DNA of 64,000 nt, from the IMG/VR virus record IMGVR_UViG_3300037047_000119. One strand, given 5' to 3'. The stretch is from an uncultured virus (IMG/VR IMGVR_UViG_3300037047_000119). Lineage: Duplodnaviria; Heunggongvirae; Uroviricota; Caudoviricetes. Shown piece after piece: positions 1 through 64,000 of this stretch. Position 1 is the stretch's first letter. The number at the start of each line of letters is the position of its first letter. A program made the position numbers and the translations under genes. Below the pieces are notes generated by a model that was given only the letters and a program-made list of their open reading frames with translations, was not told the DNA's origin and ran no database searches.

Positions 1-3000
1 CAACTGGACTCCAGGAAAACCCCCCCCTCGGAGCCAGAATTGAATTGTGTGGCCTGAGGGAGAGGACAACTCAAAAAGATATCCCGCAGCGGTCGAGGAA
101 ACTTGCACCTCACCAATTCGATCCCCCGAGTCCCCACAAACAACACCAGTAGTGTCCACATACTGCAAATACCGGGAAAAACCTCCTGGGGGGGTTGACA
201 TAACAAAATCGGTTCCATTCGGGGATCCTTCAAAACCCTCATCTCCCAGATAGTCCCATCCTGTTACAAGGGGCGACAGTATCCCGGGGGAGCTACAACC
301 GGGGAGAGATAAAATCTGACGGTATGGAGAACCTCCCTCCCAGTACAACAGAGTGGAGAGTAACACGTCATGCTGACCATCAAGTATTCGGATCTGCCCG
401 TCTCCAGAACCTCCCAGTCCGGAGTCCACCCGGAAAGACGTTCTGAGATCCACATATGCATCCGGTTTGAGGAAAGGTTCAATTCTCCCATACCCTAACT
501 GGAGATCCGCGTTGGAACTTCCGGTGGTCGATTTCAGGAGAAGAGAACCTCCAACAATTTTGGTGTTTCCAAAGTCCCCAGTTCGGAACCAGTCAGCCGG
601 ATCCGCCACTTCCGGAACCACGGACATGTCCGTTACTACAGTATGAGCATAACCCCGAAGTTCCGTTTGATCCGGTATGACTCCGTAACGAAGGAAAGAC
701 CAAACAGAAGAGGACGTAGCCTCCGGGGAAATCGACCCCCAGAACACTTGCCCCCGAAGATCCGTCCTCAGTAACAGTGACATTTCCGCGGGTTGGGGGG
801 GAAGAGTATTAATTCCATCAAAGGACCCAACTCTTCCCGAAACAGAACTGGAAAGGTCCAACACAGCGGCATGTGCCACCGGGTCAATGGTCAGTCGGTA
901 GGAAACAGGTTTATCCCATGTAGTCTCTAACCAGACTGTAAAATACTTGTTCCCGTACAGACGACAATCCGCGGGAAATGGAGGCGTTACGGAAACATCT
1001 GTAAATCCATCATTCCGACGATAAATCCCTGTCACGGTGTAGAACCCGGCTTGAGATCCGGAGGCAATCTGAAATCTGGAGCCCTCTAAAAACCCGATGG
1101 GCACACTGATGGAAGGGGCACGAAAAGACATTCCGTCCGTGATCGAGATCTCAATTTTGGGTCCGATTTCCCATCCCTCAGCAAGGTGTCTTTTGGATGG
1201 ATCCCGCAAAAGTCCGACATGTTTCATCGGGGGGACACCAGATGTAGATGCCTCTATCCGCAAAAGTCCAAAAGCATAAAGTCGGTGGTTGTCATGTACA
1301 CCAGCGGTGAGACCCGTAAACACCCCAAAAGGTGTTGTGGATGTTGCATGAAGTCTCCCCACTAGAGAAACGGTGGCGGGGAAAGTTAAGTCAAGTTCTT
1401 TCCAGTACAAAGATGTTTTAGGGTCGTCGAGTGAAAAGGATCCGCCTCGGTCATCTACAACTGTGTATGTACCATCGCCGTTCAACCCCCCCGCGTCGGA
1501 ACCCAACAATACCCATTCTGGACTGGGATCAACAATCCCTTCGTAGGCAACGGAAAGTCCTGACGTCGGAAACTGAAAAGGAGGAGCCTGACTAACATTG
1601 GGACTCTGGTTAAGCATCAATGTAGTAGGACTGTTCAGCAGTGCGGAATACCGTTTCTCGAATCCGAGATAGCGATGACTGATCAGAAGTGGTTCCGGTG
1701 GATCTGTCGGACCAAGCACCACCCCCAAGGGGAAACGGGAAATGTCCGGCGCACCTTTAGGATGTGTTGCATCCTGTACCTGCTCCCCATGAGCAGATGA
1801 TTCATGCTGCCCTGTTGCCCGGTCCCATTTGTTGAGAGACGCCCCTTCTGTATTCAAACCGGCCAGCGGAAAAATGGGTGTTGCCATCCAAGAGTAGTCA
1901 ACAGAAACCATCCCCATTCCCGGATCGAACAAAGGGATCGGGTTCACCAACCAAATTTTACCAGTGTATGGATTAACGTCCAACACATCGACGTACAAAC
2001 CATCCACGAGCACTGCGACATCCTGTTTTGTTGCTGGAGTCATGTCACCCCAGCTTTTAACAAGAGGCCCTCTGGATGTCTGCAGCCAATCCCGAGAAAC
2101 CATCGTCCCATTTGAGTAAAACTGTTCTGAAACGTTCTCCGCTGATACAAAATGGGGCGTCTGTACTCCTAGACGATCAACCTCAACTTCATAGGTCTGA
2201 CCCGTTGCACTATGCCCCATACGGCGCCGAAGCCGTAAAATGCTGGGGGCTATCCGCACGGCATGAACAGGTGGGGCAATCAAGGTAGAACCGGCGGGAC
2301 CGCCGCCCGCCCCCAAAAGTGTTTTGATCCGGTAAGAGCCTGCATTCGGCCCTGTTAGGAAAGTGAGTACCTCCCCTTCTTGAATCGTATGCCATAGGGT
2401 CTGGGAGGAGTCCTCTACCACATCCCCGGAAACCGATGCGTACCCTGTAAGTCCCGTGGGAGAAGTCTGGTACTGGCGTACCACGGCATCATCCCGGACG
2501 AAAGCCTGGACGGAGGTCACCCGGAAACGACCAACATATTTTTCGTCCGATGAAGCTGTAGTTCCTTCCTGTCCCCCAGCATGAATCGAATTTGGTCCTG
2601 TTAGGATCGCCAGAAGAGCACCCGGTCGGATGGATGAGAAGTCCCTGGTGTGGTCACTGAACAGACTTCTATCCGACCATGTGATTCCCGCGTCCCCGGC
2701 CACCCTCTTGGAGCCCAGCCAGTATCGTCGGAAATCCTCGTAGTAGTAAGTGTCGAGTTGATAGGAGTAACTATCACTGAACACGTCACCGAAAGCATCT
2801 TTGAACAGGAACCGGCAGTCGTACAGCGCATGGGCCGGTTTTAGCGCCCGCAACACCAGTTGTAAGTTGCGCACAAAGGTGAAAGGGTCCTCAGGAAACT
2901 TGTACAGGGGAATCGTCACATCCCCCACTGTGATAGACCCGTTCTCCTGAGTGATGTTGATCTCGAAGGTGAACTCGTCCTCGGGACCCCACGCGGACAA

Positions 3001-3504
3001 CCCTTTGAGCTTGCGTGCCTCGACGCCCCGCTCGATGACCTCGACCGTTGCAGATGTGAGAAGTTCAGCGCCAGCCTTCTGCACCGAAACCGTTGATCCC
3101 AGAAGCAAAAGCCCCACCATTCGCTGGAGGAATGTCCGGTACGACAAATCCCCCTCAATCTCCGGGTAACCATAGGAGCGAGCATCCGGGAAAATCAGAT
3201 CCCCTAGGATCTGGTAGAGCACCTCGGGGCGTGTGTAGTCATAAAAAGAATCCGCGAAAGCTTCCTGTGCTGTAATCTGGAAATCAGCCAACCGTTCAGC
3301 CATCATCTGGAACTGGCTGATGTACATGGGACCTTTGGTTTGGCTGACGTAGGTGCTGGGTACCAGTTGCCGAAAAACCCCGAGCACCCGCTCTACCTGA
3401 TCCTGGATCTTGCGCTTACGGTCCTGGCTGTCTTTCTCCCATGGAGACGGATTCTGCTCCAACAGTCCAGGCAGAAGTACTTTGTCCTGAGGTTTGTCGG
3501 CCAC
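1..3504 (-). CDS. Baseplate wedge protein, P2 gpI-like N-terminal domain plus long beta-rich extension (>1168 aa, truncated by left window edge)
   Basis: Not in the ORF track because no stop is reached. GTG at 3504 lies just after the TAA of the gpJ-like gene. Manual translation gives MADKPQDKVLLPG...SYRTFLQRMVGLLLLGST...NLQLVLRALKPAHALY; the KPAH motif is typical of the gpI/Mu gp48 family. Spot-checked lines down to position 1 are open in this frame. Confidence 0.8.
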   Translation of the reverse strand, partial: MADKPQDKVLLPGLLEQNPSPWEKDSQDRKRKIQDQVERVLGVFRQLVPSTYVSQTKGPMYISQFQMMAERLADFQITAQEAFADSFYDYTRPEVLYQILGDLIFPDARSYGYPEIEGDLSYRTFLQRMVGLLLLGSTVSVQKAGAELLTSATVEVIERGVEARKLKGLSAWGPEDEFTFEINITQENGSITVGDVTIPLYKFPEDPFTFVRNLQLVLRALKPAHALYDCRFLFKDAFGDVFSDSYSYQLDTYYYEDFRRYWLGSKRVAGDAGITWSDRSLFSDHTRDFSSIRPGALLAILTGPNSIHAGGQEGTTASSDEKYVGRFRVTSVQAFVRDDAVVRQYQTSPTGLTGYASVSGDVVEDSSQTLWHTIQEGEVLTFLTGPNAGSYRIKTLLGAGGGPAGSTLIAPPVHAVRIAPSILRLRRRMGHSATGQTYEVEVDRLGVQTPHFVSAENVSEQFYSNGTMVSRDWLQTSRGPLVKSWGDMTPATKQDVAVLVDGLYVDVLDVNPYTGKIWLVNPIPLFDPGMGMVSVDYSWMATPIFPLAGLNTEGASLNKWDRATGQHESSAHGEQVQDATHPKGAPDISRFPLGVVLGPTDPPEPLLISHRYLGFEKRYSALLNSPTTLMLNQSPNVSQAPPFQFPTSGLSVAYEGIVDPSPEWVLLGSDAGGLNGDGTYTVVDDRGGSFSLDDPKTSLYWKELDLTFPATVSLVGRLHATSTTPFGVFTGLTAGVHDNHRLYAFGLLRIEASTSGVPPMKHVGLLRDPSKRHLAEGWEIGPKIEISITDGMSFRAPSISVPIGFLEGSRFQIASGSQAGFYTVTGIYRRNDGFTDVSVTPPFPADCRLYGNKYFTVWLETTWDKPVSYRLTIDPVAHAAVLDLSSSVSGRVGSFDGINTLPPQPAEMSLLLRTDLRGQVFWGSISPEATSSSVWSFLRYGVIPDQTELRGYAHTVVTDMSVVPEVADPADWFRTGDFGNTKIVGGSLLLKSTTGSSNADLQLGYGRIEPFLKPDAYVDLRTSFRVDSGLGGSGDGQIRILDGQHDVLLSTLLYWEGGSPYRQILSLPGCSSPGILSPLVTGWDYLGDEGFEGSPNGTDFVMSTPPGGFSRYLQYVDTTGVVCGDSGDRIGEVQVSSTAAGYLFELSSPSGHTIQFWLRGGGFPGVQL

Positions 3505-3506
3505 GG

Positions 3507-6500
3507 TTACCCCCTTCTACCTGAGACCAGCGCCGTAAAATCTACGTCTGCATCGTAAACGAACTCCAGGTCTCCCAGAACGAGATACTCGGTGGGTCCG
3601 GGCGAAATGTTCTTTGTCCCGGTATCGTTGCTGACGATGTACGTCACGGTAACCCGGCCATCCGAGGGCGTCACTCTTTCGGGCAAAGCCAACAGCACCC
3701 GCCGGGCAGTCTCCCCTGTGTAACCTGGGATGCTCATCCCATTGTTGCCGATGATACATGCTGAATGGGCAACACCCTTAAGGGGTGCTCCATCGGCATT
3801 CGGGATAACTGGGTACAGAGTTTGGGGGATGTCATTGAAAAAGACCCCCCGAAAATCGTTATAGTCCCCACCCCCGTTTTCGGTTCCGCTTACAAGGGGG
3901 TTCTTTAGCAGGTAGATCGTTACCGCGTCCGTGTGCCATGGGTGCAACGGATCCGAGGAAAGAGCCACCCAGTCGGTACCGATCTCGGTTGTGACAGTCT
4001 CTTCCCTGACAACAATCGCCCCGTCCTGTCGTGCCATCTTGGTCAGCGGAATCACGGCATAGGAAACGCCAGGGACGGACTCGAGAGCGTCGATCACGTC
4101 ACCCTGACGCAAGGGCTGCCCCAGGGACAAGGCGCCAAACACACGCCCCAAAGTCGTTCGAATCAAACCTTCAACTGTAGACTCGACGGCGTTCTTTTGT
4201 AACACTATGGTCCCGGTAAGGTTCACCCCCACAGGGATGGCTTCTTTTGCGACCACATTCGCCGTGGCATGCCTTGTGAGATCCACGGTGTTCTGAACGG
4301 ACTGCACGATGGAATTGGTGGTATAGGTGACCACATAGTTCTCGTCGTGTTGATAGTCTACCAGTACTCGCATACCTTCGAGCAACCGGCCACCAGACAC
4401 CGGAACAAAAGCTAAAGGGCGTTCCCCGACCTCATCTGTAAAAGTGAAATCCTTCGGTGTGGATGGATGGAAAGGTCCGTAGTACTCGATCGTGCGGTCA
4501 TAGTTGTAAACATGGAGAGTATACTTGTTGGCCCCGAGATTGTTGAGGTACTCAGGACCTGTGAGCAAAATGTGCTCCTCCCCCGTTACCACCTGGGGAT
4601 ATCCGGTGGGGATATTCTCCGGAGTGGAACCATCGGTAGGCTCCACCACCTGAAAATAATCTCCCGCCTCGGTAGAACGTCCCAGCACCAGAGGATCGCT
4701 GGGGTGAAACAGTTTATAGGCGGAGGGGGAAACGATCTCTTGGGTGACCCCGTCATCGAGAACTCGATAGAACGATTTAATCTCGGTAACGGGCTGCCTC
4801 GTGAACACATGCTTGTTGCTTGTGCGGTACCTGTACGACCCGCGGAAAACATCGGTCAAACGAAGCAGTTCGGGATCGTTGTGCGTGGTAGACAACTGGA
4901 TCCCGTCCGGAGGAACGACTGTCACGTCCTGTAGGCTCAGAACATGGGTGACCCCATCTCCAGACGCTGTGAACTCGTACCCCCATGCCGCATTGTCTAG
5001 CATCTCGATGAGAGGATTCTCGTCCGAGACATTTGCATTCACCACCCGGAACTTCAGGTCCTCGATAGCCCCCACTGGTTCAAACTGACCATTGATGACC
5101 GACTCGAAACTGAAAGCGAAAGTGTCCGAGATGGTTGCTAGACTTTGACCCCTCACCCAAACGTCTACTTTGCCCCCCAGATGTCGGCCAGTGCTTTCAT
5201 CCAGATCCCTCATCATCAGAATGTGCCCAGCATCGACTACATTGACCTGTTGCACACCCGAGATCTTCGCCCGATCTGTGTACCCTCGGTAAGTGCCAGA
5301 ATCGACTCCAGCCAGAACCCCGTCCGCTCGGATGGCCAACTCGTAGTTGGACTCTGCGTTCCGACCCCCGTAAGTATCTCCCGGGTTCGTGACCTGAACA
5401 CCAGCAATCCCGTTGACTATTTGCCGGATCTGATCTCGGGTGACAACTCCAGCCGATCCCAGGTCGAGTGCCTCAATGTAAGCTCGGGCCGACCAACGTC
5501 CTGTGGTCGGATCGTAAGACGTTCCCGTCCCGGATGGGGTGATCCTGGCGGCGGATGTCGTACGAAACCGGGTCCCTCCTGAGGACAAAATCGTGCCAAT
5601 GGGAATGTAGATCACGGACGAGGGACGCTGAGTCACATAGAAAACGACCTCACCCCGTGCCCGGAAACCACCATTCCGTCGAACACCCCGACGACTGGCC
5701 AAATGGTCGAAGGCATTGTCGATCAGATTCTGAACGGACTGATTGTCCTGGAGGAAAAATGCCTGCTTGAGTGCCAGCTTATAAGGGGACTGCGTCACCG
5801 GAACGGAGATCTTAGACCCCGTCGGGTCATCAATCGCCAGCAGCGTAGTGAAACTTTGAGCATCCTGGAAGAATCCGATGATGAAACGGATTCTCTCTGC
5901 CTCCGTGGCAAATGGGTCGATGACGGTATCCCGGAGATACGACCCCGGCTTCACATCGACCTCTGGGTGCGTTCTGTAAATGGTGAGCGTCGAGTCCCGG
6001 ACAATCTGCTGTCGGGAAACAACCGGCAGATTGGACACCGCGGGTGTCACGATCAACGGGGAAGTAGCCACTTCTTGGGACAGTGCAGACTCGTACTCCA
6101 CTCCGTCGATGAAATAAATTGCCGTGGCAGCGTAGTACAGGGGATCTGTGTCAGGGATAGCTGTGAATTCCCCGTAAGGAATCGCGGGGTTCACACTCGA
6201 TGTGGGCAGTGACTTTCGATCATGCACAAAGAAATAACGTCGATCAACCGTCACTGCTTCAATCGTGGTGGTAGTCCGAAACCGTTGGACGGTGTCGTCA
6301 ATCTGAAGGATCTCGTTGAAATCCTGCTGGACTTCTTCCCCGCTCTGATCCGTCTGTGCTCCAAGTACCCGGAAAAACAAAGGGTCAACCACAGGAGAGC
6401 CGTCCGGTGTCGTAACAACCGTTGAGTCCACGGTCAGAGTTCCGATCTGACTTAGCTGCTCCTCGGTGGTGTAGGAGATAGCAGGCTGAAGGTTGATCCT

Positions 6501-6983
6501 CTTGTATCCGGAAACACCTCCTCCCGGAGATATCGAGGCGTAAAAGTTGTACCCCGTGACGTTCGCGTCATCACTGCCTACCACGTAAAGCCGAACCGTC
6601 TGGTCCAACCGTTCCGCGTATAGCCCGGTAGGAGGAACAACAGTCGCCTTGACATCTCGATCCCGAGAAAGGTTGGCCTCGACGATTCCGACTGCAGTCG
6701 ACTCCCCATTGGTCAGAATCGACTTGACCTCGATCCGGTTACTCCCCTGGAGCAGTTGCAGTCCGTCCGGGAAAGCAGAGGGGTTCGGAATCAGGAACGT
6801 GGTCCCCTCAAAAAGGATGTAGTCGGGGTCAGATGTAAACCCGCCGCCCCGAATGGACACTTGCATGTCCACGGTATCGGCACTCATCTGACCTTCGAAG
6901 AATCGGTAAACCCGGTCGGTAGAGAAAACAAGAGACTCCCGATAGATCCCATCGGGTCCCCGGAATTTCGGAGTGGAAGCCAT
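3507..6983 (-). CDS. Baseplate J-like (T4 gp6-type) wedge protein with N-terminal Ig/FN3-like additions, 1158 aa
   Basis: DVKPGSYLRD...IDP, FDHLASRRGVRR...ARGEVVF, GGRNAESN, SGTYRGY, G.VDVWV and LGQPLRQGDVIDALESVPGVSY are gpJ-family motifs. It lies between the gp25-like and gpI-like genes. Confidence 0.85.
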   Translation of the reverse strand: MASTPKFRGPDGIYRESLVFSTDRVYRFFEGQMSADTVDMQVSIRGGGFTSDPDYILFEGTTFLIPNPSAFPDGLQLLQGSNRIEVKSILTNGESTAVGIVEANLSRDRDVKATVVPPTGLYAERLDQTVRLYVVGSDDANVTGYNFYASISPGGGVSGYKRINLQPAISYTTEEQLSQIGTLTVDSTVVTTPDGSPVVDPLFFRVLGAQTDQSGEEVQQDFNEILQIDDTVQRFRTTTTIEAVTVDRRYFFVHDRKSLPTSSVNPAIPYGEFTAIPDTDPLYYAATAIYFIDGVEYESALSQEVATSPLIVTPAVSNLPVVSRQQIVRDSTLTIYRTHPEVDVKPGSYLRDTVIDPFATEAERIRFIIGFFQDAQSFTTLLAIDDPTGSKISVPVTQSPYKLALKQAFFLQDNQSVQNLIDNAFDHLASRRGVRRNGGFRARGEVVFYVTQRPSSVIYIPIGTILSSGGTRFRTTSAARITPSGTGTSYDPTTGRWSARAYIEALDLGSAGVVTRDQIRQIVNGIAGVQVTNPGDTYGGRNAESNYELAIRADGVLAGVDSGTYRGYTDRAKISGVQQVNVVDAGHILMMRDLDESTGRHLGGKVDVWVRGQSLATISDTFAFSFESVINGQFEPVGAIEDLKFRVVNANVSDENPLIEMLDNAAWGYEFTASGDGVTHVLSLQDVTVVPPDGIQLSTTHNDPELLRLTDVFRGSYRYRTSNKHVFTRQPVTEIKSFYRVLDDGVTQEIVSPSAYKLFHPSDPLVLGRSTEAGDYFQVVEPTDGSTPENIPTGYPQVVTGEEHILLTGPEYLNNLGANKYTLHVYNYDRTIEYYGPFHPSTPKDFTFTDEVGERPLAFVPVSGGRLLEGMRVLVDYQHDENYVVTYTTNSIVQSVQNTVDLTRHATANVVAKEAIPVGVNLTGTIVLQKNAVESTVEGLIRTTLGRVFGALSLGQPLRQGDVIDALESVPGVSYAVIPLTKMARQDGAIVVREETVTTEIGTDWVALSSDPLHPWHTDAVTIYLLKNPLVSGTENGGGDYNDFRGVFFNDIPQTLYPVIPNADGAPLKGVAHSACIIGNNGMSIPGYTGETARRVLLALPERVTPSDGRVTVTYIVSNDTGTKNISPGPTEYLVLGDLEFVYDADVDFTALVSGRRG

Positions 6984-8147
6984 TTACATACCCCCTGAGG
7001 ACTGGAGGAAAGCGCGAGTCTGCTCTGCGGTCAGTCCGGCAGCCTCATTCCCCAACACCAATCCGTTGGATCCCAGCAGTGCCACCACAGAGGGCGCGGC
7101 ATAGATAGTGCTTAACGTGATCGGTTCTGAGGAGGCATTACGTACCGTGACCTCCAGATAGTACATGGTCGGAATCTGAGGGTGCGGGTACACCTGAACG
7201 CCTAGGATCGCATACAGCCGCTCTTTGTACGAGACGTTTTGGAATCTCGACTGCTCTTCCTGCATTTTTTGGAAACGTACCAGAGCCTTACGGACATCCT
7301 CATTGATCAGTGTTGCGACCCCGGAGATAGCCTTTGACCCGATGCGGGCACGAATGTCCGTCCCGTACCATGGGTGATACGGGTTGGAACCGCGGTCTGT
7401 TAGAAGGATTTTCAGAGCCGCCTGATTGAGGAGGTCTTCGTTCTCCACCATCAGACTCTGACCACTAGCATCTACCCGCATGTCATTCTCAGTGCCGGAA
7501 CCCCCACATCGGGGGCATCGACTTGGGGCAGTGGAGTACGTGACCTTGAACAGGGGATTCCCCTGGATGGGCTCCGTGAACACGGGGTACTTCTGACTGT
7601 ACTGATCCAGTTCCGGGGTGTTCAGTACCCAAGACGGGTATAGCTTCGTCCCCTGCGTCCTTCGCTGATACCCGTTTACCCCCGCTTGTCCGAAACCCAA
7701 TAGTGCAGCAGCCGAACCGCTCACCTTAACAAATGAGTCTGGACCCACTGACCCCGGGTCAGCCAAAGTCAGATGCCCCTTGTAGGAGTCGACGTAAGCG
7801 ACAGTGAAGTTGTCCCTGCGAAACATTCGGACAACATCTTCTGCCGTGTACCGGGTGAGCCTTTGGAGGCCGAAATCATAGGTCTGCTGACCTTGGGAGG
7901 TTTGAACGGTGAACTGGTCCTCTCCTGGGATCAGATCAAAGGGACCAGAGGTACTGCTTGCCAGCACCGCGGCGGAAGAGAAACCGCTCTGGGGGATGAA
8001 AAACTCATCGTTCACCAGAATGCGAACGGAAGAGGTTGAGGCTACGGGCTGACGAGTCACCAAAGAGCGACGATCATCCGCCAGTGTGACCACTTCCTCT
8101 ACCGTCAAGTGAGGGCAGTTCCAGGCCAAACGAAAGTCACGGGACAT
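6984..8147 (-). CDS. gp25/gpW-like baseplate wedge subunit with N-terminal extension
   Basis: C-terminal half has LNQAALKILLTDRGSNPYHPWYGT, matching the gp25 pattern L.T..G.R...P.YG. GGAGG SD upstream. Confidence 0.8.
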   Translation of the reverse strand: MSRDFRLAWNCPHLTVEEVVTLADDRRSLVTRQPVASTSSVRILVNDEFFIPQSGFSSAAVLASSTSGPFDLIPGEDQFTVQTSQGQQTYDFGLQRLTRYTAEDVVRMFRRDNFTVAYVDSYKGHLTLADPGSVGPDSFVKVSGSAAALLGFGQAGVNGYQRRTQGTKLYPSWVLNTPELDQYSQKYPVFTEPIQGNPLFKVTYSTAPSRCPRCGGSGTENDMRVDASGQSLMVENEDLLNQAALKILLTDRGSNPYHPWYGTDIRARIGSKAISGVATLINEDVRKALVRFQKMQEEQSRFQNVSYKERLYAILGVQVYPHPQIPTMYYLEVTVRNASSEPITLSTIYAAPSVVALLGSNGLVLGNEAAGLTAEQTRAFLQSSGGM

Positions 8148-8175
8148 CGTAAACCTCCACCCTCATGTGGGTGAG

Positions 8176-8192
8176 GTATAAGGAAGACACCG
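8176..8192 (-). promoter_or_regulatory. Putative phage late promoter (CGGT-N7-TTATAC)
   Basis: Matches the motif seen at five other intergenic sites upstream of minus-strand genes. Confidence 0.55.
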
Positions 8193-8198
8193 GAGGAA

Positions 8199-9083
8199 TT
8201 ACCCCAACATGTCTCGACCAACCTCGGAGGCCGCATCCGGGAAAGTAAACTGTAGGAGGGCAGTCTCAGCGTTTGGTGCCTCGGAGACAAGCCCCCCAGA
8301 GCCATCCATTTGATACAGGATCTGATTCATCTCCTGAACCAAATTCTGAACCTGCATGTCACGGTTGAATCTGCTTTCCTCAAAAGCGGGTAGTCCGATC
8401 AGGGCGCCCCCGAAAGCTTGAACCAGAACATCGTCCCGCTCTTGCACCAGTTGTTCTCGGAGATCGCACTGCTTTAGGATCCGCCACTCCAAATCCTGAA
8501 GTCTCTCCTTGAGGTCCTGGTTTGCCCATGCCCTCATCTGGTGCAGTGTCTTTGCTACTGTGCCGTGATCATAAGCTCCAGGGTCGATACGACCACCTTG
8601 ACGCGCCGGATAGTAGGAGTCGGAACGAAGATAGCCTCCTGGATGTCCCTCGTACCCCGAGTAGTCATCCGAGGGAAGCGGGTCAACAGGGGATGCTGAC
8701 ATGGGGGCAACCACGCCGCCATGCGGGTATTCCTCCTCGATTTTGTCTCTCGTCTCTGTCCCCTTCTGGATGACCCGATTGGTTTCGGGATACATGAAGG
8801 GAGAGATCGCAAGGGGATCCCCACCAGCCGCAACATACGCCCGCAGGAGGCGTCCCAACGTAGAACCCTGGGTCACCGATAGTCCTACGCGTTGTTCCGT
8901 CCTACGCACGTTTCCGTCGCGTTCCTCTTGTGCATACTCGACGCGGATCACTCCGATGCGATCGATCTCCGCATTCAGCACCTCGATCCGCCGAGCCACA
9001 TCCCGGCGATTCCGCAACAGCCATCCGGAGTACGCCCGGAAGTACCCGACTGGCCAAACGCCTAGCTTAGAGAACGTTGCCAT
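8199..9083 (-). CDS. Hypothetical protein, probably virion/baseplate-associated
   Basis: 294-aa ORF tightly packed in the baseplate operon, with helical/coiled-coil segments. Confidence 0.7.
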   Translation of the reverse strand: MATFSKLGVWPVGYFRAYSGWLLRNRRDVARRIEVLNAEIDRIGVIRVEYAQEERDGNVRRTEQRVGLSVTQGSTLGRLLRAYVAAGGDPLAISPFMYPETNRVIQKGTETRDKIEEEYPHGGVVAPMSASPVDPLPSDDYSGYEGHPGGYLRSDSYYPARQGGRIDPGAYDHGTVAKTLHQMRAWANQDLKERLQDLEWRILKQCDLREQLVQERDDVLVQAFGGALIGLPAFEESRFNRDMQVQNLVQEMNQILYQMDGSGGLVSEAPNAETALLQFTFPDAASEVGRDMLG

Positions 9084-9092
9084 GGGAACTCC

Positions 9093-11924
9093 TTAGAGAA
9101 CATCTGGGATCGGATCAGACGGTGGAATCTCAGGGATCCCGTCGATTCCATCCACCGTGGCTGGATCTGGTGCCATGAACGTGTTCGGTTTCGGGTCCTC
9201 ATCCACATACTTCATGATAGCCAGAATCAAGTCCAAGAACAGGAAACTCGGGAGCAGAGGAATCAGCATCGCGACCCCTCCCCCGTAAGCAAGAGGAGAG
9301 TCCGCGGGTTTGTTGTCGGCGGAGACCAGATCCGCGAGAACTCCGCCGGTACCCTGAGACAGCATCAAAATGGCAGAACACTTGGGGATCTGGAAAGCAA
9401 ACCCCAAAATGGATTGCAGCACCGAGTTGATTCGGCGGATGAGTTGCTGCACCTCCACGATACGCGCTTCCATGAACTCAATATACTTTCGGATTGTGTC
9501 TACAATAGATTCCATGGAACTCTGGAGAGACTCGGCCCAGTTGGCAACCATCGCCAACGTGTCCTCCAAACCAGGGAACGAATCGAACCACCGAAAATAC
9601 AACCACTCCCCGTCCTTGGGGCTACGCCTGATGGCGGCACCTGCCGTTCTGAGCGCGATAGAGGCTTCCCGGAAAAGACGACCGTTCTGCAACTGGGCAA
9701 ACAGTCCCCGACAGTAGTACAGTTTCGTCGGATCCCCGAACTGAGTCCCGAAATAGAAAACGGGGGAGAGATCCGCAGATCCCACCATCCGACCCTGCTC
9801 CGCGGCAGCTTCCAACACTGGGCGGTAGGTCTCCGGTACCTCAAGGGCACCCTCCGCCGTCCGGCACTTCATGTAGAACTTGCGCAGTCCCGGCGGGCAA
9901 GAGACAAGGAAAGCGGATGCCTCCTCTGCCGTCACCGAGAACGTCAGGTGAGAACTCCAACGAGTGTCGGATCGATCCAGCATCCCCTCCTGCATGTGGG
10001 GACTTCGATCCTGCGTCCGATCCACATCCTGCATCAGATTTCGGCCAACATCCTCGTTCCCCGCCGCGCACAAAGGATTACGGGCAAGCCCCCGGAGCAT
10101 GGTTTTGTCGGACAGCGATTCGAGCAGCTTCTTTTTCAACAGGTCTTGCGATGTCAATGCCGCCGCCTGCGGATGCACCTCCCCCAAAATGTCTAACCAT
10201 GTAACGGAGCGGAGAAAACTTGTCTGCTGTACTACGAACTGCTCAACCTCTGGCATCGGACCTGTTTTGCTGTAGATGTCGTGGGCTGCTAACTCTATCC
10301 GTTTCAACAGATCCCTTCGGAAAGTAAGCGGCGATGACTCGAACTCCTTCATCGCGGCACTGTATCCAGAGCGTGTGTTGTAAACGATATCAGTCAGATG
10401 CTGCACCCCCTCCAACCCACAGGCTTGGAGAGCCACTCCATCTACGATCAAAGTGTTGTTTCGGATCTGCTCCAGCGCCTGAGACGAAACCGTCCCCTCC
10501 AACAGATCAACTGGTTTCAGATCCGGTCGGCTCAGCACCAGTACAAGAAGGGCTGTCTTGAGAGCCTCCAGGTATTTTTCAGTGTTCGCATTGGCAAACA
10601 CCACCTGTCGTGCTTGCGAGAAATCTCCGATGTCCGTAGGGGAGGAACTCGCCCCAACCTCCAAAGGAGGTCCCGTCATCGCCTTGAACTCAGGTCGGAA
10701 CTGGTATCTGAACTCCCCCGCTTTCGAGACAGAACGGGAACAGGTGGCAACGCGCACGTAAATCGTGGAAGCTGGACCGTCATCTACGATCCGAAGCGTG
10801 CCATCATCGTTTGTCTCAACATGTGCAGCATGGGGCATCGTTACTCCATCCAGCAGGATCGAGTAGTCCCCCGTCATCCAAGCGAAACCTGTGGAAACGG
10901 GAGACACATAGAACGTCCGCTGGAAAAAGTACGTACCTCCATCTGAGAGAAGATCGATCGGTACGGGCTGCTTGGACTGGCCGAGTGTCCCATACACTCG
11001 GGTAGCACCGTCTTTGATCGCCCCGTCAGACACTCCCCCGTTGTACGTCATCTCGGGAGGGATCGTGTCCAACATCTCAGCCCCTCCGTACAGCACGAAG
11101 GGCTGACCGCTGCTCAAGCGAACCTGTCCGTACTCACGAGGCTGTGCTTTAGCCGTTTGTCCCGGAACATCCTGTTTTGTCTGACTCCCCTGGGGTCTGT
11201 CGTAAACGATAGGAATCCCCTCCGGCAACGTGGAGACGGTCACAACAAACCCGCCTGGGGGGAGGGAGAGATTCGGCATGAACGGCTGATCTCTCATCCC
11301 CGGATCGATCTGCCATTTCACCAGTGCCAGGGGAGGCGGGGTATGCTCCAGCGTGAAAAACTTTCCGAGATCTCCAAACTGGATTGTGTCTGAAGCCGAA
11401 CTGCCATACAGCACTTGAGTGATAACAGGAGTGGGGAGACCACTCGCCAAGCTGGGCACCTGTTTGAAATACGCGAGCAACTGGAGGACCGTCTGCACTA
11501 GTCGGAACCAGTCACTCAGATCTACAGAGGTATAGAAAAAGAGACTGAGCACTGAGGTCGAGGGAGACACGTCGGGGCGTGTCGGATCTGTTCGATCCGT
11601 CAAACGAGCGATCATTCGCCGCTCGTACTCCTGAAAACCCCCCTGTAGTTCTTTCGGATCCGAAAGCAGTTTCCAGTCCCCCGTCATGTAGACACCCAGT
11701 TGGCGGATGTCTCGAAGCATATTGTTCAGTTCATCGACGAGGGCCTGAACGATTGCCGCGATCGGGTCCAAAAACCCAACCAGGAATGTCTTCACGAAGT
11801 TCAAAGCGAGCAGTGCGATGTCCAGAACTGTCACGAGGAACTCGGCGATGCTGTTGATTGCGTCCCGAGTGTCCTCTAGAAAATCTGGCACATCAAAAGT
11901 GAGGGTTCCCCATGAGTTTGGCAT
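9093..11924 (-). CDS. Hypothetical 943-aa protein, probably virion structural
   Basis: Long ORF in the baseplate operon with amphipathic helical N- and C-termini; no family recognised. Confidence 0.7.
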   Translation of the reverse strand: MPNSWGTLTFDVPDFLEDTRDAINSIAEFLVTVLDIALLALNFVKTFLVGFLDPIAAIVQALVDELNNMLRDIRQLGVYMTGDWKLLSDPKELQGGFQEYERRMIARLTDRTDPTRPDVSPSTSVLSLFFYTSVDLSDWFRLVQTVLQLLAYFKQVPSLASGLPTPVITQVLYGSSASDTIQFGDLGKFFTLEHTPPPLALVKWQIDPGMRDQPFMPNLSLPPGGFVVTVSTLPEGIPIVYDRPQGSQTKQDVPGQTAKAQPREYGQVRLSSGQPFVLYGGAEMLDTIPPEMTYNGGVSDGAIKDGATRVYGTLGQSKQPVPIDLLSDGGTYFFQRTFYVSPVSTGFAWMTGDYSILLDGVTMPHAAHVETNDDGTLRIVDDGPASTIYVRVATCSRSVSKAGEFRYQFRPEFKAMTGPPLEVGASSSPTDIGDFSQARQVVFANANTEKYLEALKTALLVLVLSRPDLKPVDLLEGTVSSQALEQIRNNTLIVDGVALQACGLEGVQHLTDIVYNTRSGYSAAMKEFESSPLTFRRDLLKRIELAAHDIYSKTGPMPEVEQFVVQQTSFLRSVTWLDILGEVHPQAAALTSQDLLKKKLLESLSDKTMLRGLARNPLCAAGNEDVGRNLMQDVDRTQDRSPHMQEGMLDRSDTRWSSHLTFSVTAEEASAFLVSCPPGLRKFYMKCRTAEGALEVPETYRPVLEAAAEQGRMVGSADLSPVFYFGTQFGDPTKLYYCRGLFAQLQNGRLFREASIALRTAGAAIRRSPKDGEWLYFRWFDSFPGLEDTLAMVANWAESLQSSMESIVDTIRKYIEFMEARIVEVQQLIRRINSVLQSILGFAFQIPKCSAILMLSQGTGGVLADLVSADNKPADSPLAYGGGVAMLIPLLPSFLFLDLILAIMKYVDEDPKPNTFMAPDPATVDGIDGIPEIPPSDPIPDVL

Positions 11925-12163
11925 TACGATCCCCCACCATGCTTCAGTCTATGAAGCTGTTCTCGCAAGCTCGCAATTTGTGCCTGATCTTGAGCGAGCA
12001 TCTTCTCTAAAAAATCCCTGAGTTGAGTGAGTACCGTGACGGATCTGCCAACGACATCAGGCTGAACGCTTCGGGATTCAACCTCCCGCCACTGATCCGG
12101 TTGAACCCCCAGATCCTGAAGCCGCTTCAGGAGATCGTCTACACTCTCCGGTTTACCACTCAT
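11924..12163 (-). CDS. Small coiled-coil hypothetical protein
   Basis: 79 aa; start and stop overlap both neighbouring genes, consistent with translational coupling. Confidence 0.7.
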   Translation of the reverse strand: MSGKPESVDDLLKRLQDLGVQPDQWREVESRSVQPDVVGRSVTVLTQLRDFLEKMLAQDQAQIASLREQLHRLKHGGGS

Positions 12164-15100
12164 GTTTTCTCCAGGGTTGTATTCAGAAGCAGATACTCCA
12201 TCTGTTCTTGCATACGAGCGGGCAGTTCCTCATCAAATCTCTGGATGGAGGCCAGTGTCCCCAGCAGTGTGTGTGTTCGATAGGCCAACCACACATATCT
12301 GAAGGATCTCAGCTTCTCCGTGACGTCCAAAACCTCATCGATAAGGTCCGGGAGCACCGGCCTTACGAGGCTACCAGATAGGGTAGTGAACTCGGTGTAC
12401 GGAGTGTCACCCGGGCCGGAACGTCTCATTCCGACTCCGCTGCTGGAGTCATAAGTCAGTGAGTCCAACTGTTCATCCAGGATCCAAAAACGACGATCCA
12501 ACAGGGATAGACATGCCGCGTTGTTGGCATACGGCATGACATCGACACGTCCCACAAACCCCATGAGGTAAGCATTCGACGCCACCCCTAGTCCCAGGAT
12601 GGGGTTCGTGGGACTCCCTACGTCGTACAGATGAGCGAACCGTTGGAACGTGAAATAGGACCCCCCTTTCGTCCCGCCGACCATTCGCAACGTCTCAATC
12701 AGAGAGAGAGTCCGCTCGCGATTCATCAGTACCAAGTCAATGGTCTCGGGCTCGAAAACTGATGTCGGCCGGATGACCTGATAGGAGAAAGGTCGGATCG
12801 AATGTTTGTTCAGCCCGTCGTCGTAACTTTTGAAAGATCCAGTTACCGGGTTGCGTGCCCGTGTCGGGCGCAGAGCCATCTGGGACTCGGTCTGGTCACC
12901 GGACAATGACGAGTCGTTCACCGTGGGGTATACGACGTATGCCCTCGTGTTATCGGAGGCATCAAAAATAACCGGATCGACGGCAGTTCCGGCGAAACTG
13001 TTGACCGGGTTCACTAACAGATAGGGGGGGTTCTCCGTGTCAACCACTTTCAGCACCCGGTAAAAACCTCGGTTGTCATCCAAGGGACTGGGGCGACCCG
13101 CCGTATACACAGGGGCCGCTGCATGGTCCACCCGTCCGGGAACGGATTCATCCCCAAAAGGACCGGAACTCGCTTCTTGGGCAGCGGGAGTCCCTCCACT
13201 GCCTCTCGGAATTGCACCCAAAGGATCGATGACAACAATATCGCCCTTGCGGACTCCCAATGCAGCAAATGTCTGCCCTGACCCCGGTGCTCTGAGATCA
13301 TCGTAGAGCCGGTTCACGGCGTCTCCGTAGGTCACAACCCCGGTAACCTGAGGGACATACCCCCCCAACTCACTCGCCTGCCCCCAGGCTGCACTCGTTC
13401 TGTACACACTCCGATCTGTGATGAGTTCCAACAACTGTTCATTGGACTGCTCGTGGGGGACAGGTGCCCGACGCAACCAGATCTCGAACCGAGTCGTCCC
13501 GTTAGCAACACTGTATTTCCGGATTCCCGGAGCGGCCAGTAGAAGTGACCCTTGCGAAAGTACTGTCTGAATCTCTATCTGTTCAACGCACATTCCGTCT
13601 TTGTCGAGCAATCGGAACAGGTCTCCTGGATGGATGTTGACATCCCCCGAAAGGAAACCCCCCAGATTTGTGCCGGAATACGTCCCCCCGTCGTTCCAAA
13701 CGTCCGGAGCTTTCGGCGCACCCGCGGGTTTGATGGTCTCCCAATTCATGGTGAAACGGGTGGCAAACACCATCGTGGTTTGTTTGACCTGCTGGGTAAT
13801 CCCTGTGATCAAACCACGCCGGATCTCGTAGGTAAACCGCAGGGGTTGCAAATTTACCAGAGACGCCCCAACATCATGAAAACGTCGGATCCTCCGGATG
13901 GCAAACGTAACCTCTTCTCCAATTTCAGGTGCCGCTCCTGACGTGTAGTACTCGTCCCCGTTACGCATCCCGATCTCGCGGTCATAGTCCGCGAGCAAGG
14001 TTGGATCCGGCAGACTGTGTTCCAAATCTACAACGCGAACGTGGCTCAAACTGGGCACCAGACCCACACCGGATCTCGGAACCGACGGCTGCAAAAACAC
14101 ACCGGCCTGAGCCCGGAAACCGGGCTGCAACACCCCACCACCATCCGGCCCCCGCAGGTCAAACCGAGTACCAGGAAGGATACAGTCGATTAATCCGGCT
14201 CCCACCCCAGCCGAACCCGTGGGGGAGTTCATCTTGCTCCAATTCGGGTTGGAGATCTGACGGAGATCCAGTGTGTGCGTAACCCAGTGGTAAATCTCCT
14301 CCGCCTCTGCGCTGTAAAACTCATGACTCGGAGGAGGATTCAAAGTCACCAAAGGAATGACGTTGTTGGCAGCGGCTACTTTACTCAGGGTGCCATCGGA
14401 GGCACCCGCCGCGGCAGCCGCTTTGAAAACCAAAGGCTGTGCATTTTGCACCGGGGACATGAACAAGCGTAGCTCAAGGGGCGGGGTGAGGGTCAGTCTC
14501 CTGAACCCGTATACGGAACTCCCACCCGCGTCGTATCCCACCACGTTGTTCGTCGGAAGCCCATACGAGGACCCACCCACTCTGACGGGCAGGAACTTCA
14601 TACCGGAAACCAACTGCCCCTCGTGCACCAGACTGGCAAAAGCGGCGGAGCCCAGCAGATTCCCCGCGGCATCCCTGAAAGTTCCCGGGGTCAGAGTAAA
14701 CACACCTGTCCCACTGGACTCCGTCACGCCAGAGTACTCAGCACTGATGACTGCCTGACTAAACTTGCCCGCGTCTGTGGATGCGAGATCCGCGAGATTC
14801 CGGATCACATAGATCCGAGCGGGCGCCGCTGGGAAACCAGAATTTACGGAGCCCACAAGTGGGCCACCCTTGGCAGGTGCCAGATCAGAGATCTGAAGCT
14901 GGAAACTCGGTCCCGGAGCATAGGCCAGAACGGCGGGGAACTGAATGGGTAGGAACCCATCTTCAACCCCCGCCGTGGCCGTCGGTGCAACCTCTCGGTA
15001 ACTCGTAGCTCCGGTCGGTTCTACCGCGTGCCTTACCAGATAGGTGCCGACGTGAACGGAACCCGGATGCGACGGATTGCTGGAACCCGTGATGACTGCT

Positions 15101-18100
15101 ACGTCCCCGCTCTGGATCTGTCCCAGGGATCCAGCACTGAGAGTCACATCTGTAATCCGATGCTCCAGTCTCTCTGCATCCGCGGAGATGAGGAACGAAG
15201 TATTGTATCTGCTTCCCGTGACACCGACCCCAAGACAAATCGGTGTTGTACTGCCCTCGGGGTAGTCACAACTCGGGAGGGTTGAAAAAACGACATCGGA
15301 AGCTGTGATCGGGTCGTTGTCCCAACCCTCGAAGGCCATGACCTTCAAGGAACCCCTTTCCGTCGCCGGTCCCACCCTCGGAGTCCAGTCGCCTACCGCA
15401 GTGCCCCCACCCCGGGGCAGGAAAGTGAATGGGTTTGGTGTTAACCCTGTTAGCCCATTCGAGAAAGTGTTTACAGTCGACACGTAGTGTGAAGCTGTGG
15501 TACGGCCTACGGGCACTCCAGTAACCATGAGTTTGGTTTCCAAAGAGAGAGCAGGATTCAAAGAGTGAGTTGCACCTCGTTCCCCGGCGAAACTGAGGTC
15601 GTACACGTCATGGAAAGTCAGCCGGTCGTCCTCAATCCACGCCGTGTCCGAGAGGAAGGAACTGGCGTCGATGTCAAAAACATACTCGAATCCGTATAGC
15701 ATCGTGTTGGGACCCGCCGTGTACGGCAGGAACCATTTGTTGGTAGCCCAGCCAGGAGGCAAAATCATAGGTGCCCAGGGGATAACACCCAGGATGGGGA
15801 TGTGGATTTGCCGAGCCTGCACCACGGGAACGATCCCCGTGTGGGTACCAAAAAGAGTCGGGGTCGGAGGATTCAGGACGACCGGCGCCGGAGCATTGGG
15901 GTCGTCCTGATACGTCCACACATGTACCTGACCACCGACAAAACGGAGACGCAGCGCCTCCACCCCACCTGTGGCATTGGGCAGCGGATTGACTCCTGGA
16001 GGGCCGAACTGCACAACCGAGTCCGGACGAGCAATCATCCGCAGCGTGATCGAGGCGCCTGAAGCTAGTACGTCGTTCAGGTTGCCGAGGGCATCAGTCT
16101 CCCCGTTGTTCAGTGCAATCGTAGTAGATCCGAAGTCGAGTACCGTGATGCCTCCGGCCTCGAACGCCTGCACGCCCGGGGGTGGAATGGCTTCGCTCTG
16201 GGGATCCGCCGGGTACGGACCCTGCACAAAAACCATTGCATTGTCGAGTACATAGTTAACACCGTCCCCCGTGCTTGTGGCACCAGGAGAGGGCGCAGCC
16301 GTGTGGGTCACGAACCGGGGAGGCTCAAGGATAGAACCGCCTACTCCCGCGACTACAGACCCCACACTGAAAACACCGTGTGGACCTAGCGTAGCTCCAC
16401 CGGAGGCAGTGAACTTCGATGGCTCTGCCAACCCTGGGGACTGCACCAGCACAAAGTCGAAAGGTCGAACAAACCCTTCCCCCGGGGTAGTGCTGCCCGG
16501 AGGGGCAGGCGCCAGATTGCTTGCCGTAACGAGGGCCGCAGGATCCGACCCGCCGGAGGCAACGGCCCCGTCCAGTGCTACGATCTCTTCCGGGTACACG
16601 GCGAAAGTGGGCGGAACATTCCCTGTTCGAGCGGAGACCGCTTGCGCCGTCGTAATCGAAATCTCTCCGAACTGCTCGATCTCGGTATTTCCCGTTTTGA
16701 GATACGGGATGGAGTAATCCCCGGAGTCATCCGTCCAGGCACCCGTCAGAGCCGGGATCACAAGGGGGTTCTGAGAGTCATAAACAAACTCGACAGGCCC
16801 CTCGACTGCGGACATCGGATCCGGTGGATTCTGGCCGAACAACTCTTTCAGGGCATAGAACACGGGGTCGTTTTTCGACGGGAGGGTCCGATCCAGTACT
16901 CGGCCATCCGTTTTGATGTCGAGATCAAACCCGTTCCTGTAAGCCTCGATCCGCGCCGCCATATCAGAGAAGGTCTGGAAAGTCGGATTGTCGGAAAGCG
17001 ACGGGGCCGGAACGATCTCGGTTCCCGTGGGAGAGATGGCAAGAACTGAATCCCCCCGTCCCAACCCTGCCTCATGGGCGGGGGTCTCTACCACAAGCAG
17101 ATCCTCGGGGGCGGAGATTGCTACCCCCGAAGAGTCCTGGAGCCGAAGAACACATCCGTAAAGGATGTCTCGGATGAACACGCTCTTGTTAGTCGTGGTC
17201 CCCCAAAGGGTTGCCGTGGTCGGAGTTGCGGCGCCCAGAATCCGCCCGTCCGGTTTGCCCCAACTGATCTGATCCCCCGTCTGGAGTCCGGGAACCGCGA
17301 GTTCAGGATCTCCTGTAACTGCATCCGGTACGGTCCCCGTCGCAGACTGGGAAAGGAACAGGGAGTCATCGGGGTACCCAGTCTCAGGATTGATGGGTAC
17401 CTCCCGCAGCAGGAGGGGACTCGCGATCAAACACGGCTCCGTGATTGCCACAGAGGTACCGGCACTGAAAACCCCCGCGGGGATCCCGTTCGGGAAATAC
17501 CCCCAGACCCGTGCCCGTGCCCGTCGAAGTCCCAACGTGGCCGTAGAGATCTGTGTCAGATCTCCATGAACAGGATTTCCGACCTGTCCAATCTGCATCC
17601 CTGTTGTGCGCGCCCACTCCCCATTGATTTCGCGTCCGGCGGTGTACACACCCGGGTTGAAAGCCGTTCCCTCTCCCGGCTGTGCCCCGGCACCAGGGAA
17701 CATCCGGAAAAAGGCTTTCGTTCGCGTGGGGAACAGTCTGGAGAACTGGTGGCTAGCCACCATGCGTCCGTAGACGCCTTTTGCCTTGAACCGGAAATAT
17801 GGAGCGGTAGAGGACCGATCAACCTGCACTTTCCCCAACTGGAGCATGACAAGGTCGTCAACGTCATTTCGCACGTACTCACCCTGTCGAGCCAGCATCT
17901 CAGCTAGCTTGTCAGGGCTCAGGAAAGTTCCATCGATCTCGGAGGCAACCAGTTCAATCGAGTCGGGGACAACCACCCAGTCACTCGGACCCGTGAACAC
18001 GGGCAGATCCGCCGCGCGATCTGCATTCACCACATCAGTCCAAATGGACCGGGGCTGCAACACACCAGTGATGTTGTCCTCGTACCCTGGGGTGGGATAA

Positions 18101-21100
18101 TCTCTCCCGTGTCCAATCCAGAAACGGAACTTCCCATTCCGATCTCCAATGAAACCACCAGAGATCGTCTCTTGCACTTGCTCAAACGTCACGACCGCGT
18201 TGTTGTAAAACTCCAGGAACAGGCGCGCTGCTCGGTCAACGTCCAGCAGATTCTTGCGCTCTGCCCGCAGTCCTACCCTTCCCTGATCCCAGTTGTCCGT
18301 CCCGCCCGCGGGGAGTTTGAAAGCTCCTCCGGCCGGTTGTTTTGCCGTAATCTCCTGGATGGCGTCCTGTGCTACCTCACCCATGTACTGGGAAACCCGG
18401 ACGGCCCGGAAATAGAAACTGTCTGGACTGGAGAAGGTGTAACTAGCGGTGACTCGTGCCCCCAGCAGTCCATTTTCGGAACTCGGAGAGACCACGTGCA
18501 GAAAGTCCGCTGTATAGCGGGGTAGCTGGAGTACCTGATCCTGCATCGTGGGCTGGAGAGCCCGCAACCGGGTGAAACTCAGAAACAGTTTCTGCGAAGG
18601 ACCCAGTGCTTTCTGAACGGGCGCGAGTAGCTCCACCGCACCAGAGTACGGACTGACCCGAAACTCCACGTCTGGGATCAAAGATCGCCCCGGCAATTCT
18701 GTGCCCTCGGGGCTCTCCTCCCCAAAGAGGACCAGTTCCAAAGACTCAGCATCATAAACCGGCCCCACCCCGATAAACTCCCGGGTCTCGGGAGGGTACA
18801 CGGGACGATAGGACAGCTTGATGGTGGGGTTCTCCGTCACGGAAACCCCACGGATGAACCCTCCCGTGACAGTGATATTGGTGCGGGATCCGTCGGGCGT
18901 CAGTTCAGAGCTTGCAATGGTATAGGGGCAACCGCCCAACTCTAGGATATGCCCAGCGACAGCAAACGACGTCAGGTCACCTCGGAAAATGATCGTCTTT
19001 TGTCCCCGGACTACCGGCTCGAACGGAAAGTCCGAGACCTCAACGGGGGACATAAATCCAGCAGGAGCAGACGTTACAACGGGAGATGCCCCGTCCGGAT
19101 CCACAATCGTAGTGATTGGGCCCGACGTGATCAGAGCCAGGATATCATTGCCGGGAGCACGACTTCCAACCTCGGTGACCGTAGGGGGATAGATCCCAAC
19201 CGCAGTCACATCCCCTTTCCCGTCCGCCGTTGGTGGATAGTACAGGAGACTTTTGATGTAAAAACAGTCCTCCCCCAGCCTCAGCATCTGACCGGGCTGA
19301 AACTCGGAGACGCGATTGCCTCGAAGCCCAAACTGACTCTGATTAGCTTTGATGTAAAACGGCGGTCGATACACATTCTTCTGGCTGGTTTCAAATGCCC
19401 GCTCACCACCTTGTGCCTCGAACACGGCATAGGTGACCGTAACGACCGCTGTCTCTTCTACCTGTTTCCCGGTAAACAGAATGCGCCCCGCGCCATTCCA
19501 GTCTGCGGGGTAGTCGATCACACAGTCGACCCGACCGAAATTCTGCATCATGGCGCCAATCCAAATGGATGGCTCGATGCGCTGATCCACCGTATACCCA
19601 GCGTCATTGAAACGGTACAGGTTCGGACCAATTCTGATGGTCGGGGCTTTCCGCACGAACACGGGAAGGAATTCGGTAATCGGGTCTCCGATCTTCCGAC
19701 CCTCCAAGTCAGCACGCCAGTATGATGCCTCTACCAGGGACCCAACAGGAACTGGAACATTCGGAGAGAATGATCCCGCCATTGGGTTAATAGAAACGTC
19801 CCTGCGATTTTCCGTAACCAGTTTCTCAGCCACGTAGAGAGGCTGGTTGGCATACTGAGTAATGTCTCCAGCAGAAAGCCCAATGTGCCCCGTGCTAGGG
19901 TCGATCTCGGCCGTTCCGATGGTTAGTGATGAGGGGTACAACAGCAATTCGGCGTAGTAAACCTCTGACCCCGACATGGAACTAAGGACAGCACTTCCAA
20001 ACTGAAGTCGTCCTCTCGGGATCCGCACACCATTGATAACAGCATCCTGCGTGAGATACTCGATTCTGTCAGCGTCATAGGTAAATGTGGTCACGCCGTA
20101 CAAACTCGAGTCGTGGTAATAACCACGCTGTCCCACTTGGATGTAGAAACGCACCGCCGTGACATGCACTTCGTCCATGTCCGGGATGTTCAGAGATCCA
20201 TTGGCCAGAATCCCCAGATGCTTTTTCCCCAGCAACCGAGGAGTAGCCTCGTGAGCTGCTGTGGGAGAGGTTCCGAATCGCAACAGGATCTCGCGATCTC
20301 GCTGAAGGGCCTCTGAAACATCTGCCCTCGGGACATCGAGGAGGGATGCAGCCACACTCGCAGGAACGCTGCCAGCCCTACTGAGTACCCGAATCTGAAA
20401 TGGCTCTGTGGGAAGATGATTGAACTCCTTGTAGCTCATGTCCGCCACAAGGGACGGGTCATAAACGCTACCCTCGTATCCCGAATAAATCTCCCATGTG
20501 AGCGGAGATGCATTCGTCTCCGGAAAAGCTGGATCTACCGACACGGCGGTTTCAAAAAAAACATTCCGAATGACGTAAGAACCAGCGTTCCCCCCGGACA
20601 TGATTTTCAATCGATATCCAGGATGAACATTCCGGGACACAAACAGAGCGGACGGATCCGCAAAAACGTGGGAGCCGATATCACAGGTGCCCTTCGCACC
20701 AGATGTGACGCGGCGCCCGAAACGAGCGATCAGGGTCGCCGTTCCTGAGGCACCGCCCTGAGCCAGCACAAAGTCGCTGTCGGGATCCTGGGGTACGTAA
20801 AAGCCACCCTCCTCGGACACCATCAGTCCGGATGAGATGGAGGGCACATTGAGAAACGACTCCGGGACAAGGTTCGCCACCCCAAAGGTTAGAGTCGTAG
20901 TCTGACGATCTACGGCTCCGATCACGGTGTCTCGCTGTGCCCACTCAAACTTGCGTTGCCCGAAACGATGGATGATGTCCTCGTAGTGTCGAAGCGGGCG
21001 CTGGAAAGTAAAAGAACTCTCACCATCGGAGAAAGTAGTTGTCAGTGCGAAAAAAACCCCCTCGTCGATTCCTGACACGTCCTGAAGGGGGACGTTATCC

Positions 21101-23496
21101 AAAAACACGTAAGGGGATGCCTGCACTCCATCGATAAGGAGAAAGTCCTCGATCCGATCCCGTGCCATGTAGTCTGGGACAGAGGTGCTACGGTCGAGGT
21201 TTACTGGACTTCGGAACAGTCCCAGGCTCACGCCGGAGTCCGAAACCCAGTTCTCCACTCCCTCCACAACTCTCCATCCAGGAAGGAAACCGAGGGCTGC
21301 ACAACCGGAAAGGTCTTTCTCCCCGCCCGTACCGAATCCGATCTCTACCGAAGTGATACCTCGGATAGCGACCCGACCCATGACCTCGGTGGTCGTTCCC
21401 GGGAGAAGCGCTGGCAGGGTGTCCTGCTGAATGGATGCCGCGACCTCTGCCGCCGTGTAGTACGTCCGAGTGGGGTCAACGGAGATCAGTGCTACTGGGG
21501 TCCACTCGTAAACCCCCGAGTCAACTGCAAAAAAGAAATGCTCATCACCCGTGAATCGGAAAATGTCCCGGTTTCGGGAGTAAAGCACCGATTGCGTTGT
21601 ATAAACGGCGGGATTCAAACTGGACTGTAGGAAATAGACCGGGTCCGTCCCGAACCGTTTGCGATCTGCCTTGCCGAGAACAACCCGGGAACCCCAGGAA
21701 CCTCTCTCCCTAGCCACATACGCCGTGCTAGCCTCGACCTTGAAACCCATGGAGGGCAGGTCGGTTTCCAGATCAACCTCTTGCAAATTCAGGATGGCTC
21801 CGGCACGGGAAAACAGGATGGAGTCCCCCACCCCGTCGGAGATCTGCCGAACACGTCCTGTATTCGCCGCCTCCAGAGTGTCTCCGCCGGGTCGGAGGGA
21901 AGCCTCAACACCCAGCAGATCAGGTAGCGCTCCCGTGCCGTCCGGAGCATCCAGCACTCCCGAAACACCGAGTCCTGGCAGGGGGACACTATCCGGGAGA
22001 TAGAGTTCATCACTCGCCGCGGTTGCGGGATCCCCGAGGGCATCGACCAGTCGTACCGGGGCACGAGTTGGCTGGGGCACCGCGTTGAGTGCCACACCGT
22101 CATAGATGACGGACTCCCCCAGAAAACTCTTGTCAAATGACACAGCGTCCGGGTCAGCCTTCTGAAGATCCTCCGGGCTGAAACGCAGTCGCCCCGTGGA
22201 CAGGGAAACAAGCACAGAACCAGAAATCGGATCGGCTGCACCTTCTAGTGCAGCATCTGTGGCCACAAGCGTCGGGGTCAGATACGCTCTGTTTCCGAAT
22301 TTCACCAGTGGATGATCAGTAGGCCCGGGAATCGGGGCGATGTACAGCAGGTCTACTGCTGCTCGACGCATCCCACCCACAAACCCGTCCGCGTTCTTGC
22401 TGAATCCCTTGTAGGAGTACCAGATGGTTTTTCCGGCATGCTGTGCGGCAAACGCCGGACTGAAACGGAGTTCTCCGGAGGTCTGACCCATAACCCCGTT
22501 CAGGGTTGGCTCGGAACTGAAATCGAATGTTGAAATCTCGCTGTCCGATTTTACGCGGATATCGGGTACCGGCTGAGACGCCGATCCGGGACTGTTCCCC
22601 ACGCGAACCATGGAGTAGCTGTCCCAATTGGAGGCGTCTCCAGGAAGGTAAGCCCCCACCGGCAGATTCGTGATCCTGGGATCGAACTGATACGTAGTGC
22701 CAAGCAGTAACAGGCCAAGGCTTTTGGCCGCGGACCCCTTGTACGGCTCCCACCGCTGAGTTCGCCCATTCCATCCGAAACGAGTCTCGTACCTGTCGTT
22801 CCGGGTCCACCAAAAACGGGACGGGGCTACCGTGTACCGAACTGTGACCACTAGGTCACCACGCTGCCGTGAGAGCCCCCCACCCAGAAGCGTCAACTGA
22901 GCATCGGACAGTTCCACCACCCCAGCCGCCGGTGACTGATTCCACGAGAGAACTTCCCACCAGAGATAAGGGGCGTCACCCTTCCGTCCGAGGCCCGGGT
23001 CATTCTCATCGACCCATCCCTCGTCATCGTACTCGGTATCCCCCCGGGCCAAAACCACGTACAGAATCGTACCCAGATCTCGGTTGCCGTCGTCACGTAC
23101 CAAAAAATGATCGGCCCCGTCGGTGATCGGGGGGTCGCCAACACCAGCTTGCAGGTCGACCACGGTTCGGGTTCCTGGTGGGATGACCCCGTATCCTTGT
23201 TCCGACCACCAAGAGGGATCATCCACCCATGCCAGATTGGCGGTGTTCTGAGCCCAAACGAGGTACTCAATGGGAGTCGTTCCTGGTGCCTCTAGGATCG
23301 CGGCACGATACTGATCTGCGGCGGCATCCACGAACACCGGAGGAGCCCCCAGAGGATCCCCCGGTTGCAGGGCGTACGAGTTGGGAACGGGTTTGGGACA
23401 CCGAACCACTCCAGTGTCGGGCTCAGCAGAGTTCACCGCATTGGTCGGTGAAACATTGACACCCCGGAGCACATGCCCTGTTGTTGTGAGTCCCAT
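12160..23496 (-). CDS. Giant 3778-aa putative virion structural protein (baseplate/fibre-like)
   Basis: Uninterrupted 11.3-kb ORF between spike and wedge genes; Gly/Pro/Val/Thr-rich, beta-strand-type composition. Confidence 0.8.
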   Translation of the reverse strand: MGLTTTGHVLRGVNVSPTNAVNSAEPDTGVVRCPKPVPNSYALQPGDPLGAPPVFVDAAADQYRAAILEAPGTTPIEYLVWAQNTANLAWVDDPSWWSEQGYGVIPPGTRTVVDLQAGVGDPPITDGADHFLVRDDGNRDLGTILYVVLARGDTEYDDEGWVDENDPGLGRKGDAPYLWWEVLSWNQSPAAGVVELSDAQLTLLGGGLSRQRGDLVVTVRYTVAPSRFWWTRNDRYETRFGWNGRTQRWEPYKGSAAKSLGLLLLGTTYQFDPRITNLPVGAYLPGDASNWDSYSMVRVGNSPGSASQPVPDIRVKSDSEISTFDFSSEPTLNGVMGQTSGELRFSPAFAAQHAGKTIWYSYKGFSKNADGFVGGMRRAAVDLLYIAPIPGPTDHPLVKFGNRAYLTPTLVATDAALEGAADPISGSVLVSLSTGRLRFSPEDLQKADPDAVSFDKSFLGESVIYDGVALNAVPQPTRAPVRLVDALGDPATAASDELYLPDSVPLPGLGVSGVLDAPDGTGALPDLLGVEASLRPGGDTLEAANTGRVRQISDGVGDSILFSRAGAILNLQEVDLETDLPSMGFKVEASTAYVARERGSWGSRVVLGKADRKRFGTDPVYFLQSSLNPAVYTTQSVLYSRNRDIFRFTGDEHFFFAVDSGVYEWTPVALISVDPTRTYYTAAEVAASIQQDTLPALLPGTTTEVMGRVAIRGITSVEIGFGTGGEKDLSGCAALGFLPGWRVVEGVENWVSDSGVSLGLFRSPVNLDRSTSVPDYMARDRIEDFLLIDGVQASPYVFLDNVPLQDVSGIDEGVFFALTTTFSDGESSFTFQRPLRHYEDIIHRFGQRKFEWAQRDTVIGAVDRQTTTLTFGVANLVPESFLNVPSISSGLMVSEEGGFYVPQDPDSDFVLAQGGASGTATLIARFGRRVTSGAKGTCDIGSHVFADPSALFVSRNVHPGYRLKIMSGGNAGSYVIRNVFFETAVSVDPAFPETNASPLTWEIYSGYEGSVYDPSLVADMSYKEFNHLPTEPFQIRVLSRAGSVPASVAASLLDVPRADVSEALQRDREILLRFGTSPTAAHEATPRLLGKKHLGILANGSLNIPDMDEVHVTAVRFYIQVGQRGYYHDSSLYGVTTFTYDADRIEYLTQDAVINGVRIPRGRLQFGSAVLSSMSGSEVYYAELLLYPSSLTIGTAEIDPSTGHIGLSAGDITQYANQPLYVAEKLVTENRRDVSINPMAGSFSPNVPVPVGSLVEASYWRADLEGRKIGDPITEFLPVFVRKAPTIRIGPNLYRFNDAGYTVDQRIEPSIWIGAMMQNFGRVDCVIDYPADWNGAGRILFTGKQVEETAVVTVTYAVFEAQGGERAFETSQKNVYRPPFYIKANQSQFGLRGNRVSEFQPGQMLRLGEDCFYIKSLLYYPPTADGKGDVTAVGIYPPTVTEVGSRAPGNDILALITSGPITTIVDPDGASPVVTSAPAGFMSPVEVSDFPFEPVVRGQKTIIFRGDLTSFAVAGHILELGGCPYTIASSELTPDGSRTNITVTGGFIRGVSVTENPTIKLSYRPVYPPETREFIGVGPVYDAESLELVLFGEESPEGTELPGRSLIPDVEFRVSPYSGAVELLAPVQKALGPSQKLFLSFTRLRALQPTMQDQVLQLPRYTADFLHVVSPSSENGLLGARVTASYTFSSPDSFYFRAVRVSQYMGEVAQDAIQEITAKQPAGGAFKLPAGGTDNWDQGRVGLRAERKNLLDVDRAARLFLEFYNNAVVTFEQVQETISGGFIGDRNGKFRFWIGHGRDYPTPGYEDNITGVLQPRSIWTDVVNADRAADLPVFTGPSDWVVVPDSIELVASEIDGTFLSPDKLAEMLARQGEYVRNDVDDLVMLQLGKVQVDRSSTAPYFRFKAKGVYGRMVASHQFSRLFPTRTKAFFRMFPGAGAQPGEGTAFNPGVYTAGREINGEWARTTGMQIGQVGNPVHGDLTQISTATLGLRRARARVWGYFPNGIPAGVFSAGTSVAITEPCLIASPLLLREVPINPETGYPDDSLFLSQSATGTVPDAVTGDPELAVPGLQTGDQISWGKPDGRILGAATPTTATLWGTTTNKSVFIRDILYGCVLRLQDSSGVAISAPEDLLVVETPAHEAGLGRGDSVLAISPTGTEIVPAPSLSDNPTFQTFSDMAARIEAYRNGFDLDIKTDGRVLDRTLPSKNDPVFYALKELFGQNPPDPMSAVEGPVEFVYDSQNPLVIPALTGAWTDDSGDYSIPYLKTGNTEIEQFGEISITTAQAVSARTGNVPPTFAVYPEEIVALDGAVASGGSDPAALVTASNLAPAPPGSTTPGEGFVRPFDFVLVQSPGLAEPSKFTASGGATLGPHGVFSVGSVVAGVGGSILEPPRFVTHTAAPSPGATSTGDGVNYVLDNAMVFVQGPYPADPQSEAIPPPGVQAFEAGGITVLDFGSTTIALNNGETDALGNLNDVLASGASITLRMIARPDSVVQFGPPGVNPLPNATGGVEALRLRFVGGQVHVWTYQDDPNAPAPVVLNPPTPTLFGTHTGIVPVVQARQIHIPILGVIPWAPMILPPGWATNKWFLPYTAGPNTMLYGFEYVFDIDASSFLSDTAWIEDDRLTFHDVYDLSFAGERGATHSLNPALSLETKLMVTGVPVGRTTASHYVSTVNTFSNGLTGLTPNPFTFLPRGGGTAVGDWTPRVGPATERGSLKVMAFEGWDNDPITASDVVFSTLPSCDYPEGSTTPICLGVGVTGSRYNTSFLISADAERLEHRITDVTLSAGSLGQIQSGDVAVITGSSNPSHPGSVHVGTYLVRHAVEPTGATSYREVAPTATAGVEDGFLPIQFPAVLAYAPGPSFQLQISDLAPAKGGPLVGSVNSGFPAAPARIYVIRNLADLASTDAGKFSQAVISAEYSGVTESSGTGVFTLTPGTFRDAAGNLLGSAAFASLVHEGQLVSGMKFLPVRVGGSSYGLPTNNVVGYDAGGSSVYGFRRLTLTPPLELRLFMSPVQNAQPLVFKAAAAAGASDGTLSKVAAANNVIPLVTLNPPPSHEFYSAEAEEIYHWVTHTLDLRQISNPNWSKMNSPTGSAGVGAGLIDCILPGTRFDLRGPDGGGVLQPGFRAQAGVFLQPSVPRSGVGLVPSLSHVRVVDLEHSLPDPTLLADYDREIGMRNGDEYYTSGAAPEIGEEVTFAIRRIRRFHDVGASLVNLQPLRFTYEIRRGLITGITQQVKQTTMVFATRFTMNWETIKPAGAPKAPDVWNDGGTYSGTNLGGFLSGDVNIHPGDLFRLLDKDGMCVEQIEIQTVLSQGSLLLAAPGIRKYSVANGTTRFEIWLRRAPVPHEQSNEQLLELITDRSVYRTSAAWGQASELGGYVPQVTGVVTYGDAVNRLYDDLRAPGSGQTFAALGVRKGDIVVIDPLGAIPRGSGGTPAAQEASSGPFGDESVPGRVDHAAAPVYTAGRPSPLDDNRGFYRVLKVVDTENPPYLLVNPVNSFAGTAVDPVIFDASDNTRAYVVYPTVNDSSLSGDQTESQMALRPTRARNPVTGSFKSYDDGLNKHSIRPFSYQVIRPTSVFEPETIDLVLMNRERTLSLIETLRMVGGTKGGSYFTFQRFAHLYDVGSPTNPILGLGVASNAYLMGFVGRVDVMPYANNAACLSLLDRRFWILDEQLDSLTYDSSSGVGMRRSGPGDTPYTEFTTLSGSLVRPVLPDLIDEVLDVTEKLRSFRYVWLAYRTHTLLGTLASIQRFDEELPARMQEQMEYLLLNTTLEKT

Positions 23497-24108
23497 TTAC
23501 ACCACCACCGAATTTGTAATCCCAGTTGCCGGAAATGTCGGGAAGGTGATGGCTCCGGTAACGGGTGCCGTCCCAGTCCCTAATAGCAGCAGTGACGCAA
23601 TCCCCACACCCAAACCTTGCGCGATCATGGGCAGGGACATCCCGACGGCACCCGCTGCGGACGCTACCGTCTGGGTCAGAATACCAGTCAGGGAGGGGGC
23701 ATTGGCGACAACAACCCGGGAAACGTCGGCTCCTTGTCCTACTCCCGCAGAAACTCCCGAGTACTGTGCAAAGATCCCGAACCCATCCGAAATCCCTCCT
23801 GAGACAACGATAGCCAGAGAAGATGCGAGTGCCCCTTGTATACCGGCCCCGGATAGAGCAGCTATCATCACGGATGGTGCAACGGGTACCACAATTCGAC
23901 TAGCAGGAGTAACGATAGCCCCGCCACCGGCGCCGCCAGCCGCCGCACCTACAAGGGCAAGATTCGCAGCCTGACCCACACCCCACTGACAGACACCAGA
24001 GGCTATCCCGAACGCCAGAACGTCAAAGGCAGCGCCCTGAAAAGGGAACACCCCAGCACCGCGATAACGAACGAGTGCCGAGTACAGTGCCGGAGGGGTT
24101 AGTGCCAT
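23497..24108 (-). CDS. Ala/Gly-rich hydrophobic hypothetical protein
   Basis: 203-aa ORF directly downstream of the spike gene and abutting the giant gene. Confidence 0.7.
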   Translation of the reverse strand: MALTPPALYSALVRYRGAGVFPFQGAAFDVLAFGIASGVCQWGVGQAANLALVGAAAGGAGGGAIVTPASRIVVPVAPSVMIAALSGAGIQGALASSLAIVVSGGISDGFGIFAQYSGVSAGVGQGADVSRVVVANAPSLTGILTQTVASAAGAVGMSLPMIAQGLGVGIASLLLLGTGTAPVTGAITFPTFPATGITNSVVV

Positions 24109-24117
24109 TCATGAACC

Positions 24118-26559
24118 TCACACTCCAACAATATGTCCCTTGGCACCAATGCCCCACGTCCCAAAAGGCAAACCTGTAAAAGGTTCTAGAGATCCGGCGC
24201 ACAGAATGGGTCCCGCATCCGGCCCGAAAATCGGACCACCCAAGTATACTCCGGCGAATCCTCGTACCGTCGCGACTCCTCCCGTTGCCACGAGACTCGC
24301 CGCGGCCTGTCCCGTCATCGAGGCAGCCCCCGCACTTGCCGTCAAACCCACATTCCCAGCCGCAGCCACTCCGCTGATTCCCGTTACACCCATGGTAATC
24401 TGACTGGTGACCGCGCGAGCCTGCCATTGGCCTAACAGCGTTTCGTATGTCATGTTGCCGATCAAGACCGTGGTCTTGTGGTTACCTAACCGAAACTGCT
24501 CCTCCCGATCTCCGGCGACAAACGTCACCCGTTCACAGACGAACCCGGGCATCATGGGTGCATACGTGCGCTCGTGAAGCGGGAAATTCGTGGGCAGAAG
24601 ATACTTGGGTCCACTGTAGGACTCTTGTGCCTGACCGTTGACCGCAAGCTGGAACTTCTCAGTCGAAATTGAGGTGCGCCGGACCCCGTCCAGGCTCACT
24701 TCCTCGTGTCCCAAAACACGCACAGAGGATGCGTTCAACTCGACTTCGTTGCCCTTGATGAGGACTTTTTTCTCAGCCTTCAACCGGGCATTCGTCCGGG
24801 CCTCGATATCGACGCTCGGAACGTCTCCAGATCCTCGTCCGGTACCCAACTGAGACTCAATCTGCATCTCTTGGGTTTGCGGAGGACCCCCGCCGTAAAT
24901 CCGAACGGCTCCTTCGGACGCCGTCAGACTCATACTGGACTTACTGGTCGTGCCTAATTCCAGATGTCCATTCATGAGCATCTGGAATTTTCCACCGAAT
25001 CCGAGTTTCAAACCGCCAGCGAGGTAAGCCTCGACTGAATTGCCCTTCGGGTCTCCACCAATGAACGCCCGTAACTGCCCCCCTTTGTTGACTGACCAGA
25101 ACGTCCCAGAGGTGTCTCCCAAGGGAGGGGAGACACGGAACAGCGAGGCAGCCTGTTCTGCAAGAGGCGTGGGACTCGCCCCGGAACCGGCCAGGGCAAT
25201 TTTCGCGGGCTCCAGTCTGGGGTTGGGCGTGTTGCCATCAAAAATGACCGCTTTGAGTGGCATCCCGTACTGTTTCCGCCCGTCCGGGGAGAAGGGGTCG
25301 TTGCCGACCACGCTTCCGAGTACCCACTCGATAAACGGCATCCCCGGGGGGATCTCCCGCCCCTTGGCCGTCTGCTCTTCCCCTGGCAGCCGCTCCGCGT
25401 CGAACATATCAGTCTGTTCCGTCACGGGCAGACGACCGTCAGACGTATGTGCAACCTCGATGCGGTACTCCGTCAGGGTCGAAGCGCCAGCATCCAGAAC
25501 TGCATTGTCCCGACTCTGGGAGGACACTCTGAAAATCGGTTTGGCACCGTATACGGCGTCGGCCTGATGCCGACCGTCAATGGCAAACCCGGACTCGGTG
25601 ATAAATCCCCCGTGGCGCAAGAAACGATAGGGGTCCAGGTAAGGATCCTCCGCCAGGAAACTACGCCCCATAGCACCTTCCGAGGCCGTTTCCGTGGGGC
25701 TTTTGTGCAGGTTCAATGCAGGGGTCAGGTACCCCGCGGAAATCCCCTCCTCTGGGGAAAGGACTCGCTCATTGAGAGGGACGCCAAGACTGGACTGTTT
25801 CCTCCCGTCCCAGTCCTTCCCGTCCGAAACCATGGTCGTAGGAAGGAACGTGGCGTCACGTTGCACCATGCCTGCGTAAACACGGGCACCGGCCATGGCA
25901 TGAAACTGCTGTAGGGATCGAAGTACAAATGCCTGATCCTGATCCCGCAGCCGGATCTCGTTTCCTCGGCGGTTGGCAAGGGTGACCCCTTCATCCAGTA
26001 CCAGATCTGAACCTTGGGCGGAAGAGGCAACGATGTTCCCTGGCTGAATATGCCGGAGCTTGTGCCGAATCCGGTCGTAAGATCCCTCCCAATACAAACG
26101 ATCTCCAGGGGTTGGATCATGCTCATCCAATTCGGTTTCAGATGTGGTGACCCAGTCTCGACCAATCCAAGCACCTGGGACGATCCAAGCCAGGATGACG
26201 GGGGTTTTCGTTCCTCCGCTGGGATCTGTGGTTGTGAGTTCCTGAGCCATCCATCCTACGACGCAGTAGTCCCCGATCTGGGGCATAGCACCTAGGAAAT
26301 GGCGGTTTCCAGCACCCGGGAAGGTGAGAGGCACAGGGACTCGCTCGTACGTCTGGGACGCCCCCATCAAAGTGCGGAGGGTTACCAGATACCCCTCGTA
26401 GTCCAAATTGACAACGACGGCGACGCCGAGTCCGTAGTTGGAGTCCGGACTGGTACGACGGAGATCCTGCTGTGCCTTCAGAGTCGAGGAGCGCAGTTCT
26501 CCTCGGGAGACCGTCTGAGGACCTCCCGGACGCCTTGATGTGTAGTCCGAACCCGGCAT
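24118..26559 (-). CDS. Baseplate central spike (gpV/gp5/VgrG-like: OB-fold plus C-terminal beta-helix)
   Basis: N-terminal V..VD...VTL...VPL....MPQIGDYCVVGW OB-fold pattern; C-terminal short beta repeats; follows the hub gene. Confidence 0.75.
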   Translation of the reverse strand: MPGSDYTSRRPGGPQTVSRGELRSSTLKAQQDLRRTSPDSNYGLGVAVVVNLDYEGYLVTLRTLMGASQTYERVPVPLTFPGAGNRHFLGAMPQIGDYCVVGWMAQELTTTDPSGGTKTPVILAWIVPGAWIGRDWVTTSETELDEHDPTPGDRLYWEGSYDRIRHKLRHIQPGNIVASSAQGSDLVLDEGVTLANRRGNEIRLRDQDQAFVLRSLQQFHAMAGARVYAGMVQRDATFLPTTMVSDGKDWDGRKQSSLGVPLNERVLSPEEGISAGYLTPALNLHKSPTETASEGAMGRSFLAEDPYLDPYRFLRHGGFITESGFAIDGRHQADAVYGAKPIFRVSSQSRDNAVLDAGASTLTEYRIEVAHTSDGRLPVTEQTDMFDAERLPGEEQTAKGREIPPGMPFIEWVLGSVVGNDPFSPDGRKQYGMPLKAVIFDGNTPNPRLEPAKIALAGSGASPTPLAEQAASLFRVSPPLGDTSGTFWSVNKGGQLRAFIGGDPKGNSVEAYLAGGLKLGFGGKFQMLMNGHLELGTTSKSSMSLTASEGAVRIYGGGPPQTQEMQIESQLGTGRGSGDVPSVDIEARTNARLKAEKKVLIKGNEVELNASSVRVLGHEEVSLDGVRRTSISTEKFQLAVNGQAQESYSGPKYLLPTNFPLHERTYAPMMPGFVCERVTFVAGDREEQFRLGNHKTTVLIGNMTYETLLGQWQARAVTSQITMGVTGISGVAAAGNVGLTASAGAASMTGQAAASLVATGGVATVRGFAGVYLGGPIFGPDAGPILCAGSLEPFTGLPFGTWGIGAKGHIVGV

Positions 26560-29500
26560 CAGTCTTCTCCGAACGTCTGACGGACATCTTCGGATGCCTC
26601 ATCAAAAGCAGCATCCGAGGTACTCCGCAAAGCAGCCGCAGAGGCGTCCTGCTGTTTCCACCATTGGGTATAGGTATCGCCCAGTCCCGTAGCCTGGGTC
26701 ACCAGGGTACTTGTCCGACGATCCGCGACGGCGCCGCGCAGGGCATCCTGTGACATCTGCCAATCCAAAGAGGAATCCAGCGAGGACTGGATCAGCATTT
26801 GCGTGACCGGATCCACTATACGGTTTGACAGGGAGTCTGAACCCAAAGATCCCGTCGAGGTCGGGGTGACTTGTAGGAATTGGGTCGTCCCTGCAATCTC
26901 CAGCATCACATCCGCTTCCGCGGCTTTGCACGTGCAAACGTTCTCAGCGACACCTGCGGCCAAATCGGCAAGGGAATACCCGGCGTTCACAAGCGGGATT
27001 TTCTGCGTTCCGTCTTTCCCCTTCTCGGCAAACCAGTTGCTGAGATTCAACTGTAGGACATTGGGGTCTCCGGTTGCTCGTGCCAACTTGAGATCCAGCA
27101 ACTGCTGGGTAGAGATCTGGCCCCCCAGGCTATCCAGAACTCTTTGCTCCATGACACTCCGGGCGGCGGGGCCGGACAAAAACACTTTGGTAGTAGCAGG
27201 AACGCCGGTACTCGATTTGACACCGGGAAGCGATTGTTCCACCCACAACCCTTTGTCACGAACGAAAACGTCTACAAGGTCCTCAACCGTTTTTCGGTCC
27301 AGCATCGAGAGAGGATCTTGCTTGTGCAAGACATCAAACACCCCCTCGGGGTCGATGTTCACATCTCGACCGTAACGGTAAGACCCGATGACCGTGTACC
27401 CGCGGCCGTCAGAAACAGGGAACACAGGAGGGAAATGATCGACCGGCTCCACGGAACGAGATCTGGTAACCGTCACGGGCACCGCTCGGTCCGGCGCGCC
27501 ATAGGCCGATGCAAGGGTCTTCGAGAACGTGCTCAGCACATTCACCTGAGTCTCGTAAGGGATCGCAGATTCTCCGTCCTGTAACTTTTGGAACCACGCA
27601 TCCCGTAGTGTGTTCACCTGGGTGCTGACATAGGATGCGTAAGAGGCTGCAGCCATCTCCCAGATCGCTCTGGAGTTCATCTGTTCAGACCCGGGGAACA
27701 ACTCTTCTGGTGCATCAGGGTTATCCGCCAACAGATAAGCTGACAGAGGCACATCCCAAGACCAGAAAACTCCACCCACACTGATGCTGGTCGGCGGGGT
27801 TACGGATCCGATCTCTGGGATCCGATCTCGGTACGACCCTGCGGCCTCCTCGGCGGCCGTCCTGGCGTCTTGGATGTTCGAGTTCAAAGTACTCGTCCAG
27901 CTTGCAAGGCCAAACACTCCTGCGGGGGTGTCAGTTAGCTGGGCCAACTGTGCTCGTTGTGTCAAATCCTTCTCGATGCCCGCAGTGAACGACCCACCCA
28001 GTTGAATTGAAAAGGATCCCTTTTTCGAGTGCTGACCGTCCTTGGAGACTGATATCTTCTGCACTCCGAACATCAGTTCCCGGATCTCACTGGTGGGGAT
28101 GAACTCCCCCTCTTTCGTCCGGTTGGTAAGCACCTTGATCCCCCAGACGGGGCGCTTCTTTGCCACCTGGGCCTGTGGGAGCACCCCATTTTGGATGAGG
28201 ATCTCGCGATTAGGCACGAAGGTGTCGACCTCGTAAGAGGCCCAGTCCTCCCCGATGAACGGAGACTCGGTCTCGGTACTGGTCACATGATCCGTTTTGA
28301 TGAAATGGGTGTAACGCTGCCCCTGGTGTTCCCGCAAAGGGTGGGAAGCAGAGTAGTAACGGTATGTTCCAGGAACAGCGGCATTCGACAGCATTGCTTT
28401 TTTGTCTGCAAGGAGATCAAGGAGTGTAGTTGTGGCGTTGGGATCTCCATACGATGTCCCGAACTTTCCGGCTTTGAAAAAACGATCCCCGATCCGACGA
28501 ATCAGATTCATCAGATACGCCACACCTCCCACTTGGTTCACATCCGCAAGACGTTCATCGAAAGCACTTTTCGCGGATTCAAACTGAGCAGAGAGTTTGG
28601 CTTGAGATTCACGCAGCCCTTCCAAAGCATCCTGGATACGGCTAATTGCGGCTGAGTTATCTTTCCCAGATTTGGCGGCCTCCTCCAACTCCCGGATCTC
28701 GTACTCTTTCTCCGCAATCTGCTGATCCATTTTGGTCATATGGTCACGGAGAGCGCCCTGCTGTTTTGCAAACTCAGTCTGCAACTGATTGTACTGGACG
28801 CCCAAAGCCCCAACATCGAAAGCACCGGAGTCGGTGACTTGAACCCCCCCGTCATCACGAGGGAACCAGAAATTGATAACGGCATCATCGGACGCCGACA
28901 TCGTGTACAAGGGACCCGGATCTCCCTTGTCCTTCGTAGTCAGCACGTTCAAATCCACCCCCATCTTGAGAAGTCCTTTGATCGACTCGGGGGTGTCAAG
29001 CATCTGGATGTCTGAACCGACAAGGAAAAACGCCGGGTTGATCTGCTCTGGGTCGAGGGTCATCACCACATTCGGGAATCCCGCCAGTGCAACTTTCCCA
29101 TCCCGGAAAACCTGCAACGGTGTGGGCGGGAACGCCGTATAGGAGAGGTTGATGGCCTCAATCCCGTCCTTCGCTTTTGCCGGATCCCCGGGGGCAAAAA
29201 ACTTCGCCCTTTTGCCAATACACTGCAACGTCGTCGTACACTGACCACCTACCTGATAGCTGTGTGCGAAACTGTTGCAGTAGTAAAAACAGTCCAGGTA
29301 AGGGATGTACACTGGATACCCGGGGCGCAATTCTGGCCGCATAGGAATCGTCACAGAGCATGAGTTCGTCGGGGCATTCATGATGTCCAGACGATTTATG
29401 GCCGCGAAGAACATCGATTTGGGGTCGTTGAAATACGCAGTCTCGAAATTTCCAGGCCGCCACCCGAACTGAGCAACCAGCCGGTAATCGATGTATTGAC

Positions 29501-31757
29501 CCTGAACGCCCCACTCCCCTTCGAGACCACCTACGACGATGTTTTTGAAGTGAGAACCCTTCACCGTCATGTAGGTGACTTGAGGTTCCTTCTCATCAAA
29601 GTTGATATTGATGATGTCAATATCTTCAAGCCGATAGACACGACTGGATGATGTATCCAAATTGTACATCGGAGGCTTGAAAACAAAATCCCCGTCTACG
29701 TCCTGATAGAACTCAAACCCGGTGACCTCACAAACCTTCTGTGCGATGTCCAGCTTGGACTCATACGACGACTCGAAAAGCGCAACTTGTCCCCACTGCG
29801 AGATGTTGTTTACGAAAGCAATCATCTCGGCAAGGTTGATCTCGAATCTAGGTTTTCCCGAATCGTCAACGGAGCTTACCTGTCCATAGAGCATGGCCTG
29901 GATTTTTGCCTGCTCCGGGCCGGACAGCAGTTTCTTCTTGTCCGGAACCAGCCCCAGGATCTTGGCCGCACTGAGGATGCTCTTGTCCTCTTGCCGTGAA
30001 GGGGTCTGATTGAAACGCTCTCGCAGGAGTCGCGTGATCTGAGACCCCCTCAAACGGCTCAGGAATGCCGCCTGGGCGCTGTTGAAAAGCTCCCCCGTAG
30101 CTCCGTGAAGCCGGAGTTTGATTTCCCGCTGGTTGAACCGCTGCTGCCAATACCTCATGTTGAGAGAAAACAAACTCTCCCCCGTCACGGGGGATCTCGC
30201 CGTCTGGTTCGTTTTCTGGGACAGGTGCCATGCGATACCACCAGCGGCTCCTGCGGTGTCATGGTGCAGGGTATAGATGATCTCGTAAGGGTGCATCCCG
30301 GTGAAGTTGTGGCCGACCAGAGAGGTTCGTGCCTTCGAGTTCTGAGGACGTTGTCCGAAAATCGCGGCATTCGTGCTCATCTGATGATACTGCCAGAAGT
30401 GCAGCATCGAGGCACACTGAAGAGTGATGTTCTGGGTACCTGCACTCCAGGAGAAAGAGACAGATGTCACCACTCCGTGGAAAGTGTGGTAGTAGGGGTA
30501 CGCGAGCAGGTTCTCCAGATCCGTGTCGGCCAGTCCGAACTGTTCCAGAAAAGACGGCCCAATCTCCGGAGACGCTTCTTCCCGCTCTACCGTAACATCG
30601 GACGTTTCAGTGGGCTGTGGGGTTGTAACGACCGGCGGGAGATCTAGAATCTCCCTTGCCAATTCCTGTCGTGTGTCCAACGTGGCCAGTGACGTTTTCC
30701 ACTCGGCCAACTGTGGTCTCAGAAACTCTCGTCGGGGATAGATATAACCACCATCAGGTTTCCTTATGTTTGCAAGCCAGAAGTCCAATCCGGTTGGCCC
30801 TGAGGACAGCAATCTCTGAAGCACCGGATCTACCGCAGGGTCGAACCCCATGTCCTGAAGATGGCGGATAACCCCTTTGGTCGACTCCCCCGCGTTGCCT
30901 GTAGCCCAGTTCCGCATGACAAGCTGGTAAGCATACGCCGCCGCAGGAGAGCCCTTCAGAAATGCCTGGGTCTCGACTCCGGAGTACTCCCCTGCATAAT
31001 GCGCAAACGAATCCTTGGGGGTGGCGTACCGAGCCCATCTCATCGTGCCCGAAATTTTCTGCCCCCCCAGAATCTCGTCCCCGGAGCCTTCAAAGGATCC
31101 CGCCGTCCCTACACCTTTGACGCCGAACAGGTTGTGATTGTCCTCCTCTGGATCTCCTCCGGTGCTTTTGTAGGAGTGCGCCAGAGCTACGGCGACGAAG
31201 TTCTCTTGCATTGCAGGATCATCGGGCCACTTCTCCATTGCGGCCGCGGCGGCATAACGCCCAAACTTCGAGACCCACTGTTTCTTGCTGAGTTTGCCCT
31301 TTGTGTTCGGGGTCGTACTCACCCCTTCCAATGCCGGGGGAAGTTCTTCAAATGGTACATCTGAGATCAATCCCGTCTGGGTACTTGGAATCACACTAGC
31401 GGAAACGGTCGGGTTGTCGAAATTGGTGTACAGTCCTTTGACCGGGAAATACCCCCGCATGTACACATGGACTTCCAACCCGGGATGCAGAATAAATTGA
31501 GCATCCCGGGCGAAGGAGTCCAGATGATGCATAGGAACGGATAGAGTTACGTTCGCGGAACCACCGGCAGCGTCCGTACCTGCGTCAACCGAAACTGACG
31601 TTACGAACTGTTGAACGTTGATGCGGCTGTTGCACTTGTTGCAACCAGGGACGGACATGTCCCCATTGATGTATACGAGTGCATCGGGCGTGTGCTGGAC
31701 AACCAGTCTCTGCCCAAGACTCCACGTCCCGATGTAGGGACGGTGCGAAAGTCCCAT
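26559..31757 (-). CDS. Baseplate hub (gp27/gpD-like), 1732 aa, with inserted GH73-like domain and coiled coil
   Basis: FHGVVTSVS, GFEFYQDVDGDFVFKPP and PMRPELRPGYPV...YY.....HSY...G...TTL are hub motifs; position between tube-fold paralogs and spike. Confidence 0.75.
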   Translation of the reverse strand: MGLSHRPYIGTWSLGQRLVVQHTPDALVYINGDMSVPGCNKCNSRINVQQFVTSVSVDAGTDAAGGSANVTLSVPMHHLDSFARDAQFILHPGLEVHVYMRGYFPVKGLYTNFDNPTVSASVIPSTQTGLISDVPFEELPPALEGVSTTPNTKGKLSKKQWVSKFGRYAAAAAMEKWPDDPAMQENFVAVALAHSYKSTGGDPEEDNHNLFGVKGVGTAGSFEGSGDEILGGQKISGTMRWARYATPKDSFAHYAGEYSGVETQAFLKGSPAAAYAYQLVMRNWATGNAGESTKGVIRHLQDMGFDPAVDPVLQRLLSSGPTGLDFWLANIRKPDGGYIYPRREFLRPQLAEWKTSLATLDTRQELAREILDLPPVVTTPQPTETSDVTVEREEASPEIGPSFLEQFGLADTDLENLLAYPYYHTFHGVVTSVSFSWSAGTQNITLQCASMLHFWQYHQMSTNAAIFGQRPQNSKARTSLVGHNFTGMHPYEIIYTLHHDTAGAAGGIAWHLSQKTNQTARSPVTGESLFSLNMRYWQQRFNQREIKLRLHGATGELFNSAQAAFLSRLRGSQITRLLRERFNQTPSRQEDKSILSAAKILGLVPDKKKLLSGPEQAKIQAMLYGQVSSVDDSGKPRFEINLAEMIAFVNNISQWGQVALFESSYESKLDIAQKVCEVTGFEFYQDVDGDFVFKPPMYNLDTSSSRVYRLEDIDIININFDEKEPQVTYMTVKGSHFKNIVVGGLEGEWGVQGQYIDYRLVAQFGWRPGNFETAYFNDPKSMFFAAINRLDIMNAPTNSCSVTIPMRPELRPGYPVYIPYLDCFYYCNSFAHSYQVGGQCTTTLQCIGKRAKFFAPGDPAKAKDGIEAINLSYTAFPPTPLQVFRDGKVALAGFPNVVMTLDPEQINPAFFLVGSDIQMLDTPESIKGLLKMGVDLNVLTTKDKGDPGPLYTMSASDDAVINFWFPRDDGGVQVTDSGAFDVGALGVQYNQLQTEFAKQQGALRDHMTKMDQQIAEKEYEIRELEEAAKSGKDNSAAISRIQDALEGLRESQAKLSAQFESAKSAFDERLADVNQVGGVAYLMNLIRRIGDRFFKAGKFGTSYGDPNATTTLLDLLADKKAMLSNAAVPGTYRYYSASHPLREHQGQRYTHFIKTDHVTSTETESPFIGEDWASYEVDTFVPNREILIQNGVLPQAQVAKKRPVWGIKVLTNRTKEGEFIPTSEIRELMFGVQKISVSKDGQHSKKGSFSIQLGGSFTAGIEKDLTQRAQLAQLTDTPAGVFGLASWTSTLNSNIQDARTAAEEAAGSYRDRIPEIGSVTPPTSISVGGVFWSWDVPLSAYLLADNPDAPEELFPGSEQMNSRAIWEMAAASYASYVSTQVNTLRDAWFQKLQDGESAIPYETQVNVLSTFSKTLASAYGAPDRAVPVTVTRSRSVEPVDHFPPVFPVSDGRGYTVIGSYRYGRDVNIDPEGVFDVLHKQDPLSMLDRKTVEDLVDVFVRDKGLWVEQSLPGVKSSTGVPATTKVFLSGPAARSVMEQRVLDSLGGQISTQQLLDLKLARATGDPNVLQLNLSNWFAEKGKDGTQKIPLVNAGYSLADLAAGVAENVCTCKAAEADVMLEIAGTTQFLQVTPTSTGSLGSDSLSNRIVDPVTQMLIQSSLDSSLDWQMSQDALRGAVADRRTSTLVTQATGLGDTYTQWWKQQDASAAALRSTSDAAFDEASEDVRQTFGED

Positions 31758-31761
31758 TCCG

Positions 31762-33450
31762 TTACCTCAACCCGAAGGGGCCTGAAAACTGTGCGGCCGC
31801 CCTGGTTACAGTTCTTTGTCCCGGGGGAGTTCCAGTGGTGGGATCCTGAAAACCTCTCGTCCCTATCGGACGACCCCCAGATCCGCCGGATGCCTTGCGC
31901 CACCCGGACTCGGCCAACACCGGCTCCAATCCTCCTGGCACGAGGACTCCAAAGTCACTACCCGTGACCACGCGCCCTTGGGTCGTAACCCTCGGGACGG
32001 CGTTGTCATCAAATCCAATGGAATACTCTCCGGGACGATTTCGAGGACGGCTTTCCATTCCGGCATACCGTGGATCACTCAGACTCGGAATGGGAGATCT
32101 CAGGGGGGTTACCGCGAAAACCTGTTCCGCTGTGTCCGCCATAGCTGAAACTGTGAACTCCATGGAGAATTCCACGTTGCCGAGTTGGTTTCCCTCCTCA
32201 TAAGTCCAGTTGAAATTCTCCATGTGTCCATAGTACACCCACTGATCGTAGTGGATGGAAAGCGCGCCCACAAAAAGATGGGCATTCGACTTCCCCACTG
32301 TGTCGTAAATGTATCCGTTGTTCCGATAGAGTTGGAAAGCACCCATCAGATTCTGCCAGGAGCTTGAGTCCCTTTTGCTGGCGTACTGAAGTCCTCGTCC
32401 ACCGGAAAAGAACGCACCGCACCTAGCGGTAATGGAGAGCTTGGGCTGTTCCTCGCCCCAGGCATGGAAGATGTATCCATACCGGGAGCGATCTTGGAAC
32501 TGCTGCACTTTGGTGTAGCTGATCTGAATCGACTGGGGGTTGATGAGCAACACCAAAGGAGGAGCCTGCATCAGAGCTGAGAGCTGCCACGCCGTGTCTA
32601 CAGCCGTCAGCATGTCCGCCATCGCGGGCTCCCCTAGCCGACCTTCTTGCCCTTTGATAAACTCCTCCTTTTCCCGGGTGGGAGGAGTTGAACTGGAGTT
32701 TACGCGGAGGAACTCACTGACGGAGCTAACTTGCCCGTTGACACCCACTGCGATGGATGAGGATGCCACGGAACGTCGAGCGGTCTCATAGGCCCGGTAT
32801 CCGGACATGGCTCGATCGTAGACGTCTACGTTGACGCTGTTCTCATTTCTGGTCAGGAACCCCCCGGCCTCTCCAAAGGCAATCGGGGGTTCCACCTGAA
32901 TCATGAAGGGGGAGAGCCTTCGCAACAGAGCGGTGGAATCCACTTGAGGCAACAGGGAAGCCTCATGCTCAATCGTGACATCCGGCCCCGTTTGGATCCC
33001 CATGAAATCCCTGGGACTCGGGGGCTGCCGGACGGCGGCGTCCACCTGTTGGGTTCGGCGCTCCTCGTAGATGTGGGCTCGATCCTGCGGACTCGTGACG
33101 CTGAATCTGTTGTCAGATTCCAACGCCGTAAGATGCTCCTCGTAGTCCTGCTGAAGTGACGCCTGAGTTGTCTGGGTGGACAGTTCACGCCTCACCACCT
33201 CAGGGGTTTTCGGAACAGCGGCTACAAGGGGTGTGGCTGGCACTGGTGTGGCTGCCCTGGTTGACCGTCTACGGGTCGGACCGACCACTGCGGGTGGCGA
33301 AGCCGTCGCCGTCGATCCCGTGAACAAAGAGGCAAAGGAGGACAGCACCGTAGTAACTGGATGGGCAGCAGCCGCTGTGGGAGCCGTAACGTCCACACCA
33401 AACCCAGTGGGTGGGGTCTTGTCGCCGGTTTTCACTCTCGGGGTTGCCAT
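31762..33450 (-). CDS. Tail-tube-fold baseplate protein (gp48/gp54-like) with long N-terminal extension
   Basis: LLINPQSIQISY...GY...WGE...Y.GH...F...E...F...F pattern; clear paralogy to 33450-34082. Confidence 0.65.
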   Translation of the reverse strand: MATPRVKTGDKTPPTGFGVDVTAPTAAAAHPVTTVLSSFASLFTGSTATASPPAVVGPTRRRSTRAATPVPATPLVAAVPKTPEVVRRELSTQTTQASLQQDYEEHLTALESDNRFSVTSPQDRAHIYEERRTQQVDAAVRQPPSPRDFMGIQTGPDVTIEHEASLLPQVDSTALLRRLSPFMIQVEPPIAFGEAGGFLTRNENSVNVDVYDRAMSGYRAYETARRSVASSSIAVGVNGQVSSVSEFLRVNSSSTPPTREKEEFIKGQEGRLGEPAMADMLTAVDTAWQLSALMQAPPLVLLINPQSIQISYTKVQQFQDRSRYGYIFHAWGEEQPKLSITARCGAFFSGGRGLQYASKRDSSSWQNLMGAFQLYRNNGYIYDTVGKSNAHLFVGALSIHYDQWVYYGHMENFNWTYEEGNQLGNVEFSMEFTVSAMADTAEQVFAVTPLRSPIPSLSDPRYAGMESRPRNRPGEYSIGFDDNAVPRVTTQGRVVTGSDFGVLVPGGLEPVLAESGWRKASGGSGGRPIGTRGFQDPTTGTPPGQRTVTRAAAQFSGPFGLR

Positions 33451-34082
33451 CAGTAACTCCGGAACGAGGCCGCCGGGGATCGGAACCGGAGCACCTCACG
33501 CTCGACTACAAAGTTGGCCGTCAGAGCAAACAGGTAAGGACGTGATGCATCCTCCGTCACCGAGAATGTCGAAAACCATCCCAGATGGATCCCACCATCA
33601 AAGGTGACCTTGACGACCCCCTGGAACACAATCTTCCCTGTGATGTCGTACACGCTTCCGTTGTTGTGGAACAGTGCTAACATGTCCAGGTACTTGTCAT
33701 AGGAGATAGACTCCCGGCGAGTACCTCCGGCGTCGTAAGCCCCTGGTCCTCCGGTCACGTTGGAGAGACCGGAGTACAAGCGCATGAATCCTCCGGTCAC
33801 CATGTTGAAATCGATGGTGCGGGTTCCCTCTCCCCAGTGCTGCTCGACGTAACCTCCTCGGGTCTGAATCCGCTCGATCTGTTTCTGGTGGTTGAGGGCT
33901 ACCGACTGGGGGGGTACGTGCAACACCATCTTCAAACTCTCGGGCAAAATGCTGGTCTCCTCATCCGGCCCGAGAATGTCGAACACGAACGGACGTACCC
34001 CAAGGTTGGGGTCATACTCGTCCTGTGCCGACTGAAAGGCCGACCGGAAAACGGATGCGATCTTGTTCCCCCCGAGAGACAT
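33450..34082 (-). CDS. Tail-tube-fold baseplate protein / tube initiator (gp48/gp54-like)
   Basis: VPPQSV.....IERIQTRGGYVEQHWGE...GWF..FSVTEDA..P...F pattern; directly after the tape measure gene. Confidence 0.7.
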   Translation of the reverse strand: MSLGGNKIASVFRSAFQSAQDEYDPNLGVRPFVFDILGPDEETSILPESLKMVLHVPPQSVALNHQKQIERIQTRGGYVEQHWGEGTRTIDFNMVTGGFMRLYSGLSNVTGGPGAYDAGGTRRESISYDKYLDMLALFHNNGSVYDITGKIVFQGVVKVTFDGGIHLGWFSTFSVTEDASRPYLFALTANFVVEREVLRFRSPAASFRSY

Positions 34083-34090
34083 TGCCTATC

Positions 34091-37000
34091 TCATCCCAGT
34101 AGTCCGGCTTGCTGAGCCTTCGTGATCGTGTTCATCACTCCTGGGCCTTCGCCGTACAGATGGAACACGTTCAAGCTACCGCCCCCGCCGCGTCCGGCTT
34201 GAGACAAAGCCCCCCCGGCCTTGGCGAACACGCCTACATCACCGGGGTCGACCCGCTGCGCGAATTTCACTCCCCCGCGTCCAATTTGCATCACCATGTC
34301 GTTTACTTTTGGTTTTAGCGCAGCCGCGCCTTCGGGGGTCAACACATCCTTATGTCCCGGGATGTTGCGGAGTGCCTCAAGGACATCCGAGGGTATTCCT
34401 GAGGCATCCCCACTCCGCAATGCCTGGGCAGCGGCTGCTGCGGCACCCGGCCCTCCCGTCAAGCCCGCATCTATCAGCATGGTAGCAAGTTTATCCTCTT
34501 GCTGTTTGCGCATCTCATCTATCACCGCGCTTTGCAGACCCTTGATGATATCAGCCATCCGTTTGCCGGATTTTTGTTCCAGTTTCTCAGCCTCTTTCTG
34601 CCTCTCTTTGGCGTCCTCGTCCTGTAGTTTTGCGGCCTCCTCCTCTGACAAAGGCGCCGCCCCAGGGAAAATAGTCGTTTTCCCCAGTTTAACGGGAGCC
34701 ACTCCGGGCTGTCCCAGACCCGAGGCATGTGCTTGAGCTTCTTGGATGTGTTTATCTCGGATGCTCTTTTTGAGAATCTCCGCTTTCCCCCCGATAACTT
34801 CGGCGGGCATATACCTGACACCACCGTTAGCGGCCCAAACTGAGGTAAGTTGTTTTAACGCCGCCTCCGTCTCCTCTTGGATTTTTTTCTCATCTAAAGG
34901 TAACTGATCTTCAGGTACCAGTTTCCCCCGTCGGGTTTCGGCCACCTTTTCTTTGGATGCATCCGCCAATACTTTTGCCACGAACTCCCCGGCACTGAAC
35001 TTGTCATCAATAAAGTCCCAGAAGGATAGTGAAAGGTCTTTCCCTAGGATTTTTTCCACGTCCTCTTGTGTCCTAGCACCTCTGGTCTTCGCCATAGCGG
35101 AGCGGAGGATTTCGGAGGCTTCTTTGAGCTTGTCGATCTCTCCTTGTTTTGCCTCGATTTCTCGTAGCACGGCTTCGCGATCCGTACCCTGAAGAGTATC
35201 GTCTCGAAGTTTCAGACCCAAATCCCGTTTCTCTGCTTCTGCTTTGGAGATCTGAGATCTTGTTTCCTCCATGCTCTGGCTAAAATGCTCTGTCACTTTG
35301 ATGAGCTGCTCTGTCATTTCCTTTTCACCATTTCCCATCAGCCAGTTAAAAATGTTGGAAACAGTGTTGAAAATACTCGACAGATGAGCCCCAACCGTGT
35401 TTTGTAGGATGTCGGACACACTATATGTGTTCTCAGCAATTTCTTGTGCTAAAGCAAGATCGGTGCTCACATCCTTCTGGGTGATCCGGGCTAGTTCTTC
35501 TCCCGCGGAAAGAACTAGAGACTGGAATGTTTTCTCGATGTCAATTCTTTCACCGCCCTGTTCTCGGAACCAGTTACCACTCTCGTCAAGGAAAACCCGC
35601 CATTGTTTTCCCATGCCATTGTTAAAGTCCTCTTGGACTTTAGCCTTTTCCGCTAGGAAAGCCGCTTTGTCCTCCTCCGAAGTTGCCTCTTGTGCTCTCT
35701 TTTCAAGTTCCGCCATCTGAGCGGCAACTTCTTGCAACTTGGCAACCCGACCTTGGTACTCCTGACCCACAGCCTGGAGCTTGTAAAACTCTTCCCCTTG
35801 CTTGCCAGAAACCCCTTCCGCAGCCATCCGTTTCATCAACTCAGCCGGGGTGATCTGATCTAACCGTTTTCCAATGACGGCTTGAGCTTTGCTGAGTTCC
35901 AGCAACAGTGTTCCACCGGGGCCCATACCCCGAGCACCCGCCACGGCTCCTTTGAGACCTCCCATGTAAGAGAACGATGCCTCTCTTGCACCCCGGAAAG
36001 ACCCTGCCAGACCAGGGTTGAGAGACGTCAACCCTGCTGCAAGTTTGTTGGCCATTTCCTGGGGCATCGTCCCCAAGGATTTGGCGATCTCTTCCGGAGT
36101 ACCTCCCGTAACGCCCGCTTTCACGAGAGCCTCGGTAATTTGGGTGGTGTTGTGCTCCCCCTCGTAAGCTCCTACCTTTCGCAAGAAATCCTGGGTGTTG
36201 TATGTAGCAGCTTCCTGCTCAATCCCAAGTGTTCGCTTTACCCCTGTAGTCTTGACTCGTTTAACCAGATCCTGAGTACTCTCACCTCGAAGTCCTTGGG
36301 TCAGATTCTGCAACAAATCCCCACCCATTTTCTCACCCAACACTCGGGCAAGGTCCACGAGCAGGGCCGCTGTTTCCTCAATGCGGACGTTGTACATAGA
36401 CATGCCCGAGGTAGCCTGAAGCAACATGCCCATGAAACGTTTGGTGGAGAATCCGGAATCCCGAGCAGCTAACCCAATCGCGGTGAAACGCTCTTGAACG
36501 CCCTGCAGGGTAAGCCCCAAATTGGTCATGTATTCGCCAAAATTTTTGGCCATCTCCTTGTAGGAGACCCCAAACAATCGGGCATAGGCCACGGCTCCAG
36601 TAGTCGCCTGCTCCAGACGAATCATCTGTTCTGTTGCGGTAGTAAGACCTGCGGTCAACTCAGCAATGTTGACATTCGCCTCCACGTAACCGGCCAGGAT
36701 CTCCATGTGCTCTTTTGACGTGGTCACCCAGCGACGGTTCAGTGCTGTTGCGGAAGCGAAATGTTTGCCGATGGATGTTAGATTCTTAGAAAGGAATCCG
36801 TAACGGTCAACGAGGTCATTTGCTAGAGCACCATTCTCTAGCATTCCCTTGTTCAGTTCCTTCATGTGGGCATCGGCGTCCAAAAAAATCTTGCCAATGG
36901 CCAGGATCCCCCCCGCCAAAGCTCCAATGGCCATCAAAGCGGGTCCCGCTTTTGACAGAAACCCACCCAGGGTGCTCAGGAGACTCCCCTCAGGAGCTTT

Positions 37001-37537
37001 CTTCATCAGCCCCGTACCGGCTTTCTGGAAAGCGCCCCCTAGCTTAGTCGGAAGGTTTTTGAAAATACGGCCTATATCTTTGGAGGCAATATCGTCAAAG
37101 GCCCCGCGGATCTCCTCCCCGAATTTCTCCCCTGCCTGACCAGCACCCTTGATAAAATTTTGTTGTTCCGACACCTTTGAGAGCGCCTGTTTCCGGCGCT
37201 CCATAACTTTCGTTTCCGACTGAAGTCGCGTTTTGAGTTCCGTCTGGAGCCGTTTGGACTCCCGTGCAGCGGAACCCATCTCACGACGGATCTGACTTTT
37301 CTGCTGCTGAGTCAAAAATTTATTGTTGAGCTTCTGGCGGAGGGACTGAACCTCCAACTCTTGTTTCCGGACGGCGTCAAAAGAGGACTTAAAGGAGGAC
37401 ACCAGTCCTTTGGCCATCCTTTTCGTGTAGGTCTCAGTGGCGGTTACCGAAGCCTGAACCAAAGATTTACGGAACTCTTCTAGTCCCTTGAGCTTTGGGT
37501 CTAGACCGATCCCCAAAATGTTCTGTTTCGTCGCCAC
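34091..37537 (-). CDS. Tail tape measure protein, 1148 aa
   Basis: Long Ala/Lys/Glu-rich helical protein with a hydrophobic GPALMAIGALAGGILAIG segment; canonical position after tube and chaperones. Confidence 0.8.
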   Translation of the reverse strand: MATKQNILGIGLDPKLKGLEEFRKSLVQASVTATETYTKRMAKGLVSSFKSSFDAVRKQELEVQSLRQKLNNKFLTQQQKSQIRREMGSAARESKRLQTELKTRLQSETKVMERRKQALSKVSEQQNFIKGAGQAGEKFGEEIRGAFDDIASKDIGRIFKNLPTKLGGAFQKAGTGLMKKAPEGSLLSTLGGFLSKAGPALMAIGALAGGILAIGKIFLDADAHMKELNKGMLENGALANDLVDRYGFLSKNLTSIGKHFASATALNRRWVTTSKEHMEILAGYVEANVNIAELTAGLTTATEQMIRLEQATTGAVAYARLFGVSYKEMAKNFGEYMTNLGLTLQGVQERFTAIGLAARDSGFSTKRFMGMLLQATSGMSMYNVRIEETAALLVDLARVLGEKMGGDLLQNLTQGLRGESTQDLVKRVKTTGVKRTLGIEQEAATYNTQDFLRKVGAYEGEHNTTQITEALVKAGVTGGTPEEIAKSLGTMPQEMANKLAAGLTSLNPGLAGSFRGAREASFSYMGGLKGAVAGARGMGPGGTLLLELSKAQAVIGKRLDQITPAELMKRMAAEGVSGKQGEEFYKLQAVGQEYQGRVAKLQEVAAQMAELEKRAQEATSEEDKAAFLAEKAKVQEDFNNGMGKQWRVFLDESGNWFREQGGERIDIEKTFQSLVLSAGEELARITQKDVSTDLALAQEIAENTYSVSDILQNTVGAHLSSIFNTVSNIFNWLMGNGEKEMTEQLIKVTEHFSQSMEETRSQISKAEAEKRDLGLKLRDDTLQGTDREAVLREIEAKQGEIDKLKEASEILRSAMAKTRGARTQEDVEKILGKDLSLSFWDFIDDKFSAGEFVAKVLADASKEKVAETRRGKLVPEDQLPLDEKKIQEETEAALKQLTSVWAANGGVRYMPAEVIGGKAEILKKSIRDKHIQEAQAHASGLGQPGVAPVKLGKTTIFPGAAPLSEEEAAKLQDEDAKERQKEAEKLEQKSGKRMADIIKGLQSAVIDEMRKQQEDKLATMLIDAGLTGGPGAAAAAAQALRSGDASGIPSDVLEALRNIPGHKDVLTPEGAAALKPKVNDMVMQIGRGGVKFAQRVDPGDVGVFAKAGGALSQAGRGGGGSLNVFHLYGEGPGVMNTITKAQQAGLLG

Positions 37538-37539
37538 TG

Positions 37540-38862
37540 TTATTCTTCTCTCTCAGAGTGAAAAGGAACCCCACGGTTCGAGATGGTCTCGGTTAGATCT
37601 GCACCCTCCGCAACGACCAGTCGTCCCCCCGGTCCCGGACGCAGCCGTCCAGAGTCGGGAGTCCTCTCCAAGTAACGGCGATAGAGGAACTCGCGTTGAT
37701 CCCCACCCAGTTGAACGGTCCTGAGACCCGGCATTCCAGCATCACGATTTTTTAGGATCTCGTGGAGTTGCTCCGGCGTAAATGTCATGAGGGACGAAGT
37801 GATCGGAGCCTCCTGCAACTGTGCATGCCGCAGTGCAAGGACTCTCTCCTCGCGTTGCTTTTTCTCGGTCTCGAGCTGCGCCACCACGCGCTGCTTGTAC
37901 TCCGAGACGATCAGATCGTGCCAGTCCTCTTCTCCGGCAACCCACCGAAACATCTCCTGCTCTAGATCGTCCGCCGACTTCGAGAACTTGCTATAGGAAG
38001 GAGTAGTCGTGATCTCTTCTTTGCTGAGTACACCGACCCGCCGGTAGAAAAATCGGTCCTGGATACCCTGACGCCGTTCTTGCTCCGCCTCCCGTTGCTG
38101 TTTGTCCCGCTGGTCAATTTTTTTGACCCCCTTCGGGGCATGGGGAGAAACGGATAGTTTGAAACCCTCCCAAAGGGTGTCTTCCTGATGTCTGCGATCC
38201 TCAATGCCATTGAAAAAAGCCCACATGCGCTGAACGGAGTTCGTCCCCAAAGTGTCGATCCTCGGGACACCGGAGTGCAATGCCGGGAGATGTCCCCCGA
38301 ACGTCAACCAACGGTAACGGGAAGTGGTCTCGTAACAGTAAGACTCCGTCGCCTCCACTGCTTTGCTTTGGCGGTTAAACAACCCCAGCACCAAAGAAAA
38401 CAGGGTGTCCTTAGCCCGACGAGGCAGAAGCCGCACCCGTTCTGCCATTGCGGGAATCACATTCGGATCCCCGAGACACTGATAACCATTCACCATCCAG
38501 AGAGAGGAAGCAATTGTCCAGACTTTCCAATCCTCATCAAAACCACGACCGACTCGTGCCTGAAGTAGAAAAAGATCGCCTGGCCCTAAAGAACGGAGAC
38601 TAAGATTGACTCCTGCAACCCGCACGTTGTGGGACAGGAATCCGGGTGATATCAGTGACTCCACGTCCTCGTAAAACACGGAACGCTGTTCCGTGTTCGT
38701 AGGGGGCAATCCCAAAGCCATGGACGGTGCTGGGGTGGGGAACTGAGAGGGGAGCCTTCGACCCCTGGAGTCAACCCAGTTGTTCTCTAGACCTTCCGCC
38801 TCCTCGGGGCTTATCCCCCCGTACTGGGCGGAAATCTCTGCCCCCGAGGATGCCATGGTCAT
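37540..38862 (-). CDS. Putative tail assembly chaperone / hypothetical protein
   Basis: Immediately upstream of the tape measure gene; V.LRSL...D motif shared with the preceding gene. Confidence 0.5.
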   Translation of the reverse strand: MTMASSGAEISAQYGGISPEEAEGLENNWVDSRGRRLPSQFPTPAPSMALGLPPTNTEQRSVFYEDVESLISPGFLSHNVRVAGVNLSLRSLGPGDLFLLQARVGRGFDEDWKVWTIASSLWMVNGYQCLGDPNVIPAMAERVRLLPRRAKDTLFSLVLGLFNRQSKAVEATESYCYETTSRYRWLTFGGHLPALHSGVPRIDTLGTNSVQRMWAFFNGIEDRRHQEDTLWEGFKLSVSPHAPKGVKKIDQRDKQQREAEQERRQGIQDRFFYRRVGVLSKEEITTTPSYSKFSKSADDLEQEMFRWVAGEEDWHDLIVSEYKQRVVAQLETEKKQREERVLALRHAQLQEAPITSSLMTFTPEQLHEILKNRDAGMPGLRTVQLGGDQREFLYRRYLERTPDSGRLRPGPGGRLVVAEGADLTETISNRGVPFHSEREE

Positions 38863-40019
38863 CTACCTGGATTCGGTCGAAAACGAGGATTACGTGATCC
38901 CTTCGGAGCAGCGTCATACTCAAGCCTAACTGGATTCCCTTGCATCCTTGGCTGACTCAAATCCTCCACAGGAAGCTGGAACGTCGGAACCCCGTCAAGG
39001 GACCCCTGTTGTGCCTCCCACATGGCGCGCTCTTCCTCTGACATCGTGTCAACGGTCTCTAGGGCGTCCATGTGCGGTGGTCGACGAACTGGTCGCGGGG
39101 GGAGACCCGGAAGGGGTCTTCCGGCGACCTTTCGTGCCTCTAGCAGTTGCCGGTTCTCCGCCTCGATGGCCTCTCGCATCGCGTCCTGATCCCCGGAGTC
39201 GACGAAAGAGTCATACTCCGGAGGGTTTTCACGCTCGGACTGTGCAACCACCGGCTGCGAGGGACGCGACACAACGGGCTGCGTTGCCCCTGGGGGCGGT
39301 GCCTGGGTCGGGAGGATAGGACGGCGCCCTTGCACACCAGGAGCGGCCACAGGGGGCGCGTCGGGTGCCCTCATCCCGATCGTTTCAGGAGCCGCTGCCG
39401 TTCGGTCCTCCGGTTGGCCGGGGGACTCCTCAATGAGGGAATCCCGGGCGAGGGCCTTTGCCATTCGGGTCACGGGACTCTGATCCGAGTACGACTCTTT
39501 CTTTTTCTTGACTTCCTGGAGTTCCTCCAGTCGCTTACTCAGACGTTCGATCTCGGTGTCCAGATCGGAGGGGTCAAACTCAATCGCTTTCTCCGTCAGT
39601 TGATCGATCTGCTCGATCAGTTCGGAGTACTTCCGAAAGACCCCAATCCGAATCGACCCGGTCCATTTCAAAACAAGGCGTCGAAGAGCCTGCACCTTCG
39701 GGATCTTAACCTTCTGCCCGTTGGGTAGAACCTCGCCGGTTTCCACCACGTCCAGATCTCGAAGATCCAGTCCATTCACTGCCACAATCGCGTGGGAAAG
39801 CATCGCCACTTTGAACCGCTCCAGGTAGTCCGCGGTCGTAGCGACACTCTCCTCACCTTGCAGAGCTTCATTGGCGTACCTCTGCACCTCGACTTCTTGC
39901 TCGGGAGACAGAAGACGCACTGTGACCGGGATCCCATTGACGGGGAACGTCAACTCACCCTGGCCAATCTTTGTGATGGGAGCAAATGCCTGCTCCAGGG
40001 CCTCGAAAGAAACCTGCAT
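38859..40019 (-). CDS. Putative tail assembly chaperone with Pro-rich disordered C-terminus
   Basis: Start reassigned to ATG 40019 (GGAGG SD). VTVRLLSPEQE...LSHAIVAVNG resembles myovirus tail chaperones; follows the tube gene. Confidence 0.6.
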   Translation of the reverse strand: MQVSFEALEQAFAPITKIGQGELTFPVNGIPVTVRLLSPEQEVEVQRYANEALQGEESVATTADYLERFKVAMLSHAIVAVNGLDLRDLDVVETGEVLPNGQKVKIPKVQALRRLVLKWTGSIRIGVFRKYSELIEQIDQLTEKAIEFDPSDLDTEIERLSKRLEELQEVKKKKESYSDQSPVTRMAKALARDSLIEESPGQPEDRTAAAPETIGMRAPDAPPVAAPGVQGRRPILPTQAPPPGATQPVVSRPSQPVVAQSERENPPEYDSFVDSGDQDAMREAIEAENRQLLEARKVAGRPLPGLPPRPVRRPPHMDALETVDTMSEEERAMWEAQQGSLDGVPTFQLPVEDLSQPRMQGNPVRLEYDAAPKGSRNPRFRPNPGR

Positions 40020-40240
40020 GCTTCCCTCCGGTTTGGGTGCCGTAGGAAGCAGTCTGTCGGCCCTAGCCAGCACAAGAGAGGACGTACGTAGACATCTGTT
40101 GCCGTACCCATCAACCATCCCCTGCGGGAGGAAAAAAGCTCAACAGGATACTCTACATTCGTCCGTCGGGTCTGTATCAGGCCGCCGGGGCTGCTTCCGC
40201 ATGTGTAGTACCAACCTGAAATCTCAGGTGGGCTTTTCCG

Positions 40241-41092
40241 TTAGATCTGAATGAACGCAGATTGCGTCCCGCCGCCACCAAGTCCACCACCGGCCTGGGC
40301 GATCGTAAACGCGGGATTACCAGAGGCGTAACGGATCGAGCCAAGCTGACCGATCGTGGGATCGTTACCCGTGGCCATGAACTCTCCGTAGACGCTCGCG
40401 AAGTCATGCACGTCAGAAACGTTGATGTCGCCCGACTCCATGATCATGCCGGAATCTTTCGAGAACGAAGCGTTCCAGGAGGTAAACCAGCATGCCTCAT
40501 AGATCGTGATGATGGCGCTATGCGCCCGGTTGTTCGTGTCCAGCAGCGGACTGCCTTTGCTTCCCGCATAGGTGACCTGGGGGTAGCTTACCGTTTTCAC
40601 ACCACCGTCAAACTGACCGGCCTGTCCACTGTACCCCGTATTGGCGGCTCCCGTAGCTCCTGCACCCATGTCGGCATCAGCCAGTGTGCTGAAAACCAAC
40701 TGCTGCTCCATATCGAAGGGCCAGCGGTGATGCCGTAGTGAACGGACCGGGCCGTCTACACCCGAGGCATAACCTGTGGCCTGCCACAGGTTGCACAGGT
40801 ACAGGAGCGCCCGCTCGAAGTTGCCGTTCATAGGCTCCGTCACAGACGGCACCAGTTCGGCAATCTGATCACCGAAACCGACCCCACGTACAGGTTCAAT
40901 GCTTCGAGACTCAGACGGGCTGAACTGAGATACGACCCCCATCTGATGCATCGCCTGTGTGTTGCCGTAGTGCGGGGTAAGGATCCGCACCTTCTGCGAT
41001 ACCGCCGTCCTGGTGTTGGGGGTCGACCCGTAGTTGTACAGGTACGAGGTCCCACCCACACCGTTCTGGGGATTGATGTCCTGATTCGCCAT
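40241..41092 (-). CDS. Tail tube protein
   Basis: GVVSQFSPSESR.IEPVRGVG....ELVP, PFDMEQ and YEACWFTSW......D..I.E match myovirus tube proteins; upstream of chaperones and tape measure. Confidence 0.75.
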   Translation of the reverse strand: MANQDINPQNGVGGTSYLYNYGSTPNTRTAVSQKVRILTPHYGNTQAMHQMGVVSQFSPSESRSIEPVRGVGFGDQIAELVPSVTEPMNGNFERALLYLCNLWQATGYASGVDGPVRSLRHHRWPFDMEQQLVFSTLADADMGAGATGAANTGYSGQAGQFDGGVKTVSYPQVTYAGSKGSPLLDTNNRAHSAIITIYEACWFTSWNASFSKDSGMIMESGDINVSDVHDFASVYGEFMATGNDPTIGQLGSIRYASGNPAFTIAQAGGGLGGGGTQSAFIQI

Positions 41093-41140
41093 GAGTACCT
41101 CCGAAACGGCGGTAGAGATCCATCCACCACTGTCCGGAGG

Positions 41141-41157
41141 TTATAGAGAGGAAAACG
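41141..41157 (-). promoter_or_regulatory. Putative phage late promoter (CGTT-N7-CTATAA) for the tube gene
   Basis: Repeated motif in the intergenic gap upstream of the tube ATG. Confidence 0.6.
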
Positions 41158-41177
41158 AGGGAAACGGGCGGGATCCC

Positions 41178-43730
41178 TTAGAGGGTCTGAATGCCGACCT
41201 GCAGTGCCATGGCCAGGGCTCCAAAAGCGTGGGCATCCAGATCCACAGCAGCGTACTTTTTGAACTGGGGCTCCCAATCCCCCGTCAGGGCCTTCGTCCC
41301 GGCACGGAACAACGGGATCAGGGTCTTCAACACACCCAGTTCGGACACGTGCTGCTCCAGGAAATCCGCCAGCCGACTCAGGTGCGCCCGGTACATGGTC
41401 GTCTTCCCGGCGGAATTCTGGAGCAGTGCCAGAGCCAACAGGGTGCTCTTCATCACCCGAGACTGAAGCGTGCTTCCCGGATAGCCCCCGTCGCCCTGGA
41501 GTTTTCCGAGTGCCGAGAGCAACAGCGTCGCACCGGATGCCTGTTCCTGAACCAACTCGGAAATGACCTCCCCAAACCCGACTCCTCGAACGGCAGCCTC
41601 TGAGATCTTTCTGCGGGACCCCCGGAGCGGCCCCCCGGCACTCTTGGTGCCTGCGAAGGGCTGATCATCGGAGTCACAAAAACCGAGGTTCCCCCTTGAC
41701 CAGTTGGACGATCCCGCGGTAGAGGATCCCGCGGAAGCAAAACACGACACCGTGTACGCATCCGGAGGGGAATAGTCCACACTGGAAGCAAGTGGCGCGC
41801 TCAGGTAGTGGACATCAACTCCCCGGGATGGAGCGAAAGCACTTAGTCGGACATTGCTATCCGCGTGGATGATGGCACCACGTGTGCGGATCTCTTTCAT
41901 GTCCGAGGGCAACCCCACAGGGACGACCTGCTGACTCGGAGTCACACCAGCCTGATCCCCGACCCGTTTCACCACCGCGCACAGGCTCATCACCCGGCTG
42001 GCCAGTCCGAAATCGAGTGACAGCTTCTTGAGATTGATGTCCAGCACCTTGCTGGCAGGTCCGGTTTTAGCGATACCCATGGCGGACTCCAAGTCCTCGA
42101 TTTGTCGTCCCGCCCACAGAAGCGCCACCGTCCCGTCAGGCATCGCCCTTCTGACCCCCGACACATCCAGGGTCGTCCTCTCTCCTGCCCACTCAAGCCT
42201 GATCTGGTAGGGCAATGAGTCTCCCGTCGTCCCATTGTCCGTGATCACGATGGGCCGACCATCCCAGACCTCCCCAACGTCATGGGTCTGGGTCCCGGAT
42301 CCCTCCACATCAATGATCGCTTTCACGTTGCACTGGCGGGGACTCGTGACTGCGTTGAACAACTCCAGTCCAGCGACCGCCACGTCCTCGCGGACATTCA
42401 GCATGCGCTGAACACCACCCGTTCGACGTGCCAGCAGTGCCAGAAAACGATCCTGGGCGGCGTTTCCAATCCCGAGGACATGGACCCGGCAACCCGACGC
42501 GACAGTGTGCTCTACGATATCGCCGGTATCGGAAACCTCCCCATCAGTGATGAGGAAAATGTCCCCCGGTCCCCCCATAACCTCAATCGCCCTGGAGATG
42601 GCCGACAACAACTCGGTCCCTCCATCAGGATGGGTGTCCGCCAACCATCGGGTCGCCCGTGCCCGAGTACTCTCCGTGGCTGGAGCCATCGAGTCGTGGA
42701 AAACCTGCGTCGTCGCGTTGAACCTGAGCAATCCGAACTCGTCCGTGGGATGAAGCGCTGAGAGACACGCGATGGCGGCAACCCTTGCCTGGGTGATCCG
42801 GCTTCCTTGCATCGACCCAGAGCGATCCAGAATGAACATCACCTTACGAGAAGTCCTCGGTGCCCGCGGGACTCGGTCTGACGGAAGCATCGCCGTCCAG
42901 CGGGGGCTCTTGTCCGGGAACTGGGACGCCCTCGGGGTGCGCTGCACCAACGAGTCGTCCATGAACACGACCGGGTTGATCTCGCGGGTGGCAACGTCCA
43001 GTACCAGATCACGGTCGGGGTGATCGGACATCCCTGCAAGGCGCACATCCACGGATCCGTCAGCGTTCGGCTGCACCGAGATGTTGTGTGAAGGAGACGA
43101 CACCGTCCCGATGAGTCCGTTGGACTCGGCATGGAGATGGAACGAAATCTGATGAAGCTCCGAGGCGTCACTCCGCCATTCCGGCAGAGTCAGGTCGTCA
43201 AACACGTCCTGTGGCAGGTCGATCCTGTGCCCCAACGGAGTGGTGTACGCCCGCGACTGGCTGTGGTAGTTCGGCGCCAGCGTGAACGGGAACCGGAACC
43301 GATAGCCCTCGTCTCGGGTCTCGACGCCGCTGACGACCTCTACAGCCACCGTGATGACCTCGTCGGGCTGTACCTGACCCACAAGGATGGAGACCACCCC
43401 GTCCAGAGCGATTTCAGCCAGCGTCGAAAGGTGCCCTCCGGCGATGCCCTCCTCGTACTCCTTGCGGGCTTCCTCCCGAGGACTCAGCTTGGACTCCACC
43501 TCGAAATCCGCACCCTTGACTTTAAACCGCCGAACGACCCCATTCCGAGGAAGCTGAAAAACGTACACGGCCTCCATCGGCTGTTTCGTCTGGCACTTGA
43601 AGGTGTGGATCACCGTCAGATGTCCCCCCATGTGGTTCAGGTGTCCATTCAGTTCCAGCTTCTCCATGGCCAAAGGCACGGGCTGCAGTGTGCCTACCTG
43701 GAACAAACCGTTTCCTAGCTGCTCATACAT
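41178..43730 (-). CDS. VIT and vWA domain protein, 850 aa
   Basis: VIT: EAVYVFQLP...V..F...EARKEYEE.IAGGH...L. vWA MIDAS: FILDRSGSM, GGTEL, FLITDGE, VHVLGIG. Confidence 0.9.
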   Translation of the reverse strand: MYEQLGNGLFQVGTLQPVPLAMEKLELNGHLNHMGGHLTVIHTFKCQTKQPMEAVYVFQLPRNGVVRRFKVKGADFEVESKLSPREEARKEYEEGIAGGHLSTLAEIALDGVVSILVGQVQPDEVITVAVEVVSGVETRDEGYRFRFPFTLAPNYHSQSRAYTTPLGHRIDLPQDVFDDLTLPEWRSDASELHQISFHLHAESNGLIGTVSSPSHNISVQPNADGSVDVRLAGMSDHPDRDLVLDVATREINPVVFMDDSLVQRTPRASQFPDKSPRWTAMLPSDRVPRAPRTSRKVMFILDRSGSMQGSRITQARVAAIACLSALHPTDEFGLLRFNATTQVFHDSMAPATESTRARATRWLADTHPDGGTELLSAISRAIEVMGGPGDIFLITDGEVSDTGDIVEHTVASGCRVHVLGIGNAAQDRFLALLARRTGGVQRMLNVREDVAVAGLELFNAVTSPRQCNVKAIIDVEGSGTQTHDVGEVWDGRPIVITDNGTTGDSLPYQIRLEWAGERTTLDVSGVRRAMPDGTVALLWAGRQIEDLESAMGIAKTGPASKVLDINLKKLSLDFGLASRVMSLCAVVKRVGDQAGVTPSQQVVPVGLPSDMKEIRTRGAIIHADSNVRLSAFAPSRGVDVHYLSAPLASSVDYSPPDAYTVSCFASAGSSTAGSSNWSRGNLGFCDSDDQPFAGTKSAGGPLRGSRRKISEAAVRGVGFGEVISELVQEQASGATLLLSALGKLQGDGGYPGSTLQSRVMKSTLLALALLQNSAGKTTMYRAHLSRLADFLEQHVSELGVLKTLIPLFRAGTKALTGDWEPQFKKYAAVDLDAHAFGALAMALQVGIQTL

Positions 43731-44444
43731 CTATTCTTCTCCATTTTGGGAAATGTCCCGTGTGAGTTCTTCACAGGAGGACAAGAGTTCCGCGAATTCC
43801 GCCATCGCCGTTTTAATCAAGTTGACTGTCTGGGGGCTTTTTCGCCCTCGGATTTGGACTGTTACAGATTTTCCTATCCGGTGTTCCGTAACAATGATGG
43901 GGCCTGTCAGAGACTGATCCACCTTATCCTTCCCCAGTCGGGCTATCTGATGCAAACTCATTTTTGCTGCCCGTTGCTCAGCAATGAACTTCAATCGACT
44001 TAGATGACTTTGGTCATAATAAGAACTTGGGCCACGAAGTTTCGGTGGGTGAAGAACCCGCTCCGCGATATAGTAACGAATAGTCCTGCCAGAGACCCCT
44101 GAACGCTCCGCCAGTTGTGCTAAACTCATAGATTCCCCCTGCTCGGAGGGAACCTCCCACACAGGAAAATCCGGGGGCAATTCGTTCAGTTCTCCCGTTT
44201 GGGCAAAAGCCAGGAGTTCTGGAGTCGCTCGGAACCATTCTCCTTTTATACGGAGGGTAGAGAACTTGTGGTGTAGCATCCTTTCCGACCTAAACATGTC
44301 CTTGGTGGGGAGATACCGAAGAGGGACCAGATCCGCTAAACTTTGACTTTGAATAGCCGACATCCGAGATTCCGGATCTGCTGAAGCTCCGATCTTGATT
44401 GCACCGTTGGTAAGATCATGCAGGAAATAAACATACCCCTCCAT
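43731..44444 (-). CDS. T5orf172/GIY-YIG-like domain fused to a MerR-family HTH
   Basis: Start reassigned to ATG 44444 (AAGGAGG SD). GYVYF...IKIG.S.DP..R...E..LH..F...RI.GEWF followed by SLAQLAERSGVSGRTIRYY....L.PP......Y...HL.RL.FI. Confidence 0.85.
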   Translation of the reverse strand: MEGYVYFLHDLTNGAIKIGASADPESRMSAIQSQSLADLVPLRYLPTKDMFRSERMLHHKFSTLRIKGEWFRATPELLAFAQTGELNELPPDFPVWEVPSEQGESMSLAQLAERSGVSGRTIRYYIAERVLHPPKLRGPSSYYDQSHLSRLKFIAEQRAAKMSLHQIARLGKDKVDQSLTGPIIVTEHRIGKSVTVQIRGRKSPQTVNLIKTAMAEFAELLSSCEELTRDISQNGEE

Positions 44445-44466
44445 GTCAAACCTCCTTCCCGAAAAC

Positions 44467-44495
44467 ACGATAAACCTCGGGGGTCGAACTGTCAA
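44467..44495 (-). promoter_or_regulatory. Sigma70-type promoter TTGACA-N17-TATCGT for the MerR/VIT-vWA operon
   Basis: Perfect -35 box, 17-bp spacer, and -10 box 23 nt upstream of the ATG. Confidence 0.7.
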
Positions 44496-44550
44496 GAACT
44501 GGCTCGAAAAATTCTCGTTTTTGGGATCATCTGAGCGGCCGTTTGAGTAG

Positions 44551-44887
44551 TCTGGGTGTAGCAAGGCTGGCGGCAACAGTAAGCCCCCGGCAAGAAAAGT
44601 AAGACTGGCACCTGTTCAAAGGATATCGTCGCTATGCAACGTGCTCCGCCGTAACGAGAAACGTGACTGAACTGCCCCGCGTGGGGTTACTGAGGATGCA
44701 ACGGCAAGGGGGACGACGCCCCGCCCTGAGAAGGGGCGACGGTCGGTGGCAACAACCTGGGGTAACGGAGGTTTCCCATGATGCCGTAACGGGCGCCGGG
44801 AACAAACGCAAAAGATGCTACTTCAGAGTGGTGGAGACACCCCGCCTGGGCCGAAGGGGCATACGGTTCGGGCGGGGTGTCGTTTTT
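44551..44887 (+). ncRNA. Candidate multi-branched structured RNA of unknown class
   Basis: Eight or more nested helices found by eye in a gap with no credible ORF, ending in a terminator. Confidence 0.55.
44836..44887 (+). terminator. Intrinsic terminator
   Basis: GACACCCCGCC/GGCGGGGTGTC 11-bp perfect stem, extendable with G-U pairs, followed by GTTTTT. Confidence 0.75.
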
Positions 44888-44929
44888 GGTGTCATCGGAG
44901 TAGAGTCCCTCACAAGAGGAGGACTCTCA

Positions 44930-45091
44930 ATGCGTTGGGTTTTGGGACTACTGTTGCTGGGACTGTCACTGACGGTGTCGTGTGCCCACTTTCAGAAGGG
45001 CTGTCGGTGTGGAGGGGCGCACATCACTTGGGCTAAAGTGTGTCGGTCATGTCCTTGTGACTGCGACAAATGTGAGAAACCGTGTCCTTAA
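44930..45091 (+). CDS. Small Cys-rich putative lipoprotein, 53 aa
   Basis: AGGAGG SD; MRWVLGLLLLGLSLTVS-C signal peptide and lipobox-like site; 8 further Cys residues. Confidence 0.65.
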   Translation: MRWVLGLLLLGLSLTVSCAHFQKGCRCGGAHITWAKVCRSCPCDCDKCEKPCP

Positions 45092-46299
45092 CGGCATCCT
45101 GATTTCATCTTCCCCCGGAACACGGCTCGTCCTCGGTCAAGCGGGATGTTCTCCACGCTGCATGTCCCATCCTCGAAGGAGGTCAACAAACTGATCCCTT
45201 GCTGCCAGTCGGCATTCGGGTCGGAACCCGGAACAATTCCGTCAACGCGGCAAAGACATCCCGGGCTGGTCGAGAACACGGAATAGCTTCCTGATCGACC
45301 TGGGATCGACCGATACGCCAACTCTCTTCGATGGATATGCCCGAACACCTCATGACAGGTGGCCTCTCTTACGGAAGCTGCTACCGTAGCACCACCACCT
45401 TTTCGCACCACATCCCCATGACGGAACCGAAGGTCGTCCATCCAAAAATCATGCTTGTGGTATCTGATATTGAGACCGGACAATTTTAACAGGTAGGGGA
45501 CACTGAGGAGTGGCTCCTCCTCTGTTCCCATCAGCCCAAGCAACTCATCCGCTTGAAGGGTGAGGAACTTTTCGATCCGCTCCTCGTGGTTACCCTCCAT
45601 GTACTCGATGTCGGCGGTCAGATTCCCCATTCGGAGGCGGACGAGCCACTCATGGAAAGCCTCCAATGCGGGCTGGGTTGTGAAACGGTTCTCCGGTTTT
45701 CGGGGGAACTTCGTAGTCCAAGAGGTAAGGTCGAGCATGTCCCCAAGCAATACGATCGTGTCTGGTTTCACCTCGCTGGCAACCTGAAGGACGATGTCCA
45801 GCGCTCTCTCATCATGGTATGGGATCAGTGTCCGCTTTTTGAAGTCCCAGTCGAATCCAAAGTGGGCGTCTCCAAAAGTGAGCACCGTCTTAGATCCCGG
45901 ATTCCCGACAGGCTTCGGCAACTGAGCCACCGAAACCTCTTTGACCCCGTTGAGCCACTCCGGTTTTCGCTCCAGGTGTGCTTTGATCTGCCAGAGTTCC
46001 TTCCCGTCCGGGGAGTCCCACTTGTTGGCAGTCCAGGCAGAAACGATCCATTTTGCGGTGTCAATTTGGGCCACTCGCAGCAGTTCGTCGAGTGTGTGAA
46101 TGGTCTGTCCGGAACTAACAACGGTCTGGCCATTATCCGCTACAAAAACTGTGTTCTGCGAAACAATATCCTGCGACAGAGTTTTCATGATCAGATAGCG
46201 TGCTTTATGACGAGAAATACCAGCAGCCTGAGCAGCTAATGCATAGGATCCAGTGCGGCGAAATTCTGCCATCAAAACTTCTAGGTTGAGTTTCTTCAC
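45088..46299 (-). CDS. Calcineurin-like metallophosphoesterase with N-terminal HTH-like region
   Basis: Complete motif set GDAH, GDMLD, GNHE, HGD, GHIHR. Confidence 0.9.
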   Translation of the reverse strand: MKKLNLEVLMAEFRRTGSYALAAQAAGISRHKARYLIMKTLSQDIVSQNTVFVADNGQTVVSSGQTIHTLDELLRVAQIDTAKWIVSAWTANKWDSPDGKELWQIKAHLERKPEWLNGVKEVSVAQLPKPVGNPGSKTVLTFGDAHFGFDWDFKKRTLIPYHDERALDIVLQVASEVKPDTIVLLGDMLDLTSWTTKFPRKPENRFTTQPALEAFHEWLVRLRMGNLTADIEYMEGNHEERIEKFLTLQADELLGLMGTEEEPLLSVPYLLKLSGLNIRYHKHDFWMDDLRFRHGDVVRKGGGATVAASVREATCHEVFGHIHRRELAYRSIPGRSGSYSVFSTSPGCLCRVDGIVPGSDPNADWQQGISLLTSFEDGTCSVENIPLDRGRAVFRGKMKSGCR

Positions 46300-46373
46300 G
46301 TCGATTTTCTCGCTCGTTGAGGGTTACTCATCCCCCGGCACAACCGGAATGCGGCCTTGTTACTAACCCCGCG

Positions 46374-46390
46374 CTATAGGGCGACCAACG
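46374..46390 (-). promoter_or_regulatory. Putative phage late promoter (CGTT-N7-CTATAG)
   Basis: Repeated motif upstream of the metallophosphoesterase. Confidence 0.55.
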
Positions 46391-46462
46391 AGAAAATTAC
46401 GGAGGTCTATTAGTAAACTGAGAGTCTTCCCGGTATAGTGCTTGAGGGAATAGGAGATTCCA

Positions 46463-47119
46463 ATGGGATGTGTATACAGACTCATAGCCCCCAATGGCAA
46501 ATCCTATGTGGGGTACACGCAGGATCTTGTCAAAAGGATCAAAGAGCACACCAGCTTGGCAAAAACCTCCGGGGACTACCTGATTCACAGGGCAATCCGT
46601 AAATACGGGTGGGATCAATTCCGAGTCGAGGTTTTATTTGAATCGAATGATCTCCAAAAGCTCAAATCCAAAGAGATCGAAAAAATTGTAGAACTGGACA
46701 CGCATGTGTCCTCCAAACGGGGGTACAACCTAACCAGAGGTGGGGACGGGGTATTAGGGCACCGTCATTCTCCCCAAACCAAAGAGAAACTTCGACTGTC
46801 TCATCTAGGGAAAAAACTTCTCCCGGAAACCAAACGGAAAATAGCGGAGGCACATAGAGGGAGAAAAAATACCCCCGAGCATAATCGAAATATCAGTTTA
46901 GCCATGATGGGACACCCGTCCTATAAAAAGTCTGGCACTCCCTGCAAAGAGTCCACCAGAGAGAAACTGAGCAAAATAATGCAGGGTAAAAAGTATCCCA
47001 GCCGAAAACCACCCCCGCCTATCACCGAGGAACACCGTCAAAAACTACGAGAGGGACAGGCCAGAAGACGAGCCAAAGAACAAGAGGAGAAAAGGAATGC
47101 TTCCGGAACATCTGCGTGA
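46463..47119 (+). CDS. Free-standing GIY-YIG homing endonuclease with NUMOD3-like repeats
   Basis: GCVY...YVG.T...KR..EH...E...GYN; repeated (H)S.ETK.K.S....GKK units. Confidence 0.9.
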   Translation: MGCVYRLIAPNGKSYVGYTQDLVKRIKEHTSLAKTSGDYLIHRAIRKYGWDQFRVEVLFESNDLQKLKSKEIEKIVELDTHVSSKRGYNLTRGGDGVLGHRHSPQTKEKLRLSHLGKKLLPETKRKIAEAHRGRKNTPEHNRNISLAMMGHPSYKKSGTPCKESTREKLSKIMQGKKYPSRKPPPPITEEHRQKLREGQARRRAKEQEEKRNASGTSA

Positions 47120-48038
47120 CTTTCAGACGCCCATTCGAGTTCTTGATCATGGCTACATACTGTTAATAGATGTTATGGGGGATGATGATGCGGTGGTTCA
47201 AGCAGCTAGGGTGTCTTATGCAAGGGGCACAAAAAAATCAAATTCCGACAAACAGCTTCTCCGATATCTTCTAAGATCAGGACACACATCGCCCTTTGAA
47301 CAGGCACAAATCAAACTAGAGATAAAACTCCCCATTTATGTCGAACGTCAATGGGCTCGGCACAGGACGGCTTCTTGGAACGAGGTGTCCGGACGATACA
47401 GTGAACTTCCGAACGAGATGCACACTACAGAAGGGCATGCCTTCCGAGTCCAGTCCACCGACAACAAACAGGGGTCGGGAGGATATCTCACAGAGTGGCC
47501 TACGGAAATCAGCCGCCCCGAGTTCGACGGCAAAAAACTCCCTGTGGGCGAGTACCTGTCAAAACAAGAGAACTGGCTGCATGAATCTGCCCACTGGATC
47601 TACCAGGAGCGCCTTGATCTCGGTGTCGCCCGAGAGCAAGCCCGATGCGTCCTGCCTGTCAGTACCTACACATCAAAGGTATGGACCATCGACCTCCACA
47701 ACCTGTTGAATTTTTTACGTCTTCGGATGGATTCCCACGCCCAGTTGGAGATTCGACAATATGCAAATGCCCTCGCTGAGATCGTCAAAAGCTGGGTTCC
47801 GTGGACATGGGAAGCGTTCGAGGACTACACTCTGGGGTCGATGACATTCTCCCGACAAGAACTTCTGGGGATTTCGAGTCTACTGAACCGCTGTGGGTCT
47901 TTGACCACCACGGTGGAGCATTCTGGCTTGAAGGGCAGAGAGGCTAAAGAGTTCAAGGCGAAACTGGTCAAACTGTGGGGACTGGATCCTCGCTGGGGAG
48001 AGTCTCTTTCGGAACAGCCACAAGTTCCCAAGCCGTAA
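47097..48038 (+). CDS. thyX: FAD-dependent thymidylate synthase
   Basis: AARVSY, H.SPFE, RHRTASWNEVSGRY signature, AREQAR.VLP, LR...HAQ.EIR.YA. Confidence 0.97.
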   Translation: MLPEHLRDFQTPIRVLDHGYILLIDVMGDDDAVVQAARVSYARGTKKSNSDKQLLRYLLRSGHTSPFEQAQIKLEIKLPIYVERQWARHRTASWNEVSGRYSELPNEMHTTEGHAFRVQSTDNKQGSGGYLTEWPTEISRPEFDGKKLPVGEYLSKQENWLHESAHWIYQERLDLGVAREQARCVLPVSTYTSKVWTIDLHNLLNFLRLRMDSHAQLEIRQYANALAEIVKSWVPWTWEAFEDYTLGSMTFSRQELLGISSLLNRCGSLTTTVEHSGLKGREAKEFKAKLVKLWGLDPRWGESLSEQPQVPKP

Positions 48039-48198
48039 ATGTGCCCGTCCTACGTTCGTCTCCCGTCATCCAGGTACAACTGTAGTTGATCGTCTCTCCC
48101 GACTTGTGATCTTGTAAAATGTGAACTACCACCATAGAGGAAGGGCCGCCGGTCACGTGTCGAACGAGATCTCCCATTTGAAACTCGCGGAGTGTCAT
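47968..48198 (-). CDS. Small YodC/DUF2158-like SH3-fold protein
   Basis: FQMGDLVR...GGP..MVV...CTW......GTF...EL; GGAGG SD; convergent overlap with the thyX 3' end. Confidence 0.65.
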   Translation of the reverse strand: MTLREFQMGDLVRHVTGGPSSMVVVHILQDHKSGETINYSCTWMTGDERRTGTFTAWELVAVPKETLPSEDPVPTV

Positions 48199-48220
48199 TC
48201 GTCCTCCATCCGCTAGAATA

Positions 48221-48616
48221 TCACAGCCACAAAGGAGCCCCCTTATAACGGAAACCCTGAGCCTTGAGGTAGTCTATCGTCCGTCCAATTTGTTCAGTCG
48301 TTCGATCAGGTCCTTCCTTGAAAAGCGCCAGTGTCACAAAAAGGTACCCCTCCCGGGCGTGAACTTCGGCGCCATACGAGGAACTATTACCAATCTCGAA
48401 TCGTTCCGGAGTATCGTCCCCACGAGTAGCGGCACCCATAGCATCGAACAGTTCCTTCTCGGCCCATTTCAAATCGTCTTGAACGTCATGGATTTTCCGT
48501 TTTGTACCATCCAAATCGATAGAGATCTGGAAAACAACTCGACGTTTGTCTACAAAAAACTGAACCTGCCCTCGAATGCCCGCAAGTTTTTTCAGCGCAA
48601 CCAGAGAATCACTCAT
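48221..48616 (-). CDS. Hypothetical protein
   Basis: 131 aa, AGGAGG SD. Confidence 0.75.
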   Translation of the reverse strand: MSDSLVALKKLAGIRGQVQFFVDKRRVVFQISIDLDGTKRKIHDVQDDLKWAEKELFDAMGAATRGDDTPERFEIGNSSSYGAEVHAREGYLFVTLALFKEGPDRTTEQIGRTIDYLKAQGFRYKGAPLWL

Positions 48617-48633
48617 GGCAACCTCCTAATGAT

Positions 48634-48690
48634 CTACCATCTCTTTCTGGGTTCGGTGGAAAGCTTAGTTAGCTGGATCAAGGGGTCCAT
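48634..48690 (-). CDS. Candidate 18-aa peptide or gene remnant (MDPLIQLTKLSTEPRKRW)
   Basis: Strong GGAGG SD directly behind a late-promoter motif. Confidence 0.35.
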   Translation of the reverse strand: MDPLIQLTKLSTEPRKRW

Positions 48691-48719
48691 GTGAAACCTC
48701 CGTCTCTATCGGAGAGGTC

Positions 48720-48736
48720 TCATAGGGGTTCTAACG
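48720..48736 (-). promoter_or_regulatory. Putative phage late promoter (CGTT-N7-CTATGA)
   Basis: Repeated motif. Confidence 0.5.
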
Positions 48737-48895
48737 CACGTGCTCCATTTTGACGGGGTCTTCTCCGGAGAGAAGACGGCAGATCGCATCCGACTTGCCG
48801 ATCTGACACCGACCCATCTCAGCCTTGCGCTGCGCAGTCGGCATGCATCCTGAAAACAGGATCAGGAACAGGAGGCAGGTTAACAGGAGTTTCAT
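48731..48895 (-). CDS. Small putative lipoprotein, 54 aa
   Basis: Below the ORF-track cutoff. MKLLLTCLLFLILFSG-C signal peptide with lipobox-like FSGC; fills the gap after the 48906 stop. Confidence 0.6.
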   Translation of the reverse strand: MKLLLTCLLFLILFSGCMPTAQRKAEMGRCQIGKSDAICRLLSGEDPVKMEHVR

Positions 48896-48905
48896 GGGTT
48901 TCCCA

Positions 48906-49214
48906 CTAGCGCAGAGAAACTACTTGAATGGAGAAATTGACCACCGGAATGTGATCCGGGTCATCCCGCATCCTATCAAGCTCCTCCTGAAGTCGCTCTA
49001 CCTGCTCTGGGGAGGCATTCTCAGCACAGACACATGAATGCGGGTGAACCGTTACCACATGGACATCGAAATTGGTCACCATGGTATAGTCGGGATCGTT
49101 GAGGCAGAGTTTAACCTGTTCCCGAAGCTCCTCGATCTGCTCTTGGTCCATGTACTCGTTCCAGTAAATTCGAGCCACAACTTCATCTGCCGGGTTGGTC
49201 TTCTCGTCACACAT
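48906..49214 (-). CDS. Hypothetical 102-aa protein made of two internal repeats
   Basis: Start reassigned to ATG 49214 (AAGGAGG SD); EQ.E.L.E......DPD...V.NF...VV occurs twice. Confidence 0.7.
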   Translation of the reverse strand: MCDEKTNPADEVVARIYWNEYMDQEQIEELREQVKLCLNDPDYTMVTNFDVHVVTVHPHSCVCAENASPEQVERLQEELDRMRDDPDHIPVVNFSIQVVSLR

Positions 49215-49289
49215 AGAGTCCTCCTTGGAAGTCATGAGACCATACCCACAAAAAACTTGATCCGCAGGGGCTTGATCGGGTAGGGTAAA

Positions 49290-49482
49290 AACATGACCGA
49301 CGACGCCTCTCCATTGGAAGCGCAACCTCGTCGGTGTTTCGCGGTGGGCTCACGGGCTCATCGCATCCCCGCGGGGACACTCCCGACTGGTACCGGAAAG
49401 GTTTGGCAACCGCGGGTCCTCTCCGGAGATAGCATCTCCGGACCGACGCCCACCGAGTCATCCTCGGTGGGCGTCTCTTTTT
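49290..49482 (+). ncRNA. Candidate structured small RNA (tandem hairpins)
   Basis: Four stems plus a terminator; possible promoter TTGATC-N18-TAGGGT at 49257-49286; no credible ORF. Confidence 0.5.
49445..49482 (+). terminator. Intrinsic terminator
   Basis: Perfect 13-bp stem GACGCCCACCGAG/CTCGGTGGGCGTC followed by TCTTTTT. Confidence 0.8.
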
Positions 49483-49559
49483 GGTCAGGATTAAAAAATG
49501 TCAAAACTCCGGGAGGGCCATTTTCCATGCCTTTGGAGTAGAGTGAACCAAGGCACGAA

Positions 49560-50639
49560 ATGAAAGGGCTTCTCATGAGTTCAAATCTAGTCACCAAAAC
49601 ACTTGACCCCGCGAGCACAATCCTAGCCAACCCCGGCTTAAACTGGAACAAACTGGCGGGGTCGGCGCACTCGAAAATCAACTGGAAAGAAACCAGAGCT
49701 TTTTTGAACCCGTTGGATATTGAACCGGACAATAAAACTTTCGACCCAGACAAAAAATACAAATGGCTTACCAGACATCTCATCCAACGGACGGTCAAAC
49801 CCATCCACATGGAAATTGGGGCAGCTTTAAAGGAAGGTTCTGGACTGTTGTCATCGATCCAACTTCACAAAGTAGGGGCTCAATATCGAGTCCTGGACGG
49901 AAAACAAAAACTGCATGGGGTATTGGAGTATGGCCTGTCCGTAGTAGCACCTGTAGTTGTCTATGAGGGACTGACGGAAGAGGAAGAAGTTGCTGTTTAC
50001 CTCATTGCCAACAACGTCACCATTCAGCAACCCCATGATTTTCTTCGCGCCTTGAGATCCAAAAGTTTGGCCTTTGAACATTTTGAGGGTTCTTTCGAGG
50101 ACTCGGAAGGTGTTATTGGCAGGGAATCTTTCCCCATGGTCATCCGCTGGAGTGGGATTCCTACTAAAACAATCTCCTCCTACCCTGTAACAGCCCTTGT
50201 TAGAATGTCGCTATACCTCTACAAAAAGTATCCCAGCATTGCGGCGGACAAGGCATCCAAAATCCAACTAGGTCAACACTTTCTGACAACGGACTGCTTA
50301 GATAACATGACGCTGCTCAGTCAAGTTATCCAAGGTTTACTGGATCTGGGGGTCACTAATCCAGTGTATTTTAAAGAAAGTGTTTTATACCCACTTTTGA
50401 TGCTTGCCTCGGAACATGGGGCTAAAAAAGTTCTTGAGTTCCTGAGCCATGGACTCCAGAGTCCCTTTTGGAGCACCGAATTGCCGGGGGAACTCAGAGG
50501 CCGTTTATCCGTCAAACAAGTGCGGAAAACTTATCAGCTTGTGATGGATTCTCTCCACTACAAAAAGAAATCTTCCAAACTGGAATGGCCCAAATGGGCT
50601 GAGAACCTTCCAGTTCCTACCCGTTTTATGGGGTTGTAA
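49560..50639 (+). CDS. ParB-N/DGQHR-like domain protein
   Basis: IQR, YRVLDGKQKL (compare DGQQR/DGQHR) and V.VYEGLTEEEE...Y...N; visibly more AT-rich than the structural genes. Confidence 0.55.
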   Translation: MKGLLMSSNLVTKTLDPASTILANPGLNWNKLAGSAHSKINWKETRAFLNPLDIEPDNKTFDPDKKYKWLTRHLIQRTVKPIHMEIGAALKEGSGLLSSIQLHKVGAQYRVLDGKQKLHGVLEYGLSVVAPVVVYEGLTEEEEVAVYLIANNVTIQQPHDFLRALRSKSLAFEHFEGSFEDSEGVIGRESFPMVIRWSGIPTKTISSYPVTALVRMSLYLYKKYPSIAADKASKIQLGQHFLTTDCLDNMTLLSQVIQGLLDLGVTNPVYFKESVLYPLLMLASEHGAKKVLEFLSHGLQSPFWSTELPGELRGRLSVKQVRKTYQLVMDSLHYKKKSSKLEWPKWAENLPVPTRFMGL

Positions 50640-50643
50640 TCCC

Positions 50644-51264
50644 ATGACGGAAATGACCCAAGATCTCAAACACAAAATACTGGGGAAACTACGTATTCTT
50701 TGCTCAATGAGTTCAACTCAACAGAGCAAAAGAATGGAATCTTTAGCGGAAGAGATCGCCTGCTCCATGAGGTGTCAAAGTGGGTGGTGTAACCACCCCC
50801 ATATTTGTTACCCTCAGGGTACATGTCAATGTCGTACCCCTGAAACCACTAGTGCCTCACCACGGAAGGATAGACCCCCCTCGCCCCTACCCCGCAAATT
50901 GTTTGACCCCGAATTTATAGAGTGCAAGTCAACACGATCTGTGTGGGGGTATGAAAACAGTCCTTATTTTGTACCCGGGACATTAGCGTTAGACTCCGAC
51001 AAAGGGGTCATCCTAATGTGCACAGGAACTCATCCAAACCCAACAGAGCCCATGATCTATTTTCTAGTCGTGGCAGCCCAGACGGACAAAAATCGTCTGG
51101 GCAAACCATCTAAGACGTCCATCGGGAAATGGAAAACGATGGTGGACATTTACCGAAAAAAGAAACCAACCACCGGATGGCTCTATTGGAATGAATTCCA
51201 GGAGCATCCTGTCGACAGAGAAGCCTACCTGAAAACCTCCGGCATCACAGATTTTGCGGAGTAG
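50644..51264 (+). CDS. Hypothetical protein with a Cys/His cluster
   Basis: 206 aa, coupled to the previous gene; C..C....C.H..C.....C.C cluster. Confidence 0.6.
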   Translation: MTEMTQDLKHKILGKLRILCSMSSTQQSKRMESLAEEIACSMRCQSGWCNHPHICYPQGTCQCRTPETTSASPRKDRPPSPLPRKLFDPEFIECKSTRSVWGYENSPYFVPGTLALDSDKGVILMCTGTHPNPTEPMIYFLVVAAQTDKNRLGKPSKTSIGKWKTMVDIYRKKKPTTGWLYWNEFQEHPVDREAYLKTSGITDFAE

Positions 51265-52999
51265 ACCACACCAACTTCTTCCCCAACCAAATGCCACCGG
51301 GACGTACCTCCAGCACTCCAAGGTCAACTAACCTTCCCCGCAGGTAAGCCACATCAGTAAAGGGCTCGTCCTCCAGCACCTCCATGTAATGGAGTCCCGG
51401 GGTCGATAGCACCATCTCCCGTTTGATGCGATCCCGTTCCCGCAGCGCGTCCCACTCGGAACGGTAGGACTCGTTCGTCAAAAAAGCGTTCGGGAACAGG
51501 TAATGCTGATGACCTTGGAACTCGACTATCAGATATGCTTCCTCGAAAAACCCATCAAACCGAAACCTATGCCCTGAGTTCGGATTGACAAAGCGTGCGG
51601 ATTTCCACTCCGAGATGTAGACTAGACCACCCAGAGCCTCCTGCACTGCATCTAAACAAAGGGTCTGACGAATCCGTCGATGAAAAGAGGGTAGCCCTAG
51701 TCGGAGGCATTCACGCTTGACAATGGGGAAACTGAGCTTCAAACCCCTCATTGCCGATGCCGGAGATACTTTCCCGTTCCCCAATTTGTAGGGCTTCAAA
51801 TCCTCCACCGTCAAAAACACCCGACGCCGCGCCACCGCTTGTTCGATGTACTTAGGGGTAGGCTTCAAACCTAGCGCATCCATGTATCCTTTCAAAGTCG
51901 GCCACGCACAGCCCACAGCGGCGAGCATGCGACGATGATCTACGGTGCCGTCAGGTTCCAGATAGGGCTTGAAGTCCTCCAGCGTGAACCCGATCAGTTT
52001 GGCTTGCCTGATACGTTCCCCAAACTCCGGAGATCGGGGAACACCACGGATCGCAGTTTTTTCCCGGAGAGCCGACCCCAGAGAGACGACGATCGCCTCT
52101 GGATGCCGCTCCCGATACCCCGGGTGCTCATGCTGGAGATGGCTCACGAGGCTTTCTGCCCGATACCAGCACTCCAAACACGTCACGTAGTCTTGAGGTT
52201 CTGACATACCTGCCCACTGCGCGTCCTCAGCACGACTCTGACACTCAGCACAGAGATGGTTGTGCATCCAGCCGAGAAACTTAGAAACGTCTTGTAGGGC
52301 ACCACAGTACGGGCAGGAGAGGGTCTTGGTTGAACCCTTCCCAAACCCACCCCGGCGATTCTTAGCAGCAGCGGATCGTTTTTCCGTCAGCGATCGGGAA
52401 CGGATGAGAGCGCCCGGAAAATTCTCCCGGTACTGCTCCGCTGTAATCCCATGTTCCGCTTTCAAATGTCGAGCCAGCGTCTCAGCCTTACGTCCACACA
52501 CCCGACAAGAAACATACTCCTCGTCTTCCGTTAAATTCACCCAATGTGTATCAGGCTCTTGATACTCCTGATGCGCAAGGTCCCCCGCCTCCCGCCTATG
52601 CCGGAAATGATGAGCAAGCCCCCGAGCCCCATCTACACCCTGCCCACAAACAGGACACACCGTGTCATACCGACACGAGCCACAAACAAACTGAGCCGGA
52701 TCCCCCATCTGAGCGATCTGATTCGTTTTCAACGGAATCCGGGTGCGGCATTTAGAACAGGTTAGTTCAACTGTTTTGTATACTCGTGTCCTTGCCGTGG
52801 CTCGACACGTCTCAGCAGCGGCTGCAGCCTGAATCCGCTTCCCCCTTTCCGTAAAAGCATCCTCCCCGAAAACTGCTTTCCAAATCGGGCGGAGTCGATT
52901 GGGGGACAAACGCAGCCGAGCAGATACAGCTTTAAGCGTCTCCTCCGTTTGAAAAGCAGCTAAAATCTCTTCGTGTGTGGCTTTGGATCGTTCACGCAT
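51245..52999 (-). CDS. Multi-zinc-finger protein with C-terminal PD-(D/E)xK (Vsr/DUF559-like) endonuclease; putative homing endonuclease
   Basis: Start reassigned to ATG 52999 (GAGGAG SD). CxxC...H...H fingers including the Ros/MucR-like CRVCG.....LARHLK.EHGIT..QYR; nuclease motif FRFDGF......VEFQG.QHY....RD..K. Confidence 0.8.
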   Translation of the reverse strand: MRERSKATHEEILAAFQTEETLKAVSARLRLSPNRLRPIWKAVFGEDAFTERGKRIQAAAAAETCRATARTRVYKTVELTCSKCRTRIPLKTNQIAQMGDPAQFVCGSCRYDTVCPVCGQGVDGARGLAHHFRHRREAGDLAHQEYQEPDTHWVNLTEDEEYVSCRVCGRKAETLARHLKAEHGITAEQYRENFPGALIRSRSLTEKRSAAAKNRRGGFGKGSTKTLSCPYCGALQDVSKFLGWMHNHLCAECQSRAEDAQWAGMSEPQDYVTCLECWYRAESLVSHLQHEHPGYRERHPEAIVVSLGSALREKTAIRGVPRSPEFGERIRQAKLIGFTLEDFKPYLEPDGTVDHRRMLAAVGCAWPTLKGYMDALGLKPTPKYIEQAVARRRVFLTVEDLKPYKLGNGKVSPASAMRGLKLSFPIVKRECLRLGLPSFHRRIRQTLCLDAVQEALGGLVYISEWKSARFVNPNSGHRFRFDGFFEEAYLIVEFQGHQHYLFPNAFLTNESYRSEWDALRERDRIKREMVLSTPGLHYMEVLEDEPFTDVAYLRGRLVDLGVLEVRPGGIWLGKKLVWSTPQNL

Positions 53000-53031
53000 A
53001 GGTCTACACTCCTCAGGTTGTACACCCAAGG

Positions 53032-53060
53032 AGTGTAGATATTACGGTGGGAGGAGTCAA
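53032..53060 (-). promoter_or_regulatory. Sigma70-type promoter TTGACT-N17-TACACT for the endonuclease gene
   Basis: Near-consensus boxes with exact 17-bp spacing. Confidence 0.65.
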
Positions 53061-53080
53061 ACGGTTTCTACAGAAACCGT
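53061..53080 (-). terminator. Inverted repeat after the sheath gene (weak terminator or operator)
   Basis: ACGGTTTCT-AC-AGAAACCGT; only a short U-tract. Confidence 0.4.
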
Positions 53081-53101
53081 ATAACCCGTTGCTTTTACGG
53101 C

Positions 53102-56100
53102 TTATACTTGGGACCTCAAATTGAAGGTGAGCTTCAGGTAAAGTAGTGGGAAAACCGGCGAGTAGTAGGCAATCACGTTCGCCGTCGTCGGATCCTCGGG
53201 ATCCGGGGTTGCCTTGATTCCGGTGTACCCGGATACGATGTTCGCTGCCACCAGCTTCTTGAACATCATCGCGAGGCGTCCCTCAACCTGGGACAAAATC
53301 CCCGGCAGGTACTTGGATCCGATGAAGCCTTCCAGGACGTTGCGTGCCTGCCGCTGAACCTCATCCGCGATCAGGATGATCGTCGGAAGCTGCGAGAGCC
53401 GCTTGTTGCCCTGGGTGCTTGCCCCCAGCATATCCGTCGTGAGGCCATGCCGTACCCGAATGAACGGGGGCTTGTCCTCGAAAACGGTCACACCGTTCTG
53501 TGAGACCAGATTCATCTCGACCGGGTCGAGTCGTCTACCGAGCCGAGTGAATCCTGTCAACCGCCGTCCGGTCCACGGCGTGGCCACATCGTAGTTCGGG
53601 GACACAACCGATCCGGTAAGGGCGGCTGCTACGAACGTGCCGTCGACCAGAAACTCTTTGACATTCCCCTCGTTGTCCTGAATGGTGACCACCGCCGAGT
53701 CGGGGTACACCAGCCGCATACGGGTGTTCGACAACGCCTTCGCCGTAGAGATGGCGTCTTGCGGCCTTTTGCCCAACGCCAATCCCAGGATGGCGGTGCG
53801 CTCCGAGCGGTACCGCATGCTGGACATCTTGTCGCACGACCTGCGGATCACCAGGAACAGGTCGGTCGAGTCACCTCTCATCGGGACGAGAATGTCGGGG
53901 TTCACAAATCCCGGCAACACGCCCTCCAACTCCTCAATCGCCGCCCGGTAAGTCGTCAGGCTTGCCTGGGAAGATCCAGTCTCCTTCGGCACCTGTTTGA
54001 CACCCACCAGAACCGCGCCGTTCATCATGGCGAGGTAAGAGGCAAGGCTGACCGGGTTGTCCGGAACCGGAGCGCCGTAAGCACTCTCGATGGAACTCAC
54101 CTTGGTGTAGAACTGCGTAGTGAAATCCTGCTTAGTGTATACGTAAGATACGTAATACAGATCACCGATTGCAGGCTCATTCCCTGATCTCTCGAACGTC
54201 TGCACCAGCGCGGTGTCATCCACTGCGACGTTCGACGTATTCGAGACCCTCAACTCCAATCCTGGAATTGCATGGTGCGGGATGTTCGCGTCACACGTAA
54301 ACGTCCGGGTTCCCTTCACCCGGAAACTCGCTGTTGCGCCCGTCGGGTACGCAATCCATGGGCCTACCTGATCTGTGCTCCAACCGCGCGGGAGGATCGT
54401 GAACGTCAGTCCCGTTACCTCGTCACGGTAGGTCTGACCGATGATGCCGTCCTGGCCCACCCCGTTGTTGAGGATCGATGTATTCACTGACCCGGATCCC
54501 GCCGGGTTGCTCGACACAACGAAGAACCCATTCAGAGCGGGGTCACCTACGGCACCGTCGGTATCCTCCGCGGTCAAACCAGTGCCGTAGAACAGGGCAC
54601 TGGCAACGTTCGGGGATGGATCCCGTACCGTCACGCTCGACGCTGTCCCCAGTCCGGCGGCCAGAGTCGGGGCGTCTTGCAGGTACAGGAATTCGGCGCC
54701 CGTCGCATCAGCCTCGACCCAAGCAATTCCGTACTTGGCGAAAGTCCTTGTCGGGTCGGTCGGGAAATTCTCGGGGCTGAACACCCAGTTGTTGAACGTT
54801 GCGTGCTGATGCGCCGTCAGGGCAGAGGCCAATGTGCGTGCCTCAACCAGCGTACGGAGAGACACAGCGTCCGTACCAAACCCGAGGAGACCATTGGCGG
54901 AACCGGAACCGATCTCGATGCGGGACTGCTCATTGTAACGCGCGCTCGTCATGCGCCATCCAGCACCCTCCTGCCGGACATACTTGGCGTTGAAGATCGC
55001 TGAGGCATTGCCGAACGGAGCCCCCGGAACGGCTGCCATCGCGTCGATAATCTGGTCCAGCACCGAACCGTTGCTGGCACCCGAGGCCGGGCCCAGAGCC
55101 GTTGCCGTGCCTCCTGCGGAAGCCGTAAACGTGACCGTGACTGCTACACCGTCCAACTCAAACTCGAACACGTTGTTCGCGGGGGTCGTTCCCGTTCCGT
55201 CATAGAACGTGATAGAAGGCTGGAAACTGGTTCCGTTCTGACCCCCAAGGAATCCGACCTCTCCGGACATGGTCGCGGGATGTACAACCGCAGCCGATCC
55301 GGCATTGCCACTGTCCCCCGTAGCGAGTCCGGCTTTCTCGTTGCCGACCTTGACCACCAGTCCGCACTTGGAGACCGTAAAGTCAGCAGCCTGAGAACCC
55401 CCACCACCCGGCAGGAGCCGGTTCCGGAGGAGGATCCGGTCGTAAAGCTTCGTGGCTCCGGAAGACGGGCACTCGTAGGCACGCGCAATCGGCCCCTGTA
55501 CCAGGGCTGCCTGACCACCCGCTGCCGCTGCCGCCGTGTCCAACCCAGCCAGGATCGCGAAATCCGCTGCCGTGGTTCCGGCATTGATGAACTGGAGGAC
55601 ACCAGCACCGTCCACACCGGGTAGCTGCATTGAGAACTGCAACTGACCTTCGGCGTTGGCCTCGCACGTGATAATCAGACCAGCGTGTGCCGCGGATGCT
55701 GCCGTCGTGATCGAGGTCGCGATCTGCGTTGTGACTTCGGTCGCCAGTGCCGCAGCGCTCGCGAACGGGCCATTGCCCAGATTGATCTCAGTCGTTCCAG
55801 CGCCCGTCAGGGACAAAGCACCTGATACGTTGCCCGTGTAAATCAGGCGCAGCTTGTCATGCTTATCAGTATCCAGAGAAATCGGACCATTGAACCGGGT
55901 GGCACCCGTCAGGACCCCCACGGTTTCCGGGTTGTAGATGTAGTAGGGATCTGTGACTACCGGGGGCGTCGGGCCGCCCGGCCATGGCGCAACTGTGGCC
56001 GTCTGGGTTGCTCCGTCGTAATCGACTACCGTGCGAGCAGTGCCTGCAGCAGCCGCCCCACCATTGCCGATAACGATGACCCATCCGTTGTAGAAGTCGT

Positions 56101-58438
56101 CCTCATCCGAAGCGAGTGTGGAGTCCATAACGAGTGTCGTGTTTGCTGATCCCGCCTGAGCCTGCCCAACGTGACCGCTTGCACACTCGTTGATGTATTT
56201 CGTGATGTAGGTGATGTCGAAGTCCGCAGCCGGAGGTACCCGCACAGGGACGTCAACCCCGTCGACCTGGAGTGTAAACTCTTCAGCGACCGTGGTTGTA
56301 AACGACCGGCCCATCGTAGCACCGGCGCCGCCCGTGTAGTTGATCTCCGCACCCGCGAGATGTGCGAAAAATCCTCCCCTATGCGTCGAAACCGCCGAGG
56401 GTGAAGCCAGATTCAGTCCTGCGGCGTTGAATACCTCGAAACCGTGTACAAGAAGCCGCAACCTGCTGGACTGACCAGGAATGAAGGTGTACGGACCCGC
56501 TCCCGGAAGGGTGTACCTTGCAGGGGATGCCGGACGGCTGGCGAACGTGACGGTGGCAAGTTCCTCCACCGGACCTACAAAGGTATCGCTCTCCACGGCC
56601 TCATAGCGAAGATCCGGGGTGAGTTCCGATCCGCTGGGGAACTCAATGGTGATGCCCGTCAGTCCGGCACCCTTGCTGCCGGATACCAGGAACGGTGCGA
56701 AAACGGCATCCTCACCGGAGTCCTGAATCCGATACTGTCCGACGCCTGAAACTCCAGGGGTGACACAGGAGACCGTGTAGGTCTCATCCGTCAGTTGGTT
56801 GTAGTAGAAGGTTGCATACACGTTTGCACCCACCGGAATAGCATCCCGTAGGGTGATCGTAGTGCCTTCTACCTGGAGCACATCGACCCGACCCCGATTT
56901 AGAGCGTCCTGAACGTCATAGCCCCAGTAAGCCCAAATCACGTCGGGCCGATTGACCGGCAAGTCAATCCTGTTGTTCGAGATCGTCTGGAACAGGCTCT
57001 GCCCCAGCGGTGTATCTCGTCCGTTGCCCAGAGTCGGGTCGAAGGGCAACTGGAACCGCGTCCGGGAATCCGTTGCAATCCCCCCGCTAGACTGAACCAC
57101 CGGGGCGCAGGTCGCCAGGAACGTGCGGTCGTCGATCAGGGTCCGGGTGATCTGGGACTCATTGAATGCGTCGAAGCCCTGGGTATTGACCCCCGCTGTG
57201 ACGCTGCTCGCCGTGCCCCACATGACCTTCTGAGAATCCTGTAGGACGAAGTCGGCACCCTGGATGTAGTCCGAAGATCCCGGGACGGTTCCGCACTGCG
57301 TGATCTGAGTAACCCCGACCTCCTGAAGGTAGTCGAAAGTATCCTGCCACGTATTCCAGTAGTACTGGATGGAAACCGTAGCTCCGGCAATCGGAGCCTG
57401 GGGGAGCGTCACAGCGCCGCTCGATCCGTCGACTGCAGTCGGAATCACCTGACGGCCGTTGACACGCACGACCACATGAGAGGGGTCGGTCGTGATAACG
57501 CCTCCGCCGGTTCCGTCTACGATGGGCCGGTTGAACACGTAAAACGTGCTTACACGGTTATCCACCTGACCGGACAACAGACCCAGCAAACCGTTTGCAC
57601 TGCCGTCCCGTACGGACAGGCTGTGATCGGAGATCAGAAGAAGTGCCGACTGTCCGTAGTTGTTTACGAAGGTGGACGCCGTCAGCGTTCCGGCACGTGC
57701 TGCGACGATGGCCGAGGCCACCTGCGCCATCGTGTAGTCGCTGCGTGCAGGGAGCGTAATGGTACGCAGCGTACCGTCCACGAGCAGGTTCAGGACGTTG
57801 TTTGCGGGAACGATCACCGTCCCGTCGGGGGCGAGAATGTCTCCGTGCAGGTACAGGGTCGCGGCTGGAACCGACGGGTCCGGAGCGTTGACGTCTCTGA
57901 TCCCGGAGGCTGCACGAAGCGTAGCTGCCCTGTTCGGCACCTGAGCCGAAACGTTATCCATCACCTGGGTGTCGGAACGGTCGAAGTAGTAGGTGCAGCG
58001 AACGACATCCCCAGGAACAGGGATGGTTGCCAACTGCACTACACCCGTCGTCCCACTGACAGACCGGACAACGACGGGCTCCCCGTTGATGGTGACAACC
58101 ACAAGGGTGCGATCGGTCGTTGCGGTGCCCGTACCGTCACCAGTGACGATGGGACTGTTGACAACCTGGAACTTGTCGACGGTCCCGTCGAAGTCTCCAA
58201 GCGTGACCGACCCATCCGCGGCGGTAGCAAGCACTGCACGGCTGGACTCGATCTCCCCCACCACGTACTGGTCGATACTGGCGGAAGACCCGCGAACCAA
58301 TTCCAAATCCTGCCGGAACAGGTTCTCGCTTCCCTCTCCGATGATCACCGGGATCTTGATGGAGGCAAGCGTTGAAGCCAAAGGATTCTCGAATGTCGTC
58401 TTGGTGTAGACATTCGGAGGAAGATACGTGTCTGCCAT
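53102..58438 (-). CDS. Contractile tail sheath protein, 1778 aa, with many inserted domains
   Basis: N-terminal YLPPNVYT...IIGEG; C-terminal NGVTVFE....IRVRHGLTT...IADEV......FIG.K...DPT...V...YSPVFPL.Y....F.L. Confidence 0.9.
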   Translation of the reverse strand: MADTYLPPNVYTKTTFENPLASTLASIKIPVIIGEGSENLFRQDLELVRGSSASIDQYVVGEIESSRAVLATAADGSVTLGDFDGTVDKFQVVNSPIVTGDGTGTATTDRTLVVVTINGEPVVVRSVSGTTGVVQLATIPVPGDVVRCTYYFDRSDTQVMDNVSAQVPNRAATLRAASGIRDVNAPDPSVPAATLYLHGDILAPDGTVIVPANNVLNLLVDGTLRTITLPARSDYTMAQVASAIVAARAGTLTASTFVNNYGQSALLLISDHSLSVRDGSANGLLGLLSGQVDNRVSTFYVFNRPIVDGTGGGVITTDPSHVVVRVNGRQVIPTAVDGSSGAVTLPQAPIAGATVSIQYYWNTWQDTFDYLQEVGVTQITQCGTVPGSSDYIQGADFVLQDSQKVMWGTASSVTAGVNTQGFDAFNESQITRTLIDDRTFLATCAPVVQSSGGIATDSRTRFQLPFDPTLGNGRDTPLGQSLFQTISNNRIDLPVNRPDVIWAYWGYDVQDALNRGRVDVLQVEGTTITLRDAIPVGANVYATFYYNQLTDETYTVSCVTPGVSGVGQYRIQDSGEDAVFAPFLVSGSKGAGLTGITIEFPSGSELTPDLRYEAVESDTFVGPVEELATVTFASRPASPARYTLPGAGPYTFIPGQSSRLRLLVHGFEVFNAAGLNLASPSAVSTHRGGFFAHLAGAEINYTGGAGATMGRSFTTTVAEEFTLQVDGVDVPVRVPPAADFDITYITKYINECASGHVGQAQAGSANTTLVMDSTLASDEDDFYNGWVIVIGNGGAAAAGTARTVVDYDGATQTATVAPWPGGPTPPVVTDPYYIYNPETVGVLTGATRFNGPISLDTDKHDKLRLIYTGNVSGALSLTGAGTTEINLGNGPFASAAALATEVTTQIATSITTAASAAHAGLIITCEANAEGQLQFSMQLPGVDGAGVLQFINAGTTAADFAILAGLDTAAAAAGGQAALVQGPIARAYECPSSGATKLYDRILLRNRLLPGGGGSQAADFTVSKCGLVVKVGNEKAGLATGDSGNAGSAAVVHPATMSGEVGFLGGQNGTSFQPSITFYDGTGTTPANNVFEFELDGVAVTVTFTASAGGTATALGPASGASNGSVLDQIIDAMAAVPGAPFGNASAIFNAKYVRQEGAGWRMTSARYNEQSRIEIGSGSANGLLGFGTDAVSLRTLVEARTLASALTAHQHATFNNWVFSPENFPTDPTRTFAKYGIAWVEADATGAEFLYLQDAPTLAAGLGTASSVTVRDPSPNVASALFYGTGLTAEDTDGAVGDPALNGFFVVSSNPAGSGSVNTSILNNGVGQDGIIGQTYRDEVTGLTFTILPRGWSTDQVGPWIAYPTGATASFRVKGTRTFTCDANIPHHAIPGLELRVSNTSNVAVDDTALVQTFERSGNEPAIGDLYYVSYVYTKQDFTTQFYTKVSSIESAYGAPVPDNPVSLASYLAMMNGAVLVGVKQVPKETGSSQASLTTYRAAIEELEGVLPGFVNPDILVPMRGDSTDLFLVIRRSCDKMSSMRYRSERTAILGLALGKRPQDAISTAKALSNTRMRLVYPDSAVVTIQDNEGNVKEFLVDGTFVAAALTGSVVSPNYDVATPWTGRRLTGFTRLGRRLDPVEMNLVSQNGVTVFEDKPPFIRVRHGLTTDMLGASTQGNKRLSQLPTIILIADEVQRQARNVLEGFIGSKYLPGILSQVEGRLAMMFKKLVAANIVSGYTGIKATPDPEDPTTANVIAYYSPVFPLLYLKLTFNLRSQV

Positions 58439-58541
58439 TACTCACCTCACCACGAGTGGGGTTCAGCCCAAAAAGGTCGATACATCAACCACAACCAAAA
58501 AGTCGGGCACCCAAACGGGTCTGTCCTCTGATGAGGCGACG

Positions 58542-58558
58542 TTATCGAAACACTAACG
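58542..58558 (-). promoter_or_regulatory. Putative phage late promoter (CGTT-N7-CGATAA) for the sheath gene
   Basis: Repeated motif. Confidence 0.55.
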
Positions 58559-58999
58559 GGGAGATTCGGAAGGAGTTTGCGGGGCCTGTTTCAAAGCTTC
58601 GCGGTGGAGGGCGTTTGCCCTATCATGAATGCGGCGTTCTTCTGGTTTGAGCACCCGGTAAGACCCGTCGACATTCCGCGACAAATCGTACCCCGTAGCC
58701 TCCGGGTGGTGTGCCAGCACCTCTTTTTTGTCCCGCACACGCTTGTCGATCATCGACCACCCCTGGTTGGCTGACTGACCGATCACCCGATCTATGTGGG
58801 CATCTAGTTGAGCCACCCCCGTATTCTGAGGGCCAGGGCCGTCCACTTGCAGGTTGAAAGTCCCGTTCAGATCCGTAGGCATCATCCTGGGAGCCTGCGC
58901 CTTGCAAGAAGGACAGGGCTTGGGCTTCTGGTTGTCCTTCATGGGAGCGGATGCCTCGAACTGAAGGCCGCACTCACACTGGAAAGAATACAGAGGCAT
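58553..58999 (-). CDS. FmdB-family zinc-ribbon protein
   Basis: MPLYSFQCECG..FE...........CPSC. Confidence 0.8.
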   Translation of the reverse strand: MPLYSFQCECGLQFEASAPMKDNQKPKPCPSCKAQAPRMMPTDLNGTFNLQVDGPGPQNTGVAQLDAHIDRVIGQSANQGWSMIDKRVRDKKEVLAHHPEATGYDLSRNVDGSYRVLKPEERRIHDRANALHREALKQAPQTPSESPR

Positions 59000-59011
59000 G
59001 TCCGTCTCCTT

Positions 59012-59362
59012 TCATGCCAGCGGGACTTCCGAGATTAACAACCGACGAGTCTCAGCACTCCCGAGCATCCGGGAAGCTTCCTCCGCCGTCATCCCGAACA
59101 ACCCCGCGGCCTCCTCATCCTCTGGGGTATACCAGAGGTTTGGACACCAGTGTCCCACAATTGAGTTCTTGTGGTACCAACAAAGTCCCTCGGAAGTCAT
59201 GAACCCCCAGTTGCCGGTGGCCACATCCTCCAGGTAACTGACCACCACGCCACTTCTCAGATCCTTTGCCAGCAAATGCAGGAGTCCAGCAAACAGCGGG
59301 GACTTGTAGATCCGCTCTTTCAGAGGATCTACAATCCTGGTCTTGGAGCTAAGAGCCATCAT
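59012..59362 (-). CDS. Hypothetical protein
   Basis: 116 aa, ATGA overlap with the upstream gene. Confidence 0.6.
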   Translation of the reverse strand: MMALSSKTRIVDPLKERIYKSPLFAGLLHLLAKDLRSGVVVSYLEDVATGNWGFMTSEGLCWYHKNSIVGHWCPNLWYTPEDEEAAGLFGMTAEEASRMLGSAETRRLLISEVPLA

Positions 59363-60561
59363 CTGATCACCTCAAAGGTGCTAATCCGACCTGAGAAGAA
59401 CGGGTCGGAGATGCTCTCGAGATTCAGACTTTCCAGCATCTGGATGTTGTTCTGGAAAGACGAAATCTCGTCATCCGAGAGTTGTGCAAAAGCACGCGCC
59501 TGAGCCGTAGTCATCGGAGATGCTTGGCGGAGGAACAGACTCAGGGGAACATGGATCGACCAGTCCGTCTGCACCGTCAGGGATAGGGAGGACGTAAAAT
59601 AGTAGTCATCCCCGTTCTCGTCGTAAGGTTCTTCGGACTCACCCCCCAACGAGAGGTCACTCATCTCCACGCCCTCAGATGAGAGGTACGGGCGTAACAC
59701 CCCCCAAAGGTACACGGCGGTGTTGTCCGCGATCTCCTGTTGGGATTCGTTGTCCCGAGATCCGATGTCGATGTCTACGGACAACTCCCATTTTCCACCG
59801 TACTCCAGGGCAGCCGGACGCCGAATGGAGTCAATGACTACCGCCAGTCGATCCCCTTTCTCATTCCTCCGGCCGAAAGCCAAAACCACCCCAGGGATCG
59901 CCCGATGGTTTGCTTCCGCGGGGGTCAATCGGAAAGGTCCCGTGGTTCCGCCGTACACTCGGTAGTCAGCCACCAACGACCGGCCCCCTGACACCGGGCG
60001 AGACAACTGAATCACCCCCGTAGGATTGCCCTCTGGATCCACGTCCAAGGAGTAGTCGATTCCCTCGACCATCTTGTACGCGGCGGGCATCTCATAGAGG
60101 TGCAATGTTCCCGGCCAGGGCGGATTCTGCAACAGAGCCGAGGTGGGATCCGTTTGCATCACCTGTTCACGTTTGACATCCAGCAACTGGTCAACCATGA
60201 ACTGATCGTCTTGGGTCAACTCGATGTAGTAAATCCCAGGGGGAGAAGGGAACACACCACCATTCCTCTGAATAGCAACAGCGTCCTCCCGTACCCACTC
60301 AATAGCCACCCCCGGGAAATCCTTGACCCGGGACAAATAGACATAACTCTGCACGATGCCTACGTAGTTGTCGGCTGCCAAATCCAGTCGGTTTCCACCA
60401 CCGTTCTTGATGATGATGTAGTGCTGGGGACGCTCTTTGAGGCTGTATTTCCCCTGAATGTTCTCGACTAGGTCATCCCGATAACGCGGATGACTTTGCC
60501 AGAACCGGCGCAACTCCAAGATCAAACGTCGTTTGATGGATTCCGTTAGCTGGAAATACAT
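59359..60561 (-). CDS. Putative neck / tail terminator protein
   Basis: Upstream of the sheath gene; YGG.WELSVDIDI.SRD...Q.EIAD and an acidic C-terminal beta pattern resemble tail terminators. Confidence 0.55.
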   Translation of the reverse strand: MYFQLTESIKRRLILELRRFWQSHPRYRDDLVENIQGKYSLKERPQHYIIIKNGGGNRLDLAADNYVGIVQSYVYLSRVKDFPGVAIEWVREDAVAIQRNGGVFPSPPGIYYIELTQDDQFMVDQLLDVKREQVMQTDPTSALLQNPPWPGTLHLYEMPAAYKMVEGIDYSLDVDPEGNPTGVIQLSRPVSGGRSLVADYRVYGGTTGPFRLTPAEANHRAIPGVVLAFGRRNEKGDRLAVVIDSIRRPAALEYGGKWELSVDIDIGSRDNESQQEIADNTAVYLWGVLRPYLSSEGVEMSDLSLGGESEEPYDENGDDYYFTSSLSLTVQTDWSIHVPLSLFLRQASPMTTAQARAFAQLSDDEISSFQNNIQMLESLNLESISDPFFSGRISTFEVIR

Positions 60562-61421
60562 CAGATGGTCCTTTCGGAGGACTGTCCCATTCCCTTGTAG
60601 CGGGCAAGCACCGCTTCCGTATCCGTCGGAGGACGCTCACCGAAAACACAGGAGAGATCCGGGTCCTCGTCCCAACGTTCTTTGGCGGCATCTAGAACAC
60701 ACTGGGCCTGGAATAGAGCCATGGTGTGCTCATCCAGTTCCCGGGCAGGGACATTGGCAAAACCCACACCAACGTGGTTGGACGTACAGAGACGCGATCT
60801 CCCCTCAGGGCTTTTCAGCCAATCCTTGAGGATATCCACGTTGCCGTCCGGGATGAATCTCGCCGCCGTCTGGACACTGATCTGAGCATCTCGTAGTGAC
60901 GACAAATTCACGTGAAACAGAGTGTTGTCTTCGTTGACGACAAAACCCAACGCTCGGATTTTGGGGTCGTCACAACACCATGTCTGTTTGCCTTGATCCT
61001 TGGCATCTGCCAGAATCTCTAGCCATCGATCCGTTGTGGAAACGAACACCGTTTGAACAGGAGCTTCCTGCGGGAGTTCTTTCAGGGGGGTCGCGATCTC
61101 CGCTACCCACTCCTGAAAAACGCTCGGCGGTTCCGGCTTGGTAAACTCCTCCGACGCGGGGGTAGTATCATCCCGTTTGATGACGATCTCTTCCTGAAGG
61201 AGAGGGGGCCTGGAGCTCAAAACTCTGCCCGAGATGGAGATCTGGTGCAGATGCTCCAAGGGCTCAAAACTGAGCCCCCCCATAAGATTACGCTGGGTCG
61301 CTACGGGCCGATCCTCAATGAGATGAAGAGTGTCTGGATCCAAATCGAAGGTCGACTCAATGGTCTGACCGCTCAACATCTCCTGCCGTAGAATCAACTG
61401 CACCGAACGAAGCGCCTTCAT
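60561..61421 (-). CDS. Hypothetical protein
   Basis: Start reassigned to ATG 61421 (AAGGAGG SD). Confidence 0.65.
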   Translation of the reverse strand: MKALRSVQLILRQEMLSGQTIESTFDLDPDTLHLIEDRPVATQRNLMGGLSFEPLEHLHQISISGRVLSSRPPLLQEEIVIKRDDTTPASEEFTKPEPPSVFQEWVAEIATPLKELPQEAPVQTVFVSTTDRWLEILADAKDQGKQTWCCDDPKIRALGFVVNEDNTLFHVNLSSLRDAQISVQTAARFIPDGNVDILKDWLKSPEGRSRLCTSNHVGVGFANVPARELDEHTMALFQAQCVLDAAKERWDEDPDLSCVFGERPPTDTEAVLARYKGMGQSSERTI

Positions 61422-61803
61422 GCGACCTCCTTGCGGCCCCCTTTTTTCGTCGTTTCTTGTCTGTGGGGGTGGCATCTTCCTCGATCTCCACCATACCCGG
61501 AATGTCGGGCGAGTACTCATCCGTGTACTCAACCTCTGGGGTAGGGAGGGGACGGGGAACGGGACGCCTCAATCCCAGCAGTCGGAACGGACGCTTGTTT
61601 GTCTCTTTGGCCGGACGCTGTTGCTGGCACACGGTGCGGTAGGACAAACGCACCGCTCCCATCTGAATGGCGTAGGTCAAATCACGGGAGCGAGCCACGG
61701 TCGATTCCGGCAGCCGTGCTTGTTGGTCCTTCTCTAGCACCAGCCCGATGTCCGGGATGTGTACCGACCGACAAAGACACAGAATGATTGCTTCTTTCAT
61801 CAC
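61357..61803 (-). CDS. Hypothetical protein
   Basis: 148 aa, coupled to the upstream stop; charged, disordered C-terminus. Confidence 0.6.
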   Translation of the reverse strand: MMKEAIILCLCRSVHIPDIGLVLEKDQQARLPESTVARSRDLTYAIQMGAVRLSYRTVCQQQRPAKETNKRPFRLLGLRRPVPRPLPTPEVEYTDEYSPDIPGMVEIEEDATPTDKKRRKKGAARRSHEGASFGAVDSTAGDVERSDH

Positions 61804-62408
61804 TTCTCCGATAGCGCTTTCACCATCTCATCGAGGACAATCTGGGCGCAGCGTTCTTTCCATTTGCGTAATGCTGTCTCAAAAAAGGTGAACTTCGCGA
61901 TCCCCGGATGCACCCATGCCCCCCCAATGGTCAACGGAGCCATCCGAAATTCGATGTTCCCACCCGTTGTGGCAATTGGAACCATGAGTGGGAGACGTTC
62001 TTTTTGGGACAAACGACCAGTCTTTTTCATCCCACGGCGGCGTTCCGCATCCGTAAGGTCGTAGTTTCCTGGATGACGATCTTTGGCTTCCTGGGTCAAC
62101 CACAGCATCCGTCGTTCCGGAATGTTCCCTTCCGCCAACTCTGCCATCCCGTAAAAAGTGGATGTGATCTCCAGTGTGCGTTTCCCTCGGATCTTGTACC
62201 CAAACGACCTCCAGATGGGAGGACCGCCCATCGGGTCTTTCCCTGACCACCCCCGTTTGGCGAAATATTTTTTTGACTCCTCGGCCAATGTCTTGCAGAT
62301 ACAATCTCCGAGTTTGGCCAACAACTGGGGAGAGATCGGCAGTTCCGTCATCCTGGAGAGCGGACCTCCAAGAATTGCCCGAATGCGCTGGGGGGTTACA
62401 GCACTCAA
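61800..62408 (-). CDS. Putative neck / tail-completion protein (HK97 gp10-like)
   Basis: Basic protein with WVHPG....FF..A end motif; TTG start 6 nt after AGGAGG; first gene behind a late-promoter motif. Confidence 0.5.
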   Translation of the reverse strand: MSAVTPQRIRAILGGPLSRMTELPISPQLLAKLGDCICKTLAEESKKYFAKRGWSGKDPMGGPPIWRSFGYKIRGKRTLEITSTFYGMAELAEGNIPERRMLWLTQEAKDRHPGNYDLTDAERRRGMKKTGRLSQKERLPLMVPIATTGGNIEFRMAPLTIGGAWVHPGIAKFTFFETALRKWKERCAQIVLDEMVKALSEK

Positions 62409-62432
62409 AACCAACCTCCTTCTTTTGTTTGT

Positions 62433-62449
62433 CTATAGGAAAGCTACCT
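62433..62449 (-). promoter_or_regulatory. Putative phage late promoter (AGGT-N7-CTATAG)
   Basis: Repeated motif at the head of the neck operon. Confidence 0.5.
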
Positions 62450-62479
62450 GAAAGAGTAGAGCACTCTTAGGAGGATGCT

Positions 62480-62839
62480 ATGAACCCGACCGCTGGATAC
62501 TTCTACTACCGCAACCGAACTGGACTGGTTGCGGTCTCGTATGATGAGGGGGACACCCTCATCCTTCCGACGGGCAAGGTTGTTGAGTCATGGACGATGG
62601 CGGAGGGAGCTTGGGAGGAAACACCCGAGGATCTGTTCTCCGTGCTCTCGGACAAACAACGCGAGGCTCTTGAAATCCTGGTGGCTGCCCAAGACGACTC
62701 CGAGATGGGGGAGATCGTCGCGAATTACACCAAGGCACGCAAGGCCATGGCTCGTCAGCCCAATGCACCACCACGTGAGGTGGTCTATCGGAGGCTGGGA
62801 GAGGCTCACTTGGTCGTCAAGTCTGACTTTGATGACTAA
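62480..62839 (+). CDS. Hypothetical protein
   Basis: 119 aa, AGGAGG SD, isolated plus-strand gene. Confidence 0.75.
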   Translation: MNPTAGYFYYRNRTGLVAVSYDEGDTLILPTGKVVESWTMAEGAWEETPEDLFSVLSDKQREALEILVAAQDDSEMGEIVANYTKARKAMARQPNAPPREVVYRRLGEAHLVVKSDFDD

Positions 62840-62841
62840 GT

Positions 62842-62994
62842 TCACTCCGGAGGCGTGATGAAAGGATACTTTCGGGGGGCGGACTGAGGATCCTGTTTTG
62901 CCCAACGGCGCATTCTCCGATGTGCAAACAATTTCAGAAACCGACGCCCTTTAGGGGTATTCGTAAACCAGTTGGTGGTTTCGATTCGTTTCAT
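62842..62994 (-). CDS. Small basic hypothetical protein, 50 aa
   Basis: ATGA overlap with the endonuclease stop; MKRIETTNWF... Confidence 0.45.
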   Translation of the reverse strand: MKRIETTNWFTNTPKGRRFLKLFAHRRMRRWAKQDPQSAPRKYPFITPPE

Positions 62995-64000
62995 CCCGTG
63001 TTGACCTGTTGGAGTACTGTTTCCTCGGTTGCGGGATGCCAGAGTCGTAACATTTTGTGGACGGTGCCAAGCTTCTTGATGCAATCTAAAAGATGCCGTT
63101 TTGCATCCCCAGATTTGATTTCAGATTCGGAGTATCGAACCACCGAGTACCCGAGATCAAAATACCCCCGAGCGGTATCTATGTCCGCGGCCACTCTCAG
63201 ACCGGGGTCCCCAAAAATGTACCGTGGCCCGTGAAATGCCTCCCCATCGCAAAGCACGACTACCTTACGTCCATCCCCCAAAGAGATCTTGATGTCGGCC
63301 TCTCGGGGTACTAGACATCCACGCACTGGGACACTCTGCCACTTGTTGTACTCCATAGGGAGTGCAAACCCACTTTGTACCAGATCGTCACTAAACCGTC
63401 TCTCCAACTGTGAACCGTGTTTTAGCTTGCTTAGGCGAGCAGCTTTTTCCTCTGGGGAAAGAGCTGCCCACACTTCATGCGCCCGCTTGGCCATTCTGAT
63501 AGTTCTGGCTCGAATCCTCTGCCTGCTATCCGTTCGGTACTCGTCCTCTCCCAAAGCATCGACCAAAATCCCCCGGTAAACCTTGTAGGTGATTCCCAAA
63601 TCCTGCATAACGGTGGAAACTTTTCGGCCCTCTAAAAAAGCACCCAGAACTGAAAGATATAAGCTATCCCCCTTTTCCCAGTGTACGTTCCGATCGGTAA
63701 GACCATCCCACTGGGATTTGGAACCTGAGGCCATCATTTTTCGGGGGTCATCCAGGATATTTGGATGCCATGCCTCATATTTTCTTTTGCTCATAGTCTG
63801 TCGAAAATCTTCGCACCTTGGACACCGCTTACTGTCTTTGAGATCAATATCCGTGATCTCCCAAAGACTCCCGCATTTACGACATCTCAGTGTAGCACGA
63901 TAGGAGTCCTTCCATTCCTGCCATCGAGACTTTAGTTCTGCATGATCGGGATCGTTATGAAAACGAAAATGCTGGCTCAACGCCACGTAATTCCGAACCA
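62991..64000 (-). CDS. Zinc-finger/ribbon protein with Vsr/DUF559-like endonuclease; probably starts beyond the right edge
   Basis: CxxC pairs; S.LE..F...L, EADI......VV.CDGEAFHG...D......GYSVVRYSE.EI; frame is open to the window edge. Confidence 0.75.
   Translation of the reverse strand, partial: VRNYVALSQHFRFHNDPDHAELKSRWQEWKDSYRATLRCRKCGSLWEITDIDLKDSKRCPRCEDFRQTMSKRKYEAWHPNILDDPRKMMASGSKSQWDGLTDRNVHWEKGDSLYLSVLGAFLEGRKVSTVMQDLGITYKVYRGILVDALGEDEYRTDSRQRIRARTIRMAKRAHEVWAALSPEEKAARLSKLKHGSQLERRFSDDLVQSGFALPMEYNKWQSVPVRGCLVPREADIKISLGDGRKVVVLCDGEAFHGPRYIFGDPGLRVAADIDTARGYFDLGYSVVRYSESEIKSGDAKRHLLDCIKKLGTVHKMLRLWHPATEETVLQQVNTG

Follow-up and report, generated by a model that had tools for sequence, protein, structure and literature searches.

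Between the divergent T5orf172-MerR gene and a 53-aa ORF of an uncultured caudovirus lies a stretch (44551-44887) without an annotated protein gene, and the question it raises is whether it encodes a structured RNA of an unrecognised class, as the first-pass annotation proposed, a simpler small RNA, a leader of the gene downstream, or nothing functional at all. The 64,000-nucleotide window analysed here (the window is this whole stretch of DNA) is a piece of a jumbo-phage structural region in which a 1778-aa ORF matches a tail-sheath family and a 283-aa ORF (40241-41092), labelled as the tube gene by its position, has 45 relatives at 49-77% identity in IMG/VR contigs of up to 536 kb. The window DNA is present in four public runs, from groundwater in every case. 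The phage is nearly a singleton, since the proteins adjoining the candidate RNA fall into clusters of one or two essentially identical members and the next phosphoesterase to that of the window shares 44% identity; where these proteins have further database copies, the copies differ only at the start. The candidate RNA stands at the margin of a 6.7-kb block (phosphoesterase, GIY-YIG, and ThyX) that is missing in the closest relatives, where the ROS/MUCR, MerR, VIT, and tube genes are nearly contiguous.

The surroundings provided several observations in their own right. The sheath and tube genes of the window are separated by a T5orf172/MerR-HTH gene and a VIT-vWA gene (41178-44444), and MerR and VIT both occur at the sheath-tube position in nine of the 45 tube-gene loci. 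The GIY-YIG/NUMOD3 endonuclease gene overlaps the start of thyX (46463-48038), a pattern as for a free-standing homing endonuclease. Between the sheath and tube genes of one relative (L019, ~6270-6350), a tRNA-like sequence was noticed by eye, and four G-to-A differences at 40088-40104 of the window, in a single low-depth contig of the run X3, may be an error or a strain variant.

Table 1. Coordinates of the features at the candidate RNA locus (window positions; inferred features are named as predicted, putative, or -like)
Feature	Position	Strand	Remark
-35-like element GGATCA	44524..44529	+	putative clade-specific phage promoter
-10-like element GAGTAG	44545..44550	+	15-nt spacer; start predicted at ~44556-44558
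21-nt direct repeat copy 1	44515..44535	+	18/21 identical to 44880-44900
Predicted non-coding transcript, ~330 nt	44556..44887	+	promoter and terminator, no coding frame
End-closing helix	44558..44563 with 44816-44821	+	6 Watson-Crick pairs, pair probability 0.8-1.0
A-rich linker	44592..44604	+	predicted highly accessible; opposite a second A-rich linker at 44800-44815
Internal repeat copy 1	44695..44746	+	contains a 4-bp GAGA-loop hairpin
Strong Shine-Dalgarno (SD) and 3-codon mini-ORF, MMP-stop	44767..44789	+	SD duplex -10.2 kcal/mol
Internal repeat copy 2	44814..44871	+	contains closing-helix 3' strand and terminator 5' arm
Intrinsic terminator	44836..44887	+	18-bp stem including three G-U pairs, then five U
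Second GAGTAG box	44898..44903	+	upstream of the 53-aa ORF; putative weak or decayed promoter
53-aa ORF	44930..45091	+	lipoprotein-like, Cys-rich; strong SD (-11.3 kcal/mol) inside a predicted hairpin

The start of the unit is marked by a two-box motif (Table 1) that recurs in the intergenic DNA of relatives. Across 2.35 Mb taken from 11 related phage records, the promoter pattern had 46 matches, 22 of which fell outside long ORFs although such regions make up only 17% of the sequence, and the GGATCA hexamer was present in 6/22 intergenic versus 2/24 coding sites. A matrix built from the 22 intergenic sites and scored on 255,878 position-spacer-strand combinations of the window placed 44521-44552 at rank 1 (18.8 bits; training range 14.8-23.8). 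The site ranked second when the closest relative (G003) was omitted from the matrix and 12th with an earlier 9-site matrix restricted to GGT at the start position; the pattern had been widened at one position after the window site was known, which counts against the small RNA (sRNA) reading developed below. G003 carries five promoters with the same layout of GGATCA, 15 nt, and GAGTAG, and after one of them the next ten bases are almost identical to those of the window. In the relatives, the promoter usually lies 11-44 nt upstream of an SD-start (14/22 sites); in the window, the first strong SD-start comes ~220 nt past the promoter and opens three codons. The TAGTCT -10-like box that the first-pass annotation placed over the closing stem gives way to the clade-type -10 element, and therefore positions 44551-44555 of the closing stem are probably outside the transcript. 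Transcription probably starts at ~44556-44558, and the 5' strand of the closing stem appears to consist largely of promoter-associated consensus. The -10 box also resembles that of SigB/SigF-type promoters.

The motif extends beyond this locus as a clade-wide promoter, GG[T/A]TCA, 14-15 nt, and G[G/A]GTAG, ahead of accessory genes in these jumbo phages, with sites at 44524-44550 and 49512-49543 of the window and in the relatives' stretches L469, L532, L533, L544, L547, and L555; in G003 it forms divergent pairs. On the minus strand of another relative (G012, L473 ~14050-14450), a clade-type promoter is followed by ~360 nt with long hairpins and no SD-start, a stretch with no Rfam match that is unlike the window RNA, overlaps an opposite-strand ORF call, and is a possible second ncRNA.

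The strong terminator that had been noted after the RNA was borne out as an 18-bp hairpin (44836-44881) with a U-tract. Its folding z-score was -5.2 (0/100 shuffles as stable), and its stability was -33.4 on the plus versus -24.8 on the minus strand. Structure just upstream can weaken terminators, stable ones little (10.64898/2026.06.17.733018), and the terminator of the window is of the very stable kind. Between promoter and terminator, the codon score was at most -0.04 in all six frames, compared to a 1st percentile of 0.063 for chunks of structural genes, although low scores, down to -0.13, also occur among genes of the variable block. None of seven ORF readings overlapping the unit occurred in the protein collection, and a 142-aa open frame was rejected as a gene because it scored as non-coding and was missing from that collection. 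The SD of the MMP-stop mini-ORF is the sole strong one inside the unit, with an SD-start context matching that of the MerR gene. Two mini-ORFs, at 44634-44654 (MQRAPP-stop) and 44778-44789 (MMP-stop), both end in Pro-stop via one 9-nt repeat, which may be chance or a ribosome-stalling signal.

In the groundwater metatranscriptome X3, a 212-nt contig (44622-44833) falls wholly within the unit at a depth of 8.5 versus 2.1-3.8 for the other seven, among eight of the 11 X3 pieces. These contigs show neither strand, ends, nor level, the library may include DNA, and the run was itself found using this stretch; the run X2, guessed to be DNA, includes a contig with nearly identical boundaries (44629-44844). 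The X3 contig is thus weak evidence for expression of the RNA. Runs X1-X3 cover the RNA with zero variant letters. A real-looking non-coding transcription unit with its own phage-type promoter and terminator is well supported, and due to this promoter, the strong terminator, and the lack of a protein gene between them, the ~330-nt stretch is probably a real small RNA gene.

Analysis of the fold gave a different outcome. The first-pass annotation described a multi-branched RNA, and its helices exist in the sequence: six were verified at their coordinates and the remaining ones are readable. It had also named a non-significant folding z-score beforehand as evidence against the proposal, and by this measure the branched fold lacks support. 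The whole of 44551-44887 has a z-score of -2.62 because of the terminator hairpin; the core without it (44551-44828) has a z-score of -1.02, with 15/100 shuffles as stable, and from the predicted start (44558-44835) the value is +0.14 (108/200 shuffles). Watson-Crick helices of at least 6 bp number six in the core versus 6.7 in shuffles (98/150 reach six). The constrained fold of the annotation (-87.0 kcal/mol) lies 16 kcal/mol above the minimum free energy (MFE) fold (-102.9 kcal/mol), which pairs most segments otherwise, and an alternative with a 44577-89/44680-92 helix reached -91.4 kcal/mol; the three are mutually incompatible. The branched fold of the core is therefore unsupported and no better than chance, such that of the proposed structured RNA of unrecognised class the non-coding unit and the lack of an Rfam match stand, while the multi-branched fold and the structured class are not supported. 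Two elements exceed chance modestly, the 6-bp end-closing helix (44/3000 shuffles) and a pair of 4-bp GAGA-tetraloop hairpins (62/2000), both in tests chosen after inspection. Opening the linkers is predicted to cost 0.2 kcal/mol at 44592 and 0.5-0.7 kcal/mol at 44802-44805, their A-richness was not above that of shuffles (964/2000), and the composition is purine-rich and U-poor (G 94, A 73, C 71, and U 42).

The RNA has no Rfam match and is not called as a tRNA or tmRNA by ARAGORN. Rfam 15 had no matches in the 64 kb at the gathering score and six when E values to 10 were allowed, none scoring above 16.8 bits and all far below the cut-offs; at relaxed E there was none in 44545-44750 and one chance match in 44735-44860. 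A tmRNA was rejected since ARAGORN found no genes in the window and both ARAGORN and Rfam detect the tmRNA of the 536-kb relative G016 (L501 5790-6190), which has the tag ANDNVEFTSFAAAA and lies within a large tRNA cluster. No Rfam match was obtained for RNase P, SRP RNA, T-box, group I/II introns, and hammerhead or HDV-like ribozymes; partial look-alikes of these families, judged by eye against consensus motifs, are scattered and appear to lack their required partners. What we took by eye for look-alikes of Csr-sponge, guanidine-II, RAT, CRISPR-repeat, IS200/IS605-end, c-di-GMP, and cobalamin elements were dropped. The 6S RNA (RF00013) was likewise rejected, with no Rfam match and a branched MFE fold in place of a rod with a central bubble. 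Like 6S RNA and Ms1-type decoys, the window MFE fold has two facing A-rich single strands between helices, which resemble an open-promoter bubble; unlike 6S RNA, the bubble occurs only in a statistically unsupported fold and the distal part is branched.

The closest resemblance to a known family was to the ZTP (pfl) riboswitch (RF01750), for which the layout of P1, J1/2, P3/L3, and pseudoknot, and the P3/L3 hairpin with 14/15 positions conserved and a 3-bp stem, are given in bioRxiv 10.1101/521930. The window RNA has a similar order of P1 5' strand, J1/2-like motif, P1 3' strand, and short linker, with a P3-loop-like motif inside the terminator 5' arm. Against matrices from 13 real switches (13/15 loci used, two unparsed), the J1/2-like motif at 44563 scored 8.4 bits versus 12.6-19.8 in real switches (rank 40 of 127,976) and the L3-like motif at 44837 scored 6.5 versus 20.5-26.5 bits (rank 18 of 127,970), and the motif pair ranked eighth in the window. 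The L3-like motif opens with ACAC in place of GCCG or GTCG and the P3 stem cannot form. A pseudoknot of five pairs is possible (44569-73/44842-46), a result that depends on the motif match itself. Unlike the ZTP riboswitch, the window RNA lacks the P3 stem and conserved G, carries ~230 extra nt, and precedes a 53-aa ORF that is not a folate or purine gene. Membership of the family was rejected on the motif scores and the failed P3 stem test; the placement of the motifs as in a real switch keeps a switch reading alive.

Such a reading also draws on a feature absent from the first-pass annotation, namely that 44695-44746 and 44814-44871 are degenerate direct repeats (9/2000 shuffles). A full tandem duplication of two modules was rejected as the significance came from the 3' part alone (2/2000 with and 95/2000 without it). 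Because of the duplication, 44709-44726 can pair over 18 consecutive bp with the terminator 3' arm and U-tract (44870-44887), a duplex of -35.5 kcal/mol (0/1000 shuffles).

With this helix the unit could be a cis-acting, riboswitch-like attenuator leader that controls both the 53-aa ORF and antisense transcription into the convergent phosphoesterase gene, a reading considered rather unlikely. In its ON fold, the terminator 5' arm would be held by a GAGA hairpin (44830-44841) and the ZTP-like pseudoknot, and the 3' arm and U-tract would pair with the duplicated segment. Besides the helix and the ZTP-like motifs at ZTP-typical places, the attenuator is favoured by the weak promoter of the 53-aa ORF itself, the second GAGTAG box scoring 7.4 bits (rank 61 of 255,878), under the training minimum, and by one X3 contig that spans this ORF. 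The ORF is a probable but unproven gene by its sequence features, with a poor codon score (-0.40), no homologue, no Pfam or PHROG family, and an Atlas lead at 0.85 only; the variable block contains a second orphan ORF of this lipoprotein-like kind at 48731-48895, and the two measure 53-54 aa. It is usually the 5' arm of a terminator that an antiterminator captures, whereas this helix takes the 3' arm, made last, and forcing the ON fold costs 17.5 kcal/mol; on these two grounds the 18-pair helix may be a by-product of the duplication. The low ZTP scores and the lack of an Rfam riboswitch match weigh against the attenuator as well. A bolder variant, a new phage RNA switch or scaffold with a ZTP-like 5' module, a large insert, and a duplicated 3' module whose first copy could dismantle the terminator via the 18-pair helix, appears doubtful.

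How the unit is distributed bears on the other alternatives, and no homologue was found. BLAST against 50,697 phage records returned none at E 1 and merely 19-32-nt matches at E 2-8, a plasmid search gave six short matches (E 1-4), none credible, and among 29 related virus records the best hit (E 0.016) was a 16-mer within a tail-sheath gene. The single-sequence covariance model R1 matched 0/29 related virus records and reached at best 11.4 bits across 44/45 tube-gene loci and 100/120 stretches, and 8.7 bits on phage Tunturi_5. An nhmmer search of all 120 stretches yielded a best E of 0.91 inside an ORF. None of 301 genomes of one bacterial phylum had a homologue, and six pattern scans of viral contigs gave 0, at least 120, 4, 21, 89, and 0 matches, with 15 in genomes and at least 120 in metagenomes, all by chance; exact patterns are insensitive and the result reads as not found rather than absent. 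A literature search, with supplementary lists of candidate phage RNAs outside its scope, found no description of the RNA or the promoter. With no homologue there is no sign of selection, which counts against the sRNA reading.

One alternative is a relic of cassette shuffling that is transcribed yet has no function, its promoter and terminator still flanking a stretch that was partly duplicated and has decayed. The singleton status, chance-level fold, degenerate internal duplication, orphan strong SD ahead of a 3-codon ORF, and hypervariable position agree with such a relic; the near-consensus promoter, the intact terminator, and the closing helix and GNRA hairpins modestly above chance do not, and no frame retains the residual coding signal expected of a recent pseudogene. 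A relic is considered unlikely. An end-closing helix within a unit with its own promoter and terminator, the purine-rich composition, the two GAGA hairpins, and the lack of an Rfam match would also suit an RNA with a compact tertiary fold that belongs to a class not yet described, comparable to raiA or the ornate phage RNAs and acting as a ribozyme, a scaffold, or a ligand binder, and natural tertiary RNAs can show weak folding z-scores, which was counted in its favour. Like GOLLD, ROOL, OLE, and raiA, the window RNA is an orphan, non-coding, in a phage, and closed by a helix at its ends; unlike them, it has no Rfam match, is not widespread, and has no tRNA in the window. Ornate RNA classes are normally widespread, which was counted against this possibility together with the three incompatible folds and the failure to find the RNA in the 2.35 Mb from 11 related phage records, making an ornate class improbable.

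The preferred explanation, held tentatively at a little under an even chance, is a stand-alone, trans-acting jumbo-phage sRNA on a shuffled promoter-terminator cassette. The features of a stand-alone sRNA found here are an own promoter and an own intrinsic terminator with no protein-coding frame. Transcription of the ~330-nt RNA from ~44556 to 44887 would rely on an RNA polymerase whose sigma factor is phage-type or alternative, and the 5' end of the RNA would pair back to the segment before the terminator, stabilising the molecule. In the most speculative step, the sRNA would act in trans via the two open A-rich linkers, which may bind a protein (an RNA chaperone or RNA polymerase) or seed pairing with host mRNA; this mode of action is read from the modelled accessibility of the linkers alone. 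A target search in the window, in which 33 start regions were tried and one had no 8-bp helix, gave none of 32 that stands out, and ARN repeats are not enriched in the RNA (271/2000 shuffles). Antisense control of the 53-aa ORF was rejected: its 11-bp seed, with the 5' hairpin alone, was the best of 33 and with accessibility the third of 32. Regulation by sRNAs occurs in lytic phages, where it is predicted for few and poorly understood, and a single 75-nt candidate was predicted in phiKZ (PMC8244752). The window RNA shares with phage stand-alone sRNAs an intergenic non-coding unit between phage promoter and terminator, and differs in its length from the phiKZ candidate and in that no relative was found.

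The sRNA would have reached its position as a promoter-RNA-terminator cassette at the edge of the lineage-specific block, and recombination at the promoter repeats is the probable route by which it was gained. Two 21-nt repeats bracket the RNA gene, both with promoter sequence and with only two copies in the window (at most four mismatches), and the second suggests a collapsed promoter copy ahead of the 53-aa ORF. By analogy, the repeat-bracketed unit resembles the cassette shuffling mediated by PeSL in T4-like phages, where repeated promoter sequence and a terminator form one unit within a hyperplastic region flanked by core genes (PMC4122927). The terminator 3' arm of the window likewise overlaps the next putative promoter remnant in a variable block between core genes; unlike PeSL, the phage clade and promoter type are unrelated, the cargo is a non-coding RNA, and the repeat has two copies only.

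Because the RNA is a singleton, is unconserved, and folds no better than chance, it would be premature to claim a new class. If the switch or the ornate fold were true, it would represent a new RNA architecture in phages, the switch or scaffold being a structured RNA gated by a ligand or a protein, transcribed from a jumbo-phage sigma promoter, and unlike any system described. Known sRNAs of virulent or jumbo phages are few, and what they do is poorly understood (PMC8244752); the defined promoter and terminator of the window RNA make its ends and expression directly testable. Beyond the RNA, the promoter consensus helps the annotation of this clade of ~500-kb phages.

Follow-up and report, generated by a model that had tools for sequence, protein, structure and literature searches.

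The non-coding unit described here is, in our view rather probably, a phage gene for a small RNA whose first hairpin (P1) would serve as an orphan antitoxin mimic, or decoy, against the AbiF protein of the host. That P1 itself is akin to the abiF-motif RNA is very likely, as judged from sequence and predicted pairing, and since this copy of an abiF RNA has no AbiF gene adjacent to it, its most likely use to the phage would be as a decoy against AbiF defence. A standalone phage sRNA of the antitoxin-mimic type had been among the suggestions of a first-pass annotation of this DNA, and it gains support from P1 being an abiF-type module without a toxin gene.

The stretch of DNA that was analysed (the window, 64 kb) comes from a large tailed phage and has genes for sheath, baseplate and ThyX. 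Matches to its tail-tube-like gene were found at 45 loci, and the viral records concerned are up to 536 kb long; genomes of this phage clade have 300-536 kb, and 64 kb of this phage are visible. The sequencing runs that contain DNA of the window are labelled as groundwater metagenome, and no sequence variants of the window were found in three sequencing runs. The RNA unit lies in a divergent gap of 345 nucleotides, between a minus-strand gene of 102 amino acids (start at 49214) and a plus-strand gene of 359 amino acids, within a block between the sheath and tube genes that is variable among relatives. No close relatives were found for the proteins that neighbour the unit, and synteny is therefore unusable; the downstream protein (49560-50639) matches no Pfam or PADLOC family and has remote relatives only. 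A groundwater RNA run (assembled contigs with a small share of words, which may hold DNA) covers parts of 44622-48570; these contigs do not reach the RNA unit and are uninformative on its expression either way. The features of the gap and its flanking genes are as follows:

48906-49214, minus strand: divergent upstream gene, 102 amino acids, with a GGGTATGGT box of its own (49239-49247, minus strand)
49257-49286, plus strand: putative promoter of the RNA, consisting of TTGATC (49257-62), 18 nucleotides and a GGGTAGGGT box (49278-86)
49296-49335, plus strand: P1, abiF-motif-like antitoxin module (Rfam RF03085 at 22.8 bits, homologues, covariation)
49341-49364, plus strand: P2, 10-bp hairpin, no homologue found
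49368-49416, plus strand: P3, 7-bp stem around a 35-nucleotide interior of uncertain fold, no homologue found
49417-49421, plus strand: pyrimidine linker, anti-Shine-Dalgarno-like, unpaired with a probability of about 0.97
49422-49442, plus strand: P4, perfect 9-bp hairpin
49445-49482, plus strand: intrinsic terminator, 13-bp stem and U tract
49535-49544, plus strand: GGAGTAGAGT promoter-like box of the downstream gene, a clade-wide motif outside the RNA
49560-50639, plus strand: downstream gene, ParB/Srx-like (DUF6551/DGQHR-like) and not Abi_2, judged by its Atlas look-alikes

The protein of the divergent 102-amino acid gene apparently consists of two copies of a segment of about 38 amino acids. 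The first copy has 46-59% identity to a segment of a conserved frame of about 560-680 amino acids, probably the portal, that is present in 11 related records, and the small protein is possibly a stand-alone mimic of a portal subdomain. Two further small ORFs, at 44930-45091 (plus strand) and 48731-48895 (minus strand), have no Pfam match and start with a hydrophobic N-terminus that ends in a cysteine, presumably resembling lipoprotein signal peptides.

The GGGTAGGGT box stands 9 nucleotides 5' of P1, and TTGATC precedes the TAGGGT hexamer of the box by 18 nucleotides; a mirror copy of this type of motif faces the divergent 102-amino acid gene. Most likely, the unit has its own promoter and gives an RNA of about 190 nucleotides that spans about 49292-49482, with a start at about 49291-94. 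Position 49257, at which the first-pass annotation let its candidate RNA begin, is better read as promoter than as transcript. P1 is absent from the minimum free energy structure when folding starts at 49257 or 49262; it is present in folds that start at 49285 onward and also in those from 49226 and 49240.

The GGAGTAGAGT box downstream of the terminator had been regarded as a shared feature of this unit and of a second RNA candidate (candidate 1), but it is a clade-wide promoter-like motif that stands before the next gene and appears to be its promoter. It has two exact occurrences (44897 and 49535), and its number with one mismatch allowed (3 seen, 3.25 expected) is not above chance; motifs akin to it precede genes across the phage clade. 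GTAGAGT occurs 18 times in non-coding DNA and GGTAGAG 56 times, against 5.6 and 19.4 expected, respectively, and GTA[GT][AG]GT is found upstream, in sense orientation, of 24/840 genes of related phages, against control counts of 9 for the antisense orientation upstream and, within coding sequence, 4 in sense and 6 in antisense.

Two other motifs of this kind were seen in the clade. CTGTCAA motifs stand before a MerR-like HTH gene in the window (44480-44500) and are repeated in relatives (L001:6830-6865, L003:6425-6460 and L007:6880-6915); they are probably operator or promoter sites. In the 536-kb phage G019 (L123-L149), a promoter-like motif of two parts, CTTACTT and, about 11-12 nucleotides on, GCGTAGAT, is present in about 80 copies; it is specific to this phage among those examined.

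The stretch of 226 nucleotides from the promoter to the end of the terminator folds at -109.4 kcal/mol with a z-score of -4.82, and none of 200 shuffles was as stable, which bears out the earlier proposal of a structured RNA; all five proposed stems are in place, as is the 13-bp terminator with its U tract. Taken together, the window and 1.94 Mb of DNA from related phages have 99 strong terminators; when these are ranked by structure in the 155 nucleotides 5' of them (10 shuffles each), this one comes about fourth to fifth (z -3.7). When folding starts at 49285-49294, the RNA becomes a chain of five hairpins. P1 consists of a 7-bp stem, a bulged A, a 3-bp stem, a loop that starts with CUCUCC and the 3' bulge CAACCU; the first stem of the earlier annotation is present, with the exception that its A49303-T49328 pair falls on an invariant bulged A of the family alignment. 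The P2 stem includes three G-U pairs, the 3' end of P3 is GCAACC, as in P1, and the GGGA/TCCC pairing inside P3 overlaps with the outer P3 stem at G49374.

Searches found no homologues of P2, P3 or P4, and neither a model of the whole unit (R1) nor DNA searches identified a full-length homologue in 33 related records. Pattern scans with the promoter-P1 junction and with P3 gave chance-level matches only (61, 65, 8, 12 and 7 loci) and a scan with a 23-mer pattern gave 0 loci. No tRNA or tmRNA was found by scan; likenesses to SRP RNA, an HDV-like ribozyme, a riboswitch and CRISPR repeats were also considered, had no Rfam support and were dropped.

P1 scores 22.8 bits against the Rfam abiF motif RF03085 (E 0.051, in a scan of 221 nucleotides), which is below the gathering cut-off of 37 bits, and it is therefore not filed in this family. 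The Rfam scan that had been proposed as a check thus had a divided outcome: at cut-off there were 0 matches over the window, and the narrow scan gave the below-cut-off abiF match at P1, which was not reported in a 6-kb scan at E<=10.

Copies in other phages were found by sequence. A 16-nucleotide pattern from the interior of P1 has 11 viral matches, and one of these (L311, record G034) extends to 23 identical nucleotides; the flanking stem of this copy is of other sequence and still pairs, and the copy scores 27.4 bits against Rfam abiF. Blastn identified the element also in Xanthomonas phage SB3 and then in BUCT609, Stm18 and DoCa7, with Rfam abiF scores of 37.1 for SB3 (reaching the cut-off), 36.8 for DoCa7 and 29.6 for BUCT609. 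In the T7-like phages, the module follows the RNA polymerase gene and is within the non-coding gap there. It adjoins repeated TTTGGTAC-containing promoter-like boxes and a second hairpin in SB3 (L332:2430-2580) and in L339 and L341 (506-700), and in SB3 and BUCT609 it is placed between two copies of the TTTGGTAC box. The G034 copy has a GGAAAGAC-loop hairpin just 5' of it (L311:336-365, minus strand) that matches nothing in Rfam; this hairpin is also found, mostly in non-coding DNA, in about 60 Vibrio phage records, in phiEt88 and in PhiPLPE.

As an independent test, a model built from two phage copies only, P1 and the copy of G034 (model R2), was run on 12 Abi_2 loci of Gammaproteobacteria, collected from 151 genomes of the class to which G035 belongs. 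It matched 6/12 loci with E values of 1e-9 to 4e-4, tying P1 to RNAs upstream of Abi_2 genes: the six matches lie 3-21 nucleotides before an ORF of 288-307 amino acids and are followed by a U tract. One of the six ORFs, that of L348, was examined directly and confirmed as Abi_2. Four of the six leaders pass the Rfam cut-off; the L348 RNA, which is the closest of the six to P1 with an inner core one indel apart from that of P1, scores 33.6 bits, and true cis copies can therefore fall below the Rfam cut-off.

In a MAFFT alignment of 11 selected copies (P1 and 10 of the 19 R2 matches, chosen by score and an intact stem, which inflates the pairing figures), 110/110 pair cells are paired and 6/10 pairs have changed on both sides; 0/500 shuffles reached as high and slid controls were 34-47% paired. 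These 11 selected rows have the two-stem hairpin with bulged A, CUCU loop and CAA-type bulge of the abiF structure together with covariation, and the outer stem of P1 is unlike that of the other copies, yet fully paired. Nine matches were left out: six that were weak or in coding sequence, two on plasmids, and that of Stm18, which was presumed to be nearly a duplicate of BUCT609. As the choice of rows is favourable and the structure agrees with the Rfam model, the alignment confirms kinship and does not discover a fold. The search for homologues and covariation, which had also been proposed as a check, was thus successful for P1 and found no homologues for P2-P4.

The two plasmid matches, of Magnetospirillum and Azospirillum (L333:2494-2537 and L334:2504-2523), have retained the inner core but not an intact outer stem, which is altered or broken in them, and no Abi gene is annotated beside them. 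The P1 core had five matches, versus 0 for the control, when it was searched in 401 genomes of the phylum to which G035 belongs; three of the five were inspected, all lacked the outer stem and two were inside long ORFs, and the matches were rejected. Among the 33 related jumbo-phage records, none has an abiF motif over cut-off, and a further model (R3) had no additional match when it was run on the window and on 1.94 Mb of DNA from related phages, indicating both specificity of the model and absence of the motif from these relatives. The motif is thus not a conserved feature of the clade.

The abiF-motif RNAs (RF03085; AbiFr of PbAbiF; RCd22 of the C. difficile AbiF, Abi_2 PF07751), which are the antitoxins of type III toxin-antitoxin systems, share with the unit the stem, the bulged A, the 3-bp stem, the CUCU loop and the CAA bulge, and also the position a few nucleotides after a promoter and a terminator downstream. 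In contrast to these RNAs, the unit has no Abi_2 gene after it, a short U tract, three extra hairpins and a score under the cut-off.

The C/U-rich linkers offer another reading, in which the unit is an AbcR/RsaE-like base-pairing sRNA that blocks ribosome-binding sites of host or phage mRNAs and P1 is incidental. There are 12 anti-Shine-Dalgarno 4-mers versus 6.6 in shuffles (p about 0.04), the linker at 49417-21 is unpaired, and Rfam gives weak matches to ar15 over P3, P4 and the terminator (25.1 of 40 bits) and to CcsR1 (10.4 of 65 bits). We consider base pairing of this kind highly improbable: the conserved loop of the abiF motif accounts for one CCUCUCC, 36 start regions of the window gave only long gapped helices in duplex folding (with no control), no homologue supports the 3' half, and the ar15 score, being below the cut-off of 40 bits, does not place the unit in the AbcR/ar15 family (RF02345). 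Among protein sponges, which the first-pass annotation had considered, one of the CsrA type is also unlikely, with 1/5 GGA in a hairpin loop.

No Abi_2 gene was found among 35 ORFs of the window (a few short ORFs were left out) or in SB3, G034, BUCT609, Stm18 and DoCa7, in a search that detected the positive-control genome. Directly 3' of the RNA is the ParB/Srx-like gene in place of an AbiF toxin gene, and with the toxin gene missing the unit is not an AbiF toxin-antitoxin locus. The phage records with the motif comprise four complete T7-like genomes and G034, a 17% fragment; the module is an orphan within the 64-kb window and in the four complete records. It is unlikely that P1 is the displaced ordinary antitoxin of an AbiF encoded elsewhere on the phage, or a functionless recent relic of a captured AbiF locus. 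Prophage-encoded AbiF systems do exist, according to part of a preprint (10.1101/2025.04.15.648962), only 64 kb are visible where genomes of the clade have 300-536 kb, and none of the relatives searched has the module; however, the four complete T7-like phages keep three distinct versions of the module, with intact stems and without Abi_2, and a P1 outer stem that differs and still fully pairs is not expected of a decaying relic.

The ParB-like gene at 49560 could be the target of a cis-acting leader, in which host AbiF bound at P1 (or a refolding there) would decide whether transcription passes the terminator, and the phage would thereby sense the defence protein. RCd22 is described, in part of the same preprint, as acting on its downstream gene via premature termination (10.1101/2025.04.15.648962), and repeated 8-mers allow the 5' side of the terminator to pair with P1 (3' arm) and with P2 (5' arm). 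A leader is nevertheless rather improbable: the terminator pairs have a probability of about 1, a promoter-like box that belongs to the downstream gene stands between the terminator and the start of this gene, and the genes after the other phage copies differ both from the ParB-like gene and from each other.

Candidate 1 (44586-44889, plus strand) had been grouped with the unit as a set sharing one design, but there is no sequence similarity between the two. It has no abiF module, no Rfam match of note and no phage homologue that could be found, and may be a separate RNA gene of another family. It contains six GYAAC motifs, and a contig of the RNA run spans 44622-44833 (contigs only, which may be DNA).

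AbiF is an RNA-controlled toxin described as ancestor of Cas13. As far as covered by the part of the preprint used here, the abiF-motif RNA binds to and neutralises the AbiF HEPN RNase, in trans as well as in cis, and depends on its stems, and trans neutralisation was shown for RCd22 (10.1101/2025.04.15.648962). If P1 is a decoy, the RNA would be made from the GGGTAGGGT promoter during infection, and P1 would bind the host AbiF and keep it off once the host's own antitoxin runs down; with AbiF occupied, abortive infection would be avoided. The stem of the bacterial copies is followed directly by a U tract, and the toxin gene comes shortly after; in the P1 unit there are only three U, and with the U tract so shortened, transcription can continue across P2-P4 as far as a strong terminator that is separate from P1. 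The hairpins P2-P4 may stabilise the RNA or act as further decoy modules.

Phages are known to carry RNA anti-CRISPRs (Racr), solitary repeat units that are decoy copies of the defence system's own RNA. Both Racr and the unit would be orphan defence-RNA decoys, with a Cas13-ancestor toxin, not a CRISPR complex, as the target of the unit. The pseudo-ToxI of phage PhiTE reportedly consists of tandem repeats that are expanded in escape mutants. Like the unit, and going by part of its description (PMC3475682), it is a phage RNA that mimics a type III antitoxin to escape abortive infection; it differs in the toxin family (ToxN), whereas the unit is a single module within a promoter-terminator unit and the module occurs in wild phages of unrelated groups. 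A 2026 review mentions, in the part considered here, that phages escape ToxIN with RNA mimics and that a cos-site hairpin of phage sk1 inhibits AbiF and does not resemble the AbiF ncRNA; the same part lists no AbiF escape mutations and this one unrelated protective hairpin only (PMC13064643). The sk1 hairpin and the unit are thus alike as phage-encoded hairpins against AbiF and differ in that P1 is a recognisable homologue of the AbiF ncRNA. In the literature searched, we found orphan abiF RNAs nowhere reported from lytic phages; Zilberzwige-Tal et al. 2025, its supplements or those of the bioRxiv preprint may contain such a report.

A bolder and more tentative reading, which we regard as possible and no better than that, is that the antitoxin RNA of AbiF was captured independently by lytic phages that are unrelated to one another (this jumbo phage, G034 and the T7-like phages of Xanthomonas and Stenotrophomonas) and serves them as a counter-defence, and that here it heads a modular decoy transcript, with the other hairpins mimicking RNA partners of further defence proteins. 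The ground for the modular part is that other hairpins stand just before the abiF motif in G034 and in the T7-like phages. P2-P4 would then become baits for RNA-binding defence proteins.

An orphan AbiF antitoxin in lytic phages would be a concrete counter-defence that is testable with an RNA of 40 nucleotides, and since the module is also present in cultured phages (T7-like phages of Xanthomonas and Stenotrophomonas), the idea can be tested there. More generally, the finding suggests a search route: orphan, below-threshold copies of defence-system RNAs in phages may lead to RNA anti-defence genes.
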